A DNA stretch of 47,192 bases from NCBI GenBank assembly GCA_963527165.1, contig CAURQO010000001.1, forward strand, positions 1-47,192. The letters run 5' to 3'. Position 1 is the stretch's first letter; each line of letters opens with the position of its first letter. Shown here one piece after another: positions 1 to 47,192 of the stretch. Source of the stretch: an uncultured bacterium. GTDB taxonomy: Bacteria > Patescibacteriota > Saccharimonadia > Saccharimonadales > Saccharimonadaceae. Below the pieces are notes generated by a model, which was not told where the DNA came from, made no database searches, and was given only the letters and a program-made list of their open reading frames with translations. Made by a program: the position numbers and the translations under genes.

Positions 1-1328
1 CTGTTTTCGACCTTGGTGGTGGAACATTCGATGTCTCGGTTCTTGATATTGCTGACGGTGTGTTTGAAGTTCTTTCAACAAACGGTGACACACACCTCGG
101 TGGTGAAGACTTCGATAACCGAATTGTGAACCATTTCTTGGATGAATTTAAAAAAGAAGAAGGAATCGATCTTAAAAATGATTCTGCTGCAATGCAACGC
201 TTGAAGGACGAAGCCGAAAAAGCTAAAAAAGAGCTTTCTTCAACAACATCTTATGAAGTGAATTTACCATTCTTGACGGCTGATGAAGATGGTCCAAAAC
301 ACTTTGAATACACTCTAACTCGAGCAAAACTTGAAGAATTAGTTGCTGACTTGATTGAGCGATTGGCTGATCCTGTTGAAAAAGCTCTAAAAGATGCAGA
401 TTTAAAAGCTAGCGATATTGCTGAAGTTGTGATGGTTGGTGGTATGACTCGAATGCCAGCCGTAGTTGAAAAAGTTGAAAAAATCTTTGGTAAAAAACCA
501 ACTCAAGGTGTTAACCCTGATGAAGTTGTGGCTGTTGGTGCTGCAATTCAAGGTGGTGTTTTGGCTGGAGATGTTAAAGATGTGCTCCTTCTCGATGTTA
601 CACCTTTGACTCTTGGAATCGAAACTGCTGGCGGTGTTCGAACTCCAATGATTGATCGAAACACAACTGTGCCAACTTCGAAATCGCAAGTTTTCTCAAC
701 ATATGCTGACAACCAGCCACAAGTTGAAATCCATGTGCTCCAAGGTGAACGTGAAATGGCTGCTGACAATAAATCGCTTGGAATGTTTGTGCTTTCAGGA
801 ATTGCACCAGCACCACGAGGAATTCCACAAATTGAAGTTACTTTCAATATTGATGCAAACGGAATTCTAACAGTTACTGCTAAAGATAAAGGAACCGGTA
901 AAGAAAACAATATCACAATTCAAAACTCAGGAAATATGAGTAAAGAAGATATTGAAAAAGCTCAAAAAGAGGCGGAACTTCACGCAGATGAAGACAAGAA
1001 GAAGCGCGAAATAATTGATGCGAAAAATCAACTCGAAAATGCTATTTATCAGGCAGAAAAAATGCCAAGCGAATTCAAAGATAAAATTTCGAAAGAAGAT
1101 GAAGAAGCAATTTCGAAAGCAGTTGAAGAAGCTAAAAAATATCAAAATTCTGAGGATAAAGATGAGCTTGAGAAAGCTTCGAAGGATCTTCAAGATGCAA
1201 TTATGCCTATTGGAGCTAAACTGTACCAAGCTCAACAATCTGATAGTAGTGAAGGTAAAGAAACAACTAAAACAACACGCAAAAAAGCTGATGACGAACC
1301 TGTAGAAGGCGAAGTGGTAGATAAATAA
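1..1328 (+). CDS. dnaK: Chaperone DnaK (Hsp70), 5' end outside the window
   Basis: Frame open from the window start ([12 protein letters not shown]). Hsp70 motifs [55 protein letters not shown]. Confidence 0.98.
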
Positions 1329-1346
1329 CCACCAACAGTAAAATAA

Positions 1347-1384
1347 CAAAATACCCTATTCCATTAAAGAGTAGGGTATTTTTT
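1347..1384 (+). terminator. Intrinsic terminator after dnaK
   Basis: AAATACCCTAT...GTAGGGTATTT stem followed by a T-run. A second hairpin ATCCCTCAC/GTGAGGGAT at 1396-1418 probably ends the convergent ORF. Confidence 0.75.
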
Positions 1385-1431
1385 AATAAAAGAATATCCC
1401 TCACTTTTTGTGAGGGATGAGGATAAAATTT

Positions 1432-1764
1432 TTACATTTTTTGAAGAGCTATTAGACACTTTTCAACTTCTTTATACTGAGCATTTTCAAATAGTCTTTC
1501 AATCATGCGAAGTTCAGCATAAACTATAGTATCTTTAAAGTTGCCTAGTAACTCATCTCTGTTAGGGACATATTTATTTCTAAAATCTTGAACTTTAGCT
1601 CGTTTATCTGGATCAAGATTTGATATTCTGATATGCTCTAATGGAAGAAGATCCTTTAAATCTTTAAGAGCATTAGCTACTCCTTTCTGATTAACTATAA
1701 GTTCTGGTAAAGAATCCCCTTTATGATTAATTGTAAAAATTTCTTTTTGTGAAAGTACTGTCAT
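1432..1764 (-). CDS. Hypothetical protein (110 aa)
   Basis: ORF with GAGGTG RBS, an upstream TTGACA box on the minus strand and a downstream hairpin. Confidence 0.6.
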   Translation of the reverse strand: MTVLSQKEIFTINHKGDSLPELIVNQKGVANALKDLKDLLPLEHIRISNLDPDKRAKVQDFRNKYVPNRDELLGNFKDTIVYAELRMIERLFENAQYKEVEKCLIALQKM

Positions 1765-1870
1765 TATATTTTCACCTCTTTCGTGTAATATCTTATGTCT
1801 AGTAATGACAAAATCTAGACACTACTAAAATAATAATATAAAAACACTAATATGTCAATAGAGAAATTAC

Positions 1871-1897
1871 TTAGCACTCTTGCTCTTTAAGTGCTAA
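1871..1897. promoter_or_regulatory. CIRCE element (HrcA operator)
   Basis: TTAGCACTC-N9-AAGTGCTAA, one mismatch to TTAGCACTC-N9-GAGTGCTAA, directly upstream of the dnaJ extended -10 (TGTTATAAT, 1900-1908). Confidence 0.9.
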
Positions 1898-1915
1898 TTT
1901 GTTATAATTGTATAT

Positions 1916-3016
1916 ATGAGTAAAGCTGATTATTATGATATTTTGGGTGTAAAAAAAGACGCCAGCGCAGATGAGATTAAGAAAGCCTTTCGAAAAAAAG
2001 CGGTTGAACTTCACCCGGATAAAGGTGGTGATGAGAAAGCTTTTAAAGAAGTGAATGAAGCTTATGAAGTTTTAAAAGACAAAGAAAAGCGACAGCGCTA
2101 TGATCAGTTTGGCCACGCGGGTGTTAGTGGAAATTCTGGCGGATTTTCAGGAGGAAATCCTTTCGAAGGTTTTGGTGGATTTTCTGGGCAGAATGTTAAT
2201 TTTGATTTTGGCGGAGGATTTGGAGATATTTTTGATGGAATTTTTGGCAGTGGTTTCTCACAAAATAGAGGGTCTCAAGCTAAAAAAGGTCGCGATATTG
2301 AGGTTGAGTTAATTTTAAATTTTAAAGAGGCAATTTTTGGTACAGAAACTGAAATCTCGTTAAATTTAGATGATGAATGTGAACATTGTGAGGGTTCTGG
2401 TGCTGAACCTGGCCACGGAATGCGAAAATGTCCAGATTGTAATGGGAGCGGTCAACAAACTCGAACGACTCAAACGCTTTTTGGTCCAATTCAACAAACG
2501 GTCGTTTGTCCGACTTGTGATGGGCGGGGTGAGATTCCAAAGCAAAATTGTTCTGTTTGTGGAGGTAGTGGCATTTCGCGTAAAAAACAATCGATTAAGC
2601 TTAAAATTCCTGCTGGAATCGATGATGGTGCGACAATTCGGCTTTCTAGCCACGGAGAGGCGATAAAAGGTGGCAAAAAGGGTGATTTATATGTGAATAT
2701 TCGAGTTAAAGCTGATAAAAAATTCACTCGCGAAGGCGATTTAATTTTAAGCGAAGAAAAGATCTCGATGATTGATGCGGCACTTGGTGCGGAAATTGAA
2801 GTTGAAACCATTGATGGACCGCTCACGATGAAAGTTCCTGCTGGTACTCAGAGTCATACCGATTTTAAGCTTTCTGGTCATGGAGTTCCGCATCTTCGAA
2901 CTGAACGACGTGGCGCACAAATTGTGACGATTATTGTTGAGACTCCAACCAAGCTTTCAAAAAAGCAAAAAGAACTTTTAGCGGAATTTAAAAAAGCTAA
3001 AAAATCATTGTTCTGA
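1916..3016 (+). CDS. dnaJ: Chaperone DnaJ
   Basis: J domain with HPD, G/F-rich linker, four CxxCxGxG repeats, C-terminal domain. Confidence 0.98.
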
Positions 3017-3086
3017 TAAAAAAGCCGGTTTAGCTAAACTGGCTTATATTTTTGGTGAAAAAATATAAGTGTGATAAAATATGAAT

Positions 3087-3551
3087 ATGGCGGCAGTAGT
3101 TTTTATCGTTATTTTGGCAACTATTTTAATCCTTTCTCGCCGAAAAATGGGGTATTTTAATTTGGTTATTTTGGCTGGAGTTGTTTTAAATAGATATTGG
3201 AATAAAGATCTCACAGTTTTTTTGACAACTTCAAATTTGGCAATTCCAGAATCCACTTTGAGTGGAATTATTGGTATTTTGCTAATTTTAGTATCGGCAT
3301 TGTTAATTTTAATGAAAAATCCAAAGCAGGAAAAACTAATTTTAGGCTTATTTTCGTCAATATTTTCCTCAATTTTTGTTTATGTGGTTTCAATTTCATA
3401 TTTTGAAAAAGTATTTTTGCCAGATTTGCTTTCAAAAAGTATTTCCGGGCTTTTAGAGCAGTGGGTAGGTTGGATTATTTTAATAGGGGTAATTCTGTCA
3501 ATTTTGAGTATAACTTCATTTAAATTCAAGAAAATAGAAAAAACCTCTTGA
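3087..3551 (+). CDS. Hypothetical membrane protein
   Basis: Several hydrophobic helices. The start is 3081 or 3087; 3087 lies 6 nt after TGATAAAAT. Confidence 0.75.
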   Translation: MAAVVFIVILATILILSRRKMGYFNLVILAGVVLNRYWNKDLTVFLTTSNLAIPESTLSGIIGILLILVSALLILMKNPKQEKLILGLFSSIFSSIFVYVVSISYFEKVFLPDLLSKSISGLLEQWVGWIILIGVILSILSITSFKFKKIEKTS

Positions 3552-3596
3552 CTTTTGCGAAAAAATGAGATATACTTTTATATGTATTCAGCAAGT

Positions 3597-3673
3597 GGGT
3601 CTGTAGCTCAGCTGGTTAGAGCACCTGCCTTTTAAGCAGGGTGTCATGGGTTCAAGCCCCATCAGACCCTCCA
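3597..3673 (+). tRNA. tRNA-Lys(TTT)
   Basis: Cloverleaf with anticodon arm CCTGC-CTTTTAA-GCAGG, GGTTCAA T-loop and CCA end. Promoter TTGACT-N17-TATACT at 3548-3576. Confidence 0.96.
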
Positions 3674-3737
3674 AATATTTCATAAAAATCACCAAAAGGT
3701 GTTTTTTTTATTTTCGAAATATGCTAAAATAGTATAT

Positions 3738-4106
3738 GTGAAAACACAACTGATGGAATTTATAAATCGATGGTTCTTGAACAGCTTTTTGCTTTGGATT
3801 TTGGTTTCCATTTTTGGGAGCGTAAGTAATTATAGCGCTGGAACTTTCTTTTTAGCAGGGTTGATTTTTTCGGTTGTGAATAGCTTACTTAAAACTGTTC
3901 TAACAATTTTATCATTACCAATGATTATATTGACATTTGGCTTCTTCACGTTAATTGTGAATGGTGTAATTGTTTGGATTTCAATGCTTTTAGCGCCAAA
4001 TATTTCGATTGGATTTTGGAATTCTGTCTTTGTTGGTGCTGCGATAAGTTTATTGAATTATAGTTTGAGTCAGTTTTTAAAGACCGAAGATAAGGAGATT
4101 TTATAA
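3738..4106 (+). CDS. Four-TM membrane protein (YvlD / 'phage holin family')
   Basis: Motif VNSLLKTVLTILSLPMIILTFGFFTLIVNG. GTG start 7 nt after TGCTAAAAT. Confidence 0.8.
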   Translation: MKTQLMEFINRWFLNSFLLWILVSIFGSVSNYSAGTFFLAGLIFSVVNSLLKTVLTILSLPMIILTFGFFTLIVNGVIVWISMLLAPNISIGFWNSVFVGAAISLLNYSLSQFLKTEDKEIL

Positions 4107-4333
4107 TGAATATTGATATTATTTTACAATTTACTACTGTTATTTCTGGTGTAATAATGATGCTTTTAGTGCTTTTGCAACAGCGTGGCGCAACTTTAGG
4201 TGCAGGTTTCGGTGCTTCTGGTGAGCTTTATACTGAGCGTCGCGGTGTCGAAAAGAGTATTTTTCGAGCAACTGTATTTTTCGCATTTATTTTTGTGGCT
4301 TCAATTCTTATGACGCTACTTTTGCCTAAATAA
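4106..4333 (+). CDS. secG: Preprotein translocase subunit SecG
   Basis: LVLLQQRGATLGAGFG...RRGVEK, two TM helices. Confidence 0.92.
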   Translation: MNIDIILQFTTVISGVIMMLLVLLQQRGATLGAGFGASGELYTERRGVEKSIFRATVFFAFIFVASILMTLLLPK

Positions 4334-4344
4334 GGGGTATTCTG

Positions 4345-6186
4345 ATGGATTTTAAAGATAACCCTAAAAAGGTTAAGCGGGTTTCGAGCTACTTACAGAA
4401 AAATAAATCACAGACTTCGAAAAGTCAAACTGTTCAAGTTATACCGAATAAAAAAATGTCACTTTCTGAAAGAGCTGATTTTGCTGAGAAAGTAATTATT
4501 TCGCATACGAAAAAAATGTTTTTTGGTCGTTTTGAGAACTTATCAAATATTCGAAAAGTGGTTATCATCTGGGTTGCGGTGATGGCTTTTTTGATCTTCT
4601 CGGTTGGTTTTTTTCGAGAAGTTAGTAGTAAAAATTATAGCGAAGAAGTTTTTTATAAAGGTGGAACTTATTCTGAGGGAATTTTAGGCGAAATTAAAAC
4701 ATTGAATCCGATTTTGGCTTCAACTGAAAGCGAAAAATCGTTCGAGCAGCTTGCTTTTTCGCAACTTTATGATATAGATGAGAGTGGAAGTTTAAAGGGT
4801 GATTTGGCTGAAGCTGTTTCAACTAAGGATAATTACCGAAATTTTGATATTAAAATTCGAAAAAATGTAAAATGGTCTGATGGAGAAAAACTAACTACGG
4901 ATGATGTTATTTTTACAATAAAACTACTTAAAGAGCAATCTTTAAATGTTTCAAACTTTAAAGTTTGGAAGAATGTTGAGGTCTCAAAAAAAGACGATTA
5001 TGAAATTTCGGTAAAAGTTCCAACAAATTCTTCATCGATTTTGTATAGTTTTAATTTTTCAATTTTACCAGAACATATTTTAAAAAATATTCAACCAGAT
5101 AAAATTCGAGAAATCACTTTTTCGAATAATCTTGTGACATCCGGTGCATTCAACTTTAAATCGATTCAGTCGGATGCAAATAAAACTACAGTTTCTTTGG
5201 TAAAAAATAAGAATTACTACAAGGGTGAGCCTTATATTGATAATTTTGACTTGGTTGTCTTTAATGATAGTGATAAGTTGAAAAAATCATTAGTTGCTGG
5301 CGAGATTGTGGCGTCACCGAGCGTTAAGATTAGTGATTTTTCGGAAAACGAACAGATTAAGTTTAGCTCAAGAGAGATCAAAGTCAATCGAGGTATTTAT
5401 GCATTTTTAAATAATTCTGATCCGATTTTGAAGGACCCTAAAATTCGAAGAGCTATTCAATCTGGAATTGATATTTTAAAAGTTCGAAAAGAGATGGAGT
5501 TTGTCGAAAAACTTGATTATCCGACTTTGAATCAATTTATTAATACGAAAGATTTAAATTTACCGGAATATAATTTTAAGCAGGCCGAAAAAGTGATTGA
5601 ATCGGCTGGCTGGCGTAAAAATTCTAATGGAATTCTTGAAAAAGATGGTCAGAAAGCTACGTTAAATCTCGCAACGACTAGTGTTTATAACTATAAAAAA
5701 GCAGCTGAGGAAATTTCGAAACAACTTAAAGATCTTGGTTTTGATGTAAAAATGACAATAATTGATAAGGATGATAAAACAGGGGCGTTTATTCAATCAA
5801 TTCTTCAACCAAGGAATTACAGTATTTTGGTTTATGAAATTGATCTTGGAGCTGATCCTGATGTTTATGCTTTCTGGCATTCATCTCAATCTGGGCAGAG
5901 AGGGTTAAATTTTTCAAATTATAGTGACGTGATTGCGGATGATTTGTTGGTAAATTCACGACTTGCTCAAACTTCCGAAGATAAAAAACTTCAACTTACG
6001 AAATTTAGCCAGCGCTGGATTGCGAATTCGGCGGCAATTGGTTTAGGGCAAACAAAAACTAGTTATGTTTTTCGAAAATCAGTTAAGCCTTTCTCCCAAA
6101 AAATTTTTTTTGAACCAGATTTAAATCTTTATTCTGATGTTATATATTGGTCGGCAAAAAAATCGACTCTTTACAAGACGCCGTAA
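4345..6186 (+). CDS. ABC transporter substrate-binding protein (peptide-binding family 5)
   Basis: N-terminal TM, then TLNP, GDLAE, KWSDGEKLTTDDVIFT, ILPEHI, DPDVYAFWHSSQ, NFSNY. Confidence 0.9.
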   Translation: MDFKDNPKKVKRVSSYLQKNKSQTSKSQTVQVIPNKKMSLSERADFAEKVIISHTKKMFFGRFENLSNIRKVVIIWVAVMAFLIFSVGFFREVSSKNYSEEVFYKGGTYSEGILGEIKTLNPILASTESEKSFEQLAFSQLYDIDESGSLKGDLAEAVSTKDNYRNFDIKIRKNVKWSDGEKLTTDDVIFTIKLLKEQSLNVSNFKVWKNVEVSKKDDYEISVKVPTNSSSILYSFNFSILPEHILKNIQPDKIREITFSNNLVTSGAFNFKSIQSDANKTTVSLVKNKNYYKGEPYIDNFDLVVFNDSDKLKKSLVAGEIVASPSVKISDFSENEQIKFSSREIKVNRGIYAFLNNSDPILKDPKIRRAIQSGIDILKVRKEMEFVEKLDYPTLNQFINTKDLNLPEYNFKQAEKVIESAGWRKNSNGILEKDGQKATLNLATTSVYNYKKAAEEISKQLKDLGFDVKMTIIDKDDKTGAFIQSILQPRNYSILVYEIDLGADPDVYAFWHSSQSGQRGLNFSNYSDVIADDLLVNSRLAQTSEDKKLQLTKFSQRWIANSAAIGLGQTKTSYVFRKSVKPFSQKIFFEPDLNLYSDVIYWSAKKSTLYKTP

Positions 6187-6210
6187 TTTTGATATAATAA
6201 AAATGGTTTT

Positions 6211-6297
6211 GCGCGCGTGGCGGAATTGGTAGACGCGCTAGCTTGAGGGGCTAGTGAGCTTCGGCTCGTGGAAGTTCAAGTCTTCTCGTGCGCACCA
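6211..6297 (+). tRNA. tRNA-Leu(GAG)
   Basis: D arm GGCGGAATTGGTAGACGC, anticodon loop TTGAGGG, long variable arm, CCA end. Confidence 0.95.
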
Positions 6298-6438
6298 TAC
6301 CAGAATTTTTGAAAAATATTCGCGCGCCAGCGCGTTTTTTTTATTGCTGAGCAAAACTCGGAGTAGAAGCAAAAAGTTAACTTAGTTTATACCACTTTAG
6401 TCTATTTTATGATATTATATAAAGTGAGAGGAAAAATA

Positions 6439-6960
6439 ATGATTAGAAACGAAGATTTTACAAGAAAATATTTAGACAAAATTATTTTTGCATCCGAGAG
6501 ACATACTGTTGATGAATGGCTAGGCGCATTTAAAAAACTTTCGGAAATTATGAACGAGCTTAATCTTGACCCCGATCTTTACGTACATAGTATGGGTGTA
6601 GAAAGCTTAAAAATTAATTTTATAAAAAATGAATCTCTAATCATCAATGAAGTAATACGTTTAAATTCTTGCACAAAAAGAGTTCTTGATTTGTCTATTA
6701 AAATTGTTCAAATATCTTCCAGAAATGAATTCAAATACGATGATGTTTCGGGATTGATAAGAGAGGCTTGGTGGGAGTTAATTTCGCTCTTTGACTATTC
6801 TTCGGATTTATATTTAAATATTTACTCACTTTGTTTGTTTAACAATCTTGCTTTAACCTTGGAGAAATCGGTGAAAATAGTTGCCAATAAGCTTTCGGAT
6901 AGTCTATCAATAGTTCCAGATGACAATATGGAGAAAGTTGAGATTATTCTAAAAAATTAA
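6439..6960 (+). CDS. Hypothetical protein
   Basis: ORF with GAGAGG RBS before ATG 6439. No family recognised. Confidence 0.6.
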   Translation: MIRNEDFTRKYLDKIIFASERHTVDEWLGAFKKLSEIMNELNLDPDLYVHSMGVESLKINFIKNESLIINEVIRLNSCTKRVLDLSIKIVQISSRNEFKYDDVSGLIREAWWELISLFDYSSDLYLNIYSLCLFNNLALTLEKSVKIVANKLSDSLSIVPDDNMEKVEIILKN

Positions 6961-7049
6961 GATTTTTAGCATCAGTTTGATATTTAAGCGGTTTTTTCGC
7001 TTTTTTATTTTGTAAAATTGCACCATATTTTTGGTGCAATCTTATTAAA

Positions 7050-8345
7050 TTATTTGATATTTTTTCGAATCCAGCCATCAAGTGAGCCAGCGCTCATTGC
7101 TAGAATTAATCGGTTTTTTGCTTTTAAACTTAAAATTTTCTCTATTAATTCTTTTGGACTATCTGAAAAATCTAAAATTGTTGTTTTTTCTGATATTTTT
7201 CTTGAAAGGAATTCTGGTGAAAGAATTTCGAAATCAGGGTTTTCACGACTTAAATATGTTGGCAACCAGATAATTTCATTCGCATTTTCGAAAACTTTGG
7301 GTGTATATTCATCTTGAACTTCAATTTGGCGAACATTCTGGTGTGGCTGATAAATAAGAGAAATACCAGAAAAGCCTTTTTTTTCAGCAATTTCTTTGGC
7401 CATTTGAAGTGTCGCCTGAATCTCTTTTGGATGATGACCATAATCAGAATAAATATTTTCGGTTATTCTTTCGAAACGGCGATTTGTTCCGGGGAAATTG
7501 TTTATGGCTTCAATTGATTTTTTGTAAAAATCTTTCGAAACTTTTAGATCTTGCGTCTCAACTAGGTAATCTAACGCTTCGATAACCAAACTTGCATTTT
7601 TGCGATTGTGGATTCCGGGGAGTGTTATCTCTTTATCTGGTTGTTTCAAAATAACTTTATTTTGAAGATTTTTGAAAATTTCTGGATGTTGATCTTTCCA
7701 AGAAATAATAAAATCACTTTGCTCTCCAAACTGACTGAAGGCCTCGAAATAATCGGCTTCAGTTTCATAAATATCAGTATGGTCATGATCGATTGATGTA
7801 ATTAAACTGACTGCTGGTGTAAAATGAAGGAAATTACGGTCAAATTCATCAGCTTCATAAATAAAATATTCGCTTTGTGGATCGAAAAAACCGCTTTCGC
7901 CAAATGAAATCGTTGTACCGATCGACCAGCTTGCGGGAATTCCAAGTTGCTTAAAAATCCAGATTGCCATTCCAGTTGTTGTGGTTTTTCCGTGTGTCCC
8001 AGAGATTGCTATAAGTTTTAGATTTTTTAAAGTAATAATTTCGTTTAAGAGTTCGTCGCGCTTGCTAATTTTTATTCCTAAATTTTTCGCCATCAAAAGT
8101 TCAGGGTGATCTTTTGGCAGAGCGGCAGTATAGACAAACCAGTCGATACCGTTTTCGATAAATTTATTTTTTAAAAAATCGCCATTTTGTTCACCTATTT
8201 CGATTTCGATATTCTTTTTCGAAAGTTCTTCGATCATTAAACTTGAGTTTTGGTCACTTCCAAAAACGCCATATCCTGCACTGTGAGCAATGCTTGCGAG
8301 TGCCCCGATTCCAACACCGCCAATTCCAGAAAAATAAATATTCAT
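7050..8345 (-). CDS. murC: Mur ligase, UDP-N-acetylmuramate--L-alanine ligase-like
   Basis: GIGGVG...GSD Rossmann motif, GTHGKTTT P-loop, EADEFD, DHDH, RRFE, DYGHHPKEI, QPH. Confidence 0.88.
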   Translation of the reverse strand: MNIYFSGIGGVGIGALASIAHSAGYGVFGSDQNSSLMIEELSKKNIEIEIGEQNGDFLKNKFIENGIDWFVYTAALPKDHPELLMAKNLGIKISKRDELLNEIITLKNLKLIAISGTHGKTTTTGMAIWIFKQLGIPASWSIGTTISFGESGFFDPQSEYFIYEADEFDRNFLHFTPAVSLITSIDHDHTDIYETEADYFEAFSQFGEQSDFIISWKDQHPEIFKNLQNKVILKQPDKEITLPGIHNRKNASLVIEALDYLVETQDLKVSKDFYKKSIEAINNFPGTNRRFERITENIYSDYGHHPKEIQATLQMAKEIAEKKGFSGISLIYQPHQNVRQIEVQDEYTPKVFENANEIIWLPTYLSRENPDFEILSPEFLSRKISEKTTILDFSDSPKELIEKILSLKAKNRLILAMSAGSLDGWIRKNIK

Positions 8346-8429
8346 ACCTTTATTTTAACATTTTTAATGGTTAAAATAAAGCTTCTGAGCTTTTAAAAAA
8401 TTGCCAAATATGATAAAATAAAATAGCTT

Positions 8430-9674
8430 ATGTTAAATTTTTTCGATAAATTCAAACATTATTGGCGATTTATTTCTTTTGATGAAATGTCGATTTTGTA
8501 TATTTCGAAAAATATGCGAACTTTTGCGACAAAATTAACAAGTACTTTTAGTTTAATTTTTATATATAAGTTTACGCATTCAATTTGGATTATTCCTATT
8601 TGTATTTTAATTTATTACATTGCAAAATTTACAGGTTCGATGATTGCTCTTTTCTATATTTCAAAAAATGGCCCAAAGCACGGAATGCTACTTGCAAATA
8701 TTTTGTTTATTCCAGCTTTAGTTTTAATGGCTTCGATGGGAATTTTTGGTAAAGAAATGGGTTTGATTGTGGCCCTTATTAGTGCGATTTTTAAAGGAAT
8801 ATCAGTTTCGGTCGAGAATCTCTCATATAATGTTGACTTTTCGAAAGCTAAAACTGCCAAAAAAGTTGGAAAACAGCTTGGAGTTGCATATATTTTGGAG
8901 CATATTTCGAGTAGTATAGCTCCTGCAATTGGTGGATTTCTTGCGATATTTTTTGGAGTTGAGAAGCTTTTTGTGGTATCTTCGGTGATTTTAGTTTTGA
9001 CAACGATTCCACTTTTAACAACAAAAGAGCAAGTGAAGCCTGTTCGAAAAATGAGTTTTCGAGGTTTTCCGTGGCGAAACTATAAGCATCTTCTAGTTAT
9101 TTGTTATAGTTGTGGAATGGCTTGGAATTCTTTATATATTTGGAGCTTTTTCGCGCCAGTCTTTTTACTGAAAGGTATTAATGCTTATGGCTCAGCTGGA
9201 ATTTTGTCTTCAATTTCTTCAATTGCAGCTTTGGTTGCAGCTTTTATTTATGGCAAAATGATTGATAAGGATAAAGAGCGAGGACTTTTAAAAATTGGGG
9301 CTGTTTTTATGGGGATAGCTTTTTCGCTTCGAATTTTTATTTCGTCAAATCCGCTTTTACTTGGAGTTTTAGAAATTATTGCTGCAATGGCGATGAGTGG
9401 CTTCAATATGGCGAATTTCAAGGGTTTATATGGTGAAGCTGATGAATCCGGAATGCGCACACAATATTTGTTTTTGTATGAAATTGGAATGAATACAGTT
9501 TCTATTATTGCTATTTCCTTATTCGTGATTTTATTTTTTGCAGTACAAGGAGTAGATCCATCAGGTGAGTTATCAATGAGGGCTATGCTTTTGATTTCAA
9601 GTTTGCAAATTTTACTAATGGTTTTTGTGAATTACCGAATTTATCGCAATAAAAAACGTCAGTTTGAAGAATGA
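8430..9674 (+). CDS. MFS-type transporter
   Basis: About 12 hydrophobic helices, APAIGG and GKMIDK MFS-like motifs. Confidence 0.8.
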   Translation: MLNFFDKFKHYWRFISFDEMSILYISKNMRTFATKLTSTFSLIFIYKFTHSIWIIPICILIYYIAKFTGSMIALFYISKNGPKHGMLLANILFIPALVLMASMGIFGKEMGLIVALISAIFKGISVSVENLSYNVDFSKAKTAKKVGKQLGVAYILEHISSSIAPAIGGFLAIFFGVEKLFVVSSVILVLTTIPLLTTKEQVKPVRKMSFRGFPWRNYKHLLVICYSCGMAWNSLYIWSFFAPVFLLKGINAYGSAGILSSISSIAALVAAFIYGKMIDKDKERGLLKIGAVFMGIAFSLRIFISSNPLLLGVLEIIAAMAMSGFNMANFKGLYGEADESGMRTQYLFLYEIGMNTVSIIAISLFVILFFAVQGVDPSGELSMRAMLLISSLQILLMVFVNYRIYRNKKRQFEE

Positions 9675-11128
9675 TAAGCGACTACACGCATCGATTTTAT
9701 ATAAATTTTTTATTTTTTGCTGGAATTATTTTTGGTGCAATTGTTTCTATTTATTTGAAAAGTACAATTTTTAGTTCCGTTGTTTGGTTAATTTTATCAT
9801 TAATTTTATTTATTTTTGCATGGATTTATTCGCGAAAATTCTGCCTAATTTTGGCTTTAGTGGCAGGAATTTTATTTTCATTTTGGCGAGGCTCGATTTA
9901 TAATTTCGAAGATTTAAAAGTTGCAAAATTTATCAATAAAACAGAAGTTATTCGATCGATTGTTATCGAAGATCCGGATCTCAAAGAAGATGGAAGTTCG
10001 CAAATTCGAGCAAAAGTTAGCGATATCTCTGGCGATAAAGTTAATATGAAATTTTTCGTTACTTTTAAAACTTCAAAAAAGATTCGGCGAAGTGATGAAG
10101 TTATGATTAAAGGGAGGATTTCAAAGGGTTTTGGTGATTTTTCTGCGGCGATAAAGCGTGGAAAATTGATTGAGGTTACCCCAAAATTAGATTTTATTCG
10201 AGATGCTCGAGATTCTTTTGCGGGCGGGATTCGAAAATTCATCCCTTCGCCAGAGGTGGATTTAGGGCTTGGCTATCTTTTAGGGCAGAAAAATTCATTA
10301 CCCGAGCAGCTGTTAAAAGCCTTGACTATTACAGCATTAACGCACATTGTTGTTGCGAGTGGATATAATTTAACCATTCTGGTTATGACAATACAAAAAC
10401 TTTTTAACAAAATTTCAAGAAAAATTACACTTTTTGGTGGAGTTTTGCTAATTTTGGGTTTTATTTTTGTTGTTGGATTTACGCCATCTATGATGCGTGC
10501 AGGGATTTTGGCGATTTTTGGGCTAATTTTGTGGTATTTTGGTCGAAAGTCTCGTGCTTATTTTTTATTAACATTTGTTGCAGCAACAACATTAATTTTC
10601 GAACCTTCAAATTTACTGAATTTAGGCTGGCAACTTTCTTTCGCTTCATTTTTCGGTGTTTTGATTTTTTCGCCACTTTTACAGAAATATTTTTTCGAAA
10701 AACCAGAAAAACTTAATTCGGTGATGAGCTTATTTTTTGAAACTTTAAGCGCACAAATTATCACATTGCCACTAATAATTTTTACTTTTGGCACGGTAAG
10801 CTTAATATCGATTTTTGCCAATATGCTAGTTTTACCATTTGTACCGGCTGCAATGCTTACAACATTTTTGACTGGAATTTTTTCATTAGTACCGTTTATT
10901 GCTAAGATTTTTGGATTAATTGCGGAATTTATTTTGAAATATTCGATTTTTATAATTAATGAATTTTCTAAATTTGATGGAGCGCAATTAGAAATTCAAA
11001 GTGGATTTAATGAAATGCTAATCTGTTATTTTTGCTTAATTTTGTTGGTGATTTTTATGTCAATAAAAGTTAGAAAAAATGAAAATGATATAGCCGGAGC
11101 TTTAAACGATGCTGATAATATGATATAA
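9671..11128 (+). CDS. comEC: ComEC/Rec2 family competence protein (no C-terminal beta-lactamase domain)
   Basis: OB-like region, then HIVVASGYN, PSMMRA, GWQLSF, ANMLVLP. Confidence 0.9.
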   Translation: MISDYTHRFYINFLFFAGIIFGAIVSIYLKSTIFSSVVWLILSLILFIFAWIYSRKFCLILALVAGILFSFWRGSIYNFEDLKVAKFINKTEVIRSIVIEDPDLKEDGSSQIRAKVSDISGDKVNMKFFVTFKTSKKIRRSDEVMIKGRISKGFGDFSAAIKRGKLIEVTPKLDFIRDARDSFAGGIRKFIPSPEVDLGLGYLLGQKNSLPEQLLKALTITALTHIVVASGYNLTILVMTIQKLFNKISRKITLFGGVLLILGFIFVVGFTPSMMRAGILAIFGLILWYFGRKSRAYFLLTFVAATTLIFEPSNLLNLGWQLSFASFFGVLIFSPLLQKYFFEKPEKLNSVMSLFFETLSAQIITLPLIIFTFGTVSLISIFANMLVLPFVPAAMLTTFLTGIFSLVPFIAKIFGLIAEFILKYSIFIINEFSKFDGAQLEIQSGFNEMLICYFCLILLVIFMSIKVRKNENDIAGALNDADNMI

Positions 11129-11135
11129 TTGAATT

Positions 11136-11564
11136 GTGAAAACTTTCGAAAAAGATATAAATTCAACCGAGGATATGATTGCTTTCGGTGAAGAAATTGG
11201 CTCACAAATTTCGGGCGGAACAGTTTTGGAATTGATTGGTGATGTTGGCGCTGGAAAAACAACCTTTACAAAAGGTTTGGCGCGCGCTTTAGGGGTTTTT
11301 GAGACAGTTCAAAGCCCAACTTTTACGATTTCAAGAATTTATGAAGGTGAAAAAATGATACTTTCTCACTATGATTTTTACAGATTGGGAGATTATGGAA
11401 TTATGGAAATGGAGCTTGCAGAAAGTTTAGAAAATCCGAATAATATAACAGTTGTAGAATGGGCTGGCGATCTTGCGAATATTTTGCCTAAAAAACATTT
11501 AAGATTAACTTTTGAAAGTGTGAGTGAAGATTGTCGAAAAATTAAAGTGGAAGAAACGGAATGA
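11136..11564 (+). CDS. tsaE: t6A biosynthesis ATPase TsaE
   Basis: GDVGAGKTTF, VQSPTF, HYDFYRL, VEW. Confidence 0.95.
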   Translation: MKTFEKDINSTEDMIAFGEEIGSQISGGTVLELIGDVGAGKTTFTKGLARALGVFETVQSPTFTISRIYEGEKMILSHYDFYRLGDYGIMEMELAESLENPNNITVVEWAGDLANILPKKHLRLTFESVSEDCRKIKVEETE

Positions 11565-11938
11565 TTTTATTTTTGGATACATCGAGTGAAAAATGTAAAA
11601 TTTGGCTCGATCAGGAATATTTTGAAAAAGAATTCGGGCGAGATATGGCGCGAGATATTTTGACTTTTCTGGAAGAATCTCTGACAAAAATTGAGAAAAA
11701 ATATGAGGATTTGACCACGATTGGATTTTTTGCGGGGCCGGGGAGTTTTACTGGGTTGAGAATCGGTGCTTCAGTAGCCAACACTTTAGCAGATGGGCTG
11801 AACATTCCGATTGTTGCGATAAGTAAAGATAAAGATTGGCGTAAATTGGCTGAAAAACAATTAAAAAATGGAGAAAACGATAAGATTGCGGTGCCTTTTT
11901 ATGGTAGGGGCGCAAACATAACAAAACCGAGGAAATGA
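11561..11938 (+). CDS. tsaB: t6A biosynthesis protein TsaB (short form)
   Basis: LDTS and GPGSFTGLRIG motifs. Confidence 0.9.
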   Translation: MILFLDTSSEKCKIWLDQEYFEKEFGRDMARDILTFLEESLTKIEKKYEDLTTIGFFAGPGSFTGLRIGASVANTLADGLNIPIVAISKDKDWRKLAEKQLKNGENDKIAVPFYGRGANITKPRK

Positions 11939-13224
11939 TGAAAGATATAATTTCTATAATTATTGGAAGAATAGTCCAATCAATTTTAAGAATTAAAGGT
12001 GGAGGTTCGGCTTTGCCGGGGCTTATTGTTGAAAAAATCAACCCGAATTTTATTTCAAATATACTTGAAAGCTTGCCTCATGGGGTTGTAGTCGTGAGCG
12101 GTACAAATGGAAAAACTACTACAACAAAAATGGTAGTCGAGCTTCTCGAAAGTCAAGGATTGAAAGTTTTTTCTAATAAAACTGGTTCTAATTTTGTGCG
12201 TGGCGTTGGTGCGGCAATTCTCTCTGAAGCGACTTGGAAGGGTAATTTGAATGCTGATATTGCAGTTTTGGAGCTTGATGAAGCTCATGCAACTCATTTT
12301 GTAAAATTAGTTCAACCGCGATATTCGCTTCTTTTGAATGTGATGCGTGATCAGCTCGATCGTTTTGGTGAAATTGATTATACTGCGAAATTATTACAAA
12401 AAATTGGTAAAAATACAACAAAAAGCGTTATTTTGAATGCGAATGATGCTTTTTTGAGTAAAAAAGAGTTTTCGAAAGGTTTTTCGAAAGTAGTTAAGTT
12501 TGGTTTTAACCAGAAGCTGGCAGATTTTTTTCCGAACGATGATGAAATTCACTTCAAAAAAGTGACAAATTTGCATAAAAAAATATCCGCAAATGTGTTG
12601 CTTGAAGGTTTTTCGGATAATTATGCACAGATTTTTTGGGGTGGAAAAACGGATAATTTTAATCTTAAAATTAGTGGGGTTCACAATATTTTAAATTTAA
12701 CGGCAGCGATTGCTCTAGTTGAAGAAATTCTTAAAGTTGAAAGATGTAGAATTAATCGAAAGAAAATTATTTGTGCCGCTGAGAAAATTCATCCAGCTTT
12801 TGGACGCGGGGAAAAGATTAAAATTGATGGCAAAGAAATTGAGATTTTGTTAGTAAAAAATCCGGCAGGTTTTCGAACAAATTTACGAAATTTTAACCCC
12901 GATAATTACGACTCAATGATTGCAATAAATGATAATTATGCTGATGGGCGCGATATGAGTTGGCTTTGGGATGTGGATTTTTCGATTTTGAAGCATTCAG
13001 GTGTTCAGGCTATTTCAGGTTCTCGCGCTTATGATATGGCTATCCGGCTTTTTCATGATGATGTTGATTTTAACGAAGAAAATATTGATTTAAGTATTTC
13101 CGAATCGGTGCAAAATTTTATAAAAGGTGGTCGAGATAAAAAGCGAATTTACGCTACCTACACAGCGATGTTGGAGATTCGAAAAGAGCTTTCGAAAATT
13201 TCAGAATTGGAGAAGATTTTATGA
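11935..13224 (+). CDS. murT: Lipid II isoglutaminyl synthase subunit MurT
   Basis: GSALPG, GTNGKTTT, RDQLDRFGE, KNPAG, DGRDMSWLWDVDF. Adjacent to gatD. Confidence 0.9.
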   Translation: MMKDIISIIIGRIVQSILRIKGGGSALPGLIVEKINPNFISNILESLPHGVVVVSGTNGKTTTTKMVVELLESQGLKVFSNKTGSNFVRGVGAAILSEATWKGNLNADIAVLELDEAHATHFVKLVQPRYSLLLNVMRDQLDRFGEIDYTAKLLQKIGKNTTKSVILNANDAFLSKKEFSKGFSKVVKFGFNQKLADFFPNDDEIHFKKVTNLHKKISANVLLEGFSDNYAQIFWGGKTDNFNLKISGVHNILNLTAAIALVEEILKVERCRINRKKIICAAEKIHPAFGRGEKIKIDGKEIEILLVKNPAGFRTNLRNFNPDNYDSMIAINDNYADGRDMSWLWDVDFSILKHSGVQAISGSRAYDMAIRLFHDDVDFNEENIDLSISESVQNFIKGGRDKKRIYATYTAMLEIRKELSKISELEKIL

Positions 13225-13961
13225 ATTTGAAGATTTTATGGCTTTATGCTGAAAATATGAATATTTATGGCGATTATGGTAATATTTTGGCGCTAAAAAA
13301 ACAAATGGAATTACGCGGAATTAAGTATGAGGTTGTCGAGTATAACCCAGGAGATATTTTTCCGGAAGATGTTGATATTATTGTTGGTGGTGGTGGTCAA
13401 GATTCGGGACAGAACCAAATTCAGGATGATTTGCTGAAAATTGCTCCAAAGCTGAGAGAGTTAGCAAAAAAGGGAACCCCAATGCTGATGATTTGTGGAT
13501 TATATCAGCTTTTTGGTGATTTTTTCGAGACAGTTGGCGGTGATAAAATTAAGGGAATTTGTCTGTTTAAGGGTGTAAAAACTGTTGGTGGTAATCAGCG
13601 AATGATTGGAAATATTGTCGAGGAATCTGAACAATTTGGAGAGATTATTGGTTATGAAAATCATAGTGGAAAAACTTATCTTTCAAAAACAGTTGAACCC
13701 TTGGCTAAAATTAAAAGTGGTTCGGGGAATACTCCTGATAGTGATTTTGAGGGTGCTCGCTATAAAAATGTAATTGGAACATATCTTCATGGTTCAATTT
13801 TGCCAAAAAATCCAAAAATTTCTTTATTTTTGATCGAGGAAGCATTAAAAAATAAGGGTTATGAGATGCCAAAAATTATCTATAAACATATTCGAAAAGC
13901 GAATATTTTAGATAGGATAACAGATAGCGCACGTGAAATTGCGAAAAAATGTACAAGATAG
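13221..13961 (+). CDS. gatD: Glutamine amidotransferase GatD
   Basis: MNIYGDYGN, GGGQD, ICGLYQL, ENHSG, YLHG. Confidence 0.9.
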   Translation: MNLKILWLYAENMNIYGDYGNILALKKQMELRGIKYEVVEYNPGDIFPEDVDIIVGGGGQDSGQNQIQDDLLKIAPKLRELAKKGTPMLMICGLYQLFGDFFETVGGDKIKGICLFKGVKTVGGNQRMIGNIVEESEQFGEIIGYENHSGKTYLSKTVEPLAKIKSGSGNTPDSDFEGARYKNVIGTYLHGSILPKNPKISLFLIEEALKNKGYEMPKIIYKHIRKANILDRITDSAREIAKKCTR

Positions 13962-14003
13962 TTCTTGATTTTTGTGTTAAAATTTGGTAAAATGGTCTGG
14001 TAT

Positions 14004-14078
14004 TGGGATGTCGCCAAGTGGTAAGGCACCAGGTTTTGGTCCTGGCATTCGGGGGTTCGAATCCCTCCATCCCAGCCA
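14004..14078 (+). tRNA. tRNA-Gln(TTG), prophage integration target
   Basis: Anticodon arm CCAGG-TTTTGGT-CCTGG, GGTTCGAATCC, CCA end. Confidence 0.96.
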
Positions 14079-14121
14079 AATTAAGAACACGAGTTAGGTG
14101 TATAGACTGACTCGTGTTTTT
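14037..14121 (+). repeat. attL direct repeat
   Basis: 14037-14099 is identical to 42649-42711 (63 bp). The match extends to 85 bp with 2 mismatches and covers the tRNA 3' half and its terminator hairpin. Confidence 0.95.
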
Positions 14122-14146
14122 CATATTTTCCTTTCTTGGAAAACAC

Positions 14147-14184
14147 AAAAGAGCCGACACATCAGCAGTGGTGTCGGCTCTTTT
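14147..14184. terminator. Bidirectional terminator-like hairpin
   Basis: AAAAGAGCCGACAC-loop-GTGTCGGCTCTTTT. Confidence 0.75.
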
Positions 14185-14572
14185 GTTGTTTCAAATGGAG
14201 TGATTGAGATTTGTACTAATCATTCCATAGAGACAAGAAAAACTCTATAAATAAATTCATACTTTAACAATCTGGCAATTATATCAAATCAATCTAAGAT
14301 TTCAAAAGTGGTTTAAATAGTAAAGAATTAAGAAAAACCAACGAATAGATTTCGAAGATTTAATAATTTCTCAGGCTATTTGAGCTGATAACGATGCCCA
14401 CCCGAGCAGTTGCGGGTTTTGTCATCTCGCAACTGTAGTTATCAGCTTGAACAGCCTGAGAAAGGGAATTATGAACAAAATTAACGAAACCGAGTTCGAA
14501 AAAGAGTTCGAAAAAATCAAGAACTCTAAAATTGAACTCAAACCAACAAAACAAAAACAAGGAGAAAATAAA

Positions 14573-14755
14573 ATGAAAAATATTAAGAAATTTAACTGGA
14601 AAAAATTAATCGAAACAACTAAAACAATTGTAATTTATACAGCCGTTATTGCTGGTTTAGCTTTCTACTTTGGCATGAAACAAGGCGAAGCTAACACAAA
14701 AGTAAATAACGATAAATTAGTTGAGACTATTCGAAATTTAAACCAAAACAAGTAA
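14573..14755 (+). CDS. Small single-TM phage protein
   Basis: AAGGAG RBS before ATG 14573 (alternative start 14471). TM segment IVIYTAVIAGLAFYFG. Confidence 0.7.
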   Translation: MKNIKKFNWKKLIETTKTIVIYTAVIAGLAFYFGMKQGEANTKVNNDKLVETIRNLNQNK

Positions 14756-14787
14756 ATCCAAAGGTATCGAATTCGATAGGTTTAACT

Positions 14788-15204
14788 ATGGCGAATTCGC
14801 CACAATTAAAACCAACTCTCGAAGCTGCGACTAAACAGCCAAGCTCAGCTCAAACTGTGGAGGTTCGAGTTCAGCCCTCGCCCAAAATTGCGAGTTCACA
14901 GGTTGCTGGTCGGTGCGAAGAGTTTCGAGAATTGGTTGAAAAATACCCGTGGAATTCAAAAGTTATGCTGGCAATCGCTCGAGCGGAGAGTAATTGCAAT
15001 CCAAGATCAGACAATTCCGGATTAAATACAAACGGAACTTACGACTACGGATTATTCCAGATCAACAGTATTCACGGCCACAGCCGAAGCATTTTAGCAA
15101 ATCCAGCCAAGAATACCGAGATTGCTTTCAAAATCTGGCAATCGCAAGGTTACCGAGCGTGGGCAGCATACAATAACGGATCTTACTTGAAATTTATGAA
15201 CTAA
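14788..15204 (+). CDS. Lytic transglycosylase (SLT/lysozyme-like domain)
   Basis: AIARAES (catalytic Glu), DYGLFQIN, AWAAY. Confidence 0.85.
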   Translation: MANSPQLKPTLEAATKQPSSAQTVEVRVQPSPKIASSQVAGRCEEFRELVEKYPWNSKVMLAIARAESNCNPRSDNSGLNTNGTYDYGLFQINSIHGHSRSILANPAKNTEIAFKIWQSQGYRAWAAYNNGSYLKFMN

Positions 15205-15222
15205 CCAACATAAGGAGAAAAT

Positions 15223-15450
15223 ATGAATGATAACCAATTAACCAACCAACAAATTAAAGAATTATTCTTTGAAATCGTTTTGAAAGAAAAAGCTTATATC
15301 GAAGATGTCGATTGTGACGGCAAAAACTATGCCACAATCGCAGGCGATATATTTGATGAAGAATTTAACGATTATTTAGATAGCATCGGTTTTTGGGAAG
15401 AATCACCAAGTGTTGAAGCTTGGCGACAATACAACGAAGGAGGATTTTAA
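15223..15450 (+). CDS. Hypothetical phage protein
   Basis: AAGGAG RBS, acidic 75-aa ORF. Confidence 0.7.
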   Translation: MNDNQLTNQQIKELFFEIVLKEKAYIEDVDCDGKNYATIAGDIFDEEFNDYLDSIGFWEESPSVEAWRQYNEGGF

Positions 15451-15451
15451 G

Positions 15452-16132
15452 ATGAACAGTTTAGTCAAATATGTAAATAACGAAGTTAGGATTGAAGAAA
15501 TAAAAGACTCAGCCCGATTGAAAACTATCTTAAACAATCCTGTAAACACTAAGTGGCTTAAAAATCACCCTACCGCAAAAAATGTTAAGTATCTTCCAAT
15601 CGATAAAATCGAAATGCTGCTTGATATGATTTTCCAAGAGTGGCGAATTGAAATTTTAAGCATTTCGCAGCTCGCACAAAGTGTTTGTGCAACAGTTCGG
15701 GTTCATTACAAAAACCCAATCACTGGCGAGTGGAGTTTTCACGATGGTGTTGGCGCAAGTCCACTCCAAACAAACGCTGGTAAATCTGCTGCAGACCTTG
15801 CCAATATTAAGAATAACGCCGTTCAGTTAGCCGCCCCTGCTGCTAAATCTTATGCAATAAAAGATGCAGTTGAACATCTTGGTAAAATGTTTGGTCGAGA
15901 TCTTAATCGAAGTGATACGGTCGGCTATAAATTTTTGTATAAAGATGAGCAGGAACAGCAAAAAGAAGTTAAAGATAATTCGCAAGAACTTATCACTCAG
16001 CTTAAATCTTCGAAAAACCTTAAAGAACTTCAAGCTAATTTCGTTAAAGGAGTTAATAAATTCAAAGGTAATAATGAAGTAATTGAAGAGTTAATTAAAA
16101 TTAAGGACGAATTGAAAGGTCAATTGAAATAA
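15452..16132 (+). CDS. Single-strand annealing recombinase (Rad52/Sak-like)
   Basis: KYLP...LLDMIF, HDGVG, AKSYAIKDA...FGRDL pattern. Adjacent to an exonuclease. Confidence 0.7.
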   Translation: MNSLVKYVNNEVRIEEIKDSARLKTILNNPVNTKWLKNHPTAKNVKYLPIDKIEMLLDMIFQEWRIEILSISQLAQSVCATVRVHYKNPITGEWSFHDGVGASPLQTNAGKSAADLANIKNNAVQLAAPAAKSYAIKDAVEHLGKMFGRDLNRSDTVGYKFLYKDEQEQQKEVKDNSQELITQLKSSKNLKELQANFVKGVNKFKGNNEVIEELIKIKDELKGQLK

Positions 16133-16935
16133 TGAAAATCTTAAACCTTGAACAACGATCAGATGAATGGCTACACTTCCGTGAAGGCAAAATCAGCGGA
16201 AGTAAAGCCAAGGAGTTCGGCACACCTCGAACGGTTTTAAAATCTGAATGGTTAGATCTTGCGGAAAAGTTAAAAATCGAAATTCCACTCAACCAGAAAG
16301 GACAACCAAAAAACTTAACAATTCAAGAACTTAAAGAACTCATCGGTGAAGCTGAAGTTAATAAAAAAGAATGTGAAGTTGAACTTGGTGATGCAATTTA
16401 TAAGCTTATCGCTGAACGAATCGCCAAACCAATCAACGAGAACGATTACGCAGATCGCTTAGGAGATCGCAAATATTCTGCTGCTCTTCGTGGTGAAATT
16501 TTGGAAGAAGAAGCGCGTGAAAAAGTTGCCCAAAAACTTCGCAAAGAAATTATCGAAGGTCGGGTTTGGCAATCTGACATTAACGAAAATATCATTTGTT
16601 CACCAGATGGCGAGATTGCAAATGAAAATGGCGAAATCACTGAAGCTGTAGAGATTAAATGTTTAGACAACTGGAAACAAGTGCGAGCGTTTTATGAACG
16701 GCAAACACCTATCGAATACAGACAGCAAATTATTCAATATTTTGTAGTTAACGAAAAACTCGAAAAACTCTACTTTGCAATGTATTCAGACTCTTTCGCT
16801 CTTGCGCCACAGCTCGAACTCTTAATTTTCGAACTTAACCGTAAGGATTTCGAAAAAGAGATCCAGCGAGCGATTTATTTTGAACAATCTGCTCTCGCGT
16901 TAGTGGAGCAAGAAGTGGAAAAACTATTATTTTAA
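16132..16935 (+). CDS. YqaJ/lambda-type exonuclease
   Basis: QRSDEWLHFREGKISGS, CSPDG, VEIKC, Q..QY. Confidence 0.88.
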   Translation: MKILNLEQRSDEWLHFREGKISGSKAKEFGTPRTVLKSEWLDLAEKLKIEIPLNQKGQPKNLTIQELKELIGEAEVNKKECEVELGDAIYKLIAERIAKPINENDYADRLGDRKYSAALRGEILEEEAREKVAQKLRKEIIEGRVWQSDINENIICSPDGEIANENGEITEAVEIKCLDNWKQVRAFYERQTPIEYRQQIIQYFVVNEKLEKLYFAMYSDSFALAPQLELLIFELNRKDFEKEIQRAIYFEQSALALVEQEVEKLLF

Positions 16936-16946
16936 GAAAGGATTTT

Positions 16947-17498
16947 ATGACTCAGGAAGAACTTAAAAATATCGTAATTACACCAGAAGAAACTAAAGAA
17001 AGCGGCTATTTCGAGTTTGGTATTCACGAAGTAAAGATTGCTAAAACTAAGATTGATAAGCATGACGATAAACCCTATGCTGAAATCTTTGTTGAAAATG
17101 ATTCTGCCGAAGATCGTGCGCGGCTTTGGTTGCACACTCCCGACACTCGCCGAATCTCAATTGATACCGTGCGAAGAATTTTAGTTCATAATCAGGAAGA
17201 TGAAAGCGTTAAACAAAAGATTCGTGAGAAAATCCAGCAGATTAAAAACTTGGCAGATTTTGCAATTTTACTCGAAAAAACAGTTGGCTGCACTGCTTGG
17301 TTTAAGGTTAGCGAAGATGAAGACCGAACTTATAAAAAGAATGGAGAGATTAAAAAATCAATTAATCGCCGAATTTATGGTTACGAGCCAAAATCTGATA
17401 CTTCAAAAACTCAAGCTGAAACTAAATCTGAAACTCAAGAGCCTGAAGTACCAGACAACTTCGATGAACCAGTTGATTTAAGTGATATTCCTTTTTAA
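16947..17498 (+). CDS. Putative ssDNA-binding protein
   Basis: Acidic tail ending DLSDIPF, located in the recombination module. Confidence 0.65.
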   Translation: MTQEELKNIVITPEETKESGYFEFGIHEVKIAKTKIDKHDDKPYAEIFVENDSAEDRARLWLHTPDTRRISIDTVRRILVHNQEDESVKQKIREKIQQIKNLADFAILLEKTVGCTAWFKVSEDEDRTYKKNGEIKKSINRRIYGYEPKSDTSKTQAETKSETQEPEVPDNFDEPVDLSDIPF

Positions 17499-17507
17499 GG
17501 AGTTAAG

Positions 17508-17957
17508 ATGATCAAGAAAGAAGAACTCTTGCACCTTAAAGTTTGCGACTACCTGCGCAAGAATTATCCTGATGTGCTATTTCGAACCGATTTTAGTTCA
17601 GGCATGAAGATGACACCAGGCCAAGCAGCAAAACACAAGAAATTTCAGAAATCACGAGCTTGGCCAGATTTGTTCATTGCTAAGCCAGAAAAAGATGTTT
17701 TTCGAGATAGCTTCAGTGGCGATAAATATTTCGAATTTTTTGCCGGATTATTTCTTGAGTTGAAAGCTGAAGGCGCAAAACTTTATAAAAAGAATGGTGA
17801 AATGGTTGCAAATAAGCACTACCAAGAGCAAGCAGAAATGCTAGAAAAGTTACGAAAACTTGGCTATTGTGCGGATTTTGCCGTTGGTTACGATCAAGCA
17901 ATTCGAATTATCACAGATTATCTCGGCGAGCCAAAACCAAAGAAAGTTGAATTTTAA
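17508..17957 (+). CDS. VRR-NUC-like PD-(D/E)xK nuclease / resolvase
   Basis: WPDLFI, LFLELK, Q..MLEKLRKLGY. Confidence 0.78.
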   Translation: MIKKEELLHLKVCDYLRKNYPDVLFRTDFSSGMKMTPGQAAKHKKFQKSRAWPDLFIAKPEKDVFRDSFSGDKYFEFFAGLFLELKAEGAKLYKKNGEMVANKHYQEQAEMLEKLRKLGYCADFAVGYDQAIRIITDYLGEPKPKKVEF

Positions 17958-17979
17958 TAACTAAAATGGAAGGATAACT

Positions 17980-18165
17980 ATGAAACAACCTGATATTCAG
18001 CATTTGATTATGCAAGATCTAAAATTTAAAATGTCGGCTTGGCGCGCGATTGCATTTGCTACAGCTATAGCGTTTGGTATTTTACTAGGGCTATTTATCG
18101 GCTCAGAAGCTGAACTCAAAAGCACTAAAGCTAAGCTAAACACTACGGTTGATTGCCGAAAGTAA
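17980..18165 (+). CDS. Small membrane protein
   Basis: RBS and one TM helix. Confidence 0.6.
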   Translation: MKQPDIQHLIMQDLKFKMSAWRAIAFATAIAFGILLGLFIGSEAELKSTKAKLNTTVDCRK

Positions 18166-18221
18166 ATTAAAACCATTTTCCCGACTTCAGGAATATGGTT
18201 TTAAGGAGAAAAATAGAAGAA

Positions 18222-18365
18222 ATGAATGATTTTACTGTTAAATGGATAGATGAAAAAGGCATCGAACGCACCAAAAACTATAAAACCATAGACGATGCAA
18301 CCTACGCTCGAAATTGGCTGCTCAAAAAAGGTGCTAAACAAGTCGAAATATTTATTAACAAATAA
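18222..18365 (+). CDS. Small phage protein (47 aa, not in the ORF track)
   Basis: MNDFTVKWIDEKGIERTKNYKTIDDATYARNWLLKKGAKQVEIFINK, with AAGGAG upstream. Confidence 0.6.
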   Translation: MNDFTVKWIDEKGIERTKNYKTIDDATYARNWLLKKGAKQVEIFINK

Positions 18366-18438
18366 GGAGGAATATGAAAATTGAAATTCAATTTAAAAAT
18401 AGCCAAACTTTAATTCCCGTAAAGGTGATCCCTGCTGA

Positions 18439-18636
18439 ATGAAAGCGATATATCGAGGTGTAGCTTGTGCTGAGCTATTCAACAAGAAATTCGAAGTTCC
18501 GGAACACAAAACGCGAACTTTTGAAAAAACACCTGAAGAAATTAAAAAAGCTTTAAAGATTGAAGAAGATCGAAAAAGATATTTAGACAATCAGCGGAAA
18601 AAGAAAAAAAGAAAGGAGAAATATGAAGAGGTATAA
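18439..18636 (+). CDS. Small basic phage protein
   Basis: ATGA overlap with a 22-codon ORF at 18374-18442 that has a strong AGGAGG RBS. The two may be one frameshifted gene. Confidence 0.5.
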   Translation: MKAIYRGVACAELFNKKFEVPEHKTRTFEKTPEEIKKALKIEEDRKRYLDNQRKKKKRKEKYEEV

Positions 18637-19225
18637 ATTACTTAAGGATTTACCTTTTGCGAAAGCTGGAACGGTATTTACGAGAAATACTTTTAAGAGT
18701 AAAGATGGTCTAAGTGATTATGATTATCTTGAAGCTCATATATTGTTAGATGGTGATCAAGATGAAACTTGCTTTGGTCTTAAGCGAAACTATTTTATAA
18801 ATAATTTTGATCAATGGTTTGAAGAAATTAAAGAGCCTAAAATATTTTTCACTATAGATATTTATAGATCAAAATTTAAAGAAATAAATATTGATTACTA
18901 TTCTGGCTGGAGTGCTTTGGAAGTTAAAAATATAAAAGATTTAGGATTACTATTTAAAACCGTAGAAAAAACTAAAAAGTATCTTAAATATCTAAAAGCC
19001 AAAGAAATTATCAAGCAAGACACCAAAGGATTTAAACCTGATTGGAATAACGGAGATGAAACTAAATTTTTTGGCTACTGGGATTTTATTCTTGAAGAAC
19101 CAGGTCACGGTCTAGACTATAGAGCAAAGACTCCAAATATATATTTCCAGTCCCCAAAAGACATCAAAGAAAGCTTTGCAAAACACCCAGAAGAATGGAA
19201 GACATATTTGACTTATGAGCAATAA
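18623..19225 (+). CDS. Hypothetical phage protein
   Basis: AAGGAG RBS, 200-aa ORF (MKRYKLLKDLP...FKPDW). Confidence 0.75.
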   Translation: MKRYKLLKDLPFAKAGTVFTRNTFKSKDGLSDYDYLEAHILLDGDQDETCFGLKRNYFINNFDQWFEEIKEPKIFFTIDIYRSKFKEINIDYYSGWSALEVKNIKDLGLLFKTVEKTKKYLKYLKAKEIIKQDTKGFKPDWNNGDETKFFGYWDFILEEPGHGLDYRAKTPNIYFQSPKDIKESFAKHPEEWKTYLTYEQ

Positions 19226-19559
19226 TGAATTACAACTAACAGATTTAGAACAACAAGTTTTAGAAGCTTTTTGTGAATTATATTGTGACTTTGTAATAAA
19301 CAAAGGTGATCCTGTTCCAAGGCGACACATAAAAGGTAGATGTAATCTTTCAAACTATAAAATATTGAAAGCCTTGAAAAGTCTTCGAGAAAAAGGCTTA
19401 ATCAAATTAGTTCGAGAATATTATGAGGGAGATTTAGAAGAAGAAGCCTTTATGATGATTGGTTATAGACCAACAGGCAAACTTGAGGCTACAGAATTTT
19501 ATAAGACAATTGATAAAAAAGTCGAAGAAGAGATTAGGGAACATTTCAAATTATATTAA
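19215..19559 (+). CDS. Putative winged-helix DNA-binding protein
   Basis: LTDLEQQVL...LSNYKILKALKSLREKGLIKL pattern. Confidence 0.55.
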   Translation: MSNNELQLTDLEQQVLEAFCELYCDFVINKGDPVPRRHIKGRCNLSNYKILKALKSLREKGLIKLVREYYEGDLEEEAFMMIGYRPTGKLEATEFYKTIDKKVEEEIREHFKLY

Positions 19560-19684
19560 CCTTAACAATTCGATTCCAGCCTTACGAGGGGCTAAACCCC
19601 GAATGTTCTAAAATGTTTTAAGGGGAGGATTAAAAATATTTAATCGTCCCTTGTAGGGCTGGAAACAGAAAGGATTTACAAAAT

Positions 19685-19912
19685 ATGAATAATGAAGATG
19701 AATCAACAAACATATCAACTAACGGCGGTATAGGCTTTTTAGGAGCATTAACAATTCTATTTATTGCTTTAAAATTAACTCATGTTATTGATTGGAGCTG
19801 GTGGTGGGTTCTAGCACCATTATGGATACCAGTTGCAGTAGTTCTCGGAATTATTGCGATTGTAGCTATTGTGGCGTTGTTTGTAAAATTTATAGTAAAC
19901 GAATTGAGGTAG
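19685..19912 (+). CDS. Small two-TM phage membrane protein
   Basis: GIGFLGALTILFIALKL...IDWSWWWVLAPLW. Confidence 0.75.
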   Translation: MNNEDESTNISTNGGIGFLGALTILFIALKLTHVIDWSWWWVLAPLWIPVAVVLGIIAIVAIVALFVKFIVNELR

Positions 19913-19914
19913 AT

Positions 19915-20190
19915 ATGAAAAATACAGAATGGAATAAGCTTACCACGAGGCCTCTTAATAATGAAGAAAAAGAGTGTTACGGAAATAGATTTGATTTTAT
20001 GTGGGAAGGTAATCAACCTGAAATAGGTGAAGAAGTTCTTGTTTATACACTTCGAAGCAAAGAAGTATATACAGATATTTGGACTGATGATTTTAATTTT
20101 GGCCTAGGTTTTGAAAACACAGAGGAAAAAGTTATTTATTGGATGAGCTTCCCAGAACCGCCTAAAATTAAGGAGAAAAAAGATGAATAA
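19915..20190 (+). CDS. DUF551-like phage protein
   Basis: PEIGEEVLV...VIYWMSFPEPPK. GAGG RBS before ATG 19915. Confidence 0.65.
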   Translation: MKNTEWNKLTTRPLNNEEKECYGNRFDFMWEGNQPEIGEEVLVYTLRSKEVYTDIWTDDFNFGLGFENTEEKVIYWMSFPEPPKIKEKKDE

Positions 20191-20440
20191 GCAAGAACCA
20201 ACTAACAAGGAACTTTTAGAAATAGTGGCAATCCTTGCAGAGCTATCGCTACAAATCGTGACTGAAAATCGCACATATTGGAACAATTTTAAGAACCCTC
20301 CAGAAACAAGAGCAGAAATGTGGGAGCAAGCGGATAAGCTCGAGGAGATAAGTAATAGAGTTAATTTCCTTTGTGAGAAATCACAAGACCTCGTATTGGA
20401 ACATAAGGATTTATTGAATTTAGACATATTAGGAGAATAA
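20183..20440 (+). CDS. Hypothetical phage protein
   Basis: AAGGAG RBS. Confidence 0.65.
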   Translation: MNKQEPTNKELLEIVAILAELSLQIVTENRTYWNNFKNPPETRAEMWEQADKLEEISNRVNFLCEKSQDLVLEHKDLLNLDILGE

Positions 20441-20443
20441 AAT

Positions 20444-20695
20444 ATGAACAAAGCGTCTAAATGGAACTTCAAGGAACAAAAATACGAAGATTATGAATTA
20501 CCAGAGAATTGCCCTTTAGTCTGCTACGATATGGAGAAAATAATAAATTGTGCAGATTGCAAGAAAGAATTTCAATATAGAAAAGGTTATTCTAGTAAAG
20601 CAATTCATAATGAATACGGCTTCGGTTATCCAGTATGCGAGGAATGCTATAAAAAGGAATTAGAAAATGAGAGGAAGTATAAAGAATATGTTTAA
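20444..20695 (+). CDS. Small Cys-rich (zinc-finger-like) protein
   Basis: CADC...CEEC, AGGAG RBS. Confidence 0.65.
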   Translation: MNKASKWNFKEQKYEDYELPENCPLVCYDMEKIINCADCKKEFQYRKGYSSKAIHNEYGFGYPVCEECYKKELENERKYKEYV

Positions 20696-20924
20696 AGATA
20701 TAGATTGGTCAAAAGTATTTTTATCCTTAATGATTATGCTTTTAATAGGTTGGTTTATTTTTCTAATTATATGGGGTATCCAAAATGAACCGCCACAACA
20801 CAGTGCCGACACACTTCGAAAAATCAAAATCTGCCAAACCTACTCAAACGATTTTTGGCGGAACGATATAGATTTTATCGATGGTAAATGTTATTATAAA
20901 GGTAAAGAAGTAGAGATAAAATAA
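20688..20924 (+). CDS. Small single-TM protein
   Basis: N-terminal TM helix and two Cys. Confidence 0.6.
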   Translation: MFKDIDWSKVFLSLMIMLLIGWFIFLIIWGIQNEPPQHSADTLRKIKICQTYSNDFWRNDIDFIDGKCYYKGKEVEIK

Positions 20925-20933
20925 GGAGAGATA

Positions 20934-21287
20934 ATGAATTTTAACGAATACCAAAATCAAGCAATTCAAACAGATGTTGCACATAACGCCACTACAAAAT
21001 CTGCTCGCTATAACGGATATATGGAAAAAGCCTTAGGTTTGGCTGGTGAAACTGGTGAAGTTTTAGAGATAATCAAGAAAATGATTCGGGATAAAGATGG
21101 AGTTTTCGAAACTGCGCCAGAAGATCGCGAAAAACTTAAAAAAGAACTCGGTGATGTCTTATGGTATCTTTCCGCTCTGGCCTTTTATAATGATATTAAA
21201 CTTGAAGATATTGCAAAAACTAATATTGAAAAATTAGCTAGCCGACAACGGCGAGATAAGATTCGTGGTAGCGGAGATAATAGGTAA
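20934..21287 (+). CDS. MazG-like nucleotide pyrophosphohydrolase
   Basis: LGLAGETGEV, ELGDVLWY, NIEKL..R. Confidence 0.88.
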   Translation: MNFNEYQNQAIQTDVAHNATTKSARYNGYMEKALGLAGETGEVLEIIKKMIRDKDGVFETAPEDREKLKKELGDVLWYLSALAFYNDIKLEDIAKTNIEKLASRQRRDKIRGSGDNR

Positions 21288-21372
21288 TCTGTAAGAAAGA
21301 CAATTACTGAATAACTGGGTTCTTTTATTTCGCACTTTCTGGTATAATAAAAGAAAAAAAGAGGTGGCCGCT

Positions 21373-21600
21373 ATGAAAATAGGACTATTGATGCGTTATG
21401 ATAAAGTCTACGGATTTTTTCATGAAGACGATAAAACTAAGCCAGTTGTGCTGATTTATTCAGGAGATCGGACAGCAGAGTTTAGTTATTTCAGTTATTT
21501 AGTTGATGGAATGAAGGGAGTAGAACAACACTACAAGTTCCTTCCAAATAATATTCAGCTAAGCCCTTTCAAAGACGGCTGGATCAAAGCCGTAGAATAA
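21373..21600 (+). CDS. Hypothetical protein with own promoter and terminator (moron-like)
   Basis: TGGTATAAT upstream, GAGGTG RBS, hairpin at 21600-21622. Confidence 0.6.
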   Translation: MKIGLLMRYDKVYGFFHEDDKTKPVVLIYSGDRTAEFSYFSYLVDGMKGVEQHYKFLPNNIQLSPFKDGWIKAVE

Positions 21601-21720
21601 ATCACTCATTATGAGTGGTTTTCTATTGTGCTTTTGTTAAAAATATGATATAATAAAAGTATTAGGGCATCGTTATCAGCATTTTTAGATAACGGTGCTT
21701 TTTCTTTTGGCACGGAAAGG

Positions 21721-22128
21721 TTGAAGGTGGCTAATCCTAATTTTAGCTCAAAAATACTAATTCGTAAATTAGAAGATGACTCAATAGTTGTTTTTTACGA
21801 TAAGCATTCAATTTATGTTAAAAGTAGGATGGGTATTATAGTATTCCATCGCTGGTTTGCTCCAAAAGGCTATTACACTAAAAACTTCAAACCATTTTCT
21901 GAAATAGCTAAGCGTAAGAAGCACTTAACAGTTAAACGTTTACTAGATGCTGGGTTAAAATATGGCGTAAGCTACGCTATGGGAACTAAAATACCACAAC
22001 CAAAATCTGATAATCAAGAAATAAATTTTATTTCAGAGAAAGGAACTTGGACAAGAAGACTTACGACTGATTATTATTCAGAAAAGGAAAAACAAGATAT
22101 GCTTAGAAAGATTGGTTATGGCGACTAA
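21721..22128 (+). CDS. Hypothetical basic protein preceding terS
   Basis: 135-aa ORF overlapping the terS start. Confidence 0.6.
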   Translation: MKVANPNFSSKILIRKLEDDSIVVFYDKHSIYVKSRMGIIVFHRWFAPKGYYTKNFKPFSEIAKRKKHLTVKRLLDAGLKYGVSYAMGTKIPQPKSDNQEINFISEKGTWTRRLTTDYYSEKEKQDMLRKIGYGD

Positions 22129-22543
22129 AAAAGTAAAAAAAGGTAAAGAGCGGATTTTTTCACCAAAGCAGATTAAATTTGGTATGTATTATTACTTGCC
22201 TGATTCTCCAACTTTTGGGAATGCGTTACAAAGTGCGATTCGTGCTGGTTTCTCTGAAAAATACGCAAAGAATATTACAGTTAAGAATTTGGAATGGCTA
22301 GAAGATATTGTGGTGGAAATTGGTGGAAAAGGCGTTTCGAAAGATAAGCTCGTTCGTAAAGCTAAAAGAGTGTTAGATAAGAGCTTGGATAGTGAAGATG
22401 AGAAGATAGCACAAGATACGGCTAAATTTATTGCGAAGACTACAACGGAGTTCAGCGAAAAGCAAGATATAGTATCGAATGGCGAAACGCTAACTGTCGC
22501 GACATTGGAGTTTGTAAATGGAGATAATCCGAAAGAAAGTTAA
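22118..22543 (+). CDS. Terminase small subunit
   Basis: SPKQIKF...GNALQSAIRAGFSEKYA motif, directly before terL. Confidence 0.85.
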   Translation: MATKKVKKGKERIFSPKQIKFGMYYYLPDSPTFGNALQSAIRAGFSEKYAKNITVKNLEWLEDIVVEIGGKGVSKDKLVRKAKRVLDKSLDSEDEKIAQDTAKFIAKTTTEFSEKQDIVSNGETLTVATLEFVNGDNPKES

Positions 22544-23783
22544 AGTTCCGATTGAATTTAAGCCACTTTTTGAAGAAAATAAATGGCGAAACCTTGTTTT
22601 CTATGGTGGTCGTTCAAGCGGAAAAAGCCACGATGTTGCACTTTCTCAAGTTTTAAGAGCAAGAGAAAAGAGATTGAAATTCTTAAATTGCCGAGAATTT
22701 CAAAACTCGATTAAAGACTCAACGCACGCTTTAGTTAAAGCGATTATTTTTGAATATGGCTTTGAAACTGAATTTATAATTACTAATGATTCTATAAAAC
22801 ATAAAAGAACTGAAAGCGAATGGATTTTTAAAGGCTTGCACGACAATGTCGAGAGCTTGAAATCTATACCAAATATTGATGAGGCTTGGGTTGAAGAAGC
22901 TAGCACGGTTACGAAACGCTCTATTACGCTGCTTAAAAACACTGTGCGTAAAGATAATTCGAGGCTTATTTTCACCTTTAACCGAGATACAGAACGTGAC
23001 CCTGTTTATGTTGAGTATGTGATGAAAAGGCCAGATAATACTTATGCAATTAAGGTAAATTATGATGTGTTGGAAAAGAACGGGCTTTTTCCAGAAGTGA
23101 TGCGAATTGAAATGGAAAATGACAAGAAAAATAACCCGCAAGAGTTCGCTCACACTTGGTTGGGTGAGCCACTTTCACAGATTGAAAACGCTATTTTGAG
23201 CCGTGATAGAGTGTTAAACGCTATGGATCGAGAGATAGAAGATGACGGCGAAATTCAAATAGGTGTTGATGTGGCACGACTTGGTGACGACCGCTCTGTG
23301 TTATGGAAACGTAAAGGCCTAAAGACAATTGACTTTAAGGTTTATGAAAAACTCAGAACTAATGAGCTTGTAGAGAAGATAGAACAGTTCGCGCAATTAG
23401 ATAAGGAAGTATTAATTAAAATTGATGATACGGGAGTCGGCGGTGGTGTAACCGATCAGTTGCTAGCTAAAAATTACAATGTTCAAGGTATTAACTTTGC
23501 GCAGAAAGCGGTTAATGATGACAAATATCCGAACTGGATTAGCGAGGCGTGGTTTCATTTGCAAAGCGTGATTGATGAAATACAATTACCAAATAATACA
23601 GATTTGTTGCAAGAATTAACGACTAGAACTTGGAGTATGGATAAAAAAGGCAAGCGAGCAGTGGAAAGCAAGGGAGATTACAAGAAGCGGGGAAATAGAA
23701 GTCCTGACTTGGCTGATGCGTGCATTTTATGTTATTATACGCCGCCAAAACCTAAGCCTATTGTTTATGCTGGCGTGAGATAG
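22518..23783 (+). CDS. Terminase large subunit (PBSX-like)
   Basis: YGGRSSGKS Walker A, CREFQNSI, WVEEA Walker B, GVDVA, SPDLADA. Confidence 0.95.
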   Translation: MEIIRKKVKVPIEFKPLFEENKWRNLVFYGGRSSGKSHDVALSQVLRAREKRLKFLNCREFQNSIKDSTHALVKAIIFEYGFETEFIITNDSIKHKRTESEWIFKGLHDNVESLKSIPNIDEAWVEEASTVTKRSITLLKNTVRKDNSRLIFTFNRDTERDPVYVEYVMKRPDNTYAIKVNYDVLEKNGLFPEVMRIEMENDKKNNPQEFAHTWLGEPLSQIENAILSRDRVLNAMDREIEDDGEIQIGVDVARLGDDRSVLWKRKGLKTIDFKVYEKLRTNELVEKIEQFAQLDKEVLIKIDDTGVGGGVTDQLLAKNYNVQGINFAQKAVNDDKYPNWISEAWFHLQSVIDEIQLPNNTDLLQELTTRTWSMDKKGKRAVESKGDYKKRGNRSPDLADACILCYYTPPKPKPIVYAGVR

Positions 23784-23793
23784 TGTAGCATTA

Positions 23794-23815
23794 CTCGACT
23801 ATTTGAATTTATAGT
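23794..23815 (+). promoter_or_regulatory. Late-promoter motif copy 1
   Basis: CTCGACTATTT-N5-TATAGT before the portal gene. Confidence 0.7.
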
Positions 23816-23821
23816 TTAAAT

Positions 23822-26365
23822 ATGTTTAGAGATTTTTTTAGCCGTTTGGTCGGCGGTAATATGAAAAAGAAGAGCGCCTCGCACTACGCTTTTAATCGGC
23901 CAAAATCAATGTTAGGTGCGCATACATTTTATAAAGGGCTATCATACGATAACTCATATCCGTCTATTTCACGAATTGTAAATGAATTTATGACAATTAG
24001 GCCGTATGCAATAGACAATAACGGTAAAACTATTCAAGATTCGGTGGTGATGAATAAAATATATCACCCGAATCAACAGATGAGTGGTGCGACTTTTCGT
24101 GAGGCTTTAGCACTCCTAAGCTTGGTTTTTCCTAAGGTTTATGTTTTGGTTTGGAGCTATGGTGAACAGGGCGCTCCGATAACTGGACAAAAAATTACTC
24201 CTGAAAATATAGCAGGGTTTACTATTCTTGAGGGAGTTTCTGAATATTATGTTGGTGAAGAGAAACGCTATCGAGTTGGTTCTAATGAGTATTTTGATTA
24301 TGAAATTATTGAACTTCGAAGTGGGGTTAATCCATATGATTTGAGCGGAGGTTATAGCCCGACTGATGCCGCTCGAAAATGGGCGTCTATTGACGATTAC
24401 ATTGCAAGCTATCAAGCTGGTTATTTTGAAAATGGTGCTGTGCCAGCTGGACAGTTTATTATTACTGCTGGAAGTGTTGAAGAATATAATAATATCGTTG
24501 ATAATCTACAAGCACGACATCGTGGCAGTGGCAGTAATAATAATGTGGTTTATGTTCATCGCCCAATCGAAAGTGTAACAGGTAAGCCAGTTAATGCTCA
24601 GATTGAGTGGGTGCCATTTGCTGAGAGTAATAAGAATCTTGATTTGAAAAGCTTATTTGACCAAGCTAATAAGAAAATTGACAGTATTTATGGCGTTCCT
24701 GCAAGCGTTCGAGGTGTGAATGATAACAACACTTATGCCAGTGTGCGAATAGATGAACAGATTTTTATTAAATATACGATCAGGCCTTTTGCGACACGGA
24801 TTTGGAGTGAATTTACGCATCAATTAAACCGAATTACAGGTGGATTGGGCTTTGCGATAACTTTTGACCTTGATATTCCTGGTGTTGCTGAAGAAGAGAA
24901 GATTGAAGCTGAGCGTAAAACGGCTGAATTAGCTTTGATTAAGACTGGCTTAGAAATGGGCTATTCATTAGATAGCATAGTTGATGCATTTGAGCTCTCG
25001 AATGGCTATAAAACGCTTAAAATGGGTGAAACTCCACCAAAAATTGAGAATGACAAGCCTGAAGTTGATGACGGTGGCGAAGTTGAGGAATCGCCAGAAG
25101 ATTTAAACGTAAAAAGTGTGCATATCTGCAATGATTGCGGAGATCATCACTGTTTAAAAGCTGATACGAAAACAAAAAACGAAAAACAAAAAGATAAAGA
25201 CCAAAACGCACTAGAAACTGTTTTTCGTGACATGACTAATGAGCAGATTGAGCGAGCTATTGATAGTGATTTTGAAGATTTTGACCTTGGCGATAAAGAC
25301 CGTGAGAAGTTTAAGCAAAGAATAAAGGTGATATTGCTGAGCGTGCTGGTAACTCGTGGTGTAGTGGCTTGGAGTGATTTTGCCTCGATATTAAAACAAA
25401 ACAACATATCGACTGATGATCTGACTGAATTTAAGCTTTCTGACAAGCTGAAAAAACATTATGACAAAATGATAACTGATTTTACTAAGAGTTTTAGTGA
25501 AGATACGGCGAGATCAATTACTAACAGAGTTGCTCAAGCAGAAATAGAAGACTGGAATAAAGAAGAGCTAGCTCGTAGCTTGCGAGATATAACAAAAACC
25601 GAAGAATGGCGAATTCAGCGAATAGCTCGCACTGAAACACACCGAGCACACGGCTTGGCTGGTGTGGAGGCTGGCGTGCAAATCCAAAATGAATCTGGCG
25701 TGCAGATTTATAAAGAGTGGGTGGTAGTGAGCGCTAATCCATGTAAATATTGTCGTGGAATGGACGGCCGGCGAGTTAATGTAACTGAAAGCTATGTTAA
25801 AAAAGGTGGAATTCTAATTGGTAAATCGAAAATCCGTGTCAATGATTACGCCGATATTGACACAGCGGGAGCGCACCCTAACTGTTCTTGTGTGGAGAAG
25901 TTTGGGATTGAAGAAAATAATAATGAACCTTGGCGGAGTGTTGAGATTGAAGAATTACCAGCCGAGAAATTTAATGAGGTTTATGGTAAAGGCTGGAAAG
26001 ATTTTAGTTTTGATAGAAATGAACCCCTGAATAAACGAGAAAAAGAGGTTGCTAAAATTCTATCACATAGCCTTGATGCAAAAGTATATTCTTTACGACG
26101 CGTCGAGAAGCCTAATGGGGTGAAGACACCAGACCTAATGATTAATGGAATAAAAGCTGATATTAAGAGCGTGAGTTCCTTGCGAGCTATCGAGAAAGCC
26201 AGTTCTAAGGTAGCTAAACAAACTGGAGAAGGTGGTATTGCTGTCTTTGATTTGAAAGAGCTATTCGAGACAGAGGAAAAGATTATTAAAAAAGCCCAAT
26301 TCGAAACCTCGATAAGAAATCTTGAATTTTACGTAATACTTGGTGATAAAATTATTAAGAAATAA
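23822..26365 (+). CDS. Portal + MuF head-morphogenesis + C-terminal PD-(D/E)xK nuclease (CdiA-CT-like) fusion
   Basis: HK97-type portal motifs (FENGAVP, YGVP, P....I...F), MuF motifs (RIARTE, KEW, CKYC, HPNCSC), then KTPDLMINGIKADIK...KQ...AVFD. Confidence 0.85.
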   Translation: MFRDFFSRLVGGNMKKKSASHYAFNRPKSMLGAHTFYKGLSYDNSYPSISRIVNEFMTIRPYAIDNNGKTIQDSVVMNKIYHPNQQMSGATFREALALLSLVFPKVYVLVWSYGEQGAPITGQKITPENIAGFTILEGVSEYYVGEEKRYRVGSNEYFDYEIIELRSGVNPYDLSGGYSPTDAARKWASIDDYIASYQAGYFENGAVPAGQFIITAGSVEEYNNIVDNLQARHRGSGSNNNVVYVHRPIESVTGKPVNAQIEWVPFAESNKNLDLKSLFDQANKKIDSIYGVPASVRGVNDNNTYASVRIDEQIFIKYTIRPFATRIWSEFTHQLNRITGGLGFAITFDLDIPGVAEEEKIEAERKTAELALIKTGLEMGYSLDSIVDAFELSNGYKTLKMGETPPKIENDKPEVDDGGEVEESPEDLNVKSVHICNDCGDHHCLKADTKTKNEKQKDKDQNALETVFRDMTNEQIERAIDSDFEDFDLGDKDREKFKQRIKVILLSVLVTRGVVAWSDFASILKQNNISTDDLTEFKLSDKLKKHYDKMITDFTKSFSEDTARSITNRVAQAEIEDWNKEELARSLRDITKTEEWRIQRIARTETHRAHGLAGVEAGVQIQNESGVQIYKEWVVVSANPCKYCRGMDGRRVNVTESYVKKGGILIGKSKIRVNDYADIDTAGAHPNCSCVEKFGIEENNNEPWRSVEIEELPAEKFNEVYGKGWKDFSFDRNEPLNKREKEVAKILSHSLDAKVYSLRRVEKPNGVKTPDLMINGIKADIKSVSSLRAIEKASSKVAKQTGEGGIAVFDLKELFETEEKIIKKAQFETSIRNLEFYVILGDKIIKK

Positions 26366-26451
26366 TAAAAGAGGCATCGCCCTAGTGCTATCCAGCACAA
26401 GAGTATGCCTCTTAATATTTTCATTATACCGCATTTTGACTAAAAAGTCAA
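26360..26451 (-). ncRNA. Candidate small hairpin RNA with own promoter, convergent on the toxin gene
   Basis: Minus-strand TTGACT (26451-26446)-N17-TATAAT (26428-26423), hairpin at 26369-26413, then a T-run. No ORF is served. Confidence 0.6.
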
Positions 26452-26474
26452 TATTATCTAATTATTTTGTATAG

Positions 26475-26496
26475 CTCGACTATTTGCTAGTAATAT
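26475..26496 (+). promoter_or_regulatory. Late-promoter motif copy 2
   Basis: CTCGACTATTT-N5-TAATAT before the protease/capsid gene. Confidence 0.7.
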
Positions 26497-26527
26497 TAAT
26501 TTGTAATAGTAAATTTAAAGAGGAAAT

Positions 26528-28231
26528 ATGGCAGAAAAAGTTAAGAAAACAGCGCTGGAGCTGAAAACTGAAATTTCGAAGTCCGTGGGAGAAAATGAGG
26601 AGCGAAAAATTAGGTTTGTGGCATCGAGTGTGAACGAAGACCGCCATTATGAGAAAGTGGACGTTGCGAGCCTTCGCCTACCTTTAAAGCAAGGTGGTGA
26701 GATCCGAGCTGGAGCGATTCCGACAGAAGGAGTGAATGATTTAGTGGATATTCCACTGATTCTAAACCATTCCGGTGATGTTCGGGACACAATTGGTTCA
26801 GTACGTAGTGCTTTCTATGAAAATGGTGAGCTGATTTTTGAAGCAGGTATCTCAAAACGAGAAATAGCACAAGAAATGCTGCTACTTCTTGAAGAAGGAC
26901 ATCTCTCAAATGCGTTCTCGATTACAATGTCAGATTTTGACTATAATTTTGAAAGCGAAACGATTAGTAACGCTGAGATTATTGAGGTGAGCTTGGTTTT
27001 CCGCGGAGCTAACAGAGAAGCGAGGCTTTTGGCCGTAAAATCTCTGAAAGGTGATGAAATGAGCCAAGAAAAAGAAACTCCAGAAGTTTTGAAAAAAGAG
27101 GCTACGACTACAGTTTATCCTGAGGTTGTAGCAGACGATGAACCTGAGGTTGAGCAGGCTGAAAATTCAACCGAAAATAATAATCATAACGAAGAGAAAG
27201 AGGAAGAAATGGATAAAGAAATTGCAAAAGATGCTATTTCAAAAGCAGCACCAAGTCAAGCTGTGAAGTCTTCAAGTAATTACCTTGAAACTCGTGAGGC
27301 GATGAGTGACTATGCGAAAATTCTTGAGAAATTCGCTGGTGCAGGCACTAACGAAGTGAAGAAGGCTTGGGCTGATCATGTAGCACAAAAAGGTATTAGT
27401 AATGTTGAGGCTCTACTGCCAGGAGCAATGGTTTCAGCAATTAGTGATGGAATTGAGAAATCTGGAACTATCTGGAATGTTCTTAATAAAACTGGTCTAA
27501 CAGTTCGTCGAATCGATGCTGAAACAGCTGGTAATCGAGCACAGGGACATAAACGTGGCACAACTAAAAAAGAAACAACATTAACATTTACTGATCGTGT
27601 GATTCGTGCTGGTTTCATCTATGATTATCTAAAATTGAACAAAGAAGATATTGTAGAAAACCGTGATACTGGCGCTTTGGTGAAATTCGTGCTTGAAACT
27701 TTGCCAAAACGAATTATTGCTGAAATTGAACGAGCAGTAGTGATTGGCGATGGTCGAAGTGGTGAAGATGACAAAATTAATAGCTTTGTTTCAATCCTAG
27801 AAGATGCTAAAAATAGTGTTTTTGCTACTGAATATACTCCAACAACAGGCGAGCCACTTTATAAATCAATCGTTAAAGCGGCTGCAAATATCGTGGCAGA
27901 AGGTGATGTATACCTTGTAATGAGTAAATCTGCAAAGGCTGATCTAAAACTTTCTGAAACTAAGAGTGGTGCATTGGTGTTCCCACTTGGTGGTGATATT
28001 GCTGGAACTTTGGAAGTTAAAGAAATCTTTACTCCAAGCTGGTTCGCACCAGAAGGTGTTCAGGCTGTAATGTTTGTGGGTGATGCTTATGAAACAGTTG
28101 GTGATAATTCAATTGAAGCTTACACAAACTTCTCACTAAGCCAGAATAAACAAGAGTATCTACAAGAAATTTACGCTGGTGGTGCTTTGACTAAAGTTAA
28201 ATCTGGTGTAGTTATCAAAAATGCGGCTTAA
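26528..28231 (+). CDS. Prohead protease-major capsid protein fusion
   Basis: HK97-type protease motifs (ILNH, AFSI, EVSLV...AN), acidic linker, capsid-like C-terminal half (ERAVVIGDG). Confidence 0.85.
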   Translation: MAEKVKKTALELKTEISKSVGENEERKIRFVASSVNEDRHYEKVDVASLRLPLKQGGEIRAGAIPTEGVNDLVDIPLILNHSGDVRDTIGSVRSAFYENGELIFEAGISKREIAQEMLLLLEEGHLSNAFSITMSDFDYNFESETISNAEIIEVSLVFRGANREARLLAVKSLKGDEMSQEKETPEVLKKEATTTVYPEVVADDEPEVEQAENSTENNNHNEEKEEEMDKEIAKDAISKAAPSQAVKSSSNYLETREAMSDYAKILEKFAGAGTNEVKKAWADHVAQKGISNVEALLPGAMVSAISDGIEKSGTIWNVLNKTGLTVRRIDAETAGNRAQGHKRGTTKKETTLTFTDRVIRAGFIYDYLKLNKEDIVENRDTGALVKFVLETLPKRIIAEIERAVVIGDGRSGEDDKINSFVSILEDAKNSVFATEYTPTTGEPLYKSIVKAAANIVAEGDVYLVMSKSAKADLKLSETKSGALVFPLGGDIAGTLEVKEIFTPSWFAPEGVQAVMFVGDAYETVGDNSIEAYTNFSLSQNKQEYLQEIYAGGALTKVKSGVVIKNAA

Positions 28232-28250
28232 TTGAAAGGAGAGGGCTAAG

Positions 28251-28643
28251 ATGAAACAACCGATTTCAAAAGATGAGATTGTGGCGTTAATCGGACGCCC
28301 TCTCTCTTCTTATGAAGAACAGAACTTTACAATTTTGAATGAGCTAACTTCGGAACGCTTGAATAGACTGTTGAATGGTGGGTTTGATTCTGCGACTGAT
28401 TGGACATCGGGGCTGAAGGTATTGTATGCGCGATTGTTTAATATCAGTGAGTTGGAACGAAACCACGATGCGGGTATTTCAAGAAAAGCCGTGGACGGTT
28501 ATAGTGTGGATTTTAAAGAAAATACCAATTATTACGCTCAATTCTGCGAAGAGAATGTAGATTTGATTGCAAAGTATAGAATTTCTAACGGTGGAATTCG
28601 GCACGGAAAGACTATTTATGAGGATATTCGACACTTTTTCTGA
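28251..28643 (+). CDS. Putative head-tail connector
   Basis: Position after the capsid gene, VDGYSVDF motif. Confidence 0.65.
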   Translation: MKQPISKDEIVALIGRPLSSYEEQNFTILNELTSERLNRLLNGGFDSATDWTSGLKVLYARLFNISELERNHDAGISRKAVDGYSVDFKENTNYYAQFCEENVDLIAKYRISNGGIRHGKTIYEDIRHFF

Positions 28644-28959
28644 AACGGAATATTCATTTTTACGAGTTAATCGCGGGAATGTTTACGGTAACACGATTGA
28701 AGAAGAGCTGACGAACCGAAAAGGAGTGTTTCGTGAAAAATCTGGAATGAGACGAGGCACGAATGGTGAAGAGTTTGCAGAAAATTCAACACTGTTCGTA
28801 AAACCTGAAGATATTCCAGTAGATGCCGTAGGTAACGGTATTCGAATAAATCACAAAACATACACTATTATTGCGATGCACGAAGGCAAGAATTTTGATA
28901 CTAACGAAGTGGAACATTTAAAATTAACCCTAGAAAGGGCGAGCTATGGCGAAAGTTAA
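28618..28959 (+). CDS. Putative head-closure protein
   Basis: Synteny, beta-rich ~113 aa. Confidence 0.55.
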   Translation: MRIFDTFSETEYSFLRVNRGNVYGNTIEEELTNRKGVFREKSGMRRGTNGEEFAENSTLFVKPEDIPVDAVGNGIRINHKTYTIIAMHEGKNFDTNEVEHLKLTLERASYGES

Positions 28960-29278
28960 GGTGACTTTTAACAGCAAAATGAAAGCTTATTTGCAAGTTC
29001 AGCGATTGAATATGCAAAAAGAGCTTGAGGCTAAGGCGGAAAAAACGCTTGGTCGAGCTCGAATACTCGCTCCTGTTCTATCTGGTGATCTAAAAATGAA
29101 TGGTCGAGTGGAAAAAATACCAAATGGGGTTTCTGTGGTATTTGGTGATAGTCGAATACCTTATGCTCGGCGACGGCACTTTGAAAACCGCAAAAATCCA
29201 GCAACGATAAACTATTTGGAACGAGCTGGCAATCAGACTAAGAAAGAAGGCTTTATAATTATGAAAGGAGATAAATGA
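28946..29278 (+). CDS. Neck/tail-completion protein (HK97 gp10-like)
   Basis: APVLSGDLK, PYARRRHFE, YLERA. Confidence 0.7.
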   Translation: MAKVKVTFNSKMKAYLQVQRLNMQKELEAKAEKTLGRARILAPVLSGDLKMNGRVEKIPNGVSVVFGDSRIPYARRRHFENRKNPATINYLERAGNQTKKEGFIIMKGDK

Positions 29279-29658
29279 TTACGCTAAATTTGCTAAAACT
29301 CCTTGAAAATAACGGATTTGGTAAGATTGATAAAAACCTTTTCTGGCAGAAGCTTGGCCTTGGTAAAACTGGCTTGTATATCTCGAACATATCAGTGAGT
29401 GGAGAGCGTGGCAAACGAAGAGTTCAGCATTATGAGATTTTCAGTATTGGTGGAAATGATGTCGAAGGCTTGAAAAAGCTTGAATCTGTTGCTGAATTTT
29501 TACGAGAAAACTACGCAATTAATGAATTACCAGCCGTGGATGGAATTTGTGAAAAAGTTCGGAATGTGGCGATTATGCCACCCTCTACGATTTCGAATGT
29601 AGGAGAGAATAGCCAAGGAAGAGTGGTTTATTCAATAAGTGGAGAGATAATTTATTAA
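29275..29658 (+). CDS. Putative tail terminator
   Basis: Synteny, directly before the major tail gene. Confidence 0.55.
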   Translation: MITLNLLKLLENNGFGKIDKNLFWQKLGLGKTGLYISNISVSGERGKRRVQHYEIFSIGGNDVEGLKKLESVAEFLRENYAINELPAVDGICEKVRNVAIMPPSTISNVGENSQGRVVYSISGEIIY

Positions 29659-29676
29659 CAATAAAGGAGTCAAAAA

Positions 29677-30222
29677 ATGGCAACGACATATGAAAAAACA
29701 TTAAATGCTGGACTTTGGGAACTTGCTCTGGGTGATGTTCTAATTCCTGCTGAACTTTTGGGCGATATTAAAACTAAAATCGCTCTTAAAACAGTTGAAA
29801 AAGACACTCAAGCGGGAACTTCGAAACGCCGAACTAATGTAGTGGACACTGCGGAGGCAACTTTTACGCTTTATGTTCCAAGTTTGGATTTCTTGGGTAA
29901 AATATTCCCTGAATATTATACAAGAAGCACTGCTGGTGGTGGCGCGGTAACCTTTGGCGGTAAAAATGTAAAAGTGGCTGAAATGCCAGTAAATATGCAT
30001 CAAAAAGGCGCTGAAACTGATGAAAATGATGTGCATTTCTTTAAAGCAACAGTTAATGTGGATTTTGAGCTATCTCAGACAACAAGCGATGATCCGAGTG
30101 TAGAAATTACATTGAATGCACAACCAACTGACAAGGGCTATGTGCGACTTGGAACTGGCGACCTAACAAAAAAGTCGATTTATGATGTTGCAACACAGGC
30201 GACAAAAGCAGTAACTGGGTAG
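29677..30222 (+). CDS. Putative major tail protein
   Basis: Strong RBS, size, T/G-rich beta character and synteny. Confidence 0.7.
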   Translation: MATTYEKTLNAGLWELALGDVLIPAELLGDIKTKIALKTVEKDTQAGTSKRRTNVVDTAEATFTLYVPSLDFLGKIFPEYYTRSTAGGGAVTFGGKNVKVAEMPVNMHQKGAETDENDVHFFKATVNVDFELSQTTSDDPSVEITLNAQPTDKGYVRLGTGDLTKKSIYDVATQATKAVTG

Positions 30223-30262
30223 GAATCATAGACCATTTGTAGGGGTGAAGGATTGTATATAA

Positions 30263-30309
30263 ATACCCGTAGATCGTATATTGACAAAAATACGACCTAC
30301 GGGTATAAT
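30263..30309 (+). promoter_or_regulatory. Consensus sigma70 promoter inside a 17-bp inverted repeat
   Basis: TTGACA (30281-30286)-N17-TATAAT (30304-30309). Arms ATACCCGTAGATCGTAT (30263-30279) and ATACGACCTACGGGTAT (30290-30306), 1 mismatch. Confidence 0.8.
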
Positions 30310-30315
30310 TTAGAT

Positions 30316-31281
30316 ATGAAAATATTTTTATCTAATCAAGATCATTTGAGGAATTTTTCAAGGTTTGTTAAATCTATTGATTTTTCTAATCCTGATTTGT
30401 TAGAGGTGGAGACTCATAAGCAATGGATAACTGCACATCCAGCCATATTGGCTTTTACGGCCGCCTTGGCTATACAAACTGGAAAGGAGAATAGTTCTAT
30501 TGAACTACCACTACCGGATAATGGTAAACACCTTGATTCTATGGGGCTTTTTAATTTTTTAAAAACAGAATCACCTTTTAAGTATGATAAGAAAGAATCA
30601 TCAGGTAGATATATACCTTTGCAGGTTATAAAAACTGCTGATGATCAGTCTAAATTTATTGCTGAAATGGTGCCATTGCTACACTTACCTGAGAAAGAAA
30701 GTAGAATTATTAAGTATATAATAGGAGAGCTCGTCAGGAATGTTCTTGAGCATTCTCAATCTAATGATGGAGCAGTGGTTGCGGCTAATTACTATCCTAA
30801 AAAAAATAAGATTAGCATAGGCATATGCGATACAGGAATCGGTATATGGAAAAGCATGAACAAATATTGGCGCCCTAAAGATGATATTTCAGCTATCAAG
30901 CTTAGTCTTACTCCGGGAATTACTGGAACTACGCATAAAGAGGGTGGAACGGTAGATAATGCTGGTGCTGGGTTATTCTTTACTAAATCTATAGCACGAA
31001 TTACGAGGAGTTATTTTACTATATTTTCTGGTAAGGCTGAATATACTCTTCTAAAAGGAGATAAGAGAAATAATGTACTTAAATTAAAAACAGATCCATT
31101 TGATGATCCGCATAGAAGCACTCTCATAGAGGGAGATTTTAAAGGCACTTTAGTTGCTATAGACATGTCCCTTAATAATACACCTGAGTTTCAAGCTATT
31201 TTAAAACTTATAAGTACAGTGTATGATAACGCTATTCGAGATCGTAAAAGAACTAAATATAAGGAACCTAAATTTCTATGA
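30316..31281 (+). CDS. GHKL/HATPase-domain protein (anti-sigma-kinase-like)
   Basis: ELVRNVLEHS (N box), CDTGIGI (G1), NAGAGL (G2), GT. Likely start ATG 30316. Confidence 0.8.
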   Translation: MKIFLSNQDHLRNFSRFVKSIDFSNPDLLEVETHKQWITAHPAILAFTAALAIQTGKENSSIELPLPDNGKHLDSMGLFNFLKTESPFKYDKKESSGRYIPLQVIKTADDQSKFIAEMVPLLHLPEKESRIIKYIIGELVRNVLEHSQSNDGAVVAANYYPKKNKISIGICDTGIGIWKSMNKYWRPKDDISAIKLSLTPGITGTTHKEGGTVDNAGAGLFFTKSIARITRSYFTIFSGKAEYTLLKGDKRNNVLKLKTDPFDDPHRSTLIEGDFKGTLVAIDMSLNNTPEFQAILKLISTVYDNAIRDRKRTKYKEPKFL

Positions 31282-31565
31282 TTGTTATGTATAAAGAAGT
31301 TGGCAGTTTTGCCGAGAATAAAGAGTTAGCTAAAAAAATACGAGAAGAAAAAATTTTACCGACATTGGCTAAAGGTGAAAAAATTACATTAGATTTTAAT
31401 AAAGTTGACGGGGCGACTCAATCTTTCGTCCACGCTCTTATTAGTGAAGCTATTAGAAGATACGGAGAAATAGCATATGAAAATATTCAATATAAAAATG
31501 CTAATGATGACGTGCAAGAGGTAATTAGGATAGTATATAGATATATGCAAGAGAGTTTGGAGTAA
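31278..31565 (+). CDS. STAS-like protein (DUF4325-like)
   Basis: ITLDFNKVDGATQSFVHALI motif, ATGA-coupled to the ATPase gene. Confidence 0.8.
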   Translation: MIVMYKEVGSFAENKELAKKIREEKILPTLAKGEKITLDFNKVDGATQSFVHALISEAIRRYGEIAYENIQYKNANDDVQEVIRIVYRYMQESLE

Positions 31566-31629
31566 AAATTGCTTGCGAATAAAATTAAAACAGACCTTCA
31601 TTGGTCTGTTCTTTTTAGGTGTGAAATAT

Positions 31630-32064
31630 TTATTTGTATTTATTATAAAGCTTTATGCACGCATTGATTCGATTCTTAGCGCTGGTAGCAGCCATTAGTA
31701 AACCGTCATAAGTGTAAGCATTCGAACCCATTTTGCCACCTTTGGTGTATTCACCTCTTAATACTAGGGTTCCTTTTGTGGTGTAAAGCATATTTTCGAA
31801 AATATATTTAGTCTTTTTGCCCGCAGAATCTTTAATTTGGCGATAATCGAAGCCTTTAATCTCTTCCCAAGAAAAAGTTTGCACAGTTTCATATTTAAAA
31901 GCTGAACCATATGAAAATTGAAGCTCTACGCCACCATTATAAGTAATTTTGAGGCGAGCTTTAGCGACTATTTCTTCTATTCCTTCGAAGTCGCCATCGT
32001 AGCTACCTAAAACATACTGGCGCATATTTAGATTTTTAATTCTTAATTTATCTATAAAATTCAT
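31630..32064 (-). CDS. Hypothetical protein, only clear minus-strand gene in the prophage
   Basis: Own promoter TTGATT-N17-TAAAAT and GAAAGG RBS. Shares a hairpin (~31588-31612) with the convergent operon. Confidence 0.7.
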   Translation of the reverse strand: MNFIDKLRIKNLNMRQYVLGSYDGDFEGIEEIVAKARLKITYNGGVELQFSYGSAFKYETVQTFSWEEIKGFDYRQIKDSAGKKTKYIFENMLYTTKGTLVLRGEYTKGGKMGSNAYTYDGLLMAATSAKNRINACIKLYNKYK

Positions 32065-32128
32065 AATATAAATACCTTTCTTATATTTAGATTTTATATC
32101 TTTTAATGTCTAAAATCAACTGTATTAG

Positions 32129-32150
32129 CTCGACTATTTAGAATTAATAT
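32129..32150 (+). promoter_or_regulatory. Late-promoter motif copy 3
   Basis: CTCGACTATTT-N5-TAATAT, restarting tail transcription after the moron. Confidence 0.7.
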
Positions 32151-32186
32151 AATTTCATAAGATTAAAATGCTGAATGGAGGATTAT

Positions 32187-32558
32187 ATGACAGCGATTAG
32201 TATTACAATTGAAGATTTAGGTGTAAAAAAACGTGACTTTGAAATTGAGGGCAAAGTCTTTACTTTTACGAAGCCAATGGCTGGACATGAGCTTGAAAAA
32301 AGCCAAATTATGTCAAAAATTGTTCGTTTACAAAATGAGATGGTTAAGATACAAAAACAGGGCGAAGAAAACCTTGATGAAACGAAAGTTGAAGAAATAT
32401 TAACTGAAATAGATAATTTGACGGAACGCTTGATAAATCACTCTGCAAAATTAGTAAGTGATGGAACACCAGAAAATCTTGGTGGTAAAGAATTTGTGTC
32501 TAAATATGGTGAAGATGGAATTAAATTATTGACCAAGCGGCTATTTGGTGAGGAATAA
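32187..32558 (+). CDS. Putative tail assembly chaperone
   Basis: GGAGG RBS, synteny before the tape measure gene. Confidence 0.6.
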   Translation: MTAISITIEDLGVKKRDFEIEGKVFTFTKPMAGHELEKSQIMSKIVRLQNEMVKIQKQGEENLDETKVEEILTEIDNLTERLINHSAKLVSDGTPENLGGKEFVSKYGEDGIKLLTKRLFGEE

Positions 32559-32562
32559 GTGA

Positions 32563-32934
32563 ATGACAAATGTTTTAGATCTATTAACAGATGAAGAGAA
32601 GAAAGAGATTAAAACTCGATATCAAGAACGCATAAAACGACGCCAAAATTCTTCTAAGCCTAAAATAACGCCAGAGATATATTTAATAGCTAAATTTGGA
32701 ATTTATTTTGGATGGGAAGCGGTGCGAGATGTTTTAAATGACAAAATTAGCCTCGAGATGATGTTTGCACTGATCGAGGGGGCAGAAAAAGTGTATTATT
32801 CTCAGCTTTGTGAGAATACGAGAGGAACTTTTGTGGCGCAGACGTCTTCTATGGCTAAAAATGGGTTTGAGGCTCAGAAATCTTTTAACACCGGAACTGA
32901 AGATTGGCGCAAACGAGCAAAAATGGAGGTGTAG
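32563..32934 (+). CDS. Putative second tail assembly chaperone
   Basis: Synteny. Confidence 0.5.
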   Translation: MTNVLDLLTDEEKKEIKTRYQERIKRRQNSSKPKITPEIYLIAKFGIYFGWEAVRDVLNDKISLEMMFALIEGAEKVYYSQLCENTRGTFVAQTSSMAKNGFEAQKSFNTGTEDWRKRAKMEV

Positions 32935-32937
32935 CTG

Positions 32938-35127
32938 ATGACTACAGTTGGAACAATTAACTATGATTTTACTGCTGATACTAAAGATTTAGACGAAAAA
33001 CTGACCAAGTCTGAGAAGGAAGTCAAAAAGAAAGCCGAGGAGCAGAAAATCGCTTATCGTGACAGTTGGTCTTCGATAGGCGATTTTGCGATTAAAGGTG
33101 CGGCAGTAGCTAGTGCTGCTGTTGGTGCCCTTGGTGCTGCTGCAGTTGGGGCATACTCAAGCTATGAACAGCTAACTGGTGGTGTGGAAACGCTTTTTAA
33201 GAGTTCTTCAAACACAGTGATGAATTATGCTAACCAAGCCTATAAGACCGCTGGAATGAGTGCGAATAAATATATGGAAACCGTGACTAGTTTTTCGGCA
33301 AGTCTTCTTCAAGGCTTGGGTGGTAACACGGAAAAAGCAGCTAAATATGCAGACAAAGCCGTGGTGGCGATGAGTGATAACGCAAACAAGATGGGAACAT
33401 CGATGGAGTTAATTCAATATGCCTATCAAGGATTCGCAAAACAGAATTACACGATGCTTGATAACTTAAAGCTCGGCTATGGCGGAACTGCTAGCGAAAT
33501 GGCTCGTTTGGTTAATGAATCTGGTGTAATGGGTAAGAGTTTTAAAGCAACGGCTAAGAATATCAATGAAGTTTCATTTGATAAGATTATTGAAGCGATT
33601 AGCGTTACTCAAGATAGGCTCGGCATTACTGGAACGACTGCAAAAGAAGCTAGCTCAACAATTGAAGGCTCTTTTAATTCGATGAAGGGAGCTTGGGAGA
33701 ACTTTATTACTGCGCTAGCTGGTGGTGGTGATTTGGAAACAACTTTCAATAATTTAGTTGAGTCGGTCAAGATTTGGCTGGGAAATTTAGTGCCTGTGGC
33801 TAAAAAGGCATTTGAGAGTATTGCTAAAGTGGCTTTTAAAGCTTTTGATGATGCGTTTAAAGATATGCCTGGTGGTGATATTATTAAATCTTTAGTTGTT
33901 GTAGTAGGAACTCTAACTGCCGCACTAACAACATTAGGTGTAGTTATGAAGATAGCAGCTGCAGCTCAAGCTCTGCTTAATTTCGTAATGGCGGCTAACC
34001 CTATTGTTTTGATAGTAATGGCTATCGCTGCTCTAGTAGCTGGTCTGGTATATTTCTTTACTCAGACGGAAATGGGAAAGAAGATTTGGCAAGACTTCTG
34101 TAATTTTATAGGTGAAGTATTTAAAAATATTGGTAACTGGCTTGGTGAAGTTGGTGCGAATATTGGCGCATTCTTCAAGGGAATTGGTGACTTTTTCGTT
34201 GGAATATGGAACGGCATAACTAGCTTGTTTAACGGGATTGTGGAATTCTTTAAACAATGGGGCTTAACTATTCTTGCGGTTATTTTTTGGCCTATATCCT
34301 TGCTAGTTGGTTTGTTCTTTACTTTTAAAGATCAGATTATTGGGTTCTTCCAGTCGGCATGGAACGGAATAGTCGCGATTTGGAATGGGGTAACAGCCTT
34401 TTTCGGTTTAGTTTGGAACGGAATTGTTGCGATATTTACACCGGTGATACAATTTTTTGGTGCGATATTTCAATCGGCATGGAATGGGATTATGGCGATT
34501 TGGAATGGTGTAGTTTGGTATTACACGACTATTTGGAATGGAATTAAAGCGGTGTTTGGTGTCGTGGCTGGATTCTTTATTGGCGTATTTACTACGGCTT
34601 GGAATGGTATAAAAAATGTCTTTTCAGGTGTGTTTGGCTTTTTTGCTGGCGTTTGGAATGGAATAGTTGGCATCTTTAAAGGTGTTGGGGACGCAATTGG
34701 CGGTGCAATTAGCGGTGCGGTTAAATGGGCTATCAATGGCGTATTGGGCTTTGCTGTTGGTATGATCAATGGCTTTATTGATATGATTAATATTGCTATT
34801 GGTATCATTAACGCTATCCCTGGGGTGCATATCGGAAAATTAGAAAAGCTTAATGTGCCACGCTTTGAGACTGGTGGTATTGTTGGCCCTCAAGGTGGTG
34901 GAAGCTTGATTTGGGCTGGTGATGGTGGCGAGAATGAATGGATCGTGCCTGAAAGCAAGATGGCGAGCCTGATTGACAAAATTAATAGTCAAACTGGCGG
35001 AACTGGTGGAAATAACTATACGATTAACGTGAGTGGAACTTTTGCAACCAGCCCTGCCGAACAACGAAAAGTAGCTGAATTGATTCGTGAGCAGTTAGAG
35101 CTAAACGATAAGAGGAGGTTTGCGTAA
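32938..35127 (+). CDS. Tape measure protein
   Basis: YEQLTGGVETLF, AMSDNANKMGT, FAKQNYTMLDNLKLGYGGT, periodic W/F repeats (WNGI). Confidence 0.93.
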   Translation: MTTVGTINYDFTADTKDLDEKLTKSEKEVKKKAEEQKIAYRDSWSSIGDFAIKGAAVASAAVGALGAAAVGAYSSYEQLTGGVETLFKSSSNTVMNYANQAYKTAGMSANKYMETVTSFSASLLQGLGGNTEKAAKYADKAVVAMSDNANKMGTSMELIQYAYQGFAKQNYTMLDNLKLGYGGTASEMARLVNESGVMGKSFKATAKNINEVSFDKIIEAISVTQDRLGITGTTAKEASSTIEGSFNSMKGAWENFITALAGGGDLETTFNNLVESVKIWLGNLVPVAKKAFESIAKVAFKAFDDAFKDMPGGDIIKSLVVVVGTLTAALTTLGVVMKIAAAAQALLNFVMAANPIVLIVMAIAALVAGLVYFFTQTEMGKKIWQDFCNFIGEVFKNIGNWLGEVGANIGAFFKGIGDFFVGIWNGITSLFNGIVEFFKQWGLTILAVIFWPISLLVGLFFTFKDQIIGFFQSAWNGIVAIWNGVTAFFGLVWNGIVAIFTPVIQFFGAIFQSAWNGIMAIWNGVVWYYTTIWNGIKAVFGVVAGFFIGVFTTAWNGIKNVFSGVFGFFAGVWNGIVGIFKGVGDAIGGAISGAVKWAINGVLGFAVGMINGFIDMINIAIGIINAIPGVHIGKLEKLNVPRFETGGIVGPQGGGSLIWAGDGGENEWIVPESKMASLIDKINSQTGGTGGNNYTINVSGTFATSPAEQRKVAELIREQLELNDKRRFA

Positions 35128-35492
35128 TGAAGATAATATTGAGCGATTCTACTAAAACTGTTGAATGGCCAATCGTTGAAGTGCCACTACCAGAAACGAC
35201 AGTGGATAATGTTAAAAAAGTTAAAACGCTTGATAACTCACTAACGACTTATGTTGTTGGTGCGAGAAAGCGAACTTGGGGACATACTTGGAACTACCCA
35301 ACCAAGGAGGAATTTGATGAGATTAAAGGCTTTTATGACCGACAAATTCAAAACCAAGAGCCAGTGAGATTGACGATTGAAGGAATGGAAAATGTGGTAA
35401 ATGTTCCAGTCTATATGGAGCTTGGCAAGCGAGAAGTGATAAGCTTTGACGGAATGGTTAAGCAAGCTGAAGTGAGCTTTACGGAGATTTAA
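35127..35492 (+). CDS. Putative distal tail protein
   Basis: Directly after the tape measure gene. Confidence 0.55.
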   Translation: MKIILSDSTKTVEWPIVEVPLPETTVDNVKKVKTLDNSLTTYVVGARKRTWGHTWNYPTKEEFDEIKGFYDRQIQNQEPVRLTIEGMENVVNVPVYMELGKREVISFDGMVKQAEVSFTEI

Positions 35493-35495
35493 TAA

Positions 35496-37040
35496 ATGCA
35501 GATTGTTAGTGAAAGGTTTAATAAGGCGTTTGCTGGTAGTATTGTGGCTTTGGATTGGCGAGCAAAGATGAGTTTTACTCGCAAAAAGAATGAATCAACT
35601 AATTGGTTCATTCTTGGCAAATCTAAATTAAACGAAACTGATCTATTGGCTACTCCAGAAGGAAACCCAGCGCAAGTTTGGGATGCTTTTCAGTATGATG
35701 ATATTTCTGATCGCTTATTGGAAATGAGCGTGGAGCGTTCAGTTAAATTTCCATATAATGTGCAGTCTGGAATAGCGGACATAAAGCTAAATAATTATGA
35801 TGATTATTTCTCATTTTTCGAAACAACAAAAAAGAGCCCGATTGCTGAATATATTCTGCCAAAACGACCTTTGAGGCTTTATTTAGGCGCAAAAAATGTA
35901 GGAACGGTTCCAGTTTTCGTTGGGAACACTGAAAAAATACCGACTTATAATAATGATAAAACGATTACTTGGTCTGCGTTAGATTTTTTGAGTGATATTG
36001 CTGAAACAAAAATTAATCGAACTGTTATGTTGAGGGATGTTTCAACCGATGCGCTCTTGAAAGAAATATTTAAACAATATGGAATGGATGAAAACCAATA
36101 CCGTATAAGTAGGGGACAAAATATAATTCCATTTGTTTATTTTAAAAATGATGACAATGTTAGCACGATATTAAAGAATTTGGTTCAGGCTGAGAACGGT
36201 TTATTGTGGCTTGATGAACAAGGGATAATTCGTTTTGAGAATCGCAGTGGCAATTTGGATAAAACGCCAGTAATGACATTTAACGCAAGTAATATTATTG
36301 ATATTGAAACAGAAAAAGCTAATGATGTGGTTAATTATGTTAGCATTAAAAGTGATGTGCGAGAAGTTCAACCACTGCAACCAATTTTCAGTGCGGAAGG
36401 TAAAAATGAGTGGGTTATTCAGCCTAGAGCTAGCTTATCGATATGGCTAACGCTTGATGACCCTGCATGGAGCGTTCGTCCTATCTCGGTTGGCCAAAAA
36501 ACTGGTGAAAGTTGGATTGATTTTAAAAAAGGCGAGAAAATTGATAATTCAGGCATTCAATTGAAAGGTGAGCTTTTTGCTGATGCCTACAAATTGACAG
36601 TTAATAACCAAGGAACAAGCCCTTCGAAGATCTCGAAAATTGAGCTATGGGGCGAGAGTGCGAAAGTCGTAGACACCATTAAATATGAGGCTTTTGATCG
36701 TGAGAGTATGGAACGCTACGGTAAAAAAGCGATCGAAATTACCGACAATCCATATTTTGGCAATTACCGAAATTGTGATTTATTTGCGACAGATATTTTA
36801 AAGAAATATGCTAGTTTTTCACCAACAATTTCAATGAAAGTTAAAGGTAATCCAGCTTTACAATTGGGAGATGTTATTAGTGTAAATTACAAAGATAAAG
36901 GTGACTATTTGGTGACAGGTATTAAGATGAGCCTAAGCAATAGCGGTTATGAAACAACTATAACTGGAAAGCCACATATTGTTTCGAAATCATTTATTTT
37001 AGATAAGTCTATTTTGGACGGAAAGGATTTATTGGCGTAA
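35496..37040 (+). CDS. Putative tail hub / minor tail protein
   Basis: LWLDEQGIIRF, SMERYGKK, GNPALQLGDVI motifs and synteny. Confidence 0.7.
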   Translation: MQIVSERFNKAFAGSIVALDWRAKMSFTRKKNESTNWFILGKSKLNETDLLATPEGNPAQVWDAFQYDDISDRLLEMSVERSVKFPYNVQSGIADIKLNNYDDYFSFFETTKKSPIAEYILPKRPLRLYLGAKNVGTVPVFVGNTEKIPTYNNDKTITWSALDFLSDIAETKINRTVMLRDVSTDALLKEIFKQYGMDENQYRISRGQNIIPFVYFKNDDNVSTILKNLVQAENGLLWLDEQGIIRFENRSGNLDKTPVMTFNASNIIDIETEKANDVVNYVSIKSDVREVQPLQPIFSAEGKNEWVIQPRASLSIWLTLDDPAWSVRPISVGQKTGESWIDFKKGEKIDNSGIQLKGELFADAYKLTVNNQGTSPSKISKIELWGESAKVVDTIKYEAFDRESMERYGKKAIEITDNPYFGNYRNCDLFATDILKKYASFSPTISMKVKGNPALQLGDVISVNYKDKGDYLVTGIKMSLSNSGYETTITGKPHIVSKSFILDKSILDGKDLLA

Positions 37041-37309
37041 TGGCGATTGAAAAAAATATTGAATTTCAGGGCGACAGAGTGGTAAATTCGCTGGGTGGAA
37101 ATATAAAACTAAACCAGACTACGGGTGAGCTGATCGTGTCGAAAAATGGAGTGATTTTGACTAAAATTAATAAGGACGGCTTTGTTTATTCGGAAGAAAA
37201 TGGCACTCGACGAATTTTGATTGGAAGGCATCCTAAAACTGGGGCTGTGGGTGAGTGGGTTAGCGTGGCTGGTGAAGATGTGATTGAGATTTTAGAGAAT
37301 GAAACCTAA
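37040..37309 (+). CDS. Minor tail protein (hypothetical)
   Basis: Translationally coupled ORF in the tail module. Confidence 0.55.
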   Translation: MAIEKNIEFQGDRVVNSLGGNIKLNQTTGELIVSKNGVILTKINKDGFVYSEENGTRRILIGRHPKTGAVGEWVSVAGEDVIEILENET

Positions 37310-37922
37310 TAAATTTATTGATCGAAGTGAATTTATTAAACCTGTTATAGTTTTTGAATATAACGGTAGCTTTATGAGTAATATTAAAACTTTTGATATT
37401 GCATATAACCTGCCGTTTGTGCCATTGATTATGGGGGAGTATAGTTTAAATAGTGATTTTTCGGATGCTCGAGATTTCCGTTTTTGGACAAGTGGAGATG
37501 AAAACTTTCTTGTGGGCGCATTAGAAAAAACTATTCGGTTTGCTATTCGAGGAGTTGATCCACCGCGAAGAGTCTATGTGCGTTTAATTGGTATCGCTCC
37601 ACCTGATTATGCTGGCGAAGTGACACCATTGAAACGAAGAATATTAAATGATTCAAGAAATAGAAGCTTGAAGATTTTAAACTTTGGAACATTTAGAGGT
37701 GATATAGTTGTTAGGCATAATTTAGGCTATTTGCCAATGGTTTATTTTTGGGAAGAAACAGTTATTTTTAGGAAAAATAATTCATCTATTCTTGACTTAG
37801 AAAAATGCTTGAGACCAAGTAGCCCTGTTAACAGCATTAATAATAACGAAGTTCATATATCTGGAAGAGGTGATGGAAAAGGCTATTATGCTATTTTTGG
37901 AGATGCAATAGATGAAAGTTAA
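37299..37922 (+). CDS. Minor tail / tip protein (hypothetical)
   Basis: Repeated (H/Y)NL.(Y/F).P motif typical of tail-tip proteins. Confidence 0.55.
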   Translation: MKPNKFIDRSEFIKPVIVFEYNGSFMSNIKTFDIAYNLPFVPLIMGEYSLNSDFSDARDFRFWTSGDENFLVGALEKTIRFAIRGVDPPRRVYVRLIGIAPPDYAGEVTPLKRRILNDSRNRSLKILNFGTFRGDIVVRHNLGYLPMVYFWEETVIFRKNNSSILDLEKCLRPSSPVNSINNNEVHISGRGDGKGYYAIFGDAIDES

Positions 37923-38304
37923 TAGTTTTGTTAAAAATTCTGATTTCTGGCAGATGTCACTTGATAGTGAAAGTGTTGTTTTGGATTTTAGCTTGCCAGC
38001 TGGAGATTTTAAGAACGGATATAAGACCAAAAGGGTTTTTCCTGGTAGAAACCGCAAAGGTTTGATTATTGATCACTATTGTTTTAATGGACAATGGGGA
38101 TCAAGAAACGAGTATAAAATTAGCTCTAATGGATTAACGAGGAATGTAATATATTTTGAGATAATTAGGCGTGATGATGACATTATTGTTACGGCTGAAT
38201 ATATGGAATTTACAGACGGAGAAGGAAGCCGAAATAATCAAACGATTTCCTCGCAGAAGGTGGATGTAAAAATTAGGATGAACTTCATTAAGAATAATTG
38301 GTAA
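37912..38304 (+). CDS. Minor tail protein (hypothetical)
   Basis: Overlapping ORF ending the tail module. Confidence 0.5.
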   Translation: MKVNSFVKNSDFWQMSLDSESVVLDFSLPAGDFKNGYKTKRVFPGRNRKGLIIDHYCFNGQWGSRNEYKISSNGLTRNVIYFEIIRRDDDIIVTAEYMEFTDGEGSRNNQTISSQKVDVKIRMNFIKNNW

Positions 38305-38317
38305 TGTGGTTTTATCA

Positions 38318-38339
38318 CTCGACTATTTATTTTTAAAAT
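38318..38339 (+). promoter_or_regulatory. Late-promoter motif copy 4
   Basis: CTCGACTATTT-N5-TAAAAT before the lysis module. Confidence 0.7.
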
Positions 38340-38386
38340 ATGAATAGATAGAAAATTACAATTTAAAGGAGAAGCTAAAAACTAAT

Positions 38387-38791
38387 ATGCAAATAACAGT
38401 TGGTGAAATTGGGACTTTTATTGCATTTCTGGTTGGGTTAATTGGCGGAGTTTTAACACTTTTTCGCCACGCTAAAAATGGATTGAAAGAAATGCTCAAA
38501 GGAGAGTTCGAAGGGGTAAATGAAAATTTTGATTCTGTTCGCAGAGAAATTCACGAAGTTCGAGATATTGGGAAGAATAACGCCAAGAACGGCAAGCGTA
38601 ACGAAATTTTGTTAATGATTAATGTTCAGCCTGAAAAAGTTGATGAAATCGAGCGAGCGTTCGAAGAGTATAAGGCGTTAGGAGGTAATGGCTATGTGGA
38701 CAGTTTGATTGAGGCTTGGCGAGAAGAATATGAGAAAGATTTAATCAAGGCAAGAATTAAAAGAAAGGAAAACAATGGACAAAGTAATTGA
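38387..38791 (+). CDS. Holin-like protein
   Basis: N-terminal TM, coiled coil, YKALGGNGY motif, directly before the lysin. Confidence 0.7.
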   Translation: MQITVGEIGTFIAFLVGLIGGVLTLFRHAKNGLKEMLKGEFEGVNENFDSVRREIHEVRDIGKNNAKNGKRNEILLMINVQPEKVDEIERAFEEYKALGGNGYVDSLIEAWREEYEKDLIKARIKRKENNGQSN

Positions 38792-40142
38792 TTGGTTTCA
38801 ACAAAGACAGAGCAGAGTTAGCTATTCGATGGACTATAGAAATGGCCCTAATTCTTATGACTGTAGTTCTGCCGTTTATCACGCATTGATTTATGCTGGA
38901 ATTTTATCACAAGGTTTCCGAATCGGAAATACTGAAACAATGTTTGTAGACCTGCCAAAGTTTGGTTTTCAGAGAATTGAGGCGGATGCAAATGGTTATA
39001 TTCCGACACAAAGGGGTGATATCTTTATTTGGGGCAAGCAAGGACAAACTAGTGGAGCAGGCGGACACACTGGAATTTACCTTGATAGCGATAATATTAT
39101 TCATTGTTCATATGGATATAATGGAATTCATACTGACAATCACGACTGGTTGGCAGGCATTAACGGTGTTCAAGATTTGACAATCTTCCGCTATACTGGC
39201 AAACCACAAAATGCACCAGCACCACAACCACAACCAGAAGTTATTGATGATGTAATCAATATTGGTTCGCACTTTAAGATTGATAAATCAATGCGAGTGG
39301 CGGAAGTTAATATTCATGAAGATCGAAGAGAGCTAAAAATCGATGCTCTTTGTCCAAGAGGTTTCACTTGGGCAGAAAATGGTATTCCAGCTAACTGGGC
39401 AGTCAAGGTTGATAGCGATGGTTATAAAATCGATGGTGAAATTAACGCAGGTGATTTGGTTAAAATTCAAGGTGCTTTTGTCGCTCAGGAAGTGGTTCAA
39501 AATGACGGAATGTGGTTTGCGCGAGTAAAACGTGATGGTATTGATGTTTGGATGGAATTGACACCAGTATCAGAAGTGTCAGCTGGTGATAAAGGAACGA
39601 TTACCGAATATCGCCCAGCTCCACAGCCGGTTGAAGAACCAAAACCAGCTGAGCCAGTTGTGGAAAACCCTGCGGAAAACCATATTGCTGATGTCAGCAA
39701 AATGGTCGAAGATAAGCCTAAACCAGAAGAAAAACCAGCTGAAAACCAAGGGTTAACAGTCCAAGAAGAGGAGAAAAAAGATATGTCGCACAATTTAGAA
39801 AATAGCGGAAATGCTGAAAATTCTAAAAAAGCAGAGAAAAAGCAGTTAATTCAAATTAATGCAAGACCATTAACAGAAGGAGAGTTAAAAATGTTGGAAG
39901 ATTTACAGAAAAATACAGTTGAGAACATCGCAAATACGGATTATGAGCCACGAATTAGCGAAAAAGCTAAAACAACAGTCTATTTTATCGCTGACCTTGG
40001 GATTTTGACAAATATGCTAATTGCAACAATTTGTGTAATTTTAATTCCAAACGCCACGAAAGAGATTTTGGCGATTAGTGGCGCAATCGCTACAGCTTTT
40101 GCGGGACTAAAGCCAATTTTCAAGTTAGGGGCTAAAAAATAA
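38775..40142 (+). CDS. Endolysin (NlpC/P60, Amidase_5-like) with P/E-rich linker and C-terminal TM helices
   Basis: YSMDYRNGPNSYDCSS, GNTETM, RGDIFIWG, GGHTG, IIHC. Confidence 0.9.
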   Translation: MDKVIDWFQQRQSRVSYSMDYRNGPNSYDCSSAVYHALIYAGILSQGFRIGNTETMFVDLPKFGFQRIEADANGYIPTQRGDIFIWGKQGQTSGAGGHTGIYLDSDNIIHCSYGYNGIHTDNHDWLAGINGVQDLTIFRYTGKPQNAPAPQPQPEVIDDVINIGSHFKIDKSMRVAEVNIHEDRRELKIDALCPRGFTWAENGIPANWAVKVDSDGYKIDGEINAGDLVKIQGAFVAQEVVQNDGMWFARVKRDGIDVWMELTPVSEVSAGDKGTITEYRPAPQPVEEPKPAEPVVENPAENHIADVSKMVEDKPKPEEKPAENQGLTVQEEEKKDMSHNLENSGNAENSKKAEKKQLIQINARPLTEGELKMLEDLQKNTVENIANTDYEPRISEKAKTTVYFIADLGILTNMLIATICVILIPNATKEILAISGAIATAFAGLKPIFKLGAKK

Positions 40143-40642
40143 TGGCTAAATTAACTTTACCGCATCCAAATAAGGATTTTGTGCCACTATCTCCACTAAC
40201 GGCACAAGAACTTGATGAAATGGTGGCTAATAATAAAGCGGTGGCTGATTTTGCAAACGGCTTAGCAAGTGGAAAAAATATTGATGATAGTTCTATTGAA
40301 CCAAATAAACTCAAACAATCTAACGTTCAGATTATTCAATCTGGAAATTTAGCTACTCAATATAAAACACAACAAGTTCACACGCAGTGGTTTGATCAGG
40401 AATATTGGAATTCTAACTTCTTCCGCCAAAGGAATGAAAAGACTAGAATTGAGTTTCCTAAAGCATTTAAAAATCCACCAGCTGTGGCGGTTCAGATCTT
40501 GAACACGGGGATAATTCCGCTGACCGTGTTTAATACAGTGGCAACTACAACTTATGTAGAGTTTAAGATGGTATCTATAGCAAGAATCAATCAGGAGCTT
40601 GATGTTACTGCTTCAGTGATTGCGACAGGAGAGTTGGCTTAG
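40142..40642 (+). CDS. Putative tail-fibre / lectin-like protein
   Basis: IEFPKAFKNPPAVAV...VIATG C-terminal motif. Confidence 0.5.
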   Translation: MAKLTLPHPNKDFVPLSPLTAQELDEMVANNKAVADFANGLASGKNIDDSSIEPNKLKQSNVQIIQSGNLATQYKTQQVHTQWFDQEYWNSNFFRQRNEKTRIEFPKAFKNPPAVAVQILNTGIIPLTVFNTVATTTYVEFKMVSIARINQELDVTASVIATGELA

Positions 40643-40695
40643 TTGTAATTAATAAAAGCTAAAGAAATAAAAGTTTACTAATTTAATGTTTTCTA

Positions 40696-40730
40696 AAAAA
40701 CCGCTGTTGAAGCGGTTTTTATTTTTTTAT
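40696..40730 (+). terminator. Late-operon terminator
   Basis: AAAAACCGCT-loop-AGCGGTTTTT followed by a T-run. Confidence 0.8.
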
Positions 40731-40756
40731 TGCTTAGCATTTTTTTAATGAAAAGT

Positions 40757-40913
40757 TTGACTTTTGAGAAAATATAATATATAATTAAAAGTGATTAGTG
40801 CAAATATCACTAAAATCACTCCACGTCGCGGTAAAACGACGATATTGGAGTGATTTTTCTTTGAAAATAAATACTTCGAATTTTACTCTAAAATAACAAT
40901 AGATGGAGTAAAT
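40757..40913 (+). promoter_or_regulatory. Promoter and structured leader of ORF 40914
   Basis: TTGACT-N17-TATAAT (40757-40785), 12-bp stem 40812-40823/40846-40857 with a T-run, RBS-occluding stem 40882-40890/40904-40912. Confidence 0.65.
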
Positions 40914-41321
40914 ATGAAAAAAATAACAATTATTCGCGATGATTTGCGAAATTCAAAAATGCGTGAAGCTCTTGGCGATGCAACTAAATTTATAGATGGC
41001 AATAGTTTTTTGCCGATGTTTCGAAATCGCCAGAAGAATTTTAGCAAAGAGTTCGAGGCGAGCGTGAAAATGATGAAAAATGCGTCTTTTGCGGGTAAAA
41101 TTAAAGATAAAAAGGGTTATTTTGCGAAAATTTGGAGTAAGAAAAACCTTGAAAAAACTTTAAAAATAATGCGAGAATTTCTAAATAGACAAATTTCAAA
41201 ATTAGCTGAAAAGCGAGAGCGGAAAAAACAAAATGAATGCGATGAAATAACCTCGAAAAGCTTTAATAATTCTAGCTACGCTAAATTTCAAGCAATGAAA
41301 CATAATTTTAATTTAAGTTAA
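40914..41321 (+). CDS. Hypothetical basic protein upstream of the integrase
   Basis: GGAG RBS, 135 aa, Lys-rich. Confidence 0.7.
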   Translation: MKKITIIRDDLRNSKMREALGDATKFIDGNSFLPMFRNRQKNFSKEFEASVKMMKNASFAGKIKDKKGYFAKIWSKKNLEKTLKIMREFLNRQISKLAEKRERKKQNECDEITSKSFNNSSYAKFQAMKHNFNLS

Positions 41322-41592
41322 TTTACAACAATTTGACAAAACTATAAAAACACTTTGTGGAAGTGTTGTTTGTTGCGTTTTAGCTAAATTATTATATAAT
41401 ATTTTCTAATATCTGTAAAATATAAGGAAATAAAATGTAAATTTGTAAAATATTAAAACATTGAACGCAATTTTTATCAATAGAAGATTCTGAAATGGAG
41501 GGGAAATTTTTAGCAAATTTTAACGAAGTTTAGTTCTATATAGAATTTCTGTTTAATTCTTTTTAATTTTATATAGAGCGAGAGGAGATGAA

Positions 41593-42513
41593 ATGATTAA
41601 TGAACAAATTGAAACATATTTAAATTGGTGCGAGAATATCACAAACTTAACAGAGCAAACAATTGGAACGAAGAAGTTTATTTTGCGGATATTTGTAAAG
41701 CAGACGATGATTGATGATATCTTTGAACTTGATTTGGAGACTTTTATTGAGTGGAAAAATGGGATGCTCTCGGGCAATTTGACAGGTAGGACTTATGGCG
41801 TGGAAACAATAAACACACGACTAAAAACTTTGCGGTGCTTTTTGAGGTGGGCAGTGGAGTATTATGAGAGAAGACCAAAAATCAGACCGATTATGATTCA
41901 GAAAATTAAATCAGTAAACAAAACACCAGATTATATCTTTTATCGTGAGAATGAAATTAAATATGTTTTGAAAAGTTCACCAGAGTTCGAGAAACTTTCA
42001 ATTGCTTTGTTGTTCGAAAGTGGTCTACGGATTTCAGAATTTCGAAATATTAAGGTTGGCGATATTGATTTTGAAAAGGGGAGAATTGCGATAATTGGTA
42101 AAGGGCGAAAGTTTGGCTATGTTTATTTTTCGTTCAGAACCAGCTTAAAACTTGAGAATTATATTGCTAAAAATGGACTTTTCGACCACGATTTCTTATG
42201 GAGAAGCCCTGCGAGCGCTTCTGGACAACCTTTGACTGTAAAGGCGATCCGAAAGCGCTTAAAACGGCAATTTGAACGATGCGGATTTAAGAATTTTCAC
42301 CCGCACCAACTTCGACATTCTTTCGCGACTAATTTAGCCGAACGGGGTGCAGATATTTATGAAATTCAGCAGCTATTACGACACGCAGATATTCGAACGA
42401 CTCAAATTTACCTTCATCACCTTCAAAATAAACTTGGTAATTCTTATCGAAGAATTTTCAACGAAGAGATTTACTACTTTAAAATACCTTTTTCAGAAAA
42501 AACTTATGTTTAG
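41593..42513 (+). CDS. Tyrosine recombinase / integrase
   Basis: SGLRISE, GKGRK, HPHQLRHSFAT, LLRH, TTQIY. Adjacent to attR. Confidence 0.95.
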   Translation: MINEQIETYLNWCENITNLTEQTIGTKKFILRIFVKQTMIDDIFELDLETFIEWKNGMLSGNLTGRTYGVETINTRLKTLRCFLRWAVEYYERRPKIRPIMIQKIKSVNKTPDYIFYRENEIKYVLKSSPEFEKLSIALLFESGLRISEFRNIKVGDIDFEKGRIAIIGKGRKFGYVYFSFRTSLKLENYIAKNGLFDHDFLWRSPASASGQPLTVKAIRKRLKRQFERCGFKNFHPHQLRHSFATNLAERGADIYEIQQLLRHADIRTTQIYLHHLQNKLGNSYRRIFNEEIYYFKIPFSEKTYV

Positions 42514-42648
42514 GTATTGACTTTTTAGCTCGGGTGTGATATTATAGGAACATAAGACGCAGAAAGCGTTAAGTAAATGAAAATATGGACTTTTATCACT
42601 GCTGATAAAGTCTATACACCCAAATACTCTTATTGGTTGGCAGGGTTC

Positions 42649-42733
42649 TGGTCCTGGCATTCGGGGGTTCGAATCCCTCCATCCCAGCCAAATTAAGAAC
42701 ACGAGTTAGGTATATAAACTGACTCGTGTTTTT
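42649..42733 (+). repeat. attR direct repeat (3' half of tRNA-Gln plus terminator)
   Basis: Matches 14037-14121 at 83/85 positions. Confidence 0.95.
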
Positions 42734-43125
42734 ATTTTTTTTTGGGGGGGGGGGTATTAGTATAATTAATATTTTAAAAATATATAATGTATTTAAAAAA
42801 GAAAGAGCTTTTATGGAAGTAGTAAAATAGAAAAATATTCAGAAAATATTATTAAAGCTTGTTTATAAATTGGCTTGAAAATAATGGTTGATTTAGCTAT
42901 TTTAATTTTCCACTGTATTATAATGGAATTTTTTGATTGAATGAAAAACTTTTCGAAAATATTACACCCTTATTTTACAGACAAGCATTCAAAAAGATAT
43001 TTTTAAAGAATATAATTTTGAACTATAGATAGGTACATATAGCTAAAGTTGTTTGAAAGAACGGCTTATTTTAAATAAAAATAAAATCGCTAATCTTTCA
43101 AAAAGCGATTTATAATAATTTCTTT

Positions 43126-43200
43126 TGGTGATCTTACCGGGAATCGAACCCGGATTGCCAGGATGAAAACCTGGTGTCCTAACCGTTAGACGATAAGACC
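43126..43200 (-). tRNA. tRNA-Glu(TTC)
   Basis: Reverse complement gives GGTCTTATCGTCTAACGGTTAGGAC-ACCAGG-TTTTCAT-CCTGG...GGTTCGATTCC...CCA. Confidence 0.95.
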
Positions 43201-43312
43201 ATTGAGCTGAGCTTTGGGGTGATAAAGCAACAACTCTTTATCATTATATCAAACTTTAAAAAATAAATCAACCCCTTTTTAAATAAAAATAAAAGTGTTA
43301 TAATGGAAGAGT

Positions 43313-44743
43313 ATGGAAAAAAATATTTACAAACGAACAAAGATTTTGGCTACGATCGGCCCAGCAAGCGACAGCCCTGAAATGATCGAAAAACTTATTA
43401 ACGCAGGAATTAATGGTGCGCGATTGAACTTTTCACATGGTTCATATGATGAGCATGCTGCAAAAATTAAAGCAGTTCGCGAAATTAGTGAAAAGCTTGG
43501 TCGTGAAATTGCAGTTTTGCAAGACTTACAAGGTCCAAAAATTCGTCTTGGGGACATCGTCGATAATCGATTTGATGTTGTTGAAGGTGATGAATTGGTT
43601 CTTGATTATGCAATTGAACGACATGATGGTTCAGCAAATCTTCCAGTTCAATACAACTTGGCAGAAAAAGTTAAAGTTGGTGAGCCTGTTTATATTTTTG
43701 ACGGAAAAGTTCGAACGGAGGTTATTGAAATTCCTTCAAATACAGCAATTAAATTACGTGTTTTGAATAAGGGAACTTTGATGAGTCGAAAAGGTTTGAA
43801 CTTGCCAGATACAGATTTTGGTGGCGATGTTATTACTGAAAAAGATATGCGTGACCTTGAATTTGGCGCAACCCAAGATATTGACTATGTTGCAATGAGC
43901 TTTGTGCAAACCGCTGAAGATATTGAAAACGTTCGCCAACTTCTTGTAAGCCATAATAGCGAAGCACAAGTTATTGCGAAAATTGAGACTAAAAAAGCTG
44001 TCTCTGATGAAGAACTTGAAAAAATCGTTCTTGCCGCTGATGGTGTGATGATTGCTCGCGGTGATATGGCTTACGAAGTTGCGCCAGAAGTTGTGCCAAT
44101 TATTCAACGAAAAGCTGTAGCTCTTTGTCGAAAACATGGTAAAATTTCTATTGTTGCAACTCAAACAATGGGTTCAATGGTTGATAACCCACAGCCTTCA
44201 CGAGCAGAAGTTTCAGACGTTGCTAATGCAGTGATTCAGGGCGCTGATGTGGTAATGCTTTCAGATGAATCTGCGACCGGTAAATATCCAGAAGAAACTG
44301 TAAAAGCAATGCGCGATGTAATTATGTACACACAAGAGCATGCTGCTGTTTCTCCTATTGATGATATTGTTGAACGCGGAAACGATGAAGCACTAAATGC
44401 AATTTCACTCGCTGCAGTTGAACTTGCTGAACAAATTAATGCCGACGCATTGATTGTTGAAACAAAATCTGGTCAAACTGCTGCAACTGCGGCTGCAAAT
44501 CGTCCAGCTCTTCCAATTTATGCTGTAACAAGTTCAAATCGCGTTGCTCAACAACTTGGCTTGAATTATGCAACTCGAAGTTTTGTACGCCCAGATGGTG
44601 AATTTGCTGGTCTTGAACTTGCGAAAGAATTAAAAGCTAATCAAACTTTTGGCGCTAAAGAAAAAGTAACGGTTGTTATTGTTTCTGGTCGTCAACCTGG
44701 ATTGGTTGGTGGAACAGATACTATTCGTGTTCGAACAATTTAA
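43313..44743 (+). CDS. pyk: Pyruvate kinase
   Basis: TKILATIGPAS, ARLNFSHG, DLQGPKIR, AKIE, MIARGDM, VMLSDES. Confidence 0.97.
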   Translation: MEKNIYKRTKILATIGPASDSPEMIEKLINAGINGARLNFSHGSYDEHAAKIKAVREISEKLGREIAVLQDLQGPKIRLGDIVDNRFDVVEGDELVLDYAIERHDGSANLPVQYNLAEKVKVGEPVYIFDGKVRTEVIEIPSNTAIKLRVLNKGTLMSRKGLNLPDTDFGGDVITEKDMRDLEFGATQDIDYVAMSFVQTAEDIENVRQLLVSHNSEAQVIAKIETKKAVSDEELEKIVLAADGVMIARGDMAYEVAPEVVPIIQRKAVALCRKHGKISIVATQTMGSMVDNPQPSRAEVSDVANAVIQGADVVMLSDESATGKYPEETVKAMRDVIMYTQEHAAVSPIDDIVERGNDEALNAISLAAVELAEQINADALIVETKSGQTAATAAANRPALPIYAVTSSNRVAQQLGLNYATRSFVRPDGEFAGLELAKELKANQTFGAKEKVTVVIVSGRQPGLVGGTDTIRVRTI

Positions 44744-44831
44744 ACTTAAATATAAAAATAAGCACTCAATTGAATGCTTATTTTTATACGCAAAAAATAA
44801 ATTAGCCAATCTTTCGAAAGGCTAATTTTGG

Positions 44832-45767
44832 TTATTTTATAATTATCGTTCCGAGATTTTTCGAAATTGCATCTTGGGCATTTTCAAGGCTTGTGATAAT
44901 TGCTTTTTTGCCGGTTTGTGCAAATTTGAGCGAAGCTTGAACTTTTGGAAGCATTGAGCCTGCGCCAAATTGTTCATCATTGATATATTTCTGAGCTTCT
45001 TCAACCGAAATTACACCAAGCGCCTGTTGATTTTCTTTACCAAAATTAATCATCGCATTATCAACACCTGTTAAAATTAGAAGTGTGTCGGCGTTGATTT
45101 TTTCAGCTAACAATTCTGCTGCGAAATCTTTATCAATAACTGCGTCGATTCCTTCGAAAGAATTTTCGCCAGATTTTACAACAGGAATCCCACCACCGCC
45201 AGCCGCAATAACAATTGCTCCAGTTTTCATTAAATTAATAATCGCTTCGGCTTCGAGAATATGAATCGGTTTTGGTGAAGGAACAACCCTGCGCCACCCA
45301 CGCCCAGAATCTTCCTTAACTGTATAGCCTTTTTCTTCGGCAACTTTTTGTGCTTCATCTTCTGAATAAAATGGGCCAATTGGTTTTGTTGGATTCTGAA
45401 AAGCTGGATCTTCTTTTGAAACTTCAACTTGTGTAATTATAGTTGTAGCATTTTTCGAAATTTTGTTTTTCGAAAGCTCTTCTTGTAGTGCTTTTTGAAT
45501 CCAGTATCCAATCATTCCTTGAGTCATTCCAACGCTTACGTGAAGTGGCATTGCAGGTGTTGAAGGGGAATTTCCAGCTTCTTCATGAAGAACGAGATTT
45601 CCGACTTGCGGTCCATTTCCATGAACAATCACAAGCTCATGACCGTCTTTGATAAGTGGGATTAATTTTTGAACAGTTTCTTTTGCGACTTCTTCTTGAA
45701 TTTGAGCAGTTAGTTCACCATTTTTTTGTAATGCGTTTCCACCAAGGGCGACAACAATTTTTGACAT
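44832..45767 (-). CDS. arcC: Carbamate kinase
   Basis: VALGGNAL, HGNGPQVG, NPTKPIGPFY, WRRVVPSP, GGGGIPV, AVIDKD, GSMLPK. Confidence 0.96.
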   Translation of the reverse strand: MSKIVVALGGNALQKNGELTAQIQEEVAKETVQKLIPLIKDGHELVIVHGNGPQVGNLVLHEEAGNSPSTPAMPLHVSVGMTQGMIGYWIQKALQEELSKNKISKNATTIITQVEVSKEDPAFQNPTKPIGPFYSEDEAQKVAEEKGYTVKEDSGRGWRRVVPSPKPIHILEAEAIINLMKTGAIVIAAGGGGIPVVKSGENSFEGIDAVIDKDFAAELLAEKINADTLLILTGVDNAMINFGKENQQALGVISVEEAQKYINDEQFGAGSMLPKVQASLKFAQTGKKAIITSLENAQDAISKNLGTIIIK

Positions 45768-45873
45768 CTATTTTCCTTTTTGTTTTTATTTTATTAACTA
45801 ATTATGTTTAAATTATAGCATAAGTTTTATTAAATGTCAATAGTTTTATTTTTTTAGAATAACATCTGAAGGC

Positions 45874-46647
45874 TTGGGCAGATTGGATCGCCAACGGGAC
45901 ATTTGGCGTGGTAATGTTGAAAATAACTATGCTAACCAGCTAAACGACCTTGAGAATAGCTACACCCAAAGCAAGGGCGCCTATGAGATGAACAAACGAG
46001 ATTCAGAAGCTCAGAACCGTGCAGTGCGTTCACAAATCATGGAAGACGCAAACAACCAAACTAACTCTTTGCGCCAAATGTTTGCAGCAGGTGGAGCTGG
46101 AGATTCAAGCGCAGCACAAATTGTTGCTCCTTGGGCGGTTGGTTTGGAGGCGAGCCGAAACGCCGGAAGTGCACAAGATGCTTTCGCCCGAGATCGCCGA
46201 AACCAAGACTTGGAGTTTGCTAGCGCAACTAATGCATACAACAAGAACAAGAAAAACTGGGAAACAAACCGCCAAGATGCGCTAAATAACGTTGATTCGC
46301 AAATTGAAAGTAGCCGAATTGACCTAAATAACCGCATTATGGATGCAAGGCAGAAACAAAAGACTGCCAATGGCCAAGGGTTGCAGAGTGCGATAGACCA
46401 AACACGGGATCTATCTAACCAGATTAGCAACAGCCAGAATAGAATTTTGGATTTGAGTAAGGAAACACCAAAAGCCCTTGAAAAAGTGGAATTTAAAGCA
46501 CCAAAGCTTAGCGATTATAGCGAAAATGTGCAAGGTGTGAAAGTGGATAGCGGAAACCCAGACCAGGCAGGACTACAAGACCAGCTTGACCCACGGCTTG
46601 CTGCGTTGCTTGATCCAAATAAGAAGAAAAAGGATTTGCAGGCGTAG
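45874..46647 (+). pseudogene. Probably 5'-truncated phage-like coiled-coil protein gene
   Basis: TTG start with no clear RBS, abrupt shift to higher GC, Q/N/A-rich helical product (AGGAGDSSAA). Confidence 0.5.
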
Positions 46648-46957
46648 AAAAGGGAAGGCGAAAGCAGTTTAATATTGAAGAAATATACAAGATATTGAAT
46701 AACGAGATTATAGACTAAAAATAGACCAGATCGCCGAGTCCTATGCAGGACACGACCGCTGGTCTATTTATTTTTGTAAGCCTTACTATTTAGATCTTAT
46801 CATATTTAAGCTAAAAAGTCAATATTCTTTTTAGAGATAGCTTCATTAATGATAATAAAAGTAAAACAGCCCGCATTCCCTGGACCAGACCCAGGTGCGT
46901 AGCTGTTTTATACTTCAATAATATCATAAGTCGTCTAAAAAATCAAGGATATTGAAC

Positions 46958-47018
46958 AACCTCAATAAGAAATCTTGAATTCTATATAATACTTGGTGAT
47001 AAAATTATTAAGAAATAA
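46958..47018 (+). repeat. Diverged copy of the last 61 bp of the prophage portal-MuF-toxin gene
   Basis: 57/61 identical to 26305-26365. Confidence 0.92.
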
Positions 47019-47136
47019 GAAAAGAGTGATATTGCAATCCCGAACCAATTCCGGGGCAATATCACTCTATACTTTAATACTATCATAAAATAGCTAAAAA
47101 GTCAATATCCTTTTTGAAGGTGGCTTTATTAATGGC

Positions 47137-47192
47137 AAATAATAAAAGAGGCATCGCCCTAGTGCTATCCAGCACAAGAGTATGCCTCTTAA
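47137..47192 (+). repeat. Exact copy of the prophage post-toxin hairpin
   Basis: 56/56 identical to 26360-26415, up to the window edge. Confidence 0.95.

Follow-up and report, generated by a model that had tools for sequence, protein, structure and literature searches.

A chromosomal array of promoter-hairpin units related to prophage MuF toxin genes in a Saccharibacteria genome: a candidate bank of small-RNA antitoxin genes

The array and its genomic setting

The stretch of DNA that we analysed (the window, 47,192 nt) is the whole of contig C1 in a Saccharibacteria assembly of 636 kb and 59 contigs (91% complete). It holds a prophage and, at its right end, an array of four short hairpin units. 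The prophage is bounded by direct repeats (14038-14121 and 42650-42733, identical at 82 of 84 positions) that lie at a tRNA-Gln(UUG) gene and cover its 3' part, and it encodes terminase, a portal-MuF fusion, a protease-capsid fusion, tape measure, endolysin and integrase. The array is situated ~4 kb beyond the right end of the prophage; between them are the genes for tRNA-Glu, pyruvate kinase and carbamate kinase, and then one for a 257-aa protein, which the array immediately follows. It had been placed outside the prophage in the original prediction, which is correct, as the bounding repeats end at 42733 and the array begins at 46648. The features are as follows.

23822-26365, plus strand: prophage portal-MuF protein, 847 aa (Pfam Phage_portal, E 7.5e-27; Phage_Mu_F, E 6e-9; CdiA_C)
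25967-26365, plus strand: toxin domain, allele A, the C-terminus of the portal-MuF protein (Pfam CdiA_C; AF2 model)
26362-26451, minus strand: putative cognate A4 RNA gene in the prophage (hairpin 26368-26413; the U-tract overlaps the toxin stop codon)
26451 to 26423, minus strand: prophage A4 promoter, TTGACT-17-TATAAT (promoter scan)
41593-42513: prophage tyrosine integrase, the sole integrase present
45874-46647, plus strand: 257-aa gene, function unassigned; its stop codon abuts the array
46649-46718, plus strand: orphan tip of toxin allele B, last 22 codons and stop, reading KGRRKQFNIEEIYKILNNEIID*
46712-46787, minus strand: unit 1 RNA, type B1, class I, predicted ~75 nt (hairpin ~46720-46768, U-tract)
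46822 to 46794, minus strand: unit 1 promoter, TTGACT-17-TAAGAT, TG extension (promoter scan)
46853-46911, minus strand: predicted unit 2 RNA, type E2, class IV, ~58 nt (hairpin 46863-46908)
46946 to 46918, minus strand: unit 2 promoter, TTGATT-17-TATTAT, TG extension (promoter scan)
46958-47018, plus strand: orphan tip of toxin allele A, last 19 codons and stop
47013-47070, minus strand: predicted unit 3 RNA, type C3, class IV, ~58 nt (from the fold; hairpin 47017-47074)
47105 to 47077, minus strand: unit 3 promoter, TTGACT-17-TAGTAT, TG extension (promoter scan)
47137-47192, minus strand: unit 4, type A4, class I (hairpin 47146-47190, identical to the prophage copy)

The four co-oriented units announced for 46648-47192, each an interrupted hairpin with a minus-strand U-tract, are present in the sequence. 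All four hairpins fold far better than their shuffled counterparts on either strand (z -4.3 to -7.2). The minus-strand promoters claimed for units 1-3 (TTGAyT-17-TAnnnT, each with TG ahead of the -10) were recovered by the promoter scan, and the promoter of unit 4 would fall past the contig end. Within the 793-bp region we counted six promoter-like sites as compared to 2.4 +/- 1.4 in shuffled sequence (~2.5 sd; the DNA is AT-rich), and the array promoters alone are therefore only modestly above chance. The motif ATATTGACTTTTTAG at the unit 1 promoter is, within the genome, confined to contig C1. A simple, strict terminator rule gave no sites in the array or in the prophage copy, owing to the interruptions in the stems; on visual inspection, every stem is followed by at least four U on the RNA-sense strand. 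Small open reading frames in the array (e.g. MILLKY..., MIVLKY...) were rejected as genes, since their start codons fall within promoter sequence and the frames show no conservation from one type to another.

The array also carries remnants of toxin genes, as had been noted. Sequence comparison showed unit 4 to be identical at 56 of 56 positions to 26360-26415, just 3' of the prophage portal-MuF gene, and unit 3 is preceded by a toxin-gene end of 69 bp that is 93% identical to 26305-26373 and reads TSIRNLEFYIILGDKIIKK*. This allele A tip is recombinant, as it is joined to a C-type hairpin. The second gene tip, ahead of unit 1, is 95-97% identical to the ends of portal-MuF genes with a B allele in two other genomes (G013, G017) and is fused directly onto the stop codon of the 257-aa gene. 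Several junctions of the array recur in independent assemblies, that between the stop codon of the 257-aa gene and unit 1 in G020 and in one run contig, and those between units 1 and 2 and between unit 2 and the A-type tip in G017; the junction between units 3 and 4 occurs in this assembly only. The last base of the contig is also the last base of the 56-bp repeat of unit 4; this looks like a break of the assembly at a repeat, so that the array is truncated there. Neither the toxin tail nor the array had a BLAST match in a phage collection.

In 11 other genomes of the genus the 257-aa gene is followed by its own terminator and then by differing cargo genes, and the chromosomal site 3' of it is a variable spot. 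The gene itself was considered as a truncated polymorphic toxin and rejected, as in 13 genomes the protein always stops at the same residue.

Hairpins beside CdiA_C toxin genes

Related loci were gathered via the conserved MuF part of the toxin gene, from 9 of 35 genomes of the genus, 3 viral contigs and 24 metagenome loci; a further search with alignment A1 gave as its sole match a viral contig already in the set. At least six C-terminal domains of ~130 aa (A, B, C, D, D' and E) alternate at the end of the portal-MuF gene, whose trunk shows 92-98% identity. Pfam CdiA_C (PF18451) matches all six alleles at E <= 1 (best E 1.9e-7), with allele A at 24.5 bits just below the cut-off of 26.6, and a CdiA_C profile search returned 313 relatives, mostly C-terminal domains of proteins of varied size. 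We built an AlphaFold (AF2) model of the toxin from 35 sequences (pLDDT 92.7), and its best fold match in the PDB was 4g6v_A (E 8e-4, TM 0.55-0.60), followed by restriction-endonuclease-like folds. A sequence profile search of the PDB with the toxin gave chance-level matches only (E >= 0.11). In the 35 aligned toxin relatives E40, D71 and K82 are invariant. Sequence profile and model match the toxins to the CdiA_C / PD-(D/E)XK family, and nuclease activity is predicted.

The structural match (PDB 4G6V) is the CdiA-CT of Burkholderia pseudomallei 1026b, according to a review a PD-(D/E)XK tRNase with an E/D/D/K active site that cuts the acceptor stem of tRNA-Ala, is delivered by type V secretion and is neutralised by the protein CdiI through contacts with the active site (PMC9086364). 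The PD-(D/E)XK core is common to that toxin and ours; the toxin here, however, is phage-borne or stand-alone, and its proposed partner is an RNA and not CdiI.

From 37 tabulated loci we dropped five that were too short, two exact duplicates, one ending before the hairpin and one truncated pseudogene; 7 of the 28 that remained are error-prone long-read contigs, which were typed by nucleotide similarity. The hairpins had been predicted to be allele-specific neighbours of MuF/CdiA-CT-type toxin genes, and this held throughout: in 28/28 loci (A 8, B 5, C 4, D 4, D' 4, E 3) the cognate hairpin comes first after the toxin gene, beginning 2-9 nt past its stop codon. Allele A is paired with the type of unit 4 (A4), B with that of unit 1 (B1), E with that of unit 2 (E2) and C with that of unit 3 (C3), and the D and D' toxins each have a further hairpin type (D5 and D').

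In simple loci the toxin stop codon is 162-183 nt from the capsid ATG, and as this gap is filled by the hairpin, the minus-strand promoter and a conserved capsid leader, no protein gene fits 3' of the toxin. The claim that a protein immunity gene is missing between toxin and capsid was accordingly upheld by the size of the gap. We found no small immunity ORF directly 3' of the MuF toxin that is common to the alleles. A second locus varying with the toxin allele was sought across three mosaic prophages, and the only candidate was an early-region stretch at ~18457-18948, the only other segment that differs in both the B-allele and the D'-allele prophages. Since this is a phage nuclease toxin lacking a protein antidote gene, the RNA is probably the antidote. 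As the phages are mosaic, a protein immunity gene might still lie elsewhere in the prophage, and a toxin made only in lytic growth might require no antidote.

A CdiA_C search of 201 genomes of the order found the domain in 19 genomes, mostly as stand-alone open frames of 128-183 aa; stand-alone relatives score 50-59 bits against PF18451. We examined 17 stand-alone loci from this search and two from a 301-genome sample of the phylum (16 scored by script, with 8-12 of 12 promoter matches, and three by eye). In all 19, a sigma-70-like promoter, then a 40-51-nt interrupted hairpin and then a U-run are found at the toxin stop. The RNA unit lies on the toxin's own strand in 17/19, with the -35 within the last toxin codons and the -10 ending 6-16 nt past the stop, and is convergent in the other two (L077, L110). 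Among the stand-alone toxins the TTGAC of the -35 occurs in differing codon phases, which argues for selection on the DNA motif and not on the protein. The genes upstream are unrelated to each other (DHH, Replic_Relax, Lcl_C, histidine kinase, thymidylate-synthase-like, NUDIX), which leaves the RNA unit as the one neighbour of these toxins that is conserved. By this arrangement the stand-alone loci support, independently of the prophages, the proposed RNA strand and a toxin-RNA partnership.

The RNA strand, orphan units and a possible antidote function

The minus-strand A4 and B1 RNAs of the window align with plus-strand RNAs of several stand-alone loci and are clearly homologous to them. In this alignment 84% of cells are paired as compared to 66.6 +/- 3.0 in shuffles (0/500), compensatory changes occur in 11 of 15 pairs (2/500 shuffles), and the signal was abolished by sliding the pairing partners. 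G-U cells outnumber A-C cells by 15 to 4, and this excess fixes the strand as the proposed RNA strand, which is the minus strand in the window. The minus-strand fold is the more stable one in 5/6 RNA types (unit 1, -30.6 vs -24.2 kcal/mol on the plus strand; unit 3, -28.4 vs -24.6), and, by reading of the sequences, every stem on the minus strand has a U-tract after it, which A4 and C3 lack on the plus strand.

From the same alignment we made a covariance model (R1), which was run on 151 genomes and found homologues directly beside CdiA_C toxin genes in other genera. In the window it matched unit 1 (46718-46769, minus strand, E 9e-11; this sequence belonged to the training set), unit 4 (47142-47192, minus strand) and the prophage A4 (26365-26417, minus strand). 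It recovered its training sites and, beyond these, gave two new matches at E < 1e-5, one an orphan beside a degraded toxin tail and one an orphan without a toxin. Three weak matches (E 6e-4 to 7e-3) look like ordinary terminators and were rejected. An Rfam search gave nothing credible for the array at E <= 10 and only tRNAs for the window; for ten stand-alone loci it gave only tRNAs and one unrelated LOOT RNA.

Conservation was compared over 20 loci in five allele groups. Variable columns make up 3/256 of the hairpin, all three of them outside the stems, 121/1995 of the toxin coding sequence and 70/274 of spacer and promoter; the Fisher p of 4e-4 for hairpin against coding sequence overstates the difference because the loci are related. 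The low hairpin diversity could also be a result of recent recombinational spread rather than of selection. Between D and D', and within the D and E variants, the inner stem is exchanged by compensatory pairs with the loop unchanged. Mapped on the toxin tree, the RNA class changes label five times (minimum 4; shuffles average 12.4), and such clustering by toxin clade is expected of linked genes and is not proof of co-evolution.

These data bear on whether the units are functional at all. If they were neutral scars, the hairpins would be terminators of portal-MuF genes, the promoters leftovers, and cassette replacement would have left behind functionless fragments of tip, terminator and promoter. 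Such an origin would account for the varying length of the gene tips (0 to ~100 bp), for recombinant joints such as the A tip on a C hairpin and for the lost or weakened promoters of some orphans, and the plus-strand hairpin of the B, D and E types could terminate too. However, promoter, hairpin and U-tract recur at stand-alone toxins, in other genera and in both orientations, the -35/-10 spacing is constant across unrelated cassettes, the hairpin including its loops is more conserved than the adjoining coding DNA, and the G-U asymmetry together with the U-tract indicates the minus strand and not the toxin strand. We consider it unlikely that the units are scars only.

The strand also matters for regulation by antisense pairing, in which the RNA, like a type I antitoxin or the OOP RNA of phage lambda, would pair with the toxin mRNA and tune its stability or translation. 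In the MuF loci, and likewise in L077 and L110, RNA gene and toxin gene converge, with full complementarity of the RNA gene to the 3' end of the toxin gene, and the class IV loops hold a YUNR-like UUGG or CUGG, YUNR being a motif typical of antisense RNA loops. A cis-antisense mode cannot be general, though, as 17/19 stand-alone RNAs are on the toxin strand. Moreover, a cis-antisense RNA stays complementary after any mutation, so that conservation of its sequence would be needless. Predicted RNA:mRNA duplexes are gapped and show no cognate preference in the toxin mRNAs (mean TIR energy -22.1 for cognate pairs vs -20.2 +/- 6.3 for non-cognate ones). In the type I system RalR/RalA a prophage DNase toxin is opposed by the small RNA RalA, which base-pairs with the toxin mRNA. 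A prophage-borne nuclease toxin opposed by a small RNA is a likeness to our loci, but here most RNA genes are on the toxin strand and no cognate complementarity was found. The antitoxin-toxin mRNA pairing of type I was not found, although the convergent MuF loci overlap the toxin 3' end. We give antisense regulation little credence.

Orphan arrays, which had been foreseen, were found both within prophages and in the chromosome. In 7/28 prophage loci additional units, belonging to other alleles, come after the cognate one, among them B1-E2-[cargo]-D5-A4 in G017, D'-[cargo]-D5-A4 in L040 and E2-A4 in both L037 and L049, and some of these orphan units retain a toxin tip of 10-70 bp. At the chromosomal site 3' of the 257-aa gene, orphan units are found in the host of the window (G000), in G020 (B1-D5) and in one run contig (B1 and other sequence). 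The host genome has a single MuF gene and a single CdiA_C match, and its B1, E2 and C3 units are therefore without a cognate toxin in this 91%-complete assembly. Some orphans show decay: the B1 of G020 is without a promoter and the E2 of G017 has TTAATT for its -35, which makes decay part of the pattern. The idea that such units were stockpiled from several phages fits the data, as far as their sequences tell.

An obligatory partner would be an alternative to an antidote, if the RNA were a cofactor needed for folding, capsid packaging, targeting or activity of the nuclease. The linkage of RNA type to toxin clade and their co-variation are what one would expect of such a partner, but RNA genes without a toxin make little sense for a cofactor, and these are found as units 1-3 of the window and in two other genomes (G032:C70, G086:C13), with just one CdiA_C match in G000. 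A cofactor role has in our opinion only a small chance of being right.

Taken together, we favour, with moderate confidence, the reading that a family of toxins with small-RNA antitoxins has been co-opted as the RNA-based immunity of a phage polymorphic toxin, and that orphan units have been stockpiled. The sequences themselves show how the units are built, their linkage to alleles, their homology, covariation and strand, and the missing protein partner; transcription, binding, neutralisation and benefit to the cell are inferred. Each unit would be a self-contained gene for a hairpin RNA of 45-85 nt on the minus strand, with a sigma-70-type promoter, usually with a TG-extended -10, and with the hairpin and U-tract acting as terminator. 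The RNA family would be the conserved, type-specific partner of CdiA_C / PD-(D/E)XK nuclease toxins in Saccharibacteria, be these stand-alone proteins of ~130 aa or C-terminal domains of MuF proteins. Most likely the RNA would neutralise its cognate toxin by binding the protein, in a type III-like manner and maybe as a mimic of the tRNA substrate, and would in this way stand in for the usual protein immunity gene. The chromosomal array would then keep RNA genes for alleles B, E, C and A whose toxin genes are gone, and could give immunity to toxins carried by related phages.

By the usual account, polymorphic toxins (CDI, Rhs, MuF and others) are opposed by immunity proteins specific to them. 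To our knowledge, RNA antitoxins are known only from type I and type III toxin-antitoxin systems. Type III antitoxin RNAs are made of tandem repeats upstream of the toxin gene, with a terminator between the two. Here, on the other hand, each unit is a single hairpin with its own promoter and lies 3' of the toxin gene, facing either way; the sequences show no tandem repeat within a unit, and the type III gene order is not seen. The toxin differs as well, being of PD-(D/E)XK / CdiA_C fold and not of ToxN type. In both, a nuclease toxin is paired with a small non-coding RNA that is structured, there is no protein antitoxin and, as proposed here, the RNA acts on the protein. Published descriptions of the type III systems toxIN, cptIN and tenpIN have a nuclease toxin with a structured small RNA, often on mobile elements (PMC13682666, PMC5086642).

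The MuF polymorphic toxins of temperate phages, according to the survey of Jamet et al. 2017, combine the MuF domain with a variable C-terminal toxin, including a cd13442 / Bp1026b-type nuclease (PMC5576092). Our loci resemble them in having a MuF domain in a prophage and variable toxin alleles swapped as cassettes; the difference is a putative RNA gene in the slot where a small immunity ORF is expected, as none fits here. Orphan modules also have a parallel: Poole et al. 2011 reportedly described cdiA-CT/cdiI and rhs-CT/immunity modules that pile up downstream of the main toxin and elsewhere. Such modules retain the immunity parts but only truncated toxin parts. The part retained in our arrays, in contrast, is an RNA gene of ~100 bp and not a protein gene. 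In open-access papers and preprints we found no RNA partner described for polymorphic or CdiA-CT-type toxins.

If the antidote reading is true, the PD-(D/E)XK / CdiA_C fold joins the toxins that are restrained by a small RNA, an RNA gene fills the immunity slot of a phage polymorphic toxin, and orphan immunity banks can consist of 100-bp RNA genes that gene callers miss. It would also give a testable handle on the conflict between phage and host in Saccharibacteria, whose cells are ultra-small and in which very few defence or regulatory RNAs have been characterised. The MuF toxin genes without a downstream small ORF, roughly 10% in the survey cited above, would then merit a search for RNA partners (PMC5576092).

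tRNA-like loops of class IV RNAs

The class IV RNAs (C3, D5, D' and E2) have at their apex a 5-bp stem and a 7-nt loop of the form NN-YUG-GU, which in the array is GUCUGGU in unit 2 and AAUUGGU in unit 3. The loop of D5 and D', UUUUGGU, equals the anticodon loop of the host tRNA-Gln(UUG) at 7/7 positions, and the loop of E2 that of tRNA-Gln(CUG) at 6/7, one E2 variant having C to U at the wobble position. Among 34 tRNAs, UGGU at positions 35-38 is unique to Gln. The class IV stems covary while the loop is kept. As a single, post hoc observation on sequence, the class IV loops suggest substrate mimicry. Taken further, the RNAs might be allele-specific pseudo-substrates, tRNA mimics that plug the active site of the toxin, with the C, D and E toxins being anticodon nucleases of tRNA-Gln and banks of RNA decoys replacing immunity proteins in an arms race between cell and phage; we put this forward as a speculation that is rather doubtful as a whole. 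If true, it would be a new way of making immunity to polymorphic toxins.

The tRNA-Gln gene is also the one used for phage integration, and the 7 nt in common with the class IV loop could instead point to a DNA-level element, that is, recombination or protein-binding sites (like integron attC or secondary attachment sites) that drive the exchange of cassettes. Arrays of imperfect hairpins, each closing an exchangeable cassette at its 3' end, would suit such sites. The attC-like form was nevertheless rejected, as the cassettes are without open reading frames and no integron integrase is nearby, the only integrase being the tyrosine integrase of the prophage. Only these 7 nt are common with the att region, promoter and U-tract would be left unexplained, and the G-U asymmetry indicates selection on RNA. 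We regard a DNA-level element as highly improbable.

For class I RNAs a likeness to tRNA was considered and rejected: the 9-nt word GCUGGAUAG equals the D-loop of tRNA-Arg, but 26/100 shuffles match equally well. When the longest common word was used as a measure, likeness to tRNA exceeded that of shuffled sequence for C3 only (3/100).

Possible spread of toxin-RNA modules outside prophages

CdiA_C toxin genes of ~130 aa with an RNA unit at the toxin stop also occur outside phage. Stand-alone modules that are identical or nearly so were observed at six loci (L084 in genome G133, L085 in G229, and L075, L076, L080 and L081) in genomes of different families, and Replic_Relax genes adjoin three of these modules. 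Taken together, the near-identity across families and the neighboring Replic_Relax genes suggest that the modules spread horizontally on small replicons. At L074 (G061:C8) one stand-alone toxin gene is followed by two different RNA units in tandem, each with its own -10, forming a small-scale array that is not part of a phage. At L087 (G231:C1, 1276-3231), from a different genus in the same family, the architecture appears to be another one: the CdiA_C match lies close to the beginning of an open frame exceeding 650 aa, a lower bound as the frame continues past the end of the fetched locus.

Cargo and linkers around the hairpin units

The gap separating the MuF toxin from the capsid gene serves as a slot for cargo, as seen at three related loci:

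L017, 4598-5660: toxin-capsid cargo slot
L034, 4147-4740: toxin-capsid cargo slot
L037, 4316-4696: toxin-capsid cargo slot

The cargo is a SocA/Panacea-domain gene with a 146-aa partner, an NYN-domain gene or a Fic/DOC gene, flanked in every case by hairpin units. Between units a linker recurs at different junctions:

46826-46861 and 47109-47144 of the window, also in L037: linker of ~35 nt

Its sequence (...CTTTTTGAAGGTGGCTTTATTAATGGCAAATAA) translates to ..FINGK*. The linker may represent the end of one more toxin allele, of which no intact copy was found.

A phage remnant is found at a CRISPR array:

L021 (G009:C3), about 4880-5120: prophage remnant adjoining a type II CRISPR array at its last, degenerate repeat

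This remnant holds ~100 bp of an allele-E toxin tip, the E2 unit (the type of window unit 2) including the promoter, and ~20 codons from the start of the capsid gene.

Site of the array and right edge of the prophage

The array lies beside the following gene:

45874-46647 of the window: gene for a 257-aa Q/N-rich protein; counterpart region in L019 (G020:C76), 1033-5703

In relatives a variable cargo spot lies 3' of this gene, and after it comes a protein of 1154 aa that has an LPD3 'large polyvalent protein' domain. G020 has a Bro-N gene. The array's 'chromosomal' location may itself be part of a mobile element.

Two features were observed at the prophage's right edge:

42517-42545, plus strand: the phage-type promoter again (fifth copy; TTGACT-17-TATTAT with TG), directly 3' of the integrase gene
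42735-42760: T8 run followed by G11, just outside attR

The promoter is directed at attR and the rebuilt 3' half of tRNA-Gln, and downstream of it short hairpins but no obvious gene were seen. The T8-G11 tract could be prone to slippage or an assembly oddity.
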